Virus record (IMG/VR): IMGVR_UViG_3300032296_002061
Span: 1-52,429 of that record
Direction: 5' to 3' (one strand)
Origin: a virus
Taxonomy: Duplodnaviria; Caudoviricetes
DNA length: 52,429 bases
Part shown: positions 1 through 52,429 of the stretch, piece by piece
How positions within the stretch are numbered: the first letter of the stretch is position 1
Layout: each line of letters opens with the position of its first letter
Translations under genes and position numbers: made by a program
The notes under the pieces: model-generated
Databases searched by the model: none
Told to the model about the DNA's origin: nothing
Seen by the model: the letters and a program-made list of their open reading frames with translations, nothing else

Positions 1-123
1 ACGTTGATACGTCCGTGGTCGGCTTGCTTGACCTTCAGGGCACGATTGATTGCAGCACCAACCCGAACTACCCGGCAGCCAACAAGGGCGACGTATGGGT
101 TGTGTCGGTGGCCGGTCTTATTG
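1..123. repeat. Terminal direct repeat / circular assembly overlap (copy 1)
   Basis: 1-123 is identical to 52307-52429, giving a unit genome of 52306 bp. Confidence 0.97.
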
Positions 124-1403
124 GTGGCGGTGCCGGTATCTCAGTGCAGGCTGGTGATGCGCTAGTGGCATTGGCCGACAACCCAGGTGGTACGCAAGCA
201 GCAGTCGGCTCAAGTTGGAGTATCTTGCAGGCCAATCTTGTGGGCGCTCTGCTTGCGGTCAACAACCTGTCCGATGTGCAGAGCGTAGCCACGGCCCGCA
301 CGAATCTCGGCCTTGGCACTGCGGCTCAATCTAACGTAGGCGACTTTGCCACGGCCGCACAGGGCACGCTCGCGAGCACTGCCGTGCAGCGGGCTGGCGA
401 TACGATGAGCGGCTCGCTGGTCTTGGGCTCCGGTGCATCATTGACCATGAGCGGCGGCACACTGTCGGGCCAAGGCAACATTCGGATGGGCGCTGCGGCC
501 AATCCTGCGTATGACTCAAACTTGATCTATGCTGACGCCAATACGCGGACGATGGGTATGCTCTGCTCTGCAACACCTGCATTCGGCGCAGCAAACGGCC
601 CATACGTGGGTATGCGCGGCAACACGTACAGTGCGATTAGCAACCAGCGTGGCAACTTGTTCCTTTCTGCCGGCAACCCAACCACACCGGCGGCGGCTGA
701 GGGCGTAATCAGCTTCCTTACAGGCGCAGACCAACTGCGGATGCGAATCGACAACAGCGGATTTGTTGGGATCAACTATAGGGCCGCAATTGCCTCTAGT
801 GCCACGACCTATCTCCTGAACTTTGGCGCAACCACCAAGGGGTTGCACGAATACAACAGCGGAGGCACGGGCAACGATTCGATCAAGGTCATCGGCAGCA
901 ATCCAGGCGCAACGTTTGGTGTGCAAAATGCAAACGCTTCTGGTTTTTCCGGCGTCGAGTACCTCGACAACGGCGGCACTGTCCGTGTGTTTACCGGCTA
1001 CCAGAACAGCACTGGCGAATTCCGTTTCAACCAGCTAGCTGCTGGTGGGACAATCGTGTTCAAGATTTCCAGCAACAACGCGCTCGAAATCGCAAACAGT
1101 CGAGCGGTCACCGTTCCTGTTTCGCTCAAGATTGGCACATCTGGTACAGCCATCACGCAACAGACCGTCTACACTCCGACGCTCACGCCAGCGGCTGTCG
1201 GTATTGCTCCTCCTGCTGAGCAGACGTTTACGGTTACAGGACTGGCGACTACTGATACTATCACGGTCAATGCGCCTGGCGCAGCCGTGTTCAGCGCACG
1301 TGTTTCGGCAGCTAATACGCTCGCCATCACGTTTATGCCGGCAGGTACCGGCACATACACGCCACCAGCGGGCACATACCGCATCGTGGCTATCAGGAGT
1401 TAA
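1..1403 (+). CDS. Tail fibre / receptor-binding protein, 3' part (gene starts at 52039 and crosses the circular junction)
   Basis: Gly/Ala/Thr/Asn-rich; fibre motifs NNLSDVQSVATARTNLGLG and GDTMSGSL; in frame with ...DAATKGYVDTS at the end of the window. Confidence 0.85.
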   Translation, partial: VDTSVVGLLDLQGTIDCSTNPNYPAANKGDVWVVSVAGLIGGGAGISVQAGDALVALADNPGGTQAAVGSSWSILQANLVGALLAVNNLSDVQSVATARTNLGLGTAAQSNVGDFATAAQGTLASTAVQRAGDTMSGSLVLGSGASLTMSGGTLSGQGNIRMGAAANPAYDSNLIYADANTRTMGMLCSATPAFGAANGPYVGMRGNTYSAISNQRGNLFLSAGNPTTPAAAEGVISFLTGADQLRMRIDNSGFVGINYRAAIASSATTYLLNFGATTKGLHEYNSGGTGNDSIKVIGSNPGATFGVQNANASGFSGVEYLDNGGTVRVFTGYQNSTGEFRFNQLAAGGTIVFKISSNNALEIANSRAVTVPVSLKIGTSGTAITQQTVYTPTLTPAAVGIAPPAEQTFTVTGLATTDTITVNAPGAAVFSARVSAANTLAITFMPAGTGTYTPPAGTYRIVAIRS

Positions 1404-1404
1404 C

Positions 1405-1578
1405 ATGCGTTACGTTCTACTCGCTCTTGCTTTTTCTGCCTGCTCCAAGCCGGCCACCGCTCCGACTCAAGCAATCATTGTTGTTGACGACGTGGTGCAA
1501 GCGGTCGACGCAGCTGAAGCCGTCACTGCCGCCGACGCTGTGAGCGCGGCCGACGCCCCCAGCGCGGTGACACCGTGA
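1405..1578 (+). CDS. Small lipoprotein (spanin-like or exclusion lipoprotein)
   Basis: AGGAG RBS; MRYVLLALAFSAC lipobox-like signal; located in the lysis cassette. Confidence 0.55.
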   Translation: MRYVLLALAFSACSKPATAPTQAIIVVDDVVQAVDAAEAVTAADAVSAADAPSAVTP

Positions 1579-1754
1579 AGGGCAAGCGTACTTACATCGC
1601 GCTCGCTGGCGTATTGGTCAGCGTGGCCATCAGCGTTGCGGCTCGCCATGGATTGGACCTTGGGCCGTATCAGCAAGACTTGACCGATGGTCTTGTTTTG
1701 CTGTTCACTATGGCAGCCGGATACTTCCGGTCTGTTGCGCACAGCGAGGCATAA
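1575..1754 (+). CDS. Putative holin (59 aa, not in the ORF track)
   Basis: GTG start overlapping the previous stop; MKGKRTYIALAGVLVSVAISVAARHGLDLGPYQQDLTDGLVLLFTMAAGYFRSVAHSEA has two hydrophobic segments; upstream of the endolysin. Confidence 0.65.
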   Translation: MKGKRTYIALAGVLVSVAISVAARHGLDLGPYQQDLTDGLVLLFTMAAGYFRSVAHSEA

Positions 1755-1755
1755 C

Positions 1756-2130
1756 ATGCACGACGAGAAGAGCGGCCACTTGGTTACGTGTTTCCTGAAG
1801 TACCAAGCTCAGGCGCGTATCCTGCATTGGCAGACCAAGAAGTTCGCGAGGCACAACGCCTACGGCATGTTGTACGACAAGCTCTCCTCAGGCATGGATG
1901 AGTTTATCGAATGCCATATGGGCAAGTACGGTCGCATCTGCGTCGGCGGGCCGATCGAGTTGGCCAACATGGATGACCTTTCGGTGAGCGAGTTCATGGA
2001 TGAGTTGACCGACTTCTTCCTGTCGTTCAATCAGATGTACGACGCGAAGGTCGATAGTGACCTGTTGAACATTCGCGACGAGATGCTGGCCACAGTCAAT
2101 AAGGTCAAGTACCTGCTGACGCTGGACTAG
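1756..2130 (+). CDS. Ferritin/Dps-like four-helix protein (DUF5856-like)
   Basis: ILHWQT..ARHNAYGMLYDKL..MDEFIE and NIRDEML..VNKVKYLLTL motifs. Confidence 0.75.
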   Translation: MHDEKSGHLVTCFLKYQAQARILHWQTKKFARHNAYGMLYDKLSSGMDEFIECHMGKYGRICVGGPIELANMDDLSVSEFMDELTDFFLSFNQMYDAKVDSDLLNIRDEMLATVNKVKYLLTLD

Positions 2131-2132
2131 CC

Positions 2133-2768
2133 ATGACGCCAGATGAGTTCAACGCTCAAGAGATTGCGGCCGGCCGGCTGACTCCTGAGATGCTAGCGGT
2201 GGCGCTCGCTGCTGGTGGCATCTTGGCGTTTCAGAAAGCCAACGGTCTGACGCCAGACGGCAAAGCCGGCGTGCGCACTCAAGCTGCGCTGGCGGGTCGA
2301 CCCATCCCGGTGGGCCAAGCTGCGATCGAGAAAGTCTACGGCAAGTTCGACTACACCGAAGCACAGGGTGGCCGGATTGTGATTGACCCCAAGTGGGTTG
2401 ATAAGAACATTGCAACTATTCGGCTACACACAGGGCAGAACGTGCGGCTGCACGCGATGGTTGCTCCAGAGTTCGCGGCCCTGTTCGCCAAGGCGTGCAA
2501 GGCGTCGAGCTACACGCCCGCCAGCGTGCAGACCTTTGTGCCCAGGCACACGCTGTGGGATCCTAAGAAGAGCTTGAGCCTGCATAGTTGGGGTATCGCC
2601 ATCGACTTCTCGCCCAGTGAGAACACGATGGGCGGCACCGATGGCAAGGGTGGGCAAAGTAAGCTGCGACAGAATCTGTCGTTTGTGCGGGTCTTCACCG
2701 ATGCTGGCTGGACGTGGGGCGGGTCGTGGAAGATGAAGGACGACATGCACTTTCAGCGTGCGGGGTAG
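2133..2768 (+). CDS. Endolysin: peptidoglycan-binding domain plus M15-family Zn peptidase
   Basis: AFQKANGLTPDGKAG (PG-binding 1); SLHSWGIAIDF and WGGSW..DDMHFQ (M15 Zn ligands). Confidence 0.9.
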   Translation: MTPDEFNAQEIAAGRLTPEMLAVALAAGGILAFQKANGLTPDGKAGVRTQAALAGRPIPVGQAAIEKVYGKFDYTEAQGGRIVIDPKWVDKNIATIRLHTGQNVRLHAMVAPEFAALFAKACKASSYTPASVQTFVPRHTLWDPKKSLSLHSWGIAIDFSPSENTMGGTDGKGGQSKLRQNLSFVRVFTDAGWTWGGSWKMKDDMHFQRAG

Positions 2769-2770
2769 CT

Positions 2771-2944
2771 ATGCGTTTGTGTCTGATTGGCCTGTTGCTC
2801 GCTGGCTGCTGGCCCGCTGCTCAGTGCAAGGTGGCGAGCGTGGACATCTACGCACTTGAAGGCAAGCCCAAGCCGGCCGGCAAGATCGTGGTTGGCTGCG
2901 ACGGTAAGAAGCTGGTCGAGGTCGAAGCGCAAGAGGTGAAGTGA
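2771..2944 (+). CDS. Small lipoprotein, possible o-spanin
   Basis: MRLCLIGLLLAGC lipobox immediately after the endolysin. Confidence 0.55.
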   Translation: MRLCLIGLLLAGCWPAAQCKVASVDIYALEGKPKPAGKIVVGCDGKKLVEVEAQEVK

Positions 2945-3174
2945 TGCTTGACCAGTTGCGTGCCGATTGGATTGCCAGCCCGAAGCGACCGGTGGTGAAC
3001 GCGGCGCTGAGGTCCAGCATCGAGACGGTGTTGAAGGATGCGCTGCCGCTAGTGCCCGACGCTGTGATCGACGCAGTAGCAGCAGCAGCTATCCAGACAC
3101 TGGACGACGCGGCGACTCAGGCGGTTAAGGTCAAGGCAGATACGGCAGTGATTAAAGACCATCGGCCACGCTGA
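2941..3174 (+). CDS. Hypothetical protein (end of the late operon)
   Basis: Overlapping start/stop; helical composition. Confidence 0.5.
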   Translation: MMLDQLRADWIASPKRPVVNAALRSSIETVLKDALPLVPDAVIDAVAAAAIQTLDDAATQAVKVKADTAVIKDHRPR

Positions 3175-3502
3175 GAACCTGGCGCGCATAAGTCTTACCG
3201 CACCTGCCACGCAGCCCAGCATTGCCGCAGCGATAGCCCGCAAGCGCACGCTGCCAGTTGCCGCCCGCACGCTTGTGCCAGTACGCCAGCATCTTGCAGC
3301 CCTCGGCCCGGTTGATAACAGGCACGAACAGCAAGAGCCTGGGTACTTGGCTGTACCGTGGGCACACCTGCATCAGGCCCACGCAACCGGCCCTAGAAAC
3401 GACGAACGGATTGTGACGCGACTCCGCATACTCTACCTGCTTCTGGATAGCAGGAGGCACGGTTGCCGGATGAAGGAGCAGCGACAGGAGGTAGGCAATC
3501 AT
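3152..3502 (-). CDS. Lytic transglycosylase (SLT domain) with hydrophobic N-terminus
   Basis: AES catalytic motif, SRAGCVGLMQV, ALAGY..G, Y..QVL. Confidence 0.85.
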   Translation of the reverse strand: MIAYLLSLLLHPATVPPAIQKQVEYAESRHNPFVVSRAGCVGLMQVCPRYSQVPRLLLFVPVINRAEGCKMLAYWHKRAGGNWQRALAGYRCGNAGLRGRCGKTYARQVLSVADGL

Positions 3503-3628
3503 CGCTTCTTCTTGGGCGCGAACATGCCGCAGTGCGGACACCGCCAGCGATACACCGCGCCGTTCTTGTAAAGCTGGTAGGTGTGGCTCTTGAAGAGCTT
3601 GCACTTGAGCTTATCTAGCCACTTCATG

Positions 3629-3817
3629 CTACTCACCTTTGCTGTAGTTATCTGCCGCCCAGCCTCGACCGTGGAAGTGGACGGGTGCTGCCTGTAGAAA
3701 GACCTTCTCGGTCACGCCGCCGCATAGAAGCTGCGGGCACTCTGGGCAGGGATCGGTCATCTTAGCCTCACCTTCAAAGATGTGGCCACACTTTTTGCAA
3801 CGGTAGTCGTACTTCAT
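3629..3817 (-). CDS. FmdB-family zinc-ribbon protein
   Basis: YDYRCKKCGHIFE...CPEC...VHFHGRGW. Confidence 0.85.
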   Translation of the reverse strand: MKYDYRCKKCGHIFEGEAKMTDPCPECPQLLCGGVTEKVFLQAAPVHFHGRGWAADNYSKGE

Positions 3818-4041
3818 GGCTCTCTCCGCTCGATACCTATAAGCTCACGAGCGACCGCACGCTCCTCGTTCGCCCGTTGACAGCCGCAATTGCACGCAAC
3901 ATCAGCGCGACTCGCGCACCACTGGTCGCAAGTGCGGTATGGCCACCAAAGTATGGCAGCGCGCAGGCGGCGCAGGCGGTCAAGCTCGGGCCACGTCTCG
4001 ACGGCTTCGCGCAGGGCTTTGCATGACATTGGCTTCTTCAT
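3814..4041 (-). CDS. Hypothetical Cys-containing protein
   Basis: GGAGG RBS, coupled to neighbouring genes. Confidence 0.55.
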   Translation of the reverse strand: MKKPMSCKALREAVETWPELDRLRRLRAAILWWPYRTCDQWCASRADVACNCGCQRANEERAVARELIGIERREP

Positions 4042-4247
4042 CCACCGGCCTCCTGTTCCAGCCGCTGCATGGCGACTGCCATTTGGTTGCGGATTTCCTG
4101 CATGGCCAGCCACGCTTGATTTTCCGCGTCAGTTTCCGTCTCGCGTGCACCCCAGTAGAGTGAGGTGCCGCCGTACAGCACCGTCCATTCCCACAGACCG
4201 CTTGGCGCGAGCTTGATTCGATACTCAACCAGGTAATCGGGCGTCAT
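4038..4247 (-). CDS. Hypothetical protein
   Basis: ATGA overlaps at both ends. Confidence 0.55.
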   Translation of the reverse strand: MTPDYLVEYRIKLAPSGLWEWTVLYGGTSLYWGARETETDAENQAWLAMQEIRNQMAVAMQRLEQEAGG

Positions 4248-4558
4248 CGATCCACCAGCCCCGCTGCTTTGCGCAGCTTGGATCGTTGTTGTGCCCACTC
4301 GTAGTGCAGAGTGTCGGGTAGGGCGTCGATTGCCTCGCGCATCCGCTTATTCTGCTCGAGCAGGTCATTGGCGACCTGCCTCAACTCCCGCAGCGTCCTG
4401 GCTTGGTCAAGGAAAGCACACTGCTCATGCGCTTGGGCCCACGTCTGGACAAAGTGAGACAAGTCCTTGACCGGCAACGGCAGCGCCAGCGGCTCGCGCT
4501 GACCGCACGCCTTGCACCACAGGTTACTGCCCTGCACCACCACATGATCAGTGTTCAT
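4244..4558 (-). CDS. Hypothetical protein (CxxC...HxxC)
   Basis: GGAGG RBS; WCKACG...AHEQC. Confidence 0.6.
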   Translation of the reverse strand: MNTDHVVVQGSNLWCKACGQREPLALPLPVKDLSHFVQTWAQAHEQCAFLDQARTLRELRQVANDLLEQNKRMREAIDALPDTLHYEWAQQRSKLRKAAGLVDR

Positions 4559-4956
4559 GGCGCGGCCTCCAGTGCGGCGATTAGCGCCTCGGCTTCGGTC
4601 AAGTGGGTTGCCTGCGACATTGTCTGGAATGTGGAGCCGTGGTGATGTCCGTCCACGACGCGCCGATAGTATTGGCCATTGCTGTACGACGACGTCACGC
4701 ACGCAATGCCGGGGTCGTTCCACGCCTCCCGCACCAGCGCCAGCAGGCAGCCCAGCGTGGCGGGGTCGGTGAGATCGGGAATGACCAGTGCTGGCTCAGA
4801 GACTGGTCCACCATCCTCACAAGCGGCCAATACTCGCCCCTTGTTATCTCCTACCCATCCGGGTTGTGCAGGGATTATCCACAGCATCCCCGGCATCCAG
4901 CGCCAGTGTTTGCACGCCACAGCCCGACGCGCTAGGTCTTGCATCTGATCGTTCAC
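4555..4956 (-). CDS. Conserved phage hypothetical protein
   Basis: WRWMPGM and PDLTDPATLGCLLALVREAW motifs, recalled from small phage proteins. Confidence 0.65.
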   Translation of the reverse strand: MNDQMQDLARRAVACKHWRWMPGMLWIIPAQPGWVGDNKGRVLAACEDGGPVSEPALVIPDLTDPATLGCLLALVREAWNDPGIACVTSSYSNGQYYRRVVDGHHHGSTFQTMSQATHLTEAEALIAALEAAP

Positions 4957-5210
4957 GGCTCCACCTCCCGTTCCTCGCGCCAGTATTTGCCGCACCACAC
5001 GCAATGGCCATACGCCAGCCCGCCCATGGTGTAGCCTGTAGTGGTCATGTTGTGCCCCGTAGCCACGCCGCACTTCTCGTGCAGGGCTTCGCGGGCGGGG
5101 CGCTGCTGCTCTGCGATGGCCTCCAGCGCAGAGGTCGACGCGCTGCGGCGCATCACATCGAGTCGCCAGTACTCAGCGATGATCTGCTTCTTGACCTGCT
5201 CGTCGCTCAC
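4953..5210 (-). CDS. Hypothetical protein
   Basis: Coupled ORF ending in CVWCG. Confidence 0.55.
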   Translation of the reverse strand: MSDEQVKKQIIAEYWRLDVMRRSASTSALEAIAEQQRPAREALHEKCGVATGHNMTTTGYTMGGLAYGHCVWCGKYWREEREVEP

Positions 5211-5482
5211 GGATGCCCCTCCAATTTGCGCATTGCCTCAAGGAAAGTGTCTTCCCCATAATCGCTTGAGTACAAGTAGTCGATGACACGCATGACCTCG
5301 GACAACTTGTTGATGGCAGCAACCTGCTTCTTCAATACCTCAAGTGTTTCAGGTTTGTAACTAGGACAATAGCTCCACGCATTTGGGTTGTCGTTGTTCT
5401 CAATCTCATGCTCAAGTTCGTCCGCGAACTGACGAACCTGGTAGTAGATGTAACGATTACCGTTGAAGTGACCACCGCTCAC
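5207..5482 (-). CDS. Hypothetical protein
   Basis: SGGHF N-terminus and IDYLYSSDYGED C-terminus. Confidence 0.65.
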   Translation of the reverse strand: MSGGHFNGNRYIYYQVRQFADELEHEIENNDNPNAWSYCPSYKPETLEVLKKQVAAINKLSEVMRVIDYLYSSDYGEDTFLEAMRKLEGHP

Positions 5483-5664
5483 TGTTCCTCCAGCACCCAT
5501 TTCAGGGTGCGCTGCTCGACCAGTAGCTCTCGGATGTCAGCACTCGCATCCATGACGCCATGCCAGTCGTTCGCAGCCAGCCGCACCAGCAGGTACTGGT
5601 GCATGATGGCAAGGCTATGCTCAACCTGCTGCAACTTGGCGCGGATGATATCGTGGCTAGGCAT
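5479..5664 (-). CDS. Hypothetical protein
   Basis: Coupled ORF with DWHGVMDA..DIREL. Confidence 0.6.
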   Translation of the reverse strand: MPSHDIIRAKLQQVEHSLAIMHQYLLVRLAANDWHGVMDASADIRELLVEQRTLKWVLEEQ

Positions 5665-5845
5665 CTTTCTTCTTCCGCACCCGCTTGGGCACTACCGGTG
5701 CGCTGAACTCCCAGCCACCGGACACCTTCTTGCACACGGTCTGCCACAGTGAGTCGGGCTTGCCAGCAAAGCCAGCGCCTTCCCACGCGGCCCGCAGCTT
5801 GCGGTCGGACTCTACCCACGCACGCTTCTGTACCGAACGACTCAT
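5657..5845 (-). CDS. Hypothetical basic protein
   Basis: GGAG RBS; fits the operon. Confidence 0.5.
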   Translation of the reverse strand: MSRSVQKRAWVESDRKLRAAWEGAGFAGKPDSLWQTVCKKVSGGWEFSAPVVPKRVRKKKDA

Positions 5846-5846
5846 C

Positions 5847-6299
5847 CTAGACTCCCATCTGCGCCCGACAAGCGCGGCAATAGTGAATGGCTGCGTACTC
5901 AAACCTGGCCATGCTCCACGGCCACTTGCCGCACAGGCTATTGCCAGACTCAAACGCATGGTTAATCAGGTTTCCGACTGCACCCCAGCGGCATCCTTGT
6001 GCAACCGGCAGTACGTACACCGCTTGCTTCGGAGGCTCCAACGATGCGCTGGCAACTGGCACGGTAGGATGAGTGAGCGATACCACTGCTGGTAGTGCCG
6101 CACGCATAAGTTCCTCGCGAATACGGGCCTCTCGCATTGCAAGCAGCACGTTGTTTTCGGCAGTAGGGGTGGCCGGCCTCTCACGTGGTAGCTCCTTGCA
6201 GACTTCGCACCTGCTGCTTTTGCAGATTTTAGTACGCGCCATGCCATGCAGGCGAGCGAGCACTTGCTTGCTGAACTGACGGTCGCTGACGGCGGTCAT
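5847..6299 (-). CDS. Hypothetical Cys-rich protein
   Basis: H..C..CEVC and H..SLCG..CRAC motifs. Confidence 0.55.
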   Translation of the reverse strand: MTAVSDRQFSKQVLARLHGMARTKICKSSRCEVCKELPRERPATPTAENNVLLAMREARIREELMRAALPAVVSLTHPTVPVASASLEPPKQAVYVLPVAQGCRWGAVGNLINHAFESGNSLCGKWPWSMARFEYAAIHYCRACRAQMGV

Positions 6300-6964
6300 C
6301 ACTTCACCCCTGCCAGAAACCCACGCCACGTCTCGGCGCCGCCTGTAGTCATCCAGACAGACAAGCCACGGCGCTGCTCGTTGGTCATGCCAGCAGGCGC
6401 AGGCTTGCCCAAGCTGTCGCAGAACGCAGCCACCAAGTCATACGCCCAGCCCTGCTTATCAAGCCAAGCCATGAAGCCTGCCTCGTCCTTGGCCCAACTG
6501 GCGTGCTCGCCTGGTCGCTGCACACGCTGCTGGTACACGTTGTCCTGATCTCGGTCGGGGTCGTCGCCCGTCTCGATGCAGAACGTCTGCCGCAGCGCAT
6601 ACTTGTACGCGCAGGTCATCGCCTTGTTGCCGGCCTTGTCGCCAGAGTCGGCGCCCTCGCCCAGCGCCTCAACATCGATAAACGTTCCGCTATCTGCGTG
6701 CGTGAATCTAACGATTGCCTTCAGCAGGCAAACGTTCATGGCGCTACCCTTGGCAGTTGTAACTACGCTGCGCTCCACGTCGCGGTACTCGCGCACGGAG
6801 ATGCTTACCCCGTGCTCGACCATCGCGGGCCTCAGCTTGGCAATCAGGTCTGCTTCGCTGGCAAAGCTGTAGCGCAAGCCTTCGCTCTTGGTCTTTTGCA
6901 CGTAGCCATTGATGGCGCCGTAGATGGCGCCGATGGCTGCGTGGATGTCTTTGTGCGTGCTCAT
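6299..6964 (-). CDS. erf: ERF-family single-strand annealing protein
   Basis: GEGADSGDKAGNKAMTCAYKYALRQTFCIETGDDPD signature. Confidence 0.88.
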   Translation of the reverse strand: MSTHKDIHAAIGAIYGAINGYVQKTKSEGLRYSFASEADLIAKLRPAMVEHGVSISVREYRDVERSVVTTAKGSAMNVCLLKAIVRFTHADSGTFIDVEALGEGADSGDKAGNKAMTCAYKYALRQTFCIETGDDPDRDQDNVYQQRVQRPGEHASWAKDEAGFMAWLDKQGWAYDLVAAFCDSLGKPAPAGMTNEQRRGLSVWMTTGGAETWRGFLAGVK

Positions 6965-7182
6965 CGCATCTCCCTCGCAATGCAGTACCAAACGAACTGC
7001 CCCTCTTGCTTGCGAAACAACTTGCCGTCACGATGCAGTTGCACGCACGCGCCGCCGATGTGATTCGACCTGTAGTAGGTCTTGCCGTTGTCCTTCAGGT
7101 GCTGCCAGACATCGATCGCCCGCATCTCGCGGTCGGGATAATCCAGAAACACCTGCAACACATTGTCCTTGTTGATAGCCAT
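6961..7182 (-). CDS. Small winged-helix-like protein
   Basis: Helix-helix-strand pattern; coupled between the exonuclease and ERF genes. Confidence 0.5.
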   Translation of the reverse strand: MAINKDNVLQVFLDYPDREMRAIDVWQHLKDNGKTYYRSNHIGGACVQLHRDGKLFRKQEGQFVWYCIAREMR

Positions 7183-7191
7183 GATGCCCCC

Positions 7192-7947
7192 CTACGCCCA
7201 CCGTGGCGGCTTCAGTTCGTTGCTCTCAAACCGACTAGCCAGACCTGGCCAGTGACCGAACTCATCGCACGCCTGGTACAAGCGCACAGCCGAGTCCCAC
7301 TTGGCACGGCCCCGGTCGATGAACTCTTGGCCAGCCTTCAGCACCACAACCTGGTGCGGCGCCTGCTTGGTCACGAAGATGAACCACTTGTCCAGCTTGC
7401 GACCCTCGACCGCTTGCACCGCCTCTTGGTACGCAGCCGCGCTGATGTGGTACCCGTAGGTCCATGCCGCACGGGTCAAAGCGTCCTCGTCCTCGGCGCT
7501 GGTCGTCTTGATGTCCACGATGGACGCGCCCACGTAGTCCAGCTTCGACTTCAGCAACACGCCGTCACGCTCCCAGAGGTAGACCTTCTCGGCCTCACCA
7601 CCGGTCAGCATGTGGCCAGCCTCAGCCATCACTGCATCCCGAATCCGGTGCGCTCGATCCCAGTCATCTGCCGACACCGCTTCCTTGCCAGTATTGGCGT
7701 GCGCCCAACGAGTAAACGCTTCCTTGCCAGCAGTCGTGCGCCGGTCCACGTCAGGGGCCAGCGCGTAGCGCACATCCACCTCGTTGGGTTCAAGGCACAA
7801 GCAATGCACCAACTTGCCGAACTTCAGTTCAGCCGTGGGCTCGCGTGGATTGAAACGCTCGTATTCAAACGCAGCCGGCGAGCGTAGCAGAACCTTGGCC
7901 CCACTCGGGCTGAGTCTGCGGAGCGCAAAGTATTCTTCGTCCTTCAT
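7192..7947 (-). CDS. PD-(D/E)XK exonuclease, RecE/exonuclease VIII (DUF3799)-like
   Basis: LSPSGAK, FGKLVHCLCLEP, KSKLDY..IVDIKTT, YGYHISAAAY. Confidence 0.88.
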   Translation of the reverse strand: MKDEEYFALRRLSPSGAKVLLRSPAAFEYERFNPREPTAELKFGKLVHCLCLEPNEVDVRYALAPDVDRRTTAGKEAFTRWAHANTGKEAVSADDWDRAHRIRDAVMAEAGHMLTGGEAEKVYLWERDGVLLKSKLDYVGASIVDIKTTSAEDEDALTRAAWTYGYHISAAAYQEAVQAVEGRKLDKWFIFVTKQAPHQVVVLKAGQEFIDRGRAKWDSAVRLYQACDEFGHWPGLASRFESNELKPPRWA

Positions 7948-7969
7948 GTTCCCCTCCGTAATGGTTTCG

Positions 7970-8167
7970 TTAAGCGGGTCGCGGCAACGTGCGCGGTCGA
8001 CCACCCGGCCCACGTGTCGGGCGGGACGGATCAATCTTGCGCATACGTCTACGCAACGACTTGAGCGCAGCTAGCGTTATCCCCAGACGCTCCGCTGCTT
8101 CAGGTAGTGTGGCTGATTGAGCGCACACGTGGTCAATCCACTCGATGTCTTTGCTTCCTCGTGCCAT
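7970..8167 (-). CDS. Small HTH protein
   Basis: TLPEAAERLGITLAALKSLRRR. Confidence 0.6.
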   Translation of the reverse strand: MARGSKDIEWIDHVCAQSATLPEAAERLGITLAALKSLRRRMRKIDPSRPTRGPGGRPRTLPRPA

Positions 8168-8175
8168 GCCTCACC

Positions 8176-8436
8176 TCACGGCGCAACCGTATCGCTAACA
8201 GGCGTAGTTGTCAAGCACTGCGGCCTGGGTTGCGTGCGTTTGATTCGCTTGCCGTTCCATATCTCCGAGTGTTTTTTGGTCGGGAACGGCGCAGTGGTAT
8301 CGCAACGCACACCGCACAAGTAGCAGATGAAGATGCCATAGATGTAGCCTTGCTCGCTCTTGTAGCTGCCGGCGTTACGCCAGCGATGCTTACCTGGCTG
8401 GATGTACGCTGTGCCTGAGCGTATTGTCTTAATCAT
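8176..8436 (-). CDS. Hypothetical protein
   Basis: GAGGTG RBS; H..CYLCG. Confidence 0.5.
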   Translation of the reverse strand: MIKTIRSGTAYIQPGKHRWRNAGSYKSEQGYIYGIFICYLCGVRCDTTAPFPTKKHSEIWNGKRIKRTQPRPQCLTTTPVSDTVAP

Positions 8437-9572
8437 TTCAACACCTCGTTGATTCGGCTTCCGATCCAGCGAACCACCGGCACGGCCCAGCTATTGCCGA
8501 GCGCCTTGTATCGCGGCCCGTCGGGACAGTCGTTGGCCGGTCGACCGCGCCACGGGATCGCGGTGTAGTCGTCTGGAAACCCTTGCAGGCGCTCGCACTC
8601 GCGAGGCGTGAGGCGGCGCACTTGCATCGCTGTAGCCACACCTTGCGTCGCGTGAGTGTCTACGGTGTACGCAGTGCCTTCGGTGTTCCAGCCGCGACCG
8701 TTTTGGCATTTTTGCACGTCACGCACGTCTTGGATTGCGACGCACGGCGCAGCGTCGCCCATGTCGGACTGTCGGGCGTCGAAAGCGTGCGGTGTTAATC
8801 GGCCGGTGTAGGCATCTTGGCCATCGCCGGGGTGCGAGTCGGCGCAGAGGCTGCCAACAATGCCGTCTGTAACTCCTCCGGCAACGCCTTGCTGCGCTTC
8901 TCGGCGCGACGGAGTATCCCTTTGCAGGCACGATCCGATAAGAAGAAGCGTTGCGGGATCGGCCCGCTCTCCAAAACGTCGGACAGTCTCCTGAGCGACG
9001 GCAAGCACGAAGACTCGGCGCCGCCGCTGTGCGACGCCGAAGAACTGTGCGTCCAATGTGACCCACGCCACTCTCCGTCGTCTGCCATCGACCAGACCTG
9101 CACGCGGCCACCGACCGACTTCAATGGCTTCATCCTCTCCTGCCAACTGGCCGAGGAAGCAACCGAAAGCGTTGTCTTTTGTTGTTGTGATTCCTGGTAC
9201 GTTTTCCCAGACGATGATGGCGGGGTCGTCTCCCCGAGCAGATCGAACAGTGTCAATTGCATCGGCAAGCTCGCAAAAGGTGAGTGAAAGGTTGCCGCGG
9301 GCGTCGTCCAGCGACCGCCGCAGGCCGGCCACGCTGAATGCTTGGCACGGTGTACCGCCGCACAGCAGATCGGGTGCCTCGACCTCGCCGGCCAATATGC
9401 GCCCAGGCAGCGTCACCATATTCCCAAGATTGGGCACGGTCGGGTAGTGATGCGCCAGCACCGCGCAAGGGAATGGCTCGATCTCGCTGAACCATGCAGC
9501 TTCCCAGCCGAGTGGCTGCCATGCCACCGACGCTGCTTCAATACCGCTGCATACTGAGCCAAACCTCACCAT
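8433..9572 (-). CDS. DNA cytosine-C5 methyltransferase
   Basis: Motif I SVCSGI, IV GGTPCQAFS, VI WENVPG, VIII QRRRRVF, IX RRLTPRECERLQGFP, X YKALGNS. Confidence 0.95.
   Translation of the reverse strand: MVRFGSVCSGIEAASVAWQPLGWEAAWFSEIEPFPCAVLAHHYPTVPNLGNMVTLPGRILAGEVEAPDLLCGGTPCQAFSVAGLRRSLDDARGNLSLTFCELADAIDTVRSARGDDPAIIVWENVPGITTTKDNAFGCFLGQLAGEDEAIEVGRWPRAGLVDGRRRRVAWVTLDAQFFGVAQRRRRVFVLAVAQETVRRFGERADPATLLLIGSCLQRDTPSRREAQQGVAGGVTDGIVGSLCADSHPGDGQDAYTGRLTPHAFDARQSDMGDAAPCVAIQDVRDVQKCQNGRGWNTEGTAYTVDTHATQGVATAMQVRRLTPRECERLQGFPDDYTAIPWRGRPANDCPDGPRYKALGNSWAVPVVRWIGSRINEVLK
8795..9268 (-). CDS. Nested alternative-frame protein resembling the M.EcoHK31I beta polypeptide
   Basis: LSDVLE..IPQRFFLSDRACKGILRRAEKRSKALPEELQTAL, encoded inside the MTase gene in another frame. 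Confidence 0.6.
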   Translation of the reverse strand: MPMQLTLFDLLGETTPPSSSGKTYQESQQQKTTLSVASSASWQERMKPLKSVGGRVQVWSMADDGEWRGSHWTHSSSASHSGGAESSCLPSLRRLSDVLESGPIPQRFFLSDRACKGILRRAEKRSKALPEELQTALLAASAPTRTPAMAKMPTPAD

Positions 9573-9766
9573 GGCAGCACCTCGTAGCCTTTACCCTCGC
9601 ACTGCCGGCAAGGCAGGTACCCACTGCCGTCGCACCTGTCACAGGCAGCCATGAGTTGCAGGAGAGTCACACCATCGCTGTTACAGTTCTGGCACGTCAC
9701 CTGTCCGCCGCCGTTGCACCCTTGGCACGGCAGTTCGTCGTCCTCTTCCACATATTGCCAGCGCAT
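9566..9766 (-). CDS. DnaJ-type zinc-finger protein
   Basis: Four CxxCxGxG-type repeats. Confidence 0.75.
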   Translation of the reverse strand: MRWQYVEEDDELPCQGCNGGGQVTCQNCNSDGVTLLQLMAACDRCDGSGYLPCRQCEGKGYEVLPW

Positions 9767-10059
9767 CACGCTACTCCTACATGCAGCACAAGCTCGTCCA
9801 TGTTTGGAACGACTTGGATAGTCACCCACGTGGCGCGGGCGCGGCCTTCGTCATCGATTCGCATACGCCGCTCAAGGTGGGCAGCGGCCAACGCACGGCA
9901 CAGTTCCGGCGATGAGTCGAGTCCTTCGATGTCGGCGCGCTCTTCAAGTGCATCGGCCAGCAACTCGGCCAAGTCGGCGTCGCTTGCGATGACCTCGTTG
10001 ACCTGCTGCTCTACGATGCTCTCGTCAATCTGATTGATAAAACGGTCCATGTACTGCAT
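9766..10059 (-). CDS. Acidic hypothetical protein
   Basis: GGAGG RBS; D/E-rich. Confidence 0.6.
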   Translation of the reverse strand: MQYMDRFINQIDESIVEQQVNEVIASDADLAELLADALEERADIEGLDSSPELCRALAAAHLERRMRIDDEGRARATWVTIQVVPNMDELVLHVGVA

Positions 10060-10061
10060 GA

Positions 10062-10262
10062 CTAACCTCCAGGACGTGGCATAGGGTGGATGTGCGTGCC
10101 GGTGCCGACCTTCCAGCCGGCCGCACGCATACGCTGCCGCAGCTTGCGCACTGCGCCATCGCAGATGCCCAGCCGCTCGGCAATCTCGGTTGAGTTCTTG
10201 CCCGACTGGAACAGGAACTCGATATACTCTAACTCGTTTCGCTTGTACTGCTTACCTTTCAC
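10062..10262 (-). CDS. HTH protein
   Basis: GKNSTEIAERLGICDGAVRKLRQR. Confidence 0.7.
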   Translation of the reverse strand: MKGKQYKRNELEYIEFLFQSGKNSTEIAERLGICDGAVRKLRQRMRAAGWKVGTGTHIHPMPRPGG

Positions 10263-10600
10263 GTTGCCTCCTGTTTAACCTGCGGCCGGATGCCGCGCTT
10301 GTCTTGCCATCTATCGGCCAACTTGCGGGCCACCTTCTTGCGCGTCTCCAGTTCTAGCGCGTGTCGCGGATTGTCTACAGGCTCACGGTACGCCGGTGCT
10401 TCCGGGTGCTCAGCCAGCCATTCGGACAGGCGATTGGCCACGCCCTTCCAGCTCAGCCACGCAAGGTGCGTGACGTATACACCGGCTGTATGCCTAGCCG
10501 CTGAGTCCGTTTCCGCCCAGCAGCGGGCCTGCACAAGTACTGGGTCTTCAATCGTGTACACCAGCGAAGCCAGCGTTCGAATAGCGTTGCGTCCTGCCAT
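10259..10600 (-). CDS. Hypothetical protein
   Basis: AGAGGA RBS; fits the operon. Confidence 0.55.
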   Translation of the reverse strand: MAGRNAIRTLASLVYTIEDPVLVQARCWAETDSAARHTAGVYVTHLAWLSWKGVANRLSEWLAEHPEAPAYREPVDNPRHALELETRKKVARKLADRWQDKRGIRPQVKQEAT

Positions 10601-10825
10601 GATACAATCCTCTTTGTAAACGGGTGTGGGTAGATGGCTCGGCCGGCCCGGTGCTCCAGCAGGACTGGCGTTGCAGGCTCGGCCTCAGGGTGACAGTAGA
10701 GCACTACCAGCCCACGCCTGATGGTGGTGCCGGGTAGCGCGTGCTGCACCAGGTTGCACGCACTGGCAGCGCCGATGCCGTGGGCGATGCGCTTGCCGGC
10801 GGGGTCGAAGACTGAGTAGGTCATG

Positions 10826-11416
10826 TCACCCCCACTGCTCGGCCATCGCTTGGGCGATGCCTGCGTAAGTCTTGCTGCGAACCTGCCAGCGGTCAGCCGC
10901 AGGCCCCAGCTTGTTCTGTCCTGAGTCGGTTTGGTTCGCCCACCGTGGGCGACCATTGACCATGCGCGGCTGCACGTAGTCGGCAGGGTTCAGCACCAGC
11001 GGCGCCAACTCCTTCAGCCACAGGCACGTGCGCTTCGATGCGTCGTGGCCAAACTGATACGGCTGCACCGTCTGGTCTGGCTTGCGGATGCGCGTACTGA
11101 TGACGCTGACCGGGTTCTCGATGCAGATACGTGGCACGGGTGCGTTCATGAGCAAGCGCACCAGGTCTAGCGCACTCTCGGTCAACTGCGGGTCGCGCAG
11201 TCCGCGCCGTGTCCAGTGCATACCTGATACAGACAGGTAGGTGCAGGGCGGGTGCGCCACCAGCAAGTCCCAGCCAAGGTGCAGGAACTCGCGCACGTCT
11301 CCGCACAGGTGCTGCCCCTCGGCAGGCAACAGGTCGCATGACCACGCATCGTGGCCACGTGCAGCGAACGCATCGCGCACGGTGCCGCTAGACTCGCAAG
11401 CGACTAGAACCCTCAT
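10826..11416 (-). CDS. Short phage-type C5 cytosine methyltransferase-like protein
   Basis: VLVACESSG, AHPPCTYL (PC), IENPVS (EN), QPYQFGH..KRTCLWL, RSKTYAGIAQAMAEQWG. Confidence 0.85.
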   Translation of the reverse strand: MRVLVACESSGTVRDAFAARGHDAWSCDLLPAEGQHLCGDVREFLHLGWDLLVAHPPCTYLSVSGMHWTRRGLRDPQLTESALDLVRLLMNAPVPRICIENPVSVISTRIRKPDQTVQPYQFGHDASKRTCLWLKELAPLVLNPADYVQPRMVNGRPRWANQTDSGQNKLGPAADRWQVRSKTYAGIAQAMAEQWG

Positions 11417-11620
11417 CGTATACCTCCACGCGCACAGCCCGTGCGCTATCTGTTTCGTCGCACACCTCACCCACTGCTAGCGCCGTCTGGCCAGTGGCTG
11501 AGTAGCCAAGTCCCGGCAAAATGCGCCAGCGCACTGGCTTGCCACGATGCCAGCCGCCTACCACCTCGCCGATGGCAGGCAGGCCAGCACCGCAGTCCGT
11601 CAGCCGCAGGCGTTGCAGCT

Positions 11621-11875
11621 TCATCGCCCACACTCGATGGCCCACTCGCGCTTGATAAGCCGCGACAGGTCATCCAAGTCCATAGCCCACCAGTAGCCAC
11701 CATCGCTGCCCACCACGCGCCTGCCCAGCAGGCCAGGACTCAGCAGCAGCGGGTGGTCGTCCACTCGCACGTGCCCACCGCACACGGGCAGCCAGTAGCG
11801 GCGCAGGAACGGCTCGCCGGTCACAGGGTCCACGCCCTTGTGCTCGATTGTCTGCGGTGCGTTACGCCGGAACAT
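11621..11875 (-). CDS. Hypothetical protein
   Basis: GGAGGT RBS. Confidence 0.5.
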   Translation of the reverse strand: MFRRNAPQTIEHKGVDPVTGEPFLRRYWLPVCGGHVRVDDHPLLLSPGLLGRRVVGSDGGYWWAMDLDDLSRLIKREWAIECGR

Positions 11876-12101
11876 CGGGCACCTCCACAAACACAACCCA
11901 GTCCAGCTTCGTGTCATCGTCGAAACCGTAGAACTCCAGTTCGTTGTCGACCTCACGCTCGCCGTAAGGCTCACCTCGACGGCGCTTGCACTCACGCGCC
12001 CACATGCGCAGGTTGCTGATGTTCTCCTCGGTCGCTGCGCAGGTAGTGCCCACGCGCAGACACGTGCTCTGCTCCACTGCCGTCAATGCATCTCGGTACA
12101 T
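11862..12101 (-). CDS. Hypothetical protein
   Basis: GGAGGT RBS. Confidence 0.55.
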   Translation of the reverse strand: MYRDALTAVEQSTCLRVGTTCAATEENISNLRMWARECKRRRGEPYGEREVDNELEFYGFDDDTKLDWVVFVEVPDVPA

Positions 12102-12102
12102 C

Positions 12103-12309
12103 TCACACCTCCATCACCAAGTCGATGAGGCACCCCAACTCCTCCACGGTGAGTTGGTTGCGCGTGAACCGTCCATGGAACTCGCGCACGCCGGCCATTT
12201 GAAGGTCTGCCGGCTCTTGAGAGCCTTGGTATTCGCGCAGCCACGCACCGAAGTACGCACGGCAGTACTCGTCTAAGTCCTCAGTAACGCCAAGTCGTTG
12301 CCCAAACAT
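12103..12309 (-). CDS. Hypothetical protein
   Basis: GGAGGT RBS. Confidence 0.55.
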   Translation of the reverse strand: MFGQRLGVTEDLDEYCRAYFGAWLREYQGSQEPADLQMAGVREFHGRFTRNQLTVEELGCLIDLVMEV

Positions 12310-12365
12310 TGCACACCTCCACGCGGGCACCCCGCCCGCACCGTATCACTGTGGCGTCCGCTGCG

Positions 12366-12572
12366 TCAATACATACACTCGATGTCCAGCAGCTGGGTGC
12401 CATTCGGCGCGTACACCCGCACGCGCTTGCACTTGTGTTGCACCCCGGTCAGCGCGTTGGCCTGCGTCTCGATACGCGCTCGGCCCTCCGGCGTCTGCCA
12501 CGCCTCCAGGTCGGCGGCGTCAAGCCACACGGTTGCGACCTTGGGCTTCGTCGTTGTCTTGCTGATTCGCAT
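12366..12572 (-). CDS. Hypothetical protein
   Basis: GGAGG RBS before MRISK. Confidence 0.55.
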   Translation of the reverse strand: MRISKTTTKPKVATVWLDAADLEAWQTPEGRARIETQANALTGVQHKCKRVRVYAPNGTQLLDIECMY

Positions 12573-12641
12573 GTCATCCTCCCAAGTTGCTGAGCCAAGC
12601 CAGTCCAAGGAACAGGAACAGGAACGCTAGCGGTAACACCA

Positions 12642-12788
12642 TCACGGCCCCCAATAGCGATACAGGTCTGCCTCGGTTTCCAACTCTTGCGCCAGCGAGT
12701 CCGCCTCCATGCGGTCGAGCCACGCCTGAGTGTACGCCTCCTCTAGCGCGGCCAGGTCGGCCTCGGTCATGTCGTCGCTGTACTTCAC
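12642..12788 (-). CDS. Very acidic 48-aa protein (not in the ORF track)
   Basis: GGAGGTGAG RBS, GTG start; MKYSDDMTEADLAALEEAYTQAWLDRMEADSLAQELETEADLYRYWGP. Confidence 0.6.
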   Translation of the reverse strand: MKYSDDMTEADLAALEEAYTQAWLDRMEADSLAQELETEADLYRYWGP

Positions 12789-12883
12789 TGCTCACCTCCG
12801 CGCAGGCACACGGCCTGCAATCTGCCGACCCTAGTGTCAGCGTGCCAACCTACCAACCGTAGCTGATAGGCTGGACCACTACG

Positions 12884-13126
12884 CTAGGCCAACCGGCTGG
12901 CCATCGCCCGCAACCGCTCCACCGACAGGTCGTCCGGCTTCCTTGCGCCATCGGGCAGCACGCCGTCAACCTGCACGGTCGCCAAGTACCAGCGCACCGC
13001 AGACACATGTGTCGACGCCCACTTGAGTTCCCGCAACAGCACGTCGACCTGATACAGCGTCAACAACTCCTTGCAGTCGCCAACTTCCAGCACCACCAAC
13101 TGACCCTTCGTACTCACGTCCACCAT
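12884..13126 (-). CDS. Hypothetical protein
   Basis: GGAGGT RBS. Confidence 0.55.
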   Translation of the reverse strand: MVDVSTKGQLVVLEVGDCKELLTLYQVDVLLRELKWASTHVSAVRWYLATVQVDGVLPDGARKPDDLSVERLRAMASRLA

Positions 13127-13162
13127 CGCACACCTCCGCGCGCCACGTGGGCGCATAAAGTA

Positions 13163-13975
13163 TCAACGCACGCTCAACTTCAACCGCTTCGCTGCGTGCT
13201 GGCCAGCGGTATCGTGCCGCCAGATAACGACCGACCGTCGGTCTTGCTCGTTGCCGACACTGCCGCACGCAAGACAGTCGCCGCACGTGGTCACGTGGCC
13301 GCGCTCGAAACTAGCGGGGCAAGCGAACTCAGCGCCAGCACGGGGCCGCGCACCGGGCTCGGCAACCCGGAAAGACCGCCATCCTTCAGGCGTGCACGCC
13401 TCGCCGTCAATCGAAGCCACGTGCGTAGCGCGAAGGTGTGGCACGCCGGCCAAGTCTGCGTGAGTGTAGCCAAGCACGGGCAAGCCGGCGTCGTCGCACG
13501 CGCGTTCGATTGTCTGCCATACGTCGACAGGCAGCGCGCCGGCATCGCCCCACACTGCCGACCGAAAGGCGCGCGCACCCTCACGCTTGCGAGCGTGGCG
13601 CATAAAGGCGGCAAGTTCGGCGCCATCCTCCACGGGCAAGTCGGCGGTGCGTGTCAGCCATTGCAGGCCCATACCAACTTGCGAGCCGTTGCCGACATAG
13701 CATGAGCCGTTGCCGCCCGACGCTTTCGATCGGTGCGGGCAGTTGCCGCACACAATCGAGTCGCAGCCGGTCTTGCGCGCGGTCCAATAATCAACGACCT
13801 TCCCGCGCACCACTGGCGCGACCGTCAAGCCGACCACGTGGCCGACCTTGTCGTTGCCGTGCACGCGCACGAAAGCGGCAACGTCGCCCCTGTACTCACT
13901 GCCAGCACGCGCCGGGCCACGGTATACGCACACCGTGCCGGCTGCTACCTTGGAACGAACTTCAATCGAAAGCAT
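13163..13975 (-). CDS. Cys-rich conserved phage protein, possibly Fe-S / radical-SAM-like
   Basis: CDSIVCGNCPHR...CYV, R..VWGD, GYTH, ASID, CPAS...TCGDCLAC. Confidence 0.6.
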   Translation of the reverse strand: MLSIEVRSKVAAGTVCVYRGPARAGSEYRGDVAAFVRVHGNDKVGHVVGLTVAPVVRGKVVDYWTARKTGCDSIVCGNCPHRSKASGGNGSCYVGNGSQVGMGLQWLTRTADLPVEDGAELAAFMRHARKREGARAFRSAVWGDAGALPVDVWQTIERACDDAGLPVLGYTHADLAGVPHLRATHVASIDGEACTPEGWRSFRVAEPGARPRAGAEFACPASFERGHVTTCGDCLACGSVGNEQDRRSVVIWRHDTAGQHAAKRLKLSVR

Positions 13976-14008
13976 AGGCTACTCCACGCAGGCACACAGC
14001 CCGCTTTC

Positions 14009-14075
14009 GCTACCGTTCGCCGTGCCACCGTGGCACGCCCACCCTGCACCACGCGGAGGCGGTAGCTTGCAGGGC
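14009..14075 (-). ncRNA. HDV-like self-cleaving ribozyme
   Basis: GCCCUGC-AA-GCUACC-GCC-UCCGCGU-GGU-GCAGGGU-GG-G-CGUGCCA-CGG-UGGCACG-GCGAAC-GGUAGC contains P1 with the G1-U wobble, P2, P3, L3 UCC..G, P1.1, P4 and J4/2 with the catalytic C. Confidence 0.88.
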
Positions 14076-14097
14076 ACCGGCCGCAGCCGGGAAAGAG

Positions 14098-14247
14098 TCA
14101 GCACCCGCTCACAGCCAAGCACAACAGGCACACCGCCAGGACGCCGACCACCACGGCCAGCAGGTTCAGCGCGTCCGCACGGTCAGCCGCCGCACGCTCC
14201 ATATCCAGCCGCCTGCACGTCAGGCACCGCTTACAATCGTGCTTCAT
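14098..14247 (-). CDS. Small membrane protein (49 aa, not in the ORF track)
   Basis: GAGGTG RBS; MKHDCKRCLTC...LLAVVVGVLAVCLLCLAVSGC. Confidence 0.5.
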   Translation of the reverse strand: MKHDCKRCLTCRRLDMERAAADRADALNLLAVVVGVLAVCLLCLAVSGC

Positions 14248-14447
14248 TGCTTCACCTCATCGTCGAGTTGGGTTCGCCAGTGAACCAGCGCGGAGGCTAG
14301 CTCGTACAGACACGGCACGCCGGCAGGGTATGCGCGGGTCAGTGCGTCCGATGTAGCATCGTCGCACGATAGCCACGCATCCGACAGTTCGCAGGCAGTG
14401 TCGGCCAGTTGGCGGACTAGTGCCCGCATCCGTTCGCGCTCGTTCAT
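14244..14447 (-). CDS. Hypothetical early protein
   Basis: GGAGGT RBS before MNERER. Confidence 0.55.
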   Translation of the reverse strand: MNERERMRALVRQLADTACELSDAWLSCDDATSDALTRAYPAGVPCLYELASALVHWRTQLDDEVKQ

Positions 14448-14448
14448 C

Positions 14449-14652
14449 TCACACCTCCTCGCAGGCCAGCGCCTGCTCATCAAGCCACGTCTTGCGCTCA
14501 CGCTCCGCCACGGAAAGCCAACCCTCGGCCCACGCCGTGGCATGGTCAAAGAGTGTGCCGTAAGTTGCGTCAGGCCACTCGCCCCGCAGGGTGTCCAACC
14601 GCTCCTCGCGCAACGTCGCCAGCGTGGGCAACTCTTCCGCAGGGTCGCACAC
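14449..14652 (-). CDS. Hypothetical early protein (first ORF of the early arm)
   Basis: GTG start, GGAG upstream, acidic. Confidence 0.5.
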   Translation of the reverse strand: MCDPAEELPTLATLREERLDTLRGEWPDATYGTLFDHATAWAEGWLSVAERERKTWLDEQALACEEV

Positions 14653-14717
14653 GTGGTGCGCGCTCCACCGGCCATCGTGGTAGCTGTCTCACCTTCCCCG
14701 CAGGCATCCTGCCCGCT

Positions 14718-14787
14718 TGGCTTGACGGCGCCGGATTCGAACCGGCAAGCGCGAACCGGAGTCCGCGCCGCACCTTGCAACCGCCAA
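14718..14787 (-). ncRNA. tRNA-like element (non-canonical, CCA-ending)
   Basis: T-arm GCCGG-UUCGAAU-CCGGC; acceptor UUGGCGG/CCGUCAA followed by G-CCA; reduced D-arm; no 7-nt anticodon loop. Confidence 0.55.
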
Positions 14788-14930
14788 GAATGTCACCATC
14801 GCGCCCCTGCGCCGTCTCGATTCGGTCATCGTCGCTACCGCTAGTCCGATGCATGACTTCGAACGCAACTTCGAAGTGTGCAGCCTGTAGCGTCTCGCAC
14901 GGTATGCCGGCAGACGGGATAGAGCGCCGA

Positions 14931-14944
14931 GTTGTCAGAGAGCG
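14931..14944 (-). promoter_or_regulatory. boxA-like antitermination site
   Basis: CGCTCTCTGACAAC versus the boxA consensus GCTCTTTAACAA, about 30 nt after the predicted TSS. Confidence 0.45.
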
Positions 14945-14978
14945 CCGGGGCAGTGCGCAACCGCCATCCGTGAAACCC

Positions 14979-15007
14979 ACTATGCAGCGCCCCGCCGGGG
15001 GTGTCAA
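14979..15007 (-). promoter_or_regulatory. Sigma70-type early leftward promoter
   Basis: TTGACA-17 bp-CATAGT at the head of the leftward arm. Confidence 0.7.
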
Positions 15008-15040
15008 CTGCCGCGCCAAGTATGCCCCGAGCCTGCCCCG

Positions 15041-15163
15041 TAAGTGTGCGGAAACACTAGGACGGGCATGTGATCACAGGTAGGGGGCAAGGCAAAGGGT
15101 GGTCTGGAAGTGTGCGGAATCAGTAGGGAAAAAAACGCAAAAACGCTAAGTGTGCGAAATCAC
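15041..15163. repeat. Three direct repeats AAGTGTGCG(G/A)AA, candidate operators
   Basis: Copies at 15042, 15108 and 15148, upstream of the early promoter. Confidence 0.6.
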
Positions 15164-15713
15164 GTAGCAGGGGCAGGAAAGGGGAGCGATGCGGGCGGGG
15201 CGGAGTGACATGGAGACGGGCGCAGGTGGCAGGGTGGTGGCAGCCAAGTAAACCTAGTGCGGGGGTAGGGATATAGGGAAAGTTGACCGATCGGTCAGGT
15301 CACACCTCTGCCCTAGGCGTCGCTCAGAAGGTGAACGCAGGTTCAGCGGCTGAACTTTGGTTCAGTTTCTGAAGGTCGCCGGCTGAAGCCAATCCAGTTC
15401 AGCTAGCTTCAAGTCTTACCGCCACCGTCCCGCGCCGGTAAGCCGGCTTCAATGGACGGCAAGCGAGACGCGAAGCTAGCGGCAGGCTTGCGTTGTGCTT
15501 GGCTTGTGCTTGGCTTGTGCTCACGATGGCGCGTGCGCGAATAAGCGGAACGTGCAGGCCCGCGCTTGTACGTACGCTGTGCCCAGGCGCGCACACCCCC
15601 ACGTTTGTGTGCAGCGCACCTGCACGTCGCGTTCAATTTGCCCATCACCCCCTCTGAGCAAATCGCCTTTCACCATACCCACCCCTTCTGCCACCGCCGG
15701 AGTCCCAAGTTCT

Positions 15714-16082
15714 GGGTAGTCGTCCATTTTGCCCTACGACTACCCAGCCTGAGCACAAAACAGTCTTCTGGGTAGTCTTCCATGGCCGCTAGGTAGTCTT
15801 TGGGTAGTCGTCCAATTTTCTCGTAACTGCATGTATGTATTACAGAAAGTACCAGTTTTACGTATTTGGGTAGTCGTATATCGTATACAGAGGTATGTGA
15901 ATAGAAGAAACATGTTGTATTTATTACTTAGTGGTTTTTTGCACTAAACTATTCCTATAACGCAAATAGGACTACCTGGACTACCTGCGGCTGATTGTTG
16001 TTTGTTGTTGGCAGGTTAGTGGGTAGTCTTTCTATTTATGCACGACTACCCAAGCACGAGATAGGACTACCCGAAGACTACC
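15714..16082. repeat. Putative replication origin: 12 GGTAGTC iterons around an AT-rich core
   Basis: Copies in both orientations near 15714, 15738, 15770, 15792, 15802, 15868, 15970, 15979, 16021, 16044, 16065 and 16076; AT-rich at about 15830-15965; at the strand switch, upstream of the helicase gene. Confidence 0.75.
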
Positions 16083-16084
16083 TG

Positions 16085-16114
16085 TTGACAGGAGTTGGCG
16101 CATTGCGCTAGGGT
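16085..16114 (+). promoter_or_regulatory. Rightward sigma70-type promoter
   Basis: TTGACA-18 bp-TAGGGT upstream of the replication genes. Confidence 0.5.
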
Positions 16115-16283
16115 TTGCCTTGGACGAAATGCGCTATGCAACGGCGCATCGAAATGGAGTATCCGATGACTTTGCGTTTATCGCCCACGTCACCAGTATG
16201 GCTTGTCGTAGCGTTTTCTCCATTTCCGCTACGAACGAGGTTGCACCTATTGGCGGCGTGGGCGATGACCGGGAGGTCTGGCT

Positions 16284-17555
16284 ATGAACAGAATTAGGAT
16301 TGTTCATCCGGTGATTACGTTTCCGGTGATGGGTACTCGCGGGCCGTCTAAGCAGCACGCGGAGAATACGGAAGCGTTGTTGGATGCGTATGGGATTAGC
16401 CTTCGCTACAACCTGATGCGGCATGGGTTGGAGATGGAGATACCTGGGTTTGAGACCGAGAGTGAGCGTTCGGAGAACGCGACGGTGCAGTGTTTCAAGA
16501 GCTTGGTTCAGCGGCATGGGTTGAGTGCGGAGAACTCGCTTGGGCATTTGAACTTCTTGGCGCCTGCTTACCATCCGGTGCGGGATTGGATTTTGTCGCG
16601 GCCTTGGGATGGCGTTGACCGGATGCCGGATTTCATGGCGACGATTGGTCTTGCTGAGAGCGAGAAGGCGCACTTGGCTGGAATGTTGATTCGGAAATGG
16701 TTGGTTGGTGCGGTGCGGGCGGTGATGCCAGATGAGACTTCTGGTCGGCCGTTTACGCCTCAGGGTGTGCTGACTTTTCAGGGGCCGCAGGGCATTGGTA
16801 AGACGGAGTGGTTCAAGTCGCTGGCGCCTCAGGACAAGGATTGGATTTGCACCGGGCGCGTGCTTGACCCGCACAATCGGGATTCGATTCAGCAGGCGAC
16901 TGGTTACTGGATTACGGAGCTTGGCGAGTTGGACGCGACGTTCAAGCGGTCGGACGTTGTGGCCATGAAGGCGTTTGTGACCCAGCCGTTTGATGTCTAC
17001 CGCACGGCTTACGCCATGCGCGAGGAGCGCATTCCCAGGCGCACGATGCTTAGCGCAAGCGTGAATCCGCAGGAGTTTTTGGCCGACGAGACGGGTAATC
17101 GGCGCTGGTGGGTTGTGGCGGTCGATACGCTGGACTGGGACCATAAGGTCGATATGCAGCAGCTATGGGCGCAGGTCGCGGTGATTGCGCAGAGCGGTGA
17201 AAGCTGGTGGTTGAACCGCGAAGAGATTGAGTTGCTAAATGCGTCCAACGAGGACCATGAGATTGTCGACCCGCTGATTGCTGAGCTTGAGGAAACTTGG
17301 CGCATTCCGGTGCTAAGCGATACCCAGAAGCAGCCGCGTGTGAAGCTGGCCGAAATCTGGAAGGCGCTTCCCAGTTATGGTCATGGGGCTATGGATTGTA
17401 AGCAGTCACGCCTTTTGGCTAACAAGCTTCGGCGCATGGGCGCGGAGAACGGCAAGACCAAGGGCTTGACTACATTTTGCGTCGAGAGGGTTCCGCAAAC
17501 CAATGTGCCTACCGGGTTTGCTAGCGCATTCAAGCCGGTGCGTTACGACGACTAG
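16284..17555 (+). CDS. vapE: VapE-family (virulence-associated E) P-loop helicase
   Basis: YHPVRDW, Walker A GPQGIGKT, WITELGELD, YRTAY, FLADETGNRRWW. Confidence 0.9.
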   Translation: MNRIRIVHPVITFPVMGTRGPSKQHAENTEALLDAYGISLRYNLMRHGLEMEIPGFETESERSENATVQCFKSLVQRHGLSAENSLGHLNFLAPAYHPVRDWILSRPWDGVDRMPDFMATIGLAESEKAHLAGMLIRKWLVGAVRAVMPDETSGRPFTPQGVLTFQGPQGIGKTEWFKSLAPQDKDWICTGRVLDPHNRDSIQQATGYWITELGELDATFKRSDVVAMKAFVTQPFDVYRTAYAMREERIPRRTMLSASVNPQEFLADETGNRRWWVVAVDTLDWDHKVDMQQLWAQVAVIAQSGESWWLNREEIELLNASNEDHEIVDPLIAELEETWRIPVLSDTQKQPRVKLAEIWKALPSYGHGAMDCKQSRLLANKLRRMGAENGKTKGLTTFCVERVPQTNVPTGFASAFKPVRYDD

Positions 17556-17563
17556 GAGGGGAA

Positions 17564-17782
17564 ATGGAAACGAAGTTTGATGTTGCTGATGAGTATTCGA
17601 TTGGCATCAAGTGTATGCACTGTGGGCACAACAAGTTGCACGCACCAATTTTGGTTACTGGCAATATTGGCCTTTATACCTTCATCGAGGTTGGTTGCCT
17701 GAAGTGTCACAAACAAACCTTTGTGAACTTCCACATCGTGGATAACGAAGTTTCCGTTTCCGTAACGGATTCTGAGCCATGA
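17564..17782 (+). CDS. Small zinc-ribbon protein
   Basis: CMHC...CLKC. Confidence 0.6.
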   Translation: METKFDVADEYSIGIKCMHCGHNKLHAPILVTGNIGLYTFIEVGCLKCHKQTFVNFHIVDNEVSVSVTDSEP

Positions 17783-17997
17783 TTAACCTTTACAAAGAAG
17801 ACGGCTATACGCGCCTTGCCTGTCCGGCCTGCCACAGCATCAAGCTGCGGGCGATGGCGACGGTGATGCCGTATGACGTAAAGCAGGTAAGCGTGCATAG
17901 CAAGTGCTTGGATTGCCATGCGACGTTGTTGTTCCAGTTTATCCTGGGTTCCAAGCGCATCACGATTAACGTACTTGAGGGGAAAGACAATGGCTAA
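17779..17997 (+). CDS. Small zinc-ribbon protein (probable paralogue of the previous gene)
   Basis: CPAC...CLDC; same length and Cys spacing. Confidence 0.6.
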   Translation: MINLYKEDGYTRLACPACHSIKLRAMATVMPYDVKQVSVHSKCLDCHATLLFQFILGSKRITINVLEGKDNG

Positions 17998-18313
17998 CTT
18001 CAACCAGTTTACGATGCTTGGCCGGCTGGGCCGTGATGCGGAAGCTCGGCAGGCGGCTACGCCAGTGACCAAGTTGAACGTGGCGACTTCGGTCGGCTAT
18101 GGCGACAAGCAGAAGACCTTGTGGATGAACGTGACGGTCTTCGGGAAGTCGGCCGAGTTTGCGGCCAAGCTGAAGAAGGGCGCGGAAGTTCTGGTGTCCG
18201 GCTACCTTGAGCCTAACGAGTGGGCGAAAGATGGCGTGACGCACAAAGACATTGTGATGGTCGCCAACACCGTCCAGGCTGTGGGCGCCAAGCAGGATGC
18301 AGTGCCGTTCTGA
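17990..18313 (+). CDS. ssb: Single-stranded DNA-binding protein
   Basis: NQFTMLGRLGRDAE, WMNVTVFGK, KKGAEVLVSG, C-terminal PF. Confidence 0.92.
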   Translation: MANFNQFTMLGRLGRDAEARQAATPVTKLNVATSVGYGDKQKTLWMNVTVFGKSAEFAAKLKKGAEVLVSGYLEPNEWAKDGVTHKDIVMVANTVQAVGAKQDAVPF

Positions 18314-19707
18314 TGAACCTGCGTCCGTACCAGAAAGACACGATTGACCGCTGCCGATTGGCTTTCTTTGTAGGCCACAAGCGGGTGGTGCTCCAAGCCG
18401 GCACGGGGTCGGGTAAGAGCATCATGGCGGCGGCGATCGTGCAGGCTGCCGTTGCCCGTGGTAAGCGCGTGTTGTTTACGACGCACCGTCGAGAGATTCA
18501 TGCCCAGACGATGGGCAAGCTTCAATTGGCGGGTGTCGCAGCAGCCGAGCTTACTGCGGGCAAGGCAGTTCCTGACGCTCAGGTAATTGCTGCGTCACAA
18601 CAGACACTTGCACGCCGCATCATACCTGCGGTTGATTTTGTGATCATCGACGAGGCGCACTCGGGCATCGAGCAGACCCGGCGCCTGATGGATGCGCTAC
18701 CCTCAGCCCACTTCCTGTTGCTGACCGCGACTCCATGCCGCACCGATGGCCAGCCACTACCTGCTGACCACATTGTGTGCGGCCCGTCGATTGTGGAGTT
18801 GCAGCAGCAGGGCCACCTCGTTCCTACTCGGTTGTACGGCGTTGAGTCGCCTGACTTGGCCGGCATCCCGATGCGCCATGGCGACTATGCGCAGGGTGCG
18901 CTGGAGACTGCCTATCGCGGCACGCGGCTGGTAGGCCAGGTAGCGGAGAACTGGCAGAAGCTTTGCGCTGGACGGCGCACGCTCTTGTTTGCTTCGGGCG
19001 TGGACCACAGCAAGGAATGCCGCGATGCGTTATTGCGTGCGGGTGTGCGTGCGGCACATGTGGATGGTGGCACACCGGAGGCAGAGCGGGCGCAGACTTG
19101 GGAGCGGCTGAGGCGCCATGAGCTTGATGTGGTGTGCAGCGTGGGCGTGGCGATCGAGGGCTTGGACATTCCTGAGGTGTCGGCTGTGTACTTGGCCCGC
19201 GCTACTGCAAGCGTGACGGTGTACCTGCAAGCGATCGGTCGGGGGATGCGACCTGGTGGTTCTCCTGACTTGGTGATTGTCGATGCTGGCGGCAACGTGT
19301 GGCGTCATGGTTTGCCTGAAGAGCATCGCGAGTGGTCGTTGGCTGAGCGTGTAGCTAAGGAAAAAGCTTTGACCTTACAGCACTGCCCCCAGTGTCTTGC
19401 AGTGTTTGCGCCTACTTCTGCCTGCCCGCGTTGTGGCCATGTTGCTACTGCCGCTGAGCGCAAGCCTCCGCAGCAGGTGGTGGGTGAGTTGAAGGAAATC
19501 ACCCAAGCCGAACTGGATCGGCGCGAGCGTGAGCGTAGCAAGATGGTGCCACCTCGTCCCTGCCCACCTTGGGCTGCGGCATTTGCGCACGTGTGGCATA
19601 GGCTTGAGCGTAAGCGGCATGAGTTTGGTTACGCGCTTGGCGATGGCAATCGGTTTAGCGGATACAGCGCGGCGATGATGTTGCGGCACATGAAGAGGGC
19701 TGCGTGA
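18313..19707 (+). CDS. SF2 DEAD/DEAH-box helicase with C-terminal zinc ribbon
   Basis: LRPYQ, GTGSGKS, DEAH, LTATP, EGLDIP, QAIGRGMR, CPQC..CPRC. Confidence 0.92.
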   Translation: MNLRPYQKDTIDRCRLAFFVGHKRVVLQAGTGSGKSIMAAAIVQAAVARGKRVLFTTHRREIHAQTMGKLQLAGVAAAELTAGKAVPDAQVIAASQQTLARRIIPAVDFVIIDEAHSGIEQTRRLMDALPSAHFLLLTATPCRTDGQPLPADHIVCGPSIVELQQQGHLVPTRLYGVESPDLAGIPMRHGDYAQGALETAYRGTRLVGQVAENWQKLCAGRRTLLFASGVDHSKECRDALLRAGVRAAHVDGGTPEAERAQTWERLRRHELDVVCSVGVAIEGLDIPEVSAVYLARATASVTVYLQAIGRGMRPGGSPDLVIVDAGGNVWRHGLPEEHREWSLAERVAKEKALTLQHCPQCLAVFAPTSACPRCGHVATAAERKPPQQVVGELKEITQAELDRRERERSKMVPPRPCPPWAAAFAHVWHRLERKRHEFGYALGDGNRFSGYSAAMMLRHMKRAA

Positions 19708-20039
19708 ACCGTTCGGAAGATGTTGAGATTCGCGAGTTCATGCTGGCGGTGGGCGCTGTGCCTCGGGTGCATGTGCAGCGGATGCACGTGCTTAAAGCGC
19801 GACTCGCCTCTGGTGTCTATCTGATGAGTGCGCCTCCAGGCACACCGGATGTGTACTGCTGCGCGGGCGGGCATCACGTGTGGCTGGAGTTCAAGCGGCC
19901 TGGTGGCGGCAGGGCTGAAGAAAGTCAGAAGGTGTGGCACAATGCGCTGCGTGCGGCCGGCGGGGAAGTGTGGGTTGTGCGAGATGGCAAGAAGGCGGCA
20001 GCAGACATCTTGAAGCTATTGGAGGGGAACAATGGCTGA
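19704..20039 (+). CDS. VRR-NUC nuclease
   Basis: PGTPD...WLEFKRPGG...SQKVW. Confidence 0.85.
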   Translation: MNRSEDVEIREFMLAVGAVPRVHVQRMHVLKARLASGVYLMSAPPGTPDVYCCAGGHHVWLEFKRPGGGRAEESQKVWHNALRAAGGEVWVVRDGKKAAADILKLLEGNNG

Positions 20040-20358
20040 GTGCTTGGCTGATGGCCTTTCGCCAGAGGTTGTGAGCTTCACTGGCTTCAAGCCACGTCCG
20101 GTTCCTACCTGTGCGTGCGCGTGGTGCGTGAAGGCACAAGCCTTTAACGGCCCACCGTCTTTGTACCCTGCTTGTCGCTGTGACCAGTGCTCAGCCTTCA
20201 AGATGAGCGATATGCCGGAGCACTACCTGCGCATCTGCCCTTCGCATGGTGTGCGATATACGGTTGACCGTTCGGAACCAGACGAGTGCCAAGGTTGCCT
20301 TGGTTTTAGTAAAGAGGTTAGTAATGGAACGTTGCCCGACTTGTCAGCAACCTATTGA
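20032..20358 (+). CDS. Hypothetical Cys-rich protein
   Basis: GGAGG RBS; several Cys clusters. Confidence 0.5.
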   Translation: MAECLADGLSPEVVSFTGFKPRPVPTCACAWCVKAQAFNGPPSLYPACRCDQCSAFKMSDMPEHYLRICPSHGVRYTVDRSEPDECQGCLGFSKEVSNGTLPDLSATY

Positions 20359-20511
20359 AAAGACTGTTTACTCATTTCTTGAATCGCTGCCAGAAGATTA
20401 CGATTCGTGTCAGCTTCAAGCTTTGAGCGAAAGCATTCGGCCGTTGCCGATTGTGACTGAGCACGACGAAGATTAGTTGCAACTAAATAGCTTTAGCCAT
20501 ACGCTGTTTGT

Positions 20512-20847
20512 ATGGCGAAAGACGATACGCACATTCCACCTGAGTCTGTTGCTGCTGCGGCCCGTCGTGGTCTGGCGCTGCGCGAGAAGCAGTCACCGTC
20601 GAATCGTGGCGGCACGGAGGTCGGTCTTGCGCGGGCCAAGCAGTTGGCCAATCGTGAGCCGGTGAGTGAGTCGACGATGGCTCGCATGAACAGCTTCTTT
20701 GCGCGCCATGCAGTGGACGCCAAGGGTGAGGGCTGGGGCGAGGACAGTAAGGGTTGGCAGGCGTGGCTTCTGTGGGGCGGCAATCCAGGTCGTAGCTGGG
20801 CACAGCAGATTGCCAAGGGCCGTCTGAAGAAGATGCAGGAGAAGTAG
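20512..20847 (+). CDS. Conserved phage protein (WLLWGG family), probably head-associated
   Basis: GGTEVGLARAKQLA, RMNSFFARH, AWLLWGG..G..WA. Confidence 0.7.
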   Translation: MAKDDTHIPPESVAAAARRGLALREKQSPSNRGGTEVGLARAKQLANREPVSESTMARMNSFFARHAVDAKGEGWGEDSKGWQAWLLWGGNPGRSWAQQIAKGRLKKMQEK

Positions 20848-20849
20848 CC

Positions 20850-21002
20850 ATGCCTTTCAAGTCGCAAGCTCAGCGCGGATTTATGTACGCTAAGCATCCT
20901 GAGATTGCCAAGCGGTGGGAAAAGGAAACGCCTAAGGGCAAGCTTCCTGAGCACGTAATGCAATCAATCGCCAAGGAACGCTTGGCGAAGATGAAGAAAT
21001 AG
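20850..21002 (+). CDS. Small conserved phage protein (50 aa, not in the ORF track)
   Basis: MPFKSQAQRGFMYAKHPEIAKRWEKETPKGKLPEHVMQSIAKERLAKMKK; GGAG RBS. Confidence 0.7.
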   Translation: MPFKSQAQRGFMYAKHPEIAKRWEKETPKGKLPEHVMQSIAKERLAKMKK

Positions 21003-21078
21003 TATTGACGAACTTTTTGGTTTGTGGCAAGCGTGCCTCACGCCGGCAGTTCGGCCCCTCACACTAGGAGAATAGACA

Positions 21079-21807
21079 ATGGCTAATTTCGCTTCTAAGG
21101 AGGGAACGCTCGGTGCAGGCGTTGCCCAGACTTTCAACTTCAAGGCTCTGCTTGGCGTGAACGCCACGTCGCTGACCTACAGCAACGACAGTGCCTCTTC
21201 GACCCATCAGCTTTCGATCGACGGTTTTACGTTCACCGTGAAGCCCAGCGAGAGCCGTGTGATCAGCGGCGTGGAGAACTGGGAGGTTCTGACGATCGGT
21301 GGTGACGGTGGCTCGACCGGCCCGTATCGCTGCTATGCCACTAGCTCGGTGGTTCCGGCGACGATCGACAAGCCGTATGGCGGTCCCATCACCACTGCTG
21401 GTCTGGCTGACGACTCGGTGACCGACGCCAAGCTGGCGGTGGGCGCGCACGTGACTGCGGTGGCTGGCTCGCCGTTCCCGTGTCAGGTGATTGTGGTTGA
21501 CGTGGCGAACGCCGCTGGCGCTCAAGACCTGACCGGCCTTGTTGGCAAGCATGAGTTGCTTCATGCTTATGCCACGTTCGCTGCGCCGGCTGCTGGTACC
21601 AAGCTGGAGATTCAGACCGCTGGTGGCGCCGCCACCGTGGCTACGATTACGGCTGGTGCGATTACTGCTGGCACTACCGTGTTCGCGAATCCGATTGACG
21701 CGACCGCAGCCATTTTCGCTTCGGGCGCGACTATCCGTGTTAACCGGACTCTCGCTGGCGGCTCGTCGCTTTCGCGTCTGGTGCTTGTGTTCATGAAGGT
21801 CGCCTAA
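21079..21807 (+). CDS. Probable virion decoration protein (two beta-rich domains)
   Basis: AGGAG RBS; A/G/T-rich; LADDSVTDAKLA linker. Confidence 0.6.
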   Translation: MANFASKEGTLGAGVAQTFNFKALLGVNATSLTYSNDSASSTHQLSIDGFTFTVKPSESRVISGVENWEVLTIGGDGGSTGPYRCYATSSVVPATIDKPYGGPITTAGLADDSVTDAKLAVGAHVTAVAGSPFPCQVIVVDVANAAGAQDLTGLVGKHELLHAYATFAAPAAGTKLEIQTAGGAATVATITAGAITAGTTVFANPIDATAAIFASGATIRVNRTLAGGSSLSRLVLVFMKVA

Positions 21808-21826
21808 TCAGCAAGGAGGCTAAGTC

Positions 21827-22126
21827 ATGGCAAGCTTTGCTGCACAGGAGTCCACGCTTGTGGCCAATACCGCTCAGTTCTTCTTCTTCAAGAAGGAACT
21901 GGGTGGCTTTGGTGCGCAGTCGCTGGTCTACATGAACGACAGCGCCAACATCCATACGCTTCAGCTTGATAACGGTTCCACCTTCACGGTGGCCGGCGGC
22001 AAGCAGCGTGTGGTGACGGGCCTGTCGGAGTCGACCGTGCTCAAGATTGGTGGCAACGCTGCTAGCCAAGGCGCCTATCGTCTTGCCGCTAGCTCGGAGC
22101 TTGAGCCGCCAATCATCGAGTTGTAA
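21827..22126 (+). CDS. Paralogue of the N-domain of 21079-21807
   Basis: MASFAAQE..AQFF..SLVYMNDSA..TFTV..RVV.G..VLKIGG..G.YR aligns with the upstream gene. Confidence 0.65.
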   Translation: MASFAAQESTLVANTAQFFFFKKELGGFGAQSLVYMNDSANIHTLQLDNGSTFTVAGGKQRVVTGLSESTVLKIGGNAASQGAYRLAASSELEPPIIEL

Positions 22127-22148
22127 GATCCTTTTGGGGGATCACATC

Positions 22149-22188
22149 AAGGCCCGTCTGGACGTTCCAGGCGGGCTTTGGTGTTTTT
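22149..22188. terminator. Rho-independent terminator between convergent genes
   Basis: AAGGCCCGTCTGGA-CGT-TCCAGGCGGGCTTT followed by a T-rich tail. Confidence 0.75.
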
Positions 22189-22191
22189 GGC

Positions 22192-22860
22192 CTACGCCAT
22201 CGCATACCGGCGCGCACTGGTAATCGTGAACAAACCACCGGTCTGAGTGCGATAGCCTGATTCGTTCAGGTCAGCGGCAATGTCCGACCAGCTCAAGTCG
22301 CGCTCACGCAGCAACTTGGCTCGGTTAATCGCCTCACAACTCACGCTGCACCGCTCCAGCACCCCATCTTCGCGCACACGCTTGCCCAGCGGCACTGCGC
22401 CAGCACGCTTGCCAGCAGCTTTGAGCACCGACAACGCCGCCTTGGTGCGCTCGGCAATGACTTCGCGCTCCCATTCGGACACCGAAGCCAGAATATTGAG
22501 CACCAACCGGCCAGAAGCACTGCGCGTATCGACTTGATCACCCACAGAGAACAGCGTGTAGGGGCTGGAAACGAAGTATTCGTGCAAAATCTTGCCCAAG
22601 TCCTGCACGCTGCGAGTCAAACGGTCGAGCTTAGCCACCAGAATACCGTCGACACCATGACCAAGCATGGAAAGACACCGCAACAACGCAGGCCGCTCCA
22701 TGGTTTTTGCAGAAATCCCAGCGTCAACCTCGATTGCTACGATATCCAAATCGTAAAGCTTGGCGTATACGCGCACTTTGTCCTCTTGCGCAGCCAAACC
22801 CAGACCAGAATCAGCCTGCTCGTTGGTCGAAACCCGAAGATATGCAACAACGCGAGTCAT
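22192..22860 (-). CDS. Serine recombinase (resolvase catalytic domain plus short recombinase-type DNA-binding domain)
   Basis: AYLRVST, DAGISAK..RPAL, KLDRLTRS, EWEREVIAERTK, IAADLNESG. Confidence 0.92.
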   Translation of the reverse strand: MTRVVAYLRVSTNEQADSGLGLAAQEDKVRVYAKLYDLDIVAIEVDAGISAKTMERPALLRCLSMLGHGVDGILVAKLDRLTRSVQDLGKILHEYFVSSPYTLFSVGDQVDTRSASGRLVLNILASVSEWEREVIAERTKAALSVLKAAGKRAGAVPLGKRVREDGVLERCSVSCEAINRAKLLRERDLSWSDIAADLNESGYRTQTGGLFTITSARRYAMA

Positions 22861-23036
22861 TTTACCTCCAGCGGCGTCAGGTCTACCTGAAATTTGCGAA
22901 TATCATCCATCTTGTAGCGTCGCCGCCGCGTCGGCGTGTGGTAAACCGTAAGAATCTTGCGCTTTACCCAGCGACGCACGGTCGTTTCGCTAACTCCCAG
23001 CAACTTTGCTGCATCTTGCTCCGATACCAGTTCCAT
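22857..23036 (-). CDS. MerR-type HTH / excisionase-like protein
   Basis: AAKLLGVSETTVRRWV...TPTRRRRY; GGAGGT RBS; ATGA overlap with the recombinase. Confidence 0.8.
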   Translation of the reverse strand: MELVSEQDAAKLLGVSETTVRRWVKRKILTVYHTPTRRRRYKMDDIRKFQVDLTPLEVK

Positions 23037-23055
23037 CCCGTCACCTCCTTGGCGC

Positions 23056-23132
23056 AGATTGCACCCCTTTGCGCGGGTTGTCAACCTTTTGCACAAAGGT
23101 GCTTGCCAATAGGTCTAAACGTGCGATATGGT
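23056..23132. promoter_or_regulatory. Divergent promoter region
   Basis: Minus strand TTGACA-17-CAATCT; plus strand TTGCCA...TATGGT. Confidence 0.4.
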
Positions 23133-23140
23133 GCGGGTGC

Positions 23141-23641
23141 ATGTTTGGGGATTTCGACGATCAAGAACAACTTGCACCACCCGGCCACGAAAGCGACGTG
23201 TTCGCCAACGCGGAGGTACCTGCGCCAGGTTTTGCTGGCAGGTATTACAACGTATCGTGGGAGATTGCGGGCCGTGCTGGCGCAATCACCGACCGCAAGC
23301 CGCTTGAGATGACGACTTCGTGGACGCATGAGGATATGGTCGCGGTGTATCAGGCGATTGCTGTGGTGGATGAGCAAGCGTTTATCTCGGTTAGCGTTCG
23401 TTATCGGCACATGGGTATTCCGATTGTGTTGTGTACTGCGAGCATGGGTGTGCCAGATCGAGGGGCGCCTAGACGCTATGAAGAACGAGATGATGATGGG
23501 TGGCCGGCGCTGATTATCGAATGCCACCAGCGAGCACTTGAACCATTGCAAGGCCCAGGGCGCAAGATGATGGAAGAGCTGGCGCGCAAGAACTTGACCG
23601 AGCTATTGGAAGACCTGAAGCACAAGGAGGAGTTGTCGTGA
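23141..23641 (+). CDS. Hypothetical protein
   Basis: ORF at the head of a coupled gene run. Confidence 0.55.
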   Translation: MFGDFDDQEQLAPPGHESDVFANAEVPAPGFAGRYYNVSWEIAGRAGAITDRKPLEMTTSWTHEDMVAVYQAIAVVDEQAFISVSVRYRHMGIPIVLCTASMGVPDRGAPRRYEERDDDGWPALIIECHQRALEPLQGPGRKMMEELARKNLTELLEDLKHKEELS

Positions 23642-24174
23642 ACTATGACCAGACGGACTTGGAGTTGCTGCGCCAATGCGGCATCGATAGTGGTGGGCCA
23701 GTAAACTGGAGTCTTGATGATTACCTGTCGATGGCTCACTGCGATTACGTGCTTCGATTTAAGCGCGGTGGTGAAGCCAAGGTTCGTATGCGTCTATTGA
23801 TTCGCAAGGCTCAAGGCTGCTATCGGCGTGAGCGCGGTGACTTGTCGATGTGCCCGTGGGATGAGGATTACGAGCGCAAACCTATGCAGGAGGTGCGCCC
23901 TTCTTATGAAGCCGACTTGCGCATGGCTCCTCCTGCCAACGCTCGCGATTTGATCGTCGACTTCTTGGAGCGCAACAACCGGCGCCAGAAGCGAGCCGAC
24001 ATTATCGAGGCTATGGTGGCTCGTCGTTACAGCGCGGACACGATTGATGAGGCGCTGGGTTCGCTTGTGATGGACGGCAAGATTCATCGCGAGGCGTGGG
24101 GCATGTACTCGCTCGACGCGAAGAAGACCAAGACCAAGAACAAGGATGAGGAAGTGGAAGATGCGCAAGTATAA
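23638..24174 (+). CDS. Hypothetical protein with C-terminal winged-helix-like segment
   Basis: IVDFL..RADII..IDEALGSLVMDGKIHR..WGMY. Confidence 0.6.
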   Translation: MNYDQTDLELLRQCGIDSGGPVNWSLDDYLSMAHCDYVLRFKRGGEAKVRMRLLIRKAQGCYRRERGDLSMCPWDEDYERKPMQEVRPSYEADLRMAPPANARDLIVDFLERNNRRQKRADIIEAMVARRYSADTIDEALGSLVMDGKIHREAWGMYSLDAKKTKTKNKDEEVEDAQV

Positions 24175-24745
24175 GCACCCTCTTGGCGGCAACACGCTGC
24201 ACATGGCAGCAGACGGCACTGGCGCATTCTCGCTTGAGGACGGCGTTCCGCTTGGCGAGGGAGACGAGGTTGATGTTGGTGTTTCGCGAATCACGGAAGA
24301 ACTGAACAACCTGCGTGTTGCGGTGCAAGGCATCATTCGGTCGTGGGTTGACTACAGCGGTATTGAGCTTGGTCACGATCGCTGGGGCAAGCGCCACGGC
24401 AAGGTTGCTAAGTTGAACTCAGCCGATATGGACCACATCTCAGACAACACGTTTACTGCGATCAAAACGCTTGCTCTAAAGGCCATGGAGACGTGCCAGC
24501 AGTACAAGCCGGATGATGCGGTCGACATTGAGGGCATCGATATGCTCACGCAACTCTGCAATGTGCTGATGCGCGTGAACATGCAGAAGGACTGTGCGCC
24601 CGGGATTGTGCTCGGTGTTCGCTGGTTTTATTGCGACGGTCTGGTTCGCAACCTGCGCTTGCGCAAGAAGCACCGTGCTGATGGTTTGCAGCAGTGGCGA
24701 CAAGCTCTGTTTGAAGCAACTAGGTTGATCGAGGCAATTGGCTAA
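24161..24745 (+). CDS. Hypothetical protein
   Basis: Coupled ORF. Confidence 0.6.
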   Translation: MRKYKHPLGGNTLHMAADGTGAFSLEDGVPLGEGDEVDVGVSRITEELNNLRVAVQGIIRSWVDYSGIELGHDRWGKRHGKVAKLNSADMDHISDNTFTAIKTLALKAMETCQQYKPDDAVDIEGIDMLTQLCNVLMRVNMQKDCAPGIVLGVRWFYCDGLVRNLRLRKKHRADGLQQWRQALFEATRLIEAIG

Positions 24746-25518
24746 TGCACGGCTATACGCCAGAGTACATCAAGCACTGTAAGCGGTACGTGCAGCAATT
24801 GGACAAGCTTGACGTACCGGACTTGGCAGAAACGTTTGTGGCTTTGGAGTGTAACGTCGGCCCGTGGGCAGCGTTTCGGTACTACGACCTGATTAGCGAA
24901 GGGCACTATAAGGTGTTGGCCGGCTACCGTGCGATGCCAGAATGGAAGTTCAAGGACGTAGTGAATCGCTGGGGCGAAGTAGGGTTTCCGCTATTGACTA
25001 AGTATGGATTCAAGCGATTGAAGCAAAGAAGGCAAGCGGTATTTGATTACCTTGGTTTGCAGGAGAAAGCCGATGTCCAAACTTGGGAACATCAATCAAC
25101 CACCGGACTCAAGCTTGCGCGACATCTCGTCAAGGTTTGTAGAGCCGACATTTCATCAAGACAGTTCTGGCACCGAAACCTCTACGAGTGGGCCTCAAGA
25201 ACCAGGCCAACCTTCTACCAATCCGGGATTGATCGAAGGCAGTTCGGCGGGCTCCTTCTCTTCTACGCTGAAGCCATCAACAACGGCTATGGACCCGATG
25301 CTTTTGAGAAGAATGCAGTCCGAAGATGGTGCCTTGGAGCTTCCAGCACTGAGTGGCACCGACCTTGCATCCTTTGCGCTTACCCGCTCCCACAGTCGTT
25401 TATCCGTTTCCGACCTAAACCACATCGGCATGTCGCTAATGAAGGATGCAGTAGCTCAGGAGAAACCCGACCATCGCGCAGCGGCAGCAGTGTTCTCGGT
25501 GATGGCTCAAGTCAATAG
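24745..25518 (+). CDS. Hypothetical protein (3' half overlaps the next gene)
   Basis: TAATG coupling; aromatic-rich globular sequence. Confidence 0.55.
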   Translation: MHGYTPEYIKHCKRYVQQLDKLDVPDLAETFVALECNVGPWAAFRYYDLISEGHYKVLAGYRAMPEWKFKDVVNRWGEVGFPLLTKYGFKRLKQRRQAVFDYLGLQEKADVQTWEHQSTTGLKLARHLVKVCRADISSRQFWHRNLYEWASRTRPTFYQSGIDRRQFGGLLLFYAEAINNGYGPDAFEKNAVRRWCLGASSTEWHRPCILCAYPLPQSFIRFRPKPHRHVANEGCSSSGETRPSRSGSSVLGDGSSQ

Positions 25519-25675
25519 CAGGGCTGCTGGCCCCAAGAAGGCTGGTCCTTCTGACCGTGTGCGTGTGGCGCTGGAGAAAGCGGCGTCTGCAATCGAGGCC
25601 GAGCGCCGTCGCAAGCGCACGGTTGTAGATATTGGTGTTGAGCCTGACTCGGAAGAGGGCGACGGTGAACGATAA
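25073..25675 (+). CDS. Candidate terminase small subunit
   Basis: AGGAG RBS; directly upstream of and overlapping TerL; helical C-terminal half; positional inference only. Confidence 0.45.
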   Translation: MSKLGNINQPPDSSLRDISSRFVEPTFHQDSSGTETSTSGPQEPGQPSTNPGLIEGSSAGSFSSTLKPSTTAMDPMLLRRMQSEDGALELPALSGTDLASFALTRSHSRLSVSDLNHIGMSLMKDAVAQEKPDHRAAAAVFSVMAQVNSRAAGPKKAGPSDRVRVALEKAASAIEAERRRKRTVVDIGVEPDSEEGDGER

Positions 25676-27254
25676 CGAGATTGATCTGTTGCTTGACCAG
25701 TGGGCCGTATCGCCTCGGGCGTTTGCGGAATGCTTTCGCATCAAGAACAAAGATCGAACCGAAGTCGACTTCAAGGTGTCGGTACCTCAGCAACTTGCGC
25801 TCAACGCGCTGTCGGCCAAGCAGAAGCTGGTGTTTCTGAAAGGTCGCCAGATGTGGATTACCACCATCTGCTTGGTCTGGCAGCTACGCACATGCTTGTT
25901 CAAGCCTGGTGCTATCTGCGCAGTCGGTATGCAGTCGGACTTCAACGCTCGGCAGATGTCGCTGACTGCATACAACCTGTACAAGGGCAATGAGATTCTG
26001 GTCGACTTGATGGGCATCGAGCGCCAGAACGACCACCAGATTCTGTTCAACAACGGCTCGCAGATGTTGTTCGTTACCGCGAACTCGCCTGTGCTACGTT
26101 CGATGCCGCTGAACTTCGCACACCTGTCCGAAGTCCGCGACTACGACGACCTTGGCGAAACGCTGGCCTCGATCAAAGTAGCGCCTGAAGGCACGCTGCT
26201 GCTTGAGTCGACGGCTGGTGGCGAGGACGACTTTTACCACATTTGGAGCGACCCAGAGAGCGCATTCACCAAAGTGTTCTTCTGCTGGCGCGACCACCTT
26301 GAGTATCGCTCTAGCACCGGCATCGACGGCCCGATGCTTGAGGTCGAGAAGGAATACGTCAAGCAGCACAACCTGTCTCGGCAGGAGACTAATTGGTGGA
26401 TTAAGGAGCGCCGAGCGTTGCCGTTGCACAAGCGGCCGTTCATGGTTCAGGAGCACCCGACGACGCCGGAAGAAGCGTTCTTGCTGAGCGGCGACAAGTA
26501 TCTGCGCCGGCAAGTACCGATGCCTCCCGGTGACCCGCGTGATTCGGATGAGGCCGGTATCGTGGTGTACCATCCGTACAACCCAACTCACCAGTACGTG
26601 GTTGGCATCGACCCGGCGCCAGGTTCTAACGAGAAGGGCGACCCGACCGGCTTGGTCATCATCGACATTACCGATCGATGCGTTGTGCTGACTCAAGAGA
26701 TTCGCCAGCCCACCCGTGACTTTGAAGGCCCATGCTTGGAGCTTATCAAGGCATATGGCTCACCGCTGACGGTTATCGAGACGGCAGCCGAAGGTTTGGG
26801 CTTGTGTGACTTCCTGCGTGGTGCGGGCGTATCGATGTACCACATGACGGCGTTTGGCGGCTTGTCTCCGACGATGCTACCTCGGCACGGTTGGCGTACT
26901 GACGTGCAGACACGCGGCATCCTTTATGGCGAGATTTACGAGGGCGCGAGCGGCAACAGTCGCTGGAAGATTGGCTGCCACCGGTTGGTGAAGCAACTTA
27001 ACGCTTTGTGCTACGACAAGCGCGGCAAGCCTGCTGCGCCCAAGAACGGACACGACGACTTGGTTGTGGCGTTTGGCTTGGCGCTACTTGGTGTGGTGCA
27101 AGCGTTGCCTGCTAAAGAAACGCCTAATGTGCAGCAAGAGCCCAAGAATGCTCTTGATGCTTACATGCGCGACTTGGAGCGCGCTATGGCTAGCGGGCAG
27201 AACGATCACTTTGATTTTTCTGTGGATTCACAACAATCTGATTTCTTTGATTAA
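25665..27254 (+). CDS. terL: Terminase large subunit
   Basis: LKGRQMWITT (Walker A variant), AHLSEV (Walker B), LLLEST, YVVGIDPA, IETA, HDDLV. Confidence 0.93.
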   Translation: MNDNEIDLLLDQWAVSPRAFAECFRIKNKDRTEVDFKVSVPQQLALNALSAKQKLVFLKGRQMWITTICLVWQLRTCLFKPGAICAVGMQSDFNARQMSLTAYNLYKGNEILVDLMGIERQNDHQILFNNGSQMLFVTANSPVLRSMPLNFAHLSEVRDYDDLGETLASIKVAPEGTLLLESTAGGEDDFYHIWSDPESAFTKVFFCWRDHLEYRSSTGIDGPMLEVEKEYVKQHNLSRQETNWWIKERRALPLHKRPFMVQEHPTTPEEAFLLSGDKYLRRQVPMPPGDPRDSDEAGIVVYHPYNPTHQYVVGIDPAPGSNEKGDPTGLVIIDITDRCVVLTQEIRQPTRDFEGPCLELIKAYGSPLTVIETAAEGLGLCDFLRGAGVSMYHMTAFGGLSPTMLPRHGWRTDVQTRGILYGEIYEGASGNSRWKIGCHRLVKQLNALCYDKRGKPAAPKNGHDDLVVAFGLALLGVVQALPAKETPNVQQEPKNALDAYMRDLERAMASGQNDHFDFSVDSQQSDFFD

Positions 27255-27346
27255 GCAATCGGAAAGTTGGGGAAAAAGTTGGGAAGTGTGCTGATAGTTC
27301 TTGCAATTTCAACCTGAAGGAAACGATCCTTCTACCCGGAGGTACT

Positions 27347-28195
27347 ATGCCTGTTCCTAGTGGCACGATGGCGCAAATTATGAAGGACATTACTGCGGAG
27401 GCTGCGGCTGCTGCTGCGCCTGCGCCGGAGGTGTCTGCGTCGGAGTCTACCTCTAACTACACCGCTGAAAGCTCGGCCTCCCCAGTCGAGTCGGCGTCGT
27501 CTGGCTCGGAGGCCAACCCCTCTGGTGCCGACCAGGCGGCGTCTGCGGTGCAGCCTGCTGAGCGTCATCCTCAGCGTGTGTCGTGGTCTAGGTATGAGAC
27601 GCTGATGCAGGAGCATCGGCAGGCTCTGTCGTCGATGGACTCGATGCAGCAGAAGCTTGAGGATTTGGAGGCGCGGCTGACTCAGCAAGTTGCGCAGGCC
27701 GACCCGAAGGCTGCGGCTCCTCAGCGTGGCGAGTCTCAGGGTGATTGGTTGCAGCGGATGCTGGACGAGGGCGAAGAGGTCAACCCGAAGTTGGTTGAGC
27801 AGATTCGTTCGCTTGAGGGCAAGTTGGAGCAGATGAACCAGTCGGTTCAGATGCACAACCAGCGGTGGCAGAACGTGGAGTGGGCGCAGGCCAACGCGGC
27901 TTACGACCAGAACATGAGCAAGCTCCAGTCCTACTGCCCCAAGTGGGATGAAGAACGTCTGACGACGATGATTGCCAACGGCGTCACGCCGCGCATGGTT
28001 GTTGCCATGTACCGTGATGTGTATGGTGACGCGCCGTCGCAACAGGCTCCTGCGCAGGTTGCGCAGGTTCAGCGCGCCGCTCCCCCGCGCATCGATGGCC
28101 CGTCTGCTCCTGCTCAGAATCTGGGCAACGAGCCGATGACCAAAGAAAACTACTTGAAGTGGGTGCGCGGAGAGTTCAATAACAAGATGCACTAA
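27347..28195 (+). CDS. Capsid scaffolding protein
   Basis: Disordered N-terminus, VSWSRY motif, coiled coils, immediately before the MCP. Confidence 0.7.
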   Translation: MPVPSGTMAQIMKDITAEAAAAAAPAPEVSASESTSNYTAESSASPVESASSGSEANPSGADQAASAVQPAERHPQRVSWSRYETLMQEHRQALSSMDSMQQKLEDLEARLTQQVAQADPKAAAPQRGESQGDWLQRMLDEGEEVNPKLVEQIRSLEGKLEQMNQSVQMHNQRWQNVEWAQANAAYDQNMSKLQSYCPKWDEERLTTMIANGVTPRMVVAMYRDVYGDAPSQQAPAQVAQVQRAAPPRIDGPSAPAQNLGNEPMTKENYLKWVRGEFNNKMH

Positions 28196-28204
28196 GGAGT
28201 TGCA

Positions 28205-29602
28205 ATGGCTGCTAGTTTCCAGACCATCGCTGCGGTTCTGATCAATGACCGCACCGACAAGGTGATTCACAACCTGCTCCAGACCGACACGGCTTTCTGG
28301 TCGAAGCTGCCCGTGAAGGGCCGCTCGTGGTCGGGCGACGTGGCGATCATCGGCCTGCGCGTCAAGCGAAATGGCTCGGTGGTTTCGACGATCGGCAACG
28401 TGGAGCCCAAGCCGGGCCAGCAGGGCTTCCTGCGCCTGACCGTCCAGTCGAAGACCGTTCTGGCTCGCTGCCAGATCGATCTGCTGGGCTTCTTGGCGGC
28501 GGAAGATGTCAAGGGTTCGCTGGCTGTTGAGCCGGCTGACGAGCTTGACAACATGCTGAACGACATCGCCAAGCAGATGACGCGCTATGCGTTCATCGGC
28601 GGTGGTGGTCTTCAGGGTGTGGGCGCCAACGCGGTCGGCGCTCCGATCGGTCTGGTGTGGCAGAAGAGCAACGTCATCACCACCTACGGCTACCATGGCC
28701 GTTTCGATGACATCGTTGTGAACCCCAACAACCTGATTCGGTTCATCCGTCTGGATACCTATCAGCAGGTTGGTGCCGACCAGGTGCTGACGGGCATCTC
28801 GCCTTCGACCATCACGGTTGCGGCGAACATCCCGACTGCGGCGGTTCCGGCTGGCGTTCCGTGCGCGGTGCTGGTGGTGGGCGCGGCTTCGCAGGCATTC
28901 AACGCGGCGAGCGTTTCGGGCGACAACATCGACACGCCGTGCGTGTTCGATCCCAACGGCGACCCGGTGGGCGCGTTCGTGGGCGACCCGACTGGTGTGA
29001 TCAGCAACCTGACCCAGCCGATTCACTTCGGCAACGATCGGTCGCTGACTGACCCGCTGACCAAGCGCATTCGTTCGAACTTCGCGATCGTGAACAACAC
29101 GAACGCGCAGGGCGGCGACACGCTGTCGACCATCGAGTTCCTCAAGCTGTACGGCACCATCCGCACCAAGAGCGGTAAGCGCCCGACCGCTACGTGGATG
29201 TCGTGGAACACCATGAACGCGCTGCCGCAGTCGCTCATCGGTACCCTCGACGCTCACATGCGTGTGATGCCGCAAGAGGCTGTCAAGAAGATGGACCCGA
29301 CCCCGGCGCTGCCCTCGGAAGAGGACAACGATTCGGGTTACGGCGTGAGCAAGGTTCCGATCATGTGCTCGGAGCTTTGCCCCGATGGCATGGCCATCTC
29401 GATGCGGTACGAGTCGTGGGAGCGCCTGTACCGTGGCAAGGAAGAGGGCGTGTGGCTGGGCGTCAACGGTCCGGGCAGCAATCCGCTGGTCAAGCTTCAG
29501 GGCGAGACTCAGTGGGGCGCGACCCGCGCTCTGATGCCGGAGCAGGTCTGCACCGAGCCGCTGTCGAACGGCATTCTGGTCGGCATTGCCGCGCCGGTCT
29601 AA
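28205..29602 (+). CDS. Major capsid protein
   Basis: 465 aa, AAGGAG RBS, strong codon bias, HK97-type layout ending CTEPLSNGILVGI. Confidence 0.8.
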   Translation: MAASFQTIAAVLINDRTDKVIHNLLQTDTAFWSKLPVKGRSWSGDVAIIGLRVKRNGSVVSTIGNVEPKPGQQGFLRLTVQSKTVLARCQIDLLGFLAAEDVKGSLAVEPADELDNMLNDIAKQMTRYAFIGGGGLQGVGANAVGAPIGLVWQKSNVITTYGYHGRFDDIVVNPNNLIRFIRLDTYQQVGADQVLTGISPSTITVAANIPTAAVPAGVPCAVLVVGAASQAFNAASVSGDNIDTPCVFDPNGDPVGAFVGDPTGVISNLTQPIHFGNDRSLTDPLTKRIRSNFAIVNNTNAQGGDTLSTIEFLKLYGTIRTKSGKRPTATWMSWNTMNALPQSLIGTLDAHMRVMPQEAVKKMDPTPALPSEEDNDSGYGVSKVPIMCSELCPDGMAISMRYESWERLYRGKEEGVWLGVNGPGSNPLVKLQGETQWGATRALMPEQVCTEPLSNGILVGIAAPV

Positions 29603-29630
29603 TCAACTTGAACTCTAAGGAGAATTAACA

Positions 29631-30143
29631 ATGTCTACTCAGAAGCCCTGTGTGGTCGGTTATCTCAAGACCGACGACTTTACCCCGATTGGTTCGCCCT
29701 ACGGCGTGAACCAGCAGCCCGCCGCTGGTACCGTCGCAGCCGACCTGTCGACGTTCTTCTCGTCGACCCCGGCCACCGACAACACCCCCGGCGGCACCGC
29801 GTCGTTCATGTTCCTTCAGACGAACGTGACCGGTACGGTGGTGTCAAAGGTGCTTCCGCGCCAGTTCATCATCGTTGATATCCGTGCTCTCAAGAACGGC
29901 GTCAATGGTGGTGCTGGCGACAAAGCCACCTTGTCGAAGGTTTCGGCGGATGGCTTGACCACCACGACCCTAGGCGATCTTGCTTTGGATGTGAACGCCA
30001 ACCTGTTGGTTACTGGTTCGGTCAAGTTCACGCCCAATGGCGCGTTCACGCCCAACTTGGGTGCTGGTGAGACACTGAAGGTCACCGCGACCAACGCGAC
30101 CAACTGCGGAGCAACCATCTACATTGATGTGATCGGCGCGTAA
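29631..30143 (+). CDS. Capsid decoration / minor head protein
   Basis: Beta-rich T/G/A protein directly after the MCP. Confidence 0.55.
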   Translation: MSTQKPCVVGYLKTDDFTPIGSPYGVNQQPAAGTVAADLSTFFSSTPATDNTPGGTASFMFLQTNVTGTVVSKVLPRQFIIVDIRALKNGVNGGAGDKATLSKVSADGLTTTTLGDLALDVNANLLVTGSVKFTPNGAFTPNLGAGETLKVTATNATNCGATIYIDVIGA

Positions 30144-30168
30144 CCAAAGCACCTAGGAGGCCCCCTTC

Positions 30169-30603
30169 ATGGCACCGATGTACGACGAAGACGAAGACAT
30201 CTGGACCGGCGCTGGACTCAGCAAGGAAATCGCTCGTCAGCGACTTGCAGAGCGGCAGCGTCAAGCTCCTGAAGTTTCCGGTATGGATCGTGCAGTAGGC
30301 GCCATGAAGGGGGCAGCCGGTGGCGCAAGCACTGGCGCAAGCCTTGGTTCCTTTTTCCCAGGCATCGGAACTGCAATCGGTGCCGGTGTTGGTGCTGTCG
30401 CTGGCGGTTTGGGTGGTGCGCTTACTGCAAGCCCATCTGAGAAAGCGCCATCCGCATCGCAGGTTGAGCAAGGCATGTCGACTGCTAAGAAGGCATACAA
30501 GGAAGCCAAGTACCCCGGCATCACTCAGGCCTTGAAGGAAACTGCGGAAGACTCTAATCTCGACCTTGCCGACTTTGCCGAAGATATGGGGTATAGCGGC
30601 TAA
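30169..30603 (+). CDS. Glycine-zipper internal virion (pilot-like) protein
   Basis: GAAGGASTGASLGSFFPGIGTAIGAGVGAVAGGLGG. Confidence 0.55.
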   Translation: MAPMYDEDEDIWTGAGLSKEIARQRLAERQRQAPEVSGMDRAVGAMKGAAGGASTGASLGSFFPGIGTAIGAGVGAVAGGLGGALTASPSEKAPSASQVEQGMSTAKKAYKEAKYPGITQALKETAEDSNLDLADFAEDMGYSG

Positions 30604-30618
30604 CAGGGACTGGAGAAC

Positions 30619-32631
30619 ATGCAAACGTCCCTCACCATCGACGACCAGCAGCAAGACCTCTGGAATCCTGCCGAGTCGCAGAAGTCTTCCATCGAGTACG
30701 ATTGGAACGACCCCAACGACCCTCCGTCGCTTAAGCCGCCGGAGATCGCCCGCATGTGCAGCCAGTTCTACAACGAGATGGCGCCCATGCAGCGCCTCTG
30801 GTGGCTGTGCCGCGATGTGATTACGAACTTCCGCGCCTACACGCCAAGCGACATCGTGATTCGCGCCGGCATGGAAATGGCGTACTTCAATCGCGTGCGT
30901 GACGTTAGCTTCAACATCACGCTGCCGCAGTTTCGCAATGCCTCGGCCCGTCTGGAGATGACCCACCCATCGTGGGGCGCAATCGCTGCGAGCGACTCCA
31001 TTGACGACCTGATGCGTGCCTCTGCCGATGAGCAGGCTCTGCATTATTACTGCCGCCGTGGCGAAGTGCCTTATGCCGCCATGGAGATGGTCGACTGGGG
31101 CATTATGTTCGGCACCAGCGCCATGCTGGCTGTCATGGACGGCGACAATCTCAAGCCTGAAGTCTTTGGCCCAGACCGCATCCGTGCAGAACCTGCCATT
31201 GCTAGGCCGGAAGATAGTCGCTTCCTCGCTGTGTCGCGTGTGACTACTAAGTCGCAGTTGAAGCAGAAGTTTCCTGACAAGGAAGACGTTATCAACCAAG
31301 CGCCGCCTCCGCTTCAGCAGTTGAACTGGTGGAGTGGTTATCAGCGCATGGCGCCTGACCGCATCGAGGTGCTGGAAGTCTATTGCCGCAGCGGCCACTG
31401 GTTCTTGATGTGTGGCAGCGGCGGCGCTGTGCTTGCGTCTGGCTGGACTCCGCAACGATGTATGCCGCTTGAGATTCACAAGTACGGCAGCGTACCGTTC
31501 GACTTCTGGGGCGTTGGTCTGGTTGAGCAGGCGCTTCCAGGTCAGTATGCGTACAGCGCGAGCTGGAACCAGATTCTGACCAATGCCCGGTTGATGAGCA
31601 ATCCGAAGATTCTCATCCCGCACAACTCAGGGATTGCGCCAGATGCGTTTACATCGCGTGCGGGTGAGAAGGTATATTACCGCCAAGGCATGGCTCCGCA
31701 GCCTTGGCAAGGGTTGCCACTGCCGCAATATGCAGTGCAGTTGCCGGCGTCGGCTGCTTCTGCTCTTGCTGACTCGACCGGCATTCACGGCGCGTCGCAG
31801 GGCAAGCGCACGCCTGGCGTCGTTACTGGTCGAGCGGTTGAGGCAATTGTTTCTAACGACGAAGTGCAATTCGGAATCACCAAGCGCAACATCAAGCGAT
31901 TGATGGAGCGTCATGGTCGCACGGCCCTTCTCTACATGCAGGCATACTACCCGCAAGAGAAGTTTGTTCGTCAGTTCGATCGTTATGGTTCGGCGATCGG
32001 CACGATGGTTCGCAGCGGCGACTTGTCGCAAGACCCGCAGGTGTTCATCGAGGCCGACACGTTGTTCCGCGATGACGTGGAAGCTCGGCAGCAGCGCATC
32101 ATGCAGTTTGCTCAGATGGGCGCGATTCCGCCGCCGGACGCTATCAAGCTGATTCAGAACAACCGCGATCCTCTGCGTCCGCAGAAGCCGATTGCAGATT
32201 ACGTGGCAGCCAAGCGTGCGCTGGATGCGGTGGTGCGTAACGGGTTTCAAGTGGTCGACACGACCAAGTTCAATCCTGATGGCACGCCTTCTATGCGCAA
32301 GACGGTGAAGTTCTATCCAAACGATAACTTCCCGATCTTTGCTGAGGTCGCTGGTCAGTACATTCGCTCGGATGAGTTCTACGCGCTGCCTGTTGAGAAG
32401 CAGGATGCGGTGGATATGTACTACCAAGACATCTTGAACATGATGGCTCCGCCGCCTGCGCCTGAAGCGCCGGGTGGTGGAATGCCTAGGATTCCGCAGC
32501 CGGTGGGCGCGCCCGCTGGCAACGCAAACGCGGTGGGTAATCAGCGCGCACCAAACGCCGCTCAAGAGATGGAGCGCCAACTTGAAGTCAAGGCCGCTCA
32601 GCCGGAAGGCGCGGACGAGTTCAGTAAGTAG
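30619..32631 (+). CDS. Portal protein (P22/T7-like podoviral type)
   Basis: 670 aa; FWGVGLVEQ, LMSNPKILIP, TGIHGASQG..VVTGRAV pattern; Pro-rich tail. Confidence 0.85.
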   Translation: MQTSLTIDDQQQDLWNPAESQKSSIEYDWNDPNDPPSLKPPEIARMCSQFYNEMAPMQRLWWLCRDVITNFRAYTPSDIVIRAGMEMAYFNRVRDVSFNITLPQFRNASARLEMTHPSWGAIAASDSIDDLMRASADEQALHYYCRRGEVPYAAMEMVDWGIMFGTSAMLAVMDGDNLKPEVFGPDRIRAEPAIARPEDSRFLAVSRVTTKSQLKQKFPDKEDVINQAPPPLQQLNWWSGYQRMAPDRIEVLEVYCRSGHWFLMCGSGGAVLASGWTPQRCMPLEIHKYGSVPFDFWGVGLVEQALPGQYAYSASWNQILTNARLMSNPKILIPHNSGIAPDAFTSRAGEKVYYRQGMAPQPWQGLPLPQYAVQLPASAASALADSTGIHGASQGKRTPGVVTGRAVEAIVSNDEVQFGITKRNIKRLMERHGRTALLYMQAYYPQEKFVRQFDRYGSAIGTMVRSGDLSQDPQVFIEADTLFRDDVEARQQRIMQFAQMGAIPPPDAIKLIQNNRDPLRPQKPIADYVAAKRALDAVVRNGFQVVDTTKFNPDGTPSMRKTVKFYPNDNFPIFAEVAGQYIRSDEFYALPVEKQDAVDMYYQDILNMMAPPPAPEAPGGGMPRIPQPVGAPAGNANAVGNQRAPNAAQEMERQLEVKAAQPEGADEFSK

Positions 32632-32639
32632 GAGACACC

Positions 32640-32996
32640 ATGGCTGGCAAGTATGATATGCGTGATATTGCTAAGGCTCGCCTCAAGAAGATGCAGGACA
32701 CCAAGGCCAAGGGCGGCAAGATGATGCCCAAGGGCAAGGAGTCCAAGTACGACTACGAGGATGAGGAAATGTCGGCTGACATGGAGGAGAAGACTCCTTC
32801 GCCGGAAGAGCACAACGCTCCCAAGCACCTCATGCACAAGGGTCATCCCGGCCTTGGTGGCGAGCATCGCGGCGGTCCCAAGGGCATCGCTGTGATGATT
32901 GGCATCGGCAAGCCCGGTATGCCCAAGCGTCACCCCGGTCTTGGCGAGTCGATCGAGGACGAGGAGCCCGTGATGGGCGGCAAGTACGGGCGGTAA
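32640..32996 (+). CDS. Low-complexity K/M/G/E-rich virion-associated protein
   Basis: AGGAG RBS; HPGLG occurs twice. Confidence 0.6.
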   Translation: MAGKYDMRDIAKARLKKMQDTKAKGGKMMPKGKESKYDYEDEEMSADMEEKTPSPEEHNAPKHLMHKGHPGLGGEHRGGPKGIAVMIGIGKPGMPKRHPGLGESIEDEEPVMGGKYGR

Positions 32997-32999
32997 ACC

Positions 33000-34004
33000 A
33001 TGCACGCTGCACAGATTGCGAAATACATGCGGCAATTGATTGACGATCCTGGGATCGTCCGTCTGCCGTATTCTTTGCAGGCGACGATGCTTGAGATCGC
33101 CTACGAGGAGTTTCGCAATGTAGCGCCATGGGAAGTGTGGGAGCGTTACTACGAGCCTCCGCTTCTGACCGGTCAGTACAACGTCGACCTCGATGGCATC
33201 TTGTTCTACACCGACGCCGGCATTCCGCCGACCCAAGCTCTGGCCAGCCGTTTGACCCGCGTTACGCTGGTCAACCCTGGTGTGCAGGATGTTTGGATCT
33301 TCACGCTGGGTGGTGCTCCTGCACCGGGTGATACGTGCCGACTGACGATCAACGCGGTGAACTACGACTACGTTGTTCTCCCCGGCGACACGCTCGTCAC
33401 CATTGCTGCTGGTGTTGCTGCACTGGCTGCTGTTGATCCAATCTACTCGGTGACCAGCGTCGGCCCGGTGATTACCTGCACCAAGTACACTACCGGCCCG
33501 TCGCTCATCACGCCTACCTGCTCCTTCTTGGCGGGCGCTGGTACGGTCACGCCGTTTCACTCTGTCATCGGCCAAGCGTCCAACGGCATCCTTGGTACGT
33601 TTCAGCCGGCTACTAGCTGGGAGACGCTGGGCCAGATTCCCAACGCCAGCGCGGCCATGCTGTCGAACTATGCGTGGACTGGTCAGCGGTATTGGCTAGA
33701 CGGCAAGATGCTGCGCTTCAGTGTTCCGGTGAGCGGCCAGATTCAAATTTGGTACGTGCCTACGCAGACGGTGAACTGGCTGTCGGCCATCTCGTCGACC
33801 ACGCCGGTATTTGTGGACAACCTGACGCAGTTCCACGACATTATCGCTCTTCTGGCTGCCGAGCAGTACTACATTCAGCAAGCACAGCCCAACACATCTT
33901 TGGAGATGCAGTTGCGGCGTCGCATGGATAAGATGATGGAGTTCTTCGCTCAGTCGCGCACTGGCAAGGCATCGAGGTATGTGAACGAAGAATACCAGAG
34001 GTAG
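33000..34004 (+). CDS. Head-tail adaptor with an inserted domain
   Basis: Helical N- and C-termini (MRQLIDD, FHDIIALLAA), IQIWYVP; position after the portal. Confidence 0.7.
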   Translation: MHAAQIAKYMRQLIDDPGIVRLPYSLQATMLEIAYEEFRNVAPWEVWERYYEPPLLTGQYNVDLDGILFYTDAGIPPTQALASRLTRVTLVNPGVQDVWIFTLGGAPAPGDTCRLTINAVNYDYVVLPGDTLVTIAAGVAALAAVDPIYSVTSVGPVITCTKYTTGPSLITPTCSFLAGAGTVTPFHSVIGQASNGILGTFQPATSWETLGQIPNASAAMLSNYAWTGQRYWLDGKMLRFSVPVSGQIQIWYVPTQTVNWLSAISSTTPVFVDNLTQFHDIIALLAAEQYYIQQAQPNTSLEMQLRRRMDKMMEFFAQSRTGKASRYVNEEYQR

Positions 34005-34007
34005 CCG

Positions 34008-37000
34008 GTGTCCAACATCGATAAAACCGCAGATGTCACTCCGAAGTCCGGCATGGACTTGCGCACCAATGCGCGCACTGATGGCACTCCGTTCATCCAG
34101 AATACCATCCCTCGTAACGGCGACTTCTGGGTTCGGCCAGGTTTCGGTCTTGTTCGCGAGTACGACACCAGCTTGGCCAACGGGCGATATGATGAGAACA
34201 AGTACGGTCTAGGCCCGTGCATCGGCGCGACCAACGTTCGCACCGCTTGGCAGACCGACCAGATTCTTTCGATTCACACGCTGTACGCATTTACTGGCGA
34301 CTTCTACGGTGGCCGACCTCGTTTGGTTGGTGGCTTGACGCCGATGTATGGTCGTCGCGCAACCTTCTTGGCAGGCGTCGTTGCGATCGTTCACGACTTG
34401 CACACCAATCGTAAGGTTGAGTTTGTGCTGCACGAACAGGACGCGAAGAAAGAGTTCTTGCCACAAGTCTACCCTAACTACTCAACTCGTTACGACGATG
34501 ACAATTCGACGTGGGCGATTCCTGCTCAAGAGCCGAAGTGGGCCATCTTTGCGCCGATGCAGACCGGTGTGGCGTTTGGAACCAAGGCGTTCAACATCGT
34601 GGTGTGCATCGATGGTATGGGCTTGTGGACGTACCGTCCGGTAGATTGCCCGATTGAGTGGAGCCGGCAGAACAACAGCTTGGATCGACCGTACCTTGGC
34701 CCATTCATGGGCGAGCAGGGCGCGTTCTCTCCGCTCAACTTGGCTGAAGGACTTCTGTCTGCTGCCGATGGTGCTGCTTACCTGACGACCAACGACATTG
34801 GCACGATTACAGCACAGTGTACGTGGAACGAAGATCGCATTATCTACGCTGCTGGCAATACGCTTTGGTTCTCCGACCCGTACATGCCGCAAGCGGTGCT
34901 GGCCGATAGCAACTACGTGGTTCCTACGTCTGACCCGATCACATGCGTAGCCCCACTGCGCTCTAGCGTCTTCATCGCAACTAGTGGCGGTAGGTGCTGG
35001 GCGTACAATCCTGCGCTTGGTAGCGCGGGCACAGCGGCTGTTGGCAGCTTGACCTCTATCTCGCTGACCAATGGCTGCGTAAACAATCGTGCTTATTGCG
35101 TGGGCAACGAAGGCGTATTCTTTGTTGACCACAACGGCGTGTTCTTGTGGACGGGCGGTGTGCAGCTTGTGTGGTTGTCGCGTCCGATCGATCGGCTGTG
35201 GGCAGACCCGCAATCGCTTGAGTTGCCGCTGACGGATTACTACCAGCACAACGGCACCACCAGCTTGACAAATGTCCAGTTGCCTGCGCGTCTTGATATG
35301 CGCGAGCAGATGCGGAGCGCCAGGTTGTGCTGGGACGATCCTCGCAAGGTTCTGTATTGCGTATGCGACGACATCACGCTGTGCTGGACGACCGATTATG
35401 GTTGGAGCGTGTGGTACTTTAAGACTCACGCTGGCAATGGCGCAGAGGTACAAGGCTTGGCCAACATCGCCACGCCGACTCTGGTGCCCTCGCGTAACGA
35501 TCTCTACTTGGTTGGTGGCCCAGACGAGACCATCTACATGGATGGTAAAGACCTTAAGATTGTGCAGGACAAAGCGTGCTATCTGCTCAAGCTTGGTCGT
35601 GGTGGTGCAATTGATCGGTCGACGTGCATGGATGCGGCCAGAACTGACGTGTATACCTGCACGCTTTCTGGTTACGTAGTGCCGTTTGATACGATCGAGA
35701 TTACGGTCGGCGTCAACACGTACAACTACAACATCAAGCCTGATGACGACTACGCTGCCACGTACAAGAAGTTTGCTGACGACATTCAAGCTGTAGGCGA
35801 TCCTGAGTACGACTTCATCGGCCAGCCTACCGGCATCGTGGCTGTAGCCAAGGTAGCCGGTACTCCAGCATCCGCTGTAGTCGCATTGATGACTGTAGGC
35901 GCTGGCGCGTTTACCTCGGCGCATACTCAAACGTCCACTAGCGCGAACCTGGTCACTGCCAACTTGGAAGACTGGCGCACGCCTCTGAGCGGTTGGCGCA
36001 TGTACGAGTGGGCAGGCGACGTGGCTACGGGCGCATTCTATCTCGGCCCACCCGTGGTTGCGCCTGCTGGGTTCCAACCGCCGCGTGGTGCTCCGGCAAC
36101 TACTGAAGCCACGTACTGGTGGCCTGTCGCTACCGGCTCGGTAGTGGCGCCACCCACGATTCTTAAACTTCACTTCACGTTCGATAACACGCGCTGGGAA
36201 CCTATCTGCGTGCCAGCCAATCCCGGCGACCCGCAGTATGGTGAGATTGCGGCGCTGTTCCCCAACGAGCGACTTGGTTCTATCTCTGGCTATAGACCCA
36301 ATACGCATGACGCAACGCATCAAATCTGCGTATACAACTCAGGCACAGGTACTGAGGGGCCTGGTGGTGACGAGATTCGGATTGACTTCGACGGAACCGG
36401 CGGTACGTGGACTTCAGCGCCTACGCTAAATGTTGGCGTCATTGGGCCTGACGTGCTGTTCTACATCGGCTTCCGTTACAAGGGCGCCGACTCCACGTTG
36501 TCGTTGCATCCGCAGCTTACAACGTTTATGCGGCAGGACTTCAACGGCTGCCAATTGTACGCTTGGCAATACGGTCGCTACCCGGTGCAATACTCTCAGC
36601 TTGCTGACCTACAACAGCCGGTCGACTGGGCGGTGAAGTCTCGCGAGTTTGAACTTAGCGGCTACCAGTTCACGGTGCGCGGCTTGTTCGTAACTGCGAT
36701 GCACATGGGCAACGGTACTGACGACGTGGTACCGGGCTGGCTTTACGGCCCGCTCAACACTGCGACCTCGACGGATTGGCGCGACTGGAGCGGACAGGCG
36801 CTGGACTTTGCGACTGTGCCACCGGGCAACAGCGCACAGAACGACATGTCTCCGTTCCCGCGCATGGTGCCGGCTACCACAGGTGGCGACCCGAATATCT
36901 ACGTTGACCCGACGCTCAAGACCTTTGGCAACATCGCTCGATGGGGCGATGCAGTCGACCCGACCAAGGGCAACTTACTCATCGACGACCCAGCCGTGGA

Positions 37001-37148
37001 CACGCTTGCGACGACCGATGGTAGCAAGGGTATGCGCGGCTCGGTGATGATTCACGGCACGATGAATGCGCCTGGCGAAGTAGTGAAACTGGGCCGCATC
37101 GAGGCTGCCATCAAGCAGGTTGGTCTGCGCCAGCGGTGGGGTAAGTAA
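34008..37148 (+). CDS. Tail nozzle / tubular protein B (beta-propeller)
   Basis: 1046 aa; WVRPG N-terminus, LWFSDP, GVFFVDHNGVFLW..LSRPI. Confidence 0.75.
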   Translation: MSNIDKTADVTPKSGMDLRTNARTDGTPFIQNTIPRNGDFWVRPGFGLVREYDTSLANGRYDENKYGLGPCIGATNVRTAWQTDQILSIHTLYAFTGDFYGGRPRLVGGLTPMYGRRATFLAGVVAIVHDLHTNRKVEFVLHEQDAKKEFLPQVYPNYSTRYDDDNSTWAIPAQEPKWAIFAPMQTGVAFGTKAFNIVVCIDGMGLWTYRPVDCPIEWSRQNNSLDRPYLGPFMGEQGAFSPLNLAEGLLSAADGAAYLTTNDIGTITAQCTWNEDRIIYAAGNTLWFSDPYMPQAVLADSNYVVPTSDPITCVAPLRSSVFIATSGGRCWAYNPALGSAGTAAVGSLTSISLTNGCVNNRAYCVGNEGVFFVDHNGVFLWTGGVQLVWLSRPIDRLWADPQSLELPLTDYYQHNGTTSLTNVQLPARLDMREQMRSARLCWDDPRKVLYCVCDDITLCWTTDYGWSVWYFKTHAGNGAEVQGLANIATPTLVPSRNDLYLVGGPDETIYMDGKDLKIVQDKACYLLKLGRGGAIDRSTCMDAARTDVYTCTLSGYVVPFDTIEITVGVNTYNYNIKPDDDYAATYKKFADDIQAVGDPEYDFIGQPTGIVAVAKVAGTPASAVVALMTVGAGAFTSAHTQTSTSANLVTANLEDWRTPLSGWRMYEWAGDVATGAFYLGPPVVAPAGFQPPRGAPATTEATYWWPVATGSVVAPPTILKLHFTFDNTRWEPICVPANPGDPQYGEIAALFPNERLGSISGYRPNTHDATHQICVYNSGTGTEGPGGDEIRIDFDGTGGTWTSAPTLNVGVIGPDVLFYIGFRYKGADSTLSLHPQLTTFMRQDFNGCQLYAWQYGRYPVQYSQLADLQQPVDWAVKSREFELSGYQFTVRGLFVTAMHMGNGTDDVVPGWLYGPLNTATSTDWRDWSGQALDFATVPPGNSAQNDMSPFPRMVPATTGGDPNIYVDPTLKTFGNIARWGDAVDPTKGNLLIDDPAVDTLATTDGSKGMRGSVMIHGTMNAPGEVVKLGRIEAAIKQVGLRQRWGK

Positions 37149-37152
37149 TGGC
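37129..37152 (+). repeat. 24-bp direct repeat, copy 1 (copy 2 at 37863-37886)
   Basis: GCCAGCGGTGGGGTAAGTAATGGC is exact in both places. Confidence 0.9.
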
Positions 37153-37861
37153 TGACAAGCATATTGCAGATCGAGCGATTGAGCATCTAAGGCAGGAAAT
37201 CGGCAAAAAGGGTCTTGAGCGTTACGACATGATTGATAGCGTCATCAATAAGCATTGGAACGAATATTACAATCGTTACGGGAAAGACCTTGAGAAGTGG
37301 CCGCGTGGAGAATATGAGCGTCTTCAAACGGAAACAGAAGGACTTGTTGATACCCTTACTCCACCGCACCTGAAGAAAGCATTTGACCAACTTGATGACC
37401 TAAGCGTTGTCGACCCCAACTGGCCAGACGCAGAACAGATGGTTCGCAAATATGGCCCCGATCTTGTTGCCCGCATGGAACGGGGTCAAATCCAACCAAT
37501 CGAAGAACCACGCGCCATAACCAAGCAACCAGCGCAACAATACGCGCCCGCTACACAATCCAAACCCGCGATCGTCATGCCTGTGCGCAAAACCGAAATT
37601 GCGCCAGCATTGCCTAAACAAACAGCGCAAAAACCAATTCAAGTCACGCCGCCGCGTCAACGCAAAACCGACAACCTTGAGCAACGAGTTGCTGGATTCT
37701 TTAGTGGACTTGAGAAAGAAGGTTACTGGAAGACGCCGACTCAAGACGACATTAACAAGCAGATTGCCCAAGAACGCTTGCGCAACATGGTGTACGATCA
37801 AAAGCGAAAAGAACAAGAGCCAGTATCATTGCCGGAAGACATCAATCGAACACAAGACTAG
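37148..37861 (+). CDS. Hypothetical virion-associated protein, paralogue A
   Basis: Aligns with 37882-38607 (YG..E.WP..EY, PDLVARMER, QPIEEPRA, GLEKEGY, IAQERLRNM, PVSLPE). Confidence 0.75.
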   Translation: MADKHIADRAIEHLRQEIGKKGLERYDMIDSVINKHWNEYYNRYGKDLEKWPRGEYERLQTETEGLVDTLTPPHLKKAFDQLDDLSVVDPNWPDAEQMVRKYGPDLVARMERGQIQPIEEPRAITKQPAQQYAPATQSKPAIVMPVRKTEIAPALPKQTAQKPIQVTPPRQRKTDNLEQRVAGFFSGLEKEGYWKTPTQDDINKQIAQERLRNMVYDQKRKEQEPVSLPEDINRTQD

Positions 37862-37881
37862 TGCCAGCGGTGGGGTAAGTA

Positions 37882-38607
37882 ATGGCCGAGCCAGACTACA
37901 GCAAGAGTTGGTATCAGCGCAGCGGCGGCAAACTACCGTTCAGCGAGTCGCTTGCCAATCATCTGCGCAAAGAGCTTGGGCCTAACGCTGTGCATCGGTA
38001 TGATGCATACCATGATGTTTTCAACAAGTTGCGCGATCAATATGCAGACAAGTACGGCGATTGGGAAGATTGGCCGGAATCCGAATATCTAAAGTTCAAG
38101 GCTGAAGACGCTAGTTTTCGACCCATGTTTGTTCGACCACATGAGCAGAAGTTGTTTGAACAACTAGAAAGCTTAGAAGCCACCGACCCTATGTGGGAAC
38201 CAGAAACAACCGAGCGCACGCTGCGCCAGCAATATCCAGATTTGGTGGCACGCATGGAACGAAAGCAGGTTCAACCAATCGAAGAACCACGCGCCCCGGT
38301 CATGCAACCCAAGCCACCGGTCATGCCGCCTGTGCGCAAAGCTGAGCCGGTGCCCCCACCGATGAAGTCACCGGCCCAGAAGCCCGCGCAGGTTATGCCA
38401 CCCAAAGCAAAGCCCGCAGGAATGGAACAGCGGATGGCAAACTTTCTGGGTGGTCTGGAGAAGGAAGGCTACTTGAAGATGCCAACGCAAGCTGAGATTG
38501 CTCAGGAACGGCTGCGCAACATGATGCAAGAGCGTGAGCGTGAGTTGCGTGCGCGAGATGAAGTGCCGGTATCGCTGCCCGAAGCAGTCAACCCAACAGG
38601 GCGGTAA
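37882..38607 (+). CDS. Hypothetical virion-associated protein, paralogue B
   Basis: Shares the motifs listed for paralogue A. Confidence 0.75.
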   Translation: MAEPDYSKSWYQRSGGKLPFSESLANHLRKELGPNAVHRYDAYHDVFNKLRDQYADKYGDWEDWPESEYLKFKAEDASFRPMFVRPHEQKLFEQLESLEATDPMWEPETTERTLRQQYPDLVARMERKQVQPIEEPRAPVMQPKPPVMPPVRKAEPVPPPMKSPAQKPAQVMPPKAKPAGMEQRMANFLGGLEKEGYLKMPTQAEIAQERLRNMMQERERELRARDEVPVSLPEAVNPTGR

Positions 38608-38610
38608 GCC

Positions 38611-39108
38611 ATGCCGCAGCAGGTAGAGCTTCCAAACAAAACAATCAGCGACTTGCAGTTCACCAACATGCAAAGTCGCCAGCAGATATTCGACATCGTG
38701 CTGCGTATGCAGCCAGTGGTCGCAGGCGCTCCGTTCCAAGGCGGCATCCTTGCGCCCGGTGTCTATAAGGGCGGTACGCTGGGCAGCGAGGCGCGGGTCG
38801 ATGGTATTGGTTGGCCCAACGTGTCTGGCCCAGTGACGATCGCATCTAACGTGATTGTGCGCGGCGTAGTGTTTACCGATACGGTTACACTTACAGCAGC
38901 GGCTGTCGTGGTGTTCGATGGATGCGTGTTCCAGAAGACCGTGACCGTGGCCAGCGGCGGCAAAGGCGCTTGGTCTGGTTGCAGATTCGATGGAGTTTCC
39001 TCTATCCAAAATGCAGGAAATGCGTCAAAGTGCGTGGTCGCTGGCGGTGTGCATACCTCCAGCACAGCGCACGTTAATGTGACGCTGCCAGGTGGAGAGG
39101 CAGTATGA
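38611..39108 (+). CDS. Short beta-helix-like tail protein
   Basis: VIVRGVVF, VFDGCVF, WSGCRF repeats. Confidence 0.55.
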   Translation: MPQQVELPNKTISDLQFTNMQSRQQIFDIVLRMQPVVAGAPFQGGILAPGVYKGGTLGSEARVDGIGWPNVSGPVTIASNVIVRGVVFTDTVTLTAAAVVVFDGCVFQKTVTVASGGKGAWSGCRFDGVSSIQNAGNASKCVVAGGVHTSSTAHVNVTLPGGEAV

Positions 39109-39917
39109 GCAGCAACCGGCTACTTCCTTATCAGTTCGCGCCGGGGCTGGATGCTTCGCCTACTCGCATCGAGCAATCGTTGCTCAAGTTGGCAGAGCTA
39201 TACGACGATGTGCCTGCTGAGTTTATGATGCGCCGCTGGTCGCCCTCACACATGCTGTGGGGCTTTTCGCCACCGAGCGTGAGTGTAGCGGGCAACCCGT
39301 ACTTGAAGTGGTACAACCCAGGTTCTTCTGCGACCAACCCTTACCGTTGCAAGTCTTGCTTTGCTGAAGGCCTTGGCGACCCGCCTAATGAAGGCTACAT
39401 GCTAACGTGGGAAGTGACTGCGCTTGCGTCGCATCCCATGATTATTGGTTCTCTTGTAGTGATGGCTCTTAAGGGCGTAGGGCACTACAACAACCAATGG
39501 CTCTATGGCGCTGAGCCGCCACCTGGCTATGAGACTGGTGAGCCAACACGCGATGTTTCGTTGCAGGTTTGCATCTCCGATGGTTGGGACTTGGAGAATC
39601 GCAAGAAGCTGCGGCAAGAGTCGTTGACGTACCAGATGCGTTCTGACGCTTTCTGGTTCTGCCCCGGTTCGATGCCTCCAGTGAACACCGACCCTACGCT
39701 GCCTTCGTTTCCGCAGAATAGCGAAGGTGATGAGGCCGCGTGGGATGGCTTTGCTGTTATGGCTGACGCGCTTGTGCTCGTGCCTGTGGGCGCTCGTATG
39801 GTGTTCCAGTGGACTATCCCGTGGTACGGCGAGTTCAACACCTCGACATGGGGTCAGTATCCGTTTCGGCACAACACGTGGAACCTTCGCGCATTGGCGT
39901 ATAGTCCGACTCACTGA
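39105..39917 (+). CDS. Tail-associated protein
   Basis: Position; W/P-rich beta composition. Confidence 0.55.
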   Translation: MSSNRLLPYQFAPGLDASPTRIEQSLLKLAELYDDVPAEFMMRRWSPSHMLWGFSPPSVSVAGNPYLKWYNPGSSATNPYRCKSCFAEGLGDPPNEGYMLTWEVTALASHPMIIGSLVVMALKGVGHYNNQWLYGAEPPPGYETGEPTRDVSLQVCISDGWDLENRKKLRQESLTYQMRSDAFWFCPGSMPPVNTDPTLPSFPQNSEGDEAAWDGFAVMADALVLVPVGARMVFQWTIPWYGEFNTSTWGQYPFRHNTWNLRALAYSPTH

Positions 39918-39923
39918 GGCATC

Positions 39924-42020
39924 ATGGCAAAGCAGTTTCCGGTCAAGCGATATGCCCGTGGCGTGAAGGTGACCAAGCAGCACCTGAACGATCCATTGAC
40001 CGACATCCAGAATGCTGCTGAGGCGGCTGGTGTAGAGAACTCGATCGAGCATTTGGCGCGCAACAAGGTGTCGTGGGTATTGCCGTACACTGGCCCAGCC
40101 TCTACCGAGTACAAGGATTATGGTCTTAAAGGTTATCCAATGGCTATGTGGCCGTTTGTGATGCCTGCGTTCCAGCAGTTGTTTTGGCGAGGAACACTTG
40201 AAGACCCACGGTACCCGGTGACGTTGAGCGAGTTCTCGTTGTCGATTGACCAGCGAGCAGAGCCCAAGGGTGTTGCTGGTTATGGAGCAGCGTTTCCGGT
40301 CAGCGTTGGTGATAATGTCGAAACCGACATGAGCCGCTACAGCATGACCATTCGGTTGCTAGAGCGTCAGCCATCTCTGTTGACTGGTGAGACAGTTGAC
40401 TACGAAGAGGTTGGCAAGTGGGAGATTGATGGTGTCACTGCGTTTGGCATTCAGCAAAGCGCAACAGACGGCACTGCTGGCAACGGTGTGGCCCGCGCCA
40501 ACCCACTTGTGATCGCTGACCAGAACATTCCGATTCGCCCGTGGAACACGTACTTCTGGGAGATTACCGGGGCGCGACTGTATGAGACGCCAGACTTGGG
40601 TGTGAAGGACAAGTGGACGTTTACGGTGGGCGGCACCCCGGTTGGTGGCGCGCCTGGCGTTGGCGATGTTTGCCGGCTAACGATCAACGGCAACACATAC
40701 AACTACCAAGTTCCTGCTGGCTGGACGCTTGCTGGCATTGCTGCTGGTGTTGCTGCTGCTGCCGCTGCTGACCCACTCTACACGGTAACTGCTGCTGGCC
40801 CGGTGATTACCGCAGAAGAGACGGTTGCATCCAATAACGTCAACACGCTGACGTGCGTGTTTCTTAGTCCTAGTGGTACGGGTACTGGCACGGTATTCCC
40901 GCAGCACGTAGCGGTTGGTGAAGCTGGCACGACGGTATATCCGCTTGAGTTCGTGTCGTTGCACTTGTGCGCTACGTTTGATTCTTTGCTGACTGTGCGC
41001 GATAAGCAGGGCGACTTTGGCCTATACCCGGCTGAGCCAGGTTCCAAGCCAATCCAAAACCTGCCGATTGTGCATGATGGTTGGAAGGTAGGAACCAACA
41101 TCCCGTTGACTCCAGTTGTGGCTGATGCGTTGATGACCGGCGATGACGTGCAGGATGCTATGCACGGCTTTGACCTTGCGCTGCGTGAGCGTGCGGGCAG
41201 CGGCTACGGCACTGGCTACGGCCCGCTTGCCAGCCCACTGGAAGCGAGTAATCGACCGGTGCAAGAGTTGATGGCCAACGACTCGCACTACTCGATGATT
41301 ATGGTTCCGATGTGGAGCGGCCAGTATCGCGAGTCTGTGCGCAAGCAGGATGTGGCTTCTGCTGGTCTGCCTTATGTTGGCGACTTGGAAGAAAACCGGA
41401 TTACCGAAGACGTGTTTGTGTTTCCGGTGCCGGAAGGCTTTGTGTTGCACCATGCGTTTGCGGTGTGGAATGGCTACAGCCCGCCGACCACTGTGTATCC
41501 AGATCGCTTGCAACCTGGGACTTGGCCCACTCAGGAAGACTACGAACAAGAGATTGGCATCATCCTAAACTCGGGCTGGCATGGCGACGATTACAAGCAT
41601 CAGCAGGTAGCGTATCTCAAGTGGAATGGGGCTCCTGCGCCAGACGCCTTTACCTACGAGAACTGGTTGCTCGATGAGTACACCGGAGTCGAGGGTGGTG
41701 TTGCTTGGCGATTGCTTCAGATTCCGCTGGTGAACAACAACAACGCATGGACTGCGCGCACATGGTTTAGCAGTGGCCCGCCGTTCTACATGGGCAAGTC
41801 CAACACGATGACTGAGGCGCGTGCGGATTGCGGCACGTTGCCTACCGCATTTGGTGGCAACCGATTTGATCCACCGTTGACCAACGGTCGCGAGAATGTG
41901 CTTGAGATTCGCTGGCAGAAAGACTTGCAGAACTACGACTTGCTTGAAGATACCGATACGATCATCGGCCAAGGTGGCGAGTGGGTAATTCTCTGCGGTC
42001 GCCAAACCGTAACTACCTAA
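39924..42020 (+). CDS. Tail-associated protein with an inserted domain
   Basis: 698 aa; shares a module with the adaptor and nozzle. Confidence 0.6.
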   Translation: MAKQFPVKRYARGVKVTKQHLNDPLTDIQNAAEAAGVENSIEHLARNKVSWVLPYTGPASTEYKDYGLKGYPMAMWPFVMPAFQQLFWRGTLEDPRYPVTLSEFSLSIDQRAEPKGVAGYGAAFPVSVGDNVETDMSRYSMTIRLLERQPSLLTGETVDYEEVGKWEIDGVTAFGIQQSATDGTAGNGVARANPLVIADQNIPIRPWNTYFWEITGARLYETPDLGVKDKWTFTVGGTPVGGAPGVGDVCRLTINGNTYNYQVPAGWTLAGIAAGVAAAAAADPLYTVTAAGPVITAEETVASNNVNTLTCVFLSPSGTGTGTVFPQHVAVGEAGTTVYPLEFVSLHLCATFDSLLTVRDKQGDFGLYPAEPGSKPIQNLPIVHDGWKVGTNIPLTPVVADALMTGDDVQDAMHGFDLALRERAGSGYGTGYGPLASPLEASNRPVQELMANDSHYSMIMVPMWSGQYRESVRKQDVASAGLPYVGDLEENRITEDVFVFPVPEGFVLHHAFAVWNGYSPPTTVYPDRLQPGTWPTQEDYEQEIGIILNSGWHGDDYKHQQVAYLKWNGAPAPDAFTYENWLLDEYTGVEGGVAWRLLQIPLVNNNNAWTARTWFSSGPPFYMGKSNTMTEARADCGTLPTAFGGNRFDPPLTNGRENVLEIRWQKDLQNYDLLEDTDTIIGQGGEWVILCGRQTVTT

Positions 42021-42069
42021 GAACCTCTGGTCAAGCGAGGCGCACCTCGCTACACTGCGCACGTGGAGG

Positions 42070-42846
42070 ATGGCTATGGCTGCTCAAGACGAAGATAGTT
42101 GGTTTGGCGACGATGTACCGGTTGCACAACCGAGCCAAAAGCCAAAGTCTGGTGCCAAGATGGTTGACGAGAGTTACTTTGGCACCTCAGATGAATATAT
42201 CCCCAGCACTGGCAAAGCTAAGACTCCAGAAGAAGACGCTTATCTAAAGCAATTTCAAGAGTCGCAAGCCGGTGTTCTTGGCAGTGCCGCCGGCCAGCTT
42301 GCTGCTACTCAGCTTGGTGCCAAGTACGCCAAGGGTGGCGCTGGTGCGCTTGAAGAACGGCAGAAGGGCGCCCTTGGCCGTTTGCGTGAGCAGTCTGGTC
42401 AAGCGTTTGCTGCCCAGCAGGCCCGTGGTGGTGGTGGATCGCTCGCTGGTATGCGTCAGTCGCAGCTTTCGCGTGGCGTGGCTGAAGGCCGGTTGATGGG
42501 CGATTTCGCTATGCAGAAGATTGCTCAACAGCGCCTTGCCGCCCAAGCTGAAAAGGAAGCCGCACAAGCTGCTGGCGAGTACGCAACGACGCAGCAGAAG
42601 CTCAAGCAAGCTGAGGCAGATCGCGCAAGAGCCCAATCTGAAGAGTATGGAAAGGCGGTTCAAGATATTCGGACTGAGTTCCAGAATCGAGTTGATGAAT
42701 CCGGTTGGTACGGTGAAGATGACCGAAAAGCTCTTGCCGCTTGGATTCAGAACACTTACGGCAACAGCCCGAATGCCGCTGTGCGTCAATACGCCAAAGA
42801 TGCCGCAGCCAATGTGCTTGCTGATACTGGTGACTTTGAGGGGTAA
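42070..42846 (+). CDS. Internal virion / ejection protein (small)
   Basis: A/Q/G-rich helical protein; first of three genes of increasing size. Confidence 0.6.
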   Translation: MAMAAQDEDSWFGDDVPVAQPSQKPKSGAKMVDESYFGTSDEYIPSTGKAKTPEEDAYLKQFQESQAGVLGSAAGQLAATQLGAKYAKGGAGALEERQKGALGRLREQSGQAFAAQQARGGGGSLAGMRQSQLSRGVAEGRLMGDFAMQKIAQQRLAAQAEKEAAQAAGEYATTQQKLKQAEADRARAQSEEYGKAVQDIRTEFQNRVDESGWYGEDDRKALAAWIQNTYGNSPNAAVRQYAKDAAANVLADTGDFEG

Positions 42847-42849
42847 TCA

Positions 42850-45090
42850 ATGCCACGCATCATCGACGTAGATACCGAAGCATTTGCTCCGACTTACCAG
42901 AAGGCTTACAAAGAGCGTGAGCCACTCGGTGATGTTTCGCGTCGTCGCATGGCAGCGGACTTGCAGCTCCTTGGCCAAGCCATGCCTTATGTCAGCGAGG
43001 GCATTAAGGGCATCGACCAGTACGTGGTGACGCCAATTCAGCAGGCGATGAAGGAAAGCCGCGAGGAAGAGTACAAAGCCAAGAAAGCGGGCGAGATGCC
43101 GTTTGAGATTAGCGAAACGACGAGGCAGAAGATCGCCAAACAGCGATTGGCCGAGAAGGAAAAGCAAAAGCCGTTCGATACCTCTGCTTGGGAAAAGGAA
43201 GCAGAGGAGATGTACGACATCACCAAGATGAAGGGCGCCCCAGACTTGGAAGCTCAGCGTCCAGATTACGGTGCTGTTGGCGAAGAAGCAGCCAAGATGT
43301 TCAGCGAAAAGCGTCCTGAATTTGGTGAGCTTAGCGTTCCGGTCGGCGAAGCCGGTACCGATGCGATGATCGCCCGTCAGCGCGTAGAGCAGCAAATGGC
43401 GCAACGGTTGAAGGAGCAAGAGCAGGCTGGCCCAGTTACTCGGCCAACGGTAATCGCTCGTCATCCCGTTACGGGTGAACTGCGTGCTGTCGCTGGTCAG
43501 CCAAGTGCCGGCTTGGAGCGCGGTAGCCCAGCTTATGAAATGGAAGTTTCTCGTCAGCGCACGGGATTGCCGCGCAAACCCGCTGCTGCCACCCCCGCCG
43601 AGCCTGCGCCTACCCGCATGATGCCCGAGCACCCGGTTCCGACCGGATACCAGTGGCCCGCCCGTGGGCGGTATACTGCGCCTGGCGCGCCGACTGAGGG
43701 CTTTGCTGGCGCTGAGGCTCCTGCCGAGCCTACGCAAACCGCGCAGATGGCCAAGACCGCTACCACCACTGCCCGTGCTGGTGCGCGTACCGAAGCAGAG
43801 CCTGTGGCTCCGACCGAGCCTGCCAAGCCCAAGACGCTGGCGACCGTGACGGATGACGAACTATCGGACGTGAAGCGTCGACTGGAGAAGATGGTCGAGC
43901 AAGATCCTGAAGACAAGGAACTTGCTAACCGTCTTGAGATGGTGAACTTGGAGCAGCGGCATCGCGGCGAGAAGATCGAATTTGAGGATTGGGCTCCGAT
44001 GGCCCGTGCTGCCGATACGGTAGAAGAGCAGCGCAAGGTCTTGGAGTTGGCCAAGCGCGTGCGGATGCCGGTCGAGGGATTTGAAAGCCTGCTGACCAGT
44101 CCGTTTGAGCGGGCCAAGCTTAAGGCGCTGGGCGCTAAGGGCGAGAAGGGCTTGTTCCCTGAAGTGGCGCGGCCGCTTACTAGCTGGGAGATTGATAAGA
44201 AGCAAACCGAGATTCGGATCAACCAGTTGAAGGCTCAAGGTCTATCGGACAAGCAAGCTGCTGACCAGGCTCTGGCCGAGAAGCGGCGGGCGGATGCGGG
44301 ATTGTCTCGTGCGAGAACCGAAACTGAAGAGACGTTGCGTGAGCCGCGATACGCAGCGGCTGCGGAAAAGCCTTTCCTTATGCACTCGCAAGAAGAACTT
44401 AACGAGGCAAAGCGACAAGAAGTGCTTGGCTTGTTGCCTAAGAAAATCCAGAAGTACGATGCCGATATTGCGCGATTGCGCAGGATGGCGGCAGCAAAGT
44501 CTGGTGGCCGGGGTCTTTCTAAGGAAGACATCGAATGGGCCAAGCTTTGGGAAAAGGATTGGGATAAGGCTGTTGATAATGCTGCCAATGTAGCCACAAC
44601 TGCTAAGCGAGAAGCTGTAACGTTGGAGCGTCAAGCCGCTGCGGCCCAGATGGAAGCCGAAGGAAAGGCTGGGGATTACAAGGAGTACGAGAAGATATTT
44701 GCCAAGATTTCTCCATACGATCCCAACTACGCAAAGGTTCAGGCTGACCTGTTTGAGAAACGCGCTGCGGCGGGTGCGGCTCAGCGTTCCGCTACCCTTG
44801 CCAAGGCTAACTTTGAAGCAGCACGAACAGCTTCTGGTGAAGCGCAGACTAAGCTGGAACAAGCGCAAAAAGCCGGTGATGAAGGCCGGCAGCACTTGCG
44901 GTTTATTTACGGTCGATCTGGCCCAGGTCGAGCAGAAGCGGGTGCGGCTCCTGCTGCTCCGACTGCTCCTGCCAAGCCGGCTACGACACCCGCTAAGGCT
45001 GCCGTTGCTCACAAGGAAGGCGACAAGTCCAAAGACAAAAATGGCAAACCAATTGTTTGGCATGACGGAAAATGGACCTACCCGGACTAA
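42850..45090 (+). CDS. Internal virion / ejection protein (medium)
   Basis: 746 aa, charged and helical; C-terminal GD...NGKPIVWHDGKW. Confidence 0.6.
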   Translation: MPRIIDVDTEAFAPTYQKAYKEREPLGDVSRRRMAADLQLLGQAMPYVSEGIKGIDQYVVTPIQQAMKESREEEYKAKKAGEMPFEISETTRQKIAKQRLAEKEKQKPFDTSAWEKEAEEMYDITKMKGAPDLEAQRPDYGAVGEEAAKMFSEKRPEFGELSVPVGEAGTDAMIARQRVEQQMAQRLKEQEQAGPVTRPTVIARHPVTGELRAVAGQPSAGLERGSPAYEMEVSRQRTGLPRKPAAATPAEPAPTRMMPEHPVPTGYQWPARGRYTAPGAPTEGFAGAEAPAEPTQTAQMAKTATTTARAGARTEAEPVAPTEPAKPKTLATVTDDELSDVKRRLEKMVEQDPEDKELANRLEMVNLEQRHRGEKIEFEDWAPMARAADTVEEQRKVLELAKRVRMPVEGFESLLTSPFERAKLKALGAKGEKGLFPEVARPLTSWEIDKKQTEIRINQLKAQGLSDKQAADQALAEKRRADAGLSRARTETEETLREPRYAAAAEKPFLMHSQEELNEAKRQEVLGLLPKKIQKYDADIARLRRMAAAKSGGRGLSKEDIEWAKLWEKDWDKAVDNAANVATTAKREAVTLERQAAAAQMEAEGKAGDYKEYEKIFAKISPYDPNYAKVQADLFEKRAAAGAAQRSATLAKANFEAARTASGEAQTKLEQAQKAGDEGRQHLRFIYGRSGPGRAEAGAAPAAPTAPAKPATTPAKAAVAHKEGDKSKDKNGKPIVWHDGKWTYPD

Positions 45091-45116
45091 CAACCTTTCA
45101 TTAAAGGGTTTCGGTT

Positions 45117-48100
45117 ATGCCAACACCAGTCCCAGAAGATATGCTGCCAGATGAACTGAAGCCGGTTGCTCCCAAGGCGCCAACAAAGGCCCCGCGAGCA
45201 GTTCCGTTGGACATGTTGCCGGATGAACTGAAGCCTGTAACTGAAGAAGAGCCGTCGCTTGCTCGCCAACTGGGCCGTTCGCTAGCCGCCGGCAAGACCG
45301 GCAAAGGCTTGGCTATCGGCGAGGCCATCGGCGCTGCGTTTGGTGCTCCGACCGCTGGCGCTACTATTGGCGCGGGTATCGGCAAGCTGCTTGAGCCTGC
45401 ACCTCCGTTGGGTGAGCGCATTAAAGCTGGTGTTGCCAAGGTTGAGCCGTATAAGCCACGGCCCGTACCTGTGGCAGAGAAGATCGCTGAGCCAGAGCCG
45501 GTTGGTTTGCCTGAAGAGGCAATGAAAGTAAAGGCTGAAGAAGTGCCAGAAGCTGAGGGCACGCTGTGGGCGCTGTCTCCGTGGGCTATGGGACAACGCC
45601 TTGCTGAGGCCACTACTCGGTCCGCTCGTTCTGCGTTTGGAGAAACCAAGGGAACGCAGAAGCTTGAAGAGCCAACGATGCCCGATCCAGATAAGCCTCG
45701 ACCACCTGATGTCGAGTCTCCTATGTATCGGTCGATGTTTGCTATTGAAGACAGTCCAGTCGAGCGTCTTGTCAAGCAGCAGGCTTGGGATGAGATGCAG
45801 AAAGACCCTAAGCTTGCTGAGAAAGTGCGACGAGACTGGGCCGCAACCTATGCTTCGCGTGAAGCACGTGGTGCGCCGAAGACTTCCGAGAGTTTGCCTG
45901 AGCGTTTGGATTGGCCTTGGCTTGAAACTATAGCTATGCCGCCTGATCCTGATCAACCTCGCCCATCAGCGTCCAGTATTCGGATGCTCGATACAGCAGG
46001 AGAAGCTGAAAGCACTGTTTTGGGCAGCGACGATACTGTATGGGACGAGATGCAGAGAGATCCCAAGCTGGCTGAAAAAGCCCGCCAAGAATGGGCAAAG
46101 GTTTATGCTGCACGTGAGGCTCGTGGTCAACCTCGTATTCAGGAAGGCATTCTTCCTGAGCGAATGAGGCCAGCCAAAGAACAGGTTGCTAAAGAGCGTG
46201 AAGAACGACGAGTAACCGGTATTCTTCCAGCAATTTATCAACCTGCATACAATCTTGGCCTTGATGTAACAACCAATCTTGCTGGTTTGGCTGACATGGC
46301 TTTCCGCATGTTTGGGCCAGCGACCGTGCCATCAACGCCAGAGGTACAGTTTGCCAAGAAGAAGTTGAAAGAAGCTGAAGCTAGTGGCGACAAGAAACGG
46401 ATTCAAGACGAGCAGGCTCGATTTGAGGAAGCCAAACAACGTGCGATTGGCGGCGAGGTTGGCACGGGCCTTGGCATGATGCCTGGTCAGGTCGCCGGTT
46501 TGCTTGAGGGGCTGGCCGATCCAAGCGGCGCGAATACGGCCTTAACTCATATGTTTAGCTTGTGGACCACGCTTGGCGATCCTGCGATCGGTGGGTACAA
46601 GTACCTGAAGGCTGCCGACCCTGTGATGTTTGCTAAGGTCGAGCGCGGTATTAATACTGCTGTTCGCAAGAGATTTCGACCAGTCATCAATCTGCTTCCT
46701 GAGCGTCTCAGGAACGCTGTCAGTCGTGGGTACAACAAGCTTGTTCAGTACATGGCAGACCGCCTTTATGTAGGCGACAAGGAAATGTCCGCTATTCTGG
46801 ACTCAATCGTTAAAGATCCAGAACAGATGCAAGCAGCCGCAGACTTGCTTGAGCGTCGTATCAAGAAAGGCGACATCAAGATTGTTAAGCAAGACTTGGT
46901 GCCCGTCGACTTGAGCTATACCCCAGCCGACGATGTGGTTGCTGCTAGGGCTGCTGTGCGAAAGGCTGAACAGACTGGTGCTCGCGCTGAGGCGATGAAA
47001 GCCGTCAAGACAAAGGCTGAAGAGTCGGCGGCTAAGATCAACGAGCTTCGCAAAGACATCAAGGAGCTTAAGAAGCAAGCAGCTCAGATTGATAAGCAAA
47101 TCACTAAGGCTACGGAAACGGGAGACAAGTTAAAGCTCAAGCAACAACAGGAGGTTCTGAAGGCCGCTCGCTTGCAACAAGAGGCTCGCCTTAAGGCTGA
47201 ACTAAATATCTTGAGGCAGCGCGAGAAAGCCAAGGTAGCCTCTGAAGAGGTTATGGAGCGTGGTGTTGGTTTGGCTGAGGAAGCCAAGTCTCGCACCGCA
47301 GACAAAGCCATTATGGAGGCTTTGGCTGAGATGGAGCGACGCCAAGCTGCGGCAGAAGAAGCGCGTGTTCGCGGTGTCCAAGTTGAGGACGTGTTGCGCG
47401 AGCGCACCGAGAAGGCTCGTGCCGATCTACAAGCACGCGAGCGAGCAGCAGCAGACGCCGCTGCGCTTGCTGGCCTTGAGATGACCGAAGCGGTTAAGGG
47501 GATGGAAGGTGGGAAAGAAGCAGTAGAGGCAGCACGTAAAGCCGCCACTGCTCCTTCGCGTTTCGTCGCTGGCGCTGAGCGTTCAGCCAAAGCGGCAGCA
47601 GAAGCAGCTAAAACCGCTGGTGTGCGTCCTGAGGTGTCGCTTGGTCGAATCTATGTACCACGCGAAAAGCTAACCGGCGCTGAGTTGCTAGAAGGTGTGC
47701 CAACGGTTCGTGTAGCCGAGGGAGAAAGATTTCTCGGCGACATGGTGCCGGAACAAGCTCGCATTATTCAAGACCTAGCAACCAAAGCCAGCGATTACAA
47801 GAAGCAAGCCGTTCAAGCTGGATTCAATCCAGACGCCCCAATCACGCCAGAAGCCGCACGTAAGGTCGGTGTTCCAGAAAATAGCACCGTTTACACCGCA
47901 GCACGCCGACTCGCTGAGCACATCGATTCCATCAAGGCTGACCCAGGCCTATTGACCGAGTTCTTGGAATCGCAAGGCATTGAGCGTGGTGTTCCAGAAG
48001 CTACGCGCTGGCTGAAGACTGAGATCGAAGCGCAGAATGCAGCGGTAGGTATGATCGAGCCTACCTATGGCGCAGTGCGTCGGCCCACACCTGTTCGTGA

Positions 48101-51100
48101 GCAATACGAGGTTATGCGCACTGGCAGAGTCGCGCCCCGCGAGAAGGCAATGGAGTCAGCTTACGAGCGACTTGCTGAGCCGCTTAAGGAAGGCGAAGAA
48201 CTGCCGTCTGCCGAAGAACGCACGCTCAATCGCGTGCTCGACGAGATGTCGCAGTACAGCACCGAGCGTGAGCCGCCCAAGAGCATCAAGACCGATAACG
48301 AAGAGTTCAATGCGTTTATGCAGAGGTATGCCAAGCAAGTTCGCGAACTTGGTTCGTTTGGCGAGGAGTTGCCTGAGCCTCCGATGGATATGGAGACGCC
48401 GGACGCGCCGCCGCCACCTGGGGAACCGCTAGTCAACAAGTGGGCTCGGCGTGAGATCGACGCGGGCCGCAAGATTCTTACGCCAGAGCGCATCTTCCAA
48501 CGCCTGACCAATGCTCTATTGAACGATACCGTGCAGTTGACGTTGCACTCGCCTCAGTTTCGCACGTACTTGATGAATCTGGTCAACAGGCGCCTTGATG
48601 AAACCGGACTCAACAAAGCCGAGAAGAAGCAGGCCCGCATCGAGATTGGCAAGCTGATTAGCGACCCCAAGCGGATGTCGACGCACAGCAAAGAGAAGTT
48701 CCCGGTTATCTCGTTTCAAGGCAATCCGATTCTGAAGGTCGACGACTTCATCGAAGCGGCTGAAAGGTTGGAACCAGCCATCGTCAACGAAGCTCGCGCT
48801 CGTACTATCCAGCATACTGCCAATGAGATGAACCGCTCGTCAGCAGCACTGGCAACACAGCACGGCATCGCGTCCGAGATGAATCGGTTTCGCTATGAAC
48901 CTGGAACCAACAACCCGCGTAAGTTGCCAGATGGAACCGTTGTGGCGACGCAAGGTGCGCAAGGTTACGCGATTCAGTTGGCTCACGATGTAGTGCTAAA
49001 TAACGAAACCTTGCCACTTATCATGCCGTATGCTGGCAAGAAGGTTGGCCAAGTATTGCGCGACATTTTGGATGACAATCCGAATATGTCGGAAAAGTTC
49101 AAGCCTAAGATGGACGAGGCGCAACGCACACGACTACGCCAGTTAATCGACCATGTGGAGCGGTTTGACGCTGCGCAGATGGAGAACGCGCCAGACGGCT
49201 CGATCCAGTCCCGGTTCACCAATGCCCTAAACAACCTGTACGCAAAGACATTCGTTGGCACTGATGCCAAGCCGCCAGAGTTCTACAACGTGCATATGGA
49301 TCCAGCTGTGCTGCGAGCCATGGAGTCTATCTTTCAAGACTTGGGCGGCGGGCCCATGTACGATGGGTTGACTGGCGCGCTTATTGGTTTGAGCAAAGCC
49401 GCACAACGTAATGTCGTACCGCTTAACCTTGTCTCGCTTATCAACAACAATCTATCTAATACTTTGTTTCAAGTAGTGTCACGTGGTGATGCAAACTTCC
49501 TGCCGCGTCTATTTACGACCACCTACAAGTACGGTAAGTACATGGACGGCGAAACCGCTGGTCTTAGTCCTGCCGAGATTCGCAAGTTTGAAGCTATCAA
49601 TCGACACGCTCCGCTTGGTCATACCCAGTACGCCAATCAATTGACCAAATCCAATTGGTGGCAAGAACTCAAACGCGAACAAGGTTTGAATACCACCAAG
49701 ATGGGCCGCATTCTGTCTGGACCGTTTGATGGTTATGGCAAGTTTACTGAGATGATGACCGATGCTTATTCCAAGTACGGCGACGTTCCGTTCCGTATGG
49801 AAGAGATGGACTTCATCTACGATAACTTGAGTCAAAAGATTAATTCGATGGAAGTTGGTGGCGACATCGAGATCCCGATTAGTCGCCAGCGTGAAGTTCG
49901 TGTCACCAAGTTGGCTGATGACAAGTTCCAGATTCAGGATGTAGCTGGTCGCGAGCGTCCGATTACGGTTGAAGCTACTGACCCGCGTCTTGCCGATGTG
50001 TTCGCTGCTAACGCCAACTACATGCAAAACAAGAAGTTCTTGAACCCGAAGAACTTGGGCTTGTGGGGCCGATCGTTGCAGCGTGGTCCGTTGTCTTTCC
50101 TTTCTGGCATCTTCACTTGGTACCAAGGCGCGATGGACATTCCGTTCATTAAGCCTGGGTTGGGTCAAGAGATGATGTTTGGTGGGCCTAACTACAAGAC
50201 GACTTCCAAAGCTGTTCAAGTTACGCAGGCTAACGAGCATATGGCTCGCGCTTTGAAGCGCATCATTATGATTAACTCTGCGCAGACCGCGTTCTTGAAA
50301 CAGCGCGACCTACGTGAACTACGTCAATCGCAAGGTTACAACCCTTCGCTTGAAGCTACGATTCTGGCCGATGCCTCCAACCCTGCTTACATGAGGTTTC
50401 GCTCGCTTGACCCGATGATGTTTTTGACGCCATCGATCAACTTCTTGAATACGATAGTTAATGGTTTTGAGATCATGCGCTTTTCCCCTGTGTTCAACGA
50501 GCCAGACTTCTACGCCAAGGTCGCTTTGGCTGATGAGGATTGGGCGAATTACTCCGATGAGCAGCTTGCGATTCTGCCTCCTAAGCTTGCTGAGTACGGC
50601 AAAGAAATGCGTGAGTTGTCCAAGTCTGATCCTGAGGCATACAAGAATCGTGCGCTTATCAAGCGTGACATGACTCGTTGGGCCAAGGGTGAGATTGGTA
50701 GTGCTGACCAGTTCTTGCAAACGCTTGGTTTGGCTGGTGGCCCTGCGCTCAACTGGCTGATGAAAATTAAAGAAGGAACGATGTCGTTTGATGAAGCCAG
50801 GCGCAAGTTGGCTGAGATGACCTTTGGCGTCACACCTGTGCGTATGGCCGACGTGGCTCTTGCTGGTCTGGGTGAGTTGGGTGTTAGTTCAGCGGGAGAG
50901 TTGTCGTCTTACGGCACCGACTTGGCTAAGTCTGGATTTCATGCGCAGTCGGAAACCGCTCCAGACGCATCGACTTTGGCCGAGTATGCCATGCGTCAAA
51001 TCTTTGGCGTGGGCTGGAAGACGGCGTTCTACGGCACTGGCAACGAGAAGCTGGACGATGCCCGTGGCGTTCCGCGTTTGTTGATGTACTTGAACAAGAT

Positions 51101-51344
51101 GCGAAGCGACTTGAGGAAGTCGATCGGGAAATCGGCTCGTAAGCAAGCGGTGCTGGCGCTTGGGGCCAACGCGACCGAAGAGCAGGTTCAGCGGCATGTT
51201 GAGAACAATGCTTACTATCAGGCCATGATGGCCGGCCTTGAGAAGGTATACAACGAAAGCAAGCAGACCCTGCTTCAGCAGCGCGATGCTTTGCGTGAGT
51301 CTCGCGAGAAGTACCCGGCGCCGGTTCTTGAACCTCGTCAATAA
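45117..51344 (+). CDS. Large internal virion / ejection protein
   Basis: 2075 aa, helical, with N-terminal internal repeats; podoviral position. Confidence 0.65.
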   Translation: MPTPVPEDMLPDELKPVAPKAPTKAPRAVPLDMLPDELKPVTEEEPSLARQLGRSLAAGKTGKGLAIGEAIGAAFGAPTAGATIGAGIGKLLEPAPPLGERIKAGVAKVEPYKPRPVPVAEKIAEPEPVGLPEEAMKVKAEEVPEAEGTLWALSPWAMGQRLAEATTRSARSAFGETKGTQKLEEPTMPDPDKPRPPDVESPMYRSMFAIEDSPVERLVKQQAWDEMQKDPKLAEKVRRDWAATYASREARGAPKTSESLPERLDWPWLETIAMPPDPDQPRPSASSIRMLDTAGEAESTVLGSDDTVWDEMQRDPKLAEKARQEWAKVYAAREARGQPRIQEGILPERMRPAKEQVAKEREERRVTGILPAIYQPAYNLGLDVTTNLAGLADMAFRMFGPATVPSTPEVQFAKKKLKEAEASGDKKRIQDEQARFEEAKQRAIGGEVGTGLGMMPGQVAGLLEGLADPSGANTALTHMFSLWTTLGDPAIGGYKYLKAADPVMFAKVERGINTAVRKRFRPVINLLPERLRNAVSRGYNKLVQYMADRLYVGDKEMSAILDSIVKDPEQMQAAADLLERRIKKGDIKIVKQDLVPVDLSYTPADDVVAARAAVRKAEQTGARAEAMKAVKTKAEESAAKINELRKDIKELKKQAAQIDKQITKATETGDKLKLKQQQEVLKAARLQQEARLKAELNILRQREKAKVASEEVMERGVGLAEEAKSRTADKAIMEALAEMERRQAAAEEARVRGVQVEDVLRERTEKARADLQARERAAADAAALAGLEMTEAVKGMEGGKEAVEAARKAATAPSRFVAGAERSAKAAAEAAKTAGVRPEVSLGRIYVPREKLTGAELLEGVPTVRVAEGERFLGDMVPEQARIIQDLATKASDYKKQAVQAGFNPDAPITPEAARKVGVPENSTVYTAARRLAEHIDSIKADPGLLTEFLESQGIERGVPEATRWLKTEIEAQNAAVGMIEPTYGAVRRPTPVREQYEVMRTGRVAPREKAMESAYERLAEPLKEGEELPSAEERTLNRVLDEMSQYSTEREPPKSIKTDNEEFNAFMQRYAKQVRELGSFGEELPEPPMDMETPDAPPPPGEPLVNKWARREIDAGRKILTPERIFQRLTNALLNDTVQLTLHSPQFRTYLMNLVNRRLDETGLNKAEKKQARIEIGKLISDPKRMSTHSKEKFPVISFQGNPILKVDDFIEAAERLEPAIVNEARARTIQHTANEMNRSSAALATQHGIASEMNRFRYEPGTNNPRKLPDGTVVATQGAQGYAIQLAHDVVLNNETLPLIMPYAGKKVGQVLRDILDDNPNMSEKFKPKMDEAQRTRLRQLIDHVERFDAAQMENAPDGSIQSRFTNALNNLYAKTFVGTDAKPPEFYNVHMDPAVLRAMESIFQDLGGGPMYDGLTGALIGLSKAAQRNVVPLNLVSLINNNLSNTLFQVVSRGDANFLPRLFTTTYKYGKYMDGETAGLSPAEIRKFEAINRHAPLGHTQYANQLTKSNWWQELKREQGLNTTKMGRILSGPFDGYGKFTEMMTDAYSKYGDVPFRMEEMDFIYDNLSQKINSMEVGGDIEIPISRQREVRVTKLADDKFQIQDVAGRERPITVEATDPRLADVFAANANYMQNKKFLNPKNLGLWGRSLQRGPLSFLSGIFTWYQGAMDIPFIKPGLGQEMMFGGPNYKTTSKAVQVTQANEHMARALKRIIMINSAQTAFLKQRDLRELRQSQGYNPSLEATILADASNPAYMRFRSLDPMMFLTPSINFLNTIVNGFEIMRFSPVFNEPDFYAKVALADEDWANYSDEQLAILPPKLAEYGKEMRELSKSDPEAYKNRALIKRDMTRWAKGEIGSADQFLQTLGLAGGPALNWLMKIKEGTMSFDEARRKLAEMTFGVTPVRMADVALAGLGELGVSSAGELSSYGTDLAKSGFHAQSETAPDASTLAEYAMRQIFGVGWKTAFYGTGNEKLDDARGVPRLLMYLNKMRSDLRKSIGKSARKQAVLALGANATEEQVQRHVENNAYYQAMMAGLEKVYNESKQTLLQQRDALRESREKYPAPVLEPRQ

Positions 51345-51398
51345 CCTCTAGACTCCATGCGCTTGTTCCGATAGTCTTGCGGCACGAACGGAGGAATC

Positions 51399-51812
51399 AT
51401 GTTTCACGCATCGCGCACCCTGAAGAACGGAGCCACTGAAGCTGAACGCAAGGTGCTTGATGCTACCGCAGCGAACAATCCTCCGGTCAGTTCCCTGCCT
51501 AACCGCACTGCGCCGATGGTTCCCCGTGGCCAGTGGCAGAATATCGACTTGATTACCTTTACCGCCCTGACCAACTTCGATATTGGCATCTGGTGGTGGT
51601 ACGAGTCGGCCAAGCTTTGGGTGCTGGATACCAATCTTGGTGGCGCAGCCGGTGTTGACAAAGGCTTCTTCCGCGTCGACCACACTGATGGCGTGGTTCG
51701 CATTCCGATTCTGGACAACAACAAGTCTGCTTGTGCTGATGGTCTGTACCTTGAAGTGAAGAACTTGGGTGCCGGTGCCAACCCGAAAGTCTGGCTTCAG
51801 GGTCAGCAGTAA
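51399..51812 (+). CDS. Hypothetical structural protein
   Basis: GGAGG RBS; beta-rich. Confidence 0.6.
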   Translation: MFHASRTLKNGATEAERKVLDATAANNPPVSSLPNRTAPMVPRGQWQNIDLITFTALTNFDIGIWWWYESAKLWVLDTNLGGAAGVDKGFFRVDHTDGVVRIPILDNNKSACADGLYLEVKNLGAGANPKVWLQGQQ

Positions 51813-52042
51813 TGGATGGGGCTGTTGGTATGAATGCGGTCATCGCTTTGATCTCTGCTGGAGTATCAACAATCGTCACGGTTGTTACCGCAGTGGCTTG
51901 GCTGAAGACTCAGTTTGCCGAACTAGGCGAGCGGCTGGCTAAGGCGGAAACTTTGCACAAGTCGCTGCACGACCGTGTTGAGAAACTGGAAGACGCTCGC
52001 GAAGAGGATGTGCGTCGGGCTTTGTCCAGGATTGCATCGTGA
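51812..52042 (+). CDS. Small membrane protein with coiled coil
   Basis: One N-terminal hydrophobic segment followed by LHDRVEKLE. Confidence 0.6.
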   Translation: MDGAVGMNAVIALISAGVSTIVTVVTAVAWLKTQFAELGERLAKAETLHKSLHDRVEKLEDAREEDVRRALSRIAS

Positions 52043-52429
52043 GCAACAGACAGGGTGTGGCGTATGACGCAGATAACCTCGTCACGCTGACGCCAGGTAG
52101 TCTGACCTTTAACGGCACGACCTACGACATCGCTGCTTCAGGTAGCGCGGCTGCGGCATTGCAGGCTGCTTTGATTGCGCAAGCTACGGCCAACGCGGCG
52201 CTGCCCAAGGCCGGCGGCACGATGACCGGCGCCATCAACATGAGCAACCAGCAAATCAATATGCTGGGCGCTCCTCTTGTATCGACCGATGCTGCGACCA
52301 AGGGTTACGTTGATACGTCCGTGGTCGGCTTGCTTGACCTTCAGGGCACGATTGATTGCAGCACCAACCCGAACTACCCGGCAGCCAACAAGGGCGACGT
52401 ATGGGTTGTGTCGGTGGCCGGTCTTATTG
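52039..52429 (+). CDS. Tail fibre, 5' part (continues at position 1 on the circle)
   Basis: GTG start; LPKAGGTMTGAINM..DAATKGYVD motifs; open to the window end. Confidence 0.8.
   Translation, partial: MSNRQGVAYDADNLVTLTPGSLTFNGTTYDIAASGSAAAALQAALIAQATANAALPKAGGTMTGAINMSNQQINMLGAPLVSTDAATKGYVDTSVVGLLDLQGTIDCSTNPNYPAANKGDVWVVSVAGLI
52307..52429. repeat. Terminal direct repeat / circular overlap (copy 2)
   Basis: Identical to 1-123. Confidence 0.97.

Follow-up and report, generated by a model that had tools for sequence, protein, structure and literature searches.

A CCA-ending tRNA-like element in the predicted 5′ leader of the leftward early operon of a tailed-virus genome

The 52,429-bp DNA analysed here (hereafter the window) carries direct terminal repeats and is the record of a complete virus genome. 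The leftward genes start at about 14.7 kb and encode an SLT lysozyme, Erf, a PD-(D/E)XK nuclease, two DNA methylases and a 270-aa protein of PHROG 2554, while the rightward genes start at 16.3 kb and encode a VapE-like primase/helicase, SSB, a helicase, the terminase, the portal and tail proteins. The region of about 1.3 kb between these two arms holds no credible gene. Five open reading frames run over the tRNA-like element described below, but PHROGs assigned none of the five (0/5) and Pfam returned two sub-cutoff matches only; a protein-coding explanation of the element was rejected for want of a credible family. At least 10 copies of GGGTAGTC/GACTACCC, in both orientations, are located at 15710–16083 between the divergent early operons. 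This array lies partly in and partly beside the region of the genome that is richest in A+T (about 30% G+C around 15820–15970), adjoining the VapE-like primase/helicase gene, and its copies are likely to be origin iterons or the binding array of a regulator.

A single sigma-70-like site was found within 14400–16400, namely the promoter TTGACA-17-CATAGT of the leftward early operon (14979–15007, minus strand). Upstream of this promoter are three 20-nt direct repeats (15042–15167, minus strand; core CGCACACTT, with exact 9-mers at 15042, 15108 and 15148) that look like operators. The minus-strand core of the repeats is TTYCGCACACTT; a similar motif precedes the promoter of the closest IMG/VR relative (L002, see below), and a fourth, looser copy is found at 14874–14882 in the leader. 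With the start of the transcript placed at about 14972 from the −10 box, the untranslated leader upstream of the element spans 14788–14972 (minus strand), contains a palindromic hairpin around 14858–14881 in the predicted fold, and has no counterpart in the alignment with L002. The element had been described in an earlier note, made from the sequence alone, as lying just behind the early promoter. A sigma-70-like site is indeed present upstream, but "just behind" is a loose description, with 192 nt separating the −10 box from the element. Positions 2–11 of the element (14777–14786) recur as a 10-nt direct repeat near the start of the leader (14957–14966), 180 nt upstream, which could be a trace of the insert's origin or an alternative pairing partner for the 3′ strand of the acceptor stem.

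On the downstream side, a 7-bp hairpin with a GGA loop (14700–14716, minus strand), a feature of the MFE and centroid structures of the leader alike, begins 2 nt after the CCA of the element. The sequence directly 3′ of the CCA is G+C-rich; RNase E prefers A/U-rich sequence, and the 3′ flank of the element is not of that kind, which speaks against the processing proposed below. The hairpin is followed by a purine-rich, Shine-Dalgarno-like stretch, GGGGAAGGTGAGAC (14686–14699, minus strand), where GGAAGGTG is common to L002. The first small gene of the leftward operon (14449–14688, minus strand, as given in the list of open reading frames) encodes a protein that shares 52% identity with its equivalent in L002. 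Its conserved residues (DSY.DGRWSA, shared with L002) reach up to an in-frame TGA at 14691–14689. The first canonical in-frame start is the GTG at 14652; an ATG is present further upstream in L002 and in a variant from a public sequencing run (X4, see below). The original start of this gene seems to have been lost through a mosaic joint at about 14685.

The tRNA-like element itself occupies 70 nt of the minus strand (14718–14787), as delimited by its sequence, its fold, a census of its base pairs, a geometry scan and a sub-threshold ARAGORN call, and the strand read from 14787 to 14718 agrees letter for letter with the transcription in the earlier note. The acceptor stem consists of 8 bp formed between positions 1–8 and 59–66 (5′ strand, 14787–14780; 3′ strand, 14729–14722). 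It is followed by a 3-bp mini-hairpin, the D-like stub (14778–14770; positions 10–12 paired with 16–18) with an AGG loop, and by a long hairpin at positions 19–40 (14769–14748). A single linker base (14747) then leads into the T-arm (14746–14730), the discriminator G (14721) and the encoded CCA (14720–14718). The T-arm GCCGG-UUCGAAU-CCGGC, the 8-bp acceptor stem, the discriminator and the CCA are all borne out by sequence and fold, and the D-arm, which had been reported as a 3-bp remnant, takes that form in both the MFE and the centroid structures. The long hairpin does replace the anticodon arm, but it folds better as 9 bp capped by a 4-nt UCCG loop than as the 8-bp stem with a 6-nt loop originally drawn. 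The UCCG loop sits on a C-G pair and constitutes a UNCG-type tetraloop, a motif that is exceptionally stable.

The MFE and centroid folds of the isolated 70-nt element both match the drawing in the earlier note. The folding energy is −36.6 kcal/mol (z = −2.44), and an equally good fold was obtained for 3 of 200 shuffled sequences. All 25 pairs are standard, with 21 Watson-Crick and four G-U pairs. The fold of the element is retained in both MFE and centroid predictions for a 336-nt stretch of leader, in which the C at 14788, directly before the element, additionally pairs with the discriminator. As modelled, the element cannot read codons, because its anticodon arm is closed as a 9-bp hairpin with a UCCG tetraloop cap.

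The geometry of the element is rare by chance. Both strands were scanned for a TTCRANN loop of 7 nt on a 5-bp stem, followed by a flush acceptor stem of 7 or 8 bp, one further base and CCA. One match was obtained in the window, the element itself, and only one of 300 dinucleotide-shuffled sequences contained any match. ARAGORN at default settings reported no tRNA, and none was found at 100% of the threshold; at 96–99% of the threshold, the element was the sole candidate in the 52 kb. In the program's drawing the acceptor stem has 8 bp and the loop 6 nt, and the "anticodon" consists of two letters, cc. A setting of 80% returned 58 "genes" and carries no weight. The second-best sub-threshold candidate (tRNA-Leu caa, 25865–25960, plus strand, at 90–95% of the threshold) falls within the gene for the large terminase and is most likely spurious.

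The Rfam tRNA model (RF00005) gave no match at E ≤ 10 anywhere in the record, although the same model was positive in 14 of 14 control genomes, and Rfam gave nothing at gathering scores. The best permissive match was to tRNA-Sec (RF01852), with 21.7 bits against a gathering score of 47 (E = 0.11 on 701 bases), and this match adopts a different 5′ register; other Rfam families gave only sub-threshold noise within 14400–16400. The scoring by ARAGORN and Infernal that the earlier note had proposed thus places the element below the ARAGORN threshold and outside RF00005. That normal decoding is ruled out, as the same note had held, is upheld by the 6-nt loop and two-letter "anticodon" of the ARAGORN drawing and by the lack of any RF00005 match at E ≤ 10.

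Like canonical and aberrant phage tRNA genes, the element contains a 5-bp T-arm with a 7-nt consensus loop of the T-psi-C type, an acceptor stem, a discriminator and an encoded CCA. It differs from them in having an acceptor stem of 8 bp rather than 7, and in place of a D-arm of 3–4 bp with a 7–11-nt GG loop it has the 3-bp stub with a 3-nt AGG loop. The variable region is reduced to one base between the hairpin and the T-arm, rather than at least 4 nt, and the usual 5-bp anticodon stem, with U33 and a three-letter anticodon in a loop of 7 nt, is missing. Bacterial tRNA-Sec has an 8-bp acceptor stem, a 5-bp T-stem, G73 and CCA; the element shares with tRNA-Sec just the 8/5 geometry of acceptor and T-arm among the features that define that class. 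The element is thus clearly tRNA-derived or tRNA-shaped, yet not a standard tRNA. Its position and the predicted transcript would make it a non-decoding mimic of the acceptor and T-arm within or beside a longer RNA, the arrangement of a tRNA-like processing element.

The distribution of the element was examined among relatives of the virus. The closest relative in IMG/VR, L002, shares 74–75% identity in the 270-aa neighbour and the 52% given above in the small first gene. Its promoter has the same design (TTGACA-17-TACAGT) at the equivalent place, and the same GGAAGGTG precedes its small gene. The distance from the −10 box to the first conserved codon is 64 nt in L002 and 290 nt in the window, and the additional 226 nt or so of leader contain the element. 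A covariance model built on the element gives 104 bits with the window itself and found no match in the L002 record. The element is therefore part of a 5′-leader insertion, or has been deleted in L002, and the phage group can do without it, because L002 has none.

Other searches added few relatives. The 270-aa protein retrieved one locus from IMG/VR, that of L002, and the small first gene led to the same record; the VapE-like primase/helicase retrieved no relatives. A search of IMG/VR with the portal protein gave eight loci, and the element is present in none of the seven further records (0/7). Three of these relatives were compared with 12800–17600 of the window: two showed no similarity, and the third, the longest, ends near window position 15350, short of the element, so that this negative result carries no weight. 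A search of genome contigs gave 43 pattern matches and no relative, and a search of metagenome contigs yielded one relative at 28% identity, without the element. Pattern searches of IMG/VR with the 29-nt 3′ part, with the loop plus T-arm and with the 19-nt 5′ part gave zero matches each, and BLAST of the element against 50,697 phage records returned nothing better than E = 0.9.

Homologous stretches were found in public sequencing runs. Twenty listed runs from 14 studies, one of them perhaps the source sample, contain part of 13000–16500, and four of them were compared at 80% likeness: X2 and X4 (both labelled freshwater), X5 (wetland) and X19 (aquatic). None of the listed runs that contain the stretch is on record as RNA; X19 and X20 were put down as RNA by guess alone, and on comparison X19 is marked "probably DNA". 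In three of the four, contig pieces of 134–264 nt span the element and upstream leader at about 86–91% identity. The X4 piece (record 19) covers 14714–14852 with 19 other letters and two gaps, the X5 piece (record 29) covers 14685–14948 with 24 other letters and 12 gaps, and the X19 piece (record 6) covers 14711–14844 with 14 other letters and 10 gaps; these counts refer to whole pieces, element and leader together. Two separate deletions of 1 nt, one at 14792 and one at 14794, are common to X4 and X19 and would fit poorly with coding sequence just upstream of the element. Conservation among relatives, to which the earlier note had attached weight, is thus divided, with the element missing from the closest IMG/VR relative and homologous stretches present in contigs of other runs.

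These contigs also differ from the window around the element. The X4 piece departs from the window sequence 4 nt past the CCA and the X5 piece at 14685, and in another X4 contig the sequence upstream of the small gene is a different one, joined at 14685. In X2, a contig matches 14979–15463, continues with letters unlike the window, resumes at 14788–14765 and ends with 11 letters that form a variant of the hairpin top. In this variant, the loop reads UUCG instead of UCCG, the A-U pair adjoining the C-G pair that closes the loop is changed to G-C, and G24 is changed to A, whose partner falls outside the letters seen. The shorter side of the X2 joint comprises 24 letters at 80% likeness, and such joints often stem from other organisms and may also stem from repeats; the variant is thus a weak hint in favour of the interpretation given below. 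Taken together, the pieces indicate that the element travels as a block: its limits fall near the ends of the structure, and the surrounding genomes are dissimilar on either flank, as would be expected of a discrete, gene-like unit.

The interpretation that we favour, tentatively and with slightly less than even confidence, is that the element is a tRNA-derived, non-decoding tRNA-like RNA in the 5′ leader of the leftward early operon, which host tRNA-processing enzymes would cut. Such cutting is proposed because the parts read by these enzymes are intact and the decoding part is replaced by a rigid hairpin. An early transcript that includes the element would start from the sigma-70-like promoter (15007–14979). 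The features available for recognition would be the stacked acceptor and T-arm, the T-loop, the G-CCA tail and the GG of the D-like loop, which could form an elbow. RNase P would then cut at or adjoining 14787, and 3′ trimming would proceed to the encoded CCA at 14718. The predicted products are a stable RNA of about 70 nt and an early mRNA that would begin just before the 14716–14700 hairpin, detached from the variable leader of about 190 nt. The exact site of the cut is uncertain and could shift by one base, since the stack has 13 bp instead of 12 and C(−1) can pair with the discriminator G73. The earlier note had offered three roles: a processing signal, a decoy for defence toxins and a degenerate tRNA. 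A processing signal or processed small RNA appears to fit the position in the 5′ leader best, a decoy role is speculative, and the reading as a degenerate tRNA loses ground because the pairing is flawless and the tetraloop stable.

The element may instead be a neutral relic, that is, what is left of a phage or host tRNA gene after loss of the D-arm and anticodon loop, now carried in the leader without function. This is unlikely, though it retains an appreciable chance of being correct. The failure of the element against tRNA models and its absence from L002 are both in keeping with decay, and the six loop letters (C, U, CCG, G) read, in standard tRNA numbering, like a 7-nt anticodon loop minus one base. 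However, the integrity of all 25 pairs is unexpected for a decaying gene. Moreover, the loop and its closing pair make up a UNCG-type tetraloop, which the X2 variant, as weak evidence, keeps as UUCG, and the element persists at about 86–91% identity in contigs whose downstream flanks are unlike that of the window.

Improbable, in our estimate, is a role in trans, in which a CCA-ending RNA would soak up a host factor, such as a tRNA-targeting defence nuclease or a CCA-modifying toxin, or would be charged or otherwise used by a tRNA-binding enzyme. The acceptor stem, T-arm, GG loop and CCA are intact with the decoding part replaced, and expression from the first leftward promoter is predicted to be early; both points speak for such a role. 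Published work covers phage tRNAs that act against tRNA-targeting defences as well as defences that cut the tails of tRNAs (PMC10264068, PMC11555353, PMC12851939). Nevertheless, no connection between the element and a defence system was apparent, the counter-defence tRNAs on record are working decoders, and the genome contains no partner gene such as a ligase or CCA enzyme.

An anticodon-less tRNA does occur in an unrelated phage contig of 164 kb. It was found by scanning IMG/VR for a UNCG-type hairpin top, 12 bases, the same T-loop core, 12 bases and CCA, which gave three loci. One of these (L025:368–445, on a contig of 163,909 bp) is the sole Rfam tRNA match of its record, at 42.5 bits. It has a normal acceptor stem, D-arm and T-arm, but its anticodon arm is a 4-bp stem with a UGCG tetraloop; ARAGORN reports it as tRNA-??? 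with a two-letter anticodon, and its sequence is unrelated to that in the window. This case raises the possibility that anticodon-less tRNAs have arisen more than once in phages, but it is a single extra example and came from a pattern that demanded the same geometry. The other two loci (L023 and L024, identical in sequence; L024:383–441) are on small contigs, lack a clean CCA tail and were not accepted as members. They contain a long hairpin capped by the consensus T-loop (UUCGAAU), preceded by a C(UUCG)G hairpin, and resemble a minihelix.

A broader proposal would hold that phages repeatedly evolve UNCG-capped, anticodon-less tRNAs that are expressed early and occupy host factors of the tRNA body or CCA tail without entering translation, with the elements of the window and of L025 as two independent members. 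We regard this as a long shot. If it were true, the host factors concerned might be defence effectors that cut or modify tRNA tails, or processing or modification enzymes. Among the matches listed in a search of the open-access literature, none describes a non-decoding phage tRNA mimic, which is not proof of absence in print.

It is very unlikely that the element is an attachment-site remnant, in which part of a host tRNA gene was copied into the phage by integration and excision. Its tRNA-like 3′ half with an encoded CCA, and the mosaic boundaries near its ends, are what such a remnant could leave. The earlier note had named an exact match of the 3′ half to a host tRNA as the sign of an attP remnant. 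No such match was found: in searches confined to exact matches, the 24-nt 3′ part covering T-arm and acceptor occurs in no stretch of a genome collection of 185,579 species, and the 29-nt part occurs in no IMG/VR viral contig. A tyrosine or large serine integrase is also missing from the genome; the only recombinase, a resolvase-type protein of 222 aa (22192–22860), is encoded 7.4 kb away. The attP reading is unlikely because of these two results, the lack of an exact 24-nt match in the scanned species genomes and the lack of a nearby integrase. An attP would not require both acceptor strands, yet the element has them, and the record is a complete genome with direct terminal repeats. Hardly credible is an unusual working tRNA, either decoding with a 6- or 8-nt loop or built as a selenocysteine-like 8/5 tRNA, for which the 8-bp acceptor, 5-bp T-stem, G73, CCA and best Rfam match would speak, as that match falls far below the gathering score in another 5′ register, UCA anticodon and long variable arm are lacking (the variable region being 1 nt and the D stub 3 bp), and the loop closes into a tetraloop.

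To return to the favoured interpretation of a processed tRNA-like RNA, the element was compared with the nearest known systems, and by sequence or model score it belongs to none of them. In layout it resembles the tRNA-like domain of tmRNA, which has an acceptor stem, a short D-loop analogue, a long helix in place of the anticodon arm, a T-arm and a CCA end. The G3:U70 pair of tmRNA is absent, with G3-C64 and G4-U63 found instead, as are the tag reading frame and the pseudoknots. Identity as a tmRNA was rejected on the missing G3:U70 pair and on ARAGORN, which reported no tmRNA at the default or 80% threshold. The mascRNA of MALAT1 is a tRNA look-alike that is cut by RNase P and RNase Z; the cuts yield a small RNA ending in CCA and fix where the neighbouring transcript ends. 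This mascRNA is eukaryotic and nuclear and is located at the 3′ end of its transcript, whereas the element of the window is located in a phage 5′ leader.

Bacteriophage systems were considered as well. C4 RNA lies in the leader of the operon that it controls. A C4-type antisense RNA was rejected: the Rfam C4 model (RF01695) gave no match at E ≤ 10, and complementarity to the element does not exceed chance. The longest complement outside its own locus is 10–11 nt, and shuffled elements mostly give 11–12 nt; an antisense mode is without support because the complements are no longer than those of shuffled elements.

Precedents for RNase P acting on RNAs other than tRNAs are nevertheless at hand. 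The passages of PMC11143913 on such substrates include phage M3 RNA, the precursor of the phage C4 antisense RNA, 4.5S RNA and pre-tmRNA, with the C4 RNA of P1/P7 and the M3 RNA of phi80 being freed from longer transcripts by the host enzyme. Also among the nearest systems in function are the t-elements of plant mitochondria, tRNA-like signals beside mRNAs, thought to be cut by tRNA-processing enzymes to give transcript ends (PMC1920247). They are, like the element of the window, non-decoding mimics of acceptor and T-arm adjoining an mRNA; t-elements are organellar and their processing has been shown, whereas the element is from a phage and its processing is predicted, and the two have no sequence relation.

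For annotators, the locus is a warning that a candidate slightly below the thresholds of tRNA finders need not be noise and can be a genuine structured RNA. Cutting as predicted would make the element a bacterial-virus equivalent of the tRNA-like punctuation found in organelles and in eukaryotic long noncoding RNAs: the phage would borrow the tRNA-processing machinery of its host, both to shape its first early mRNA at the 5′ end and to release a small stable RNA. Should that product act in trans, it would represent a new RNA tool in the conflict between phages and bacterial defences over tRNAs.
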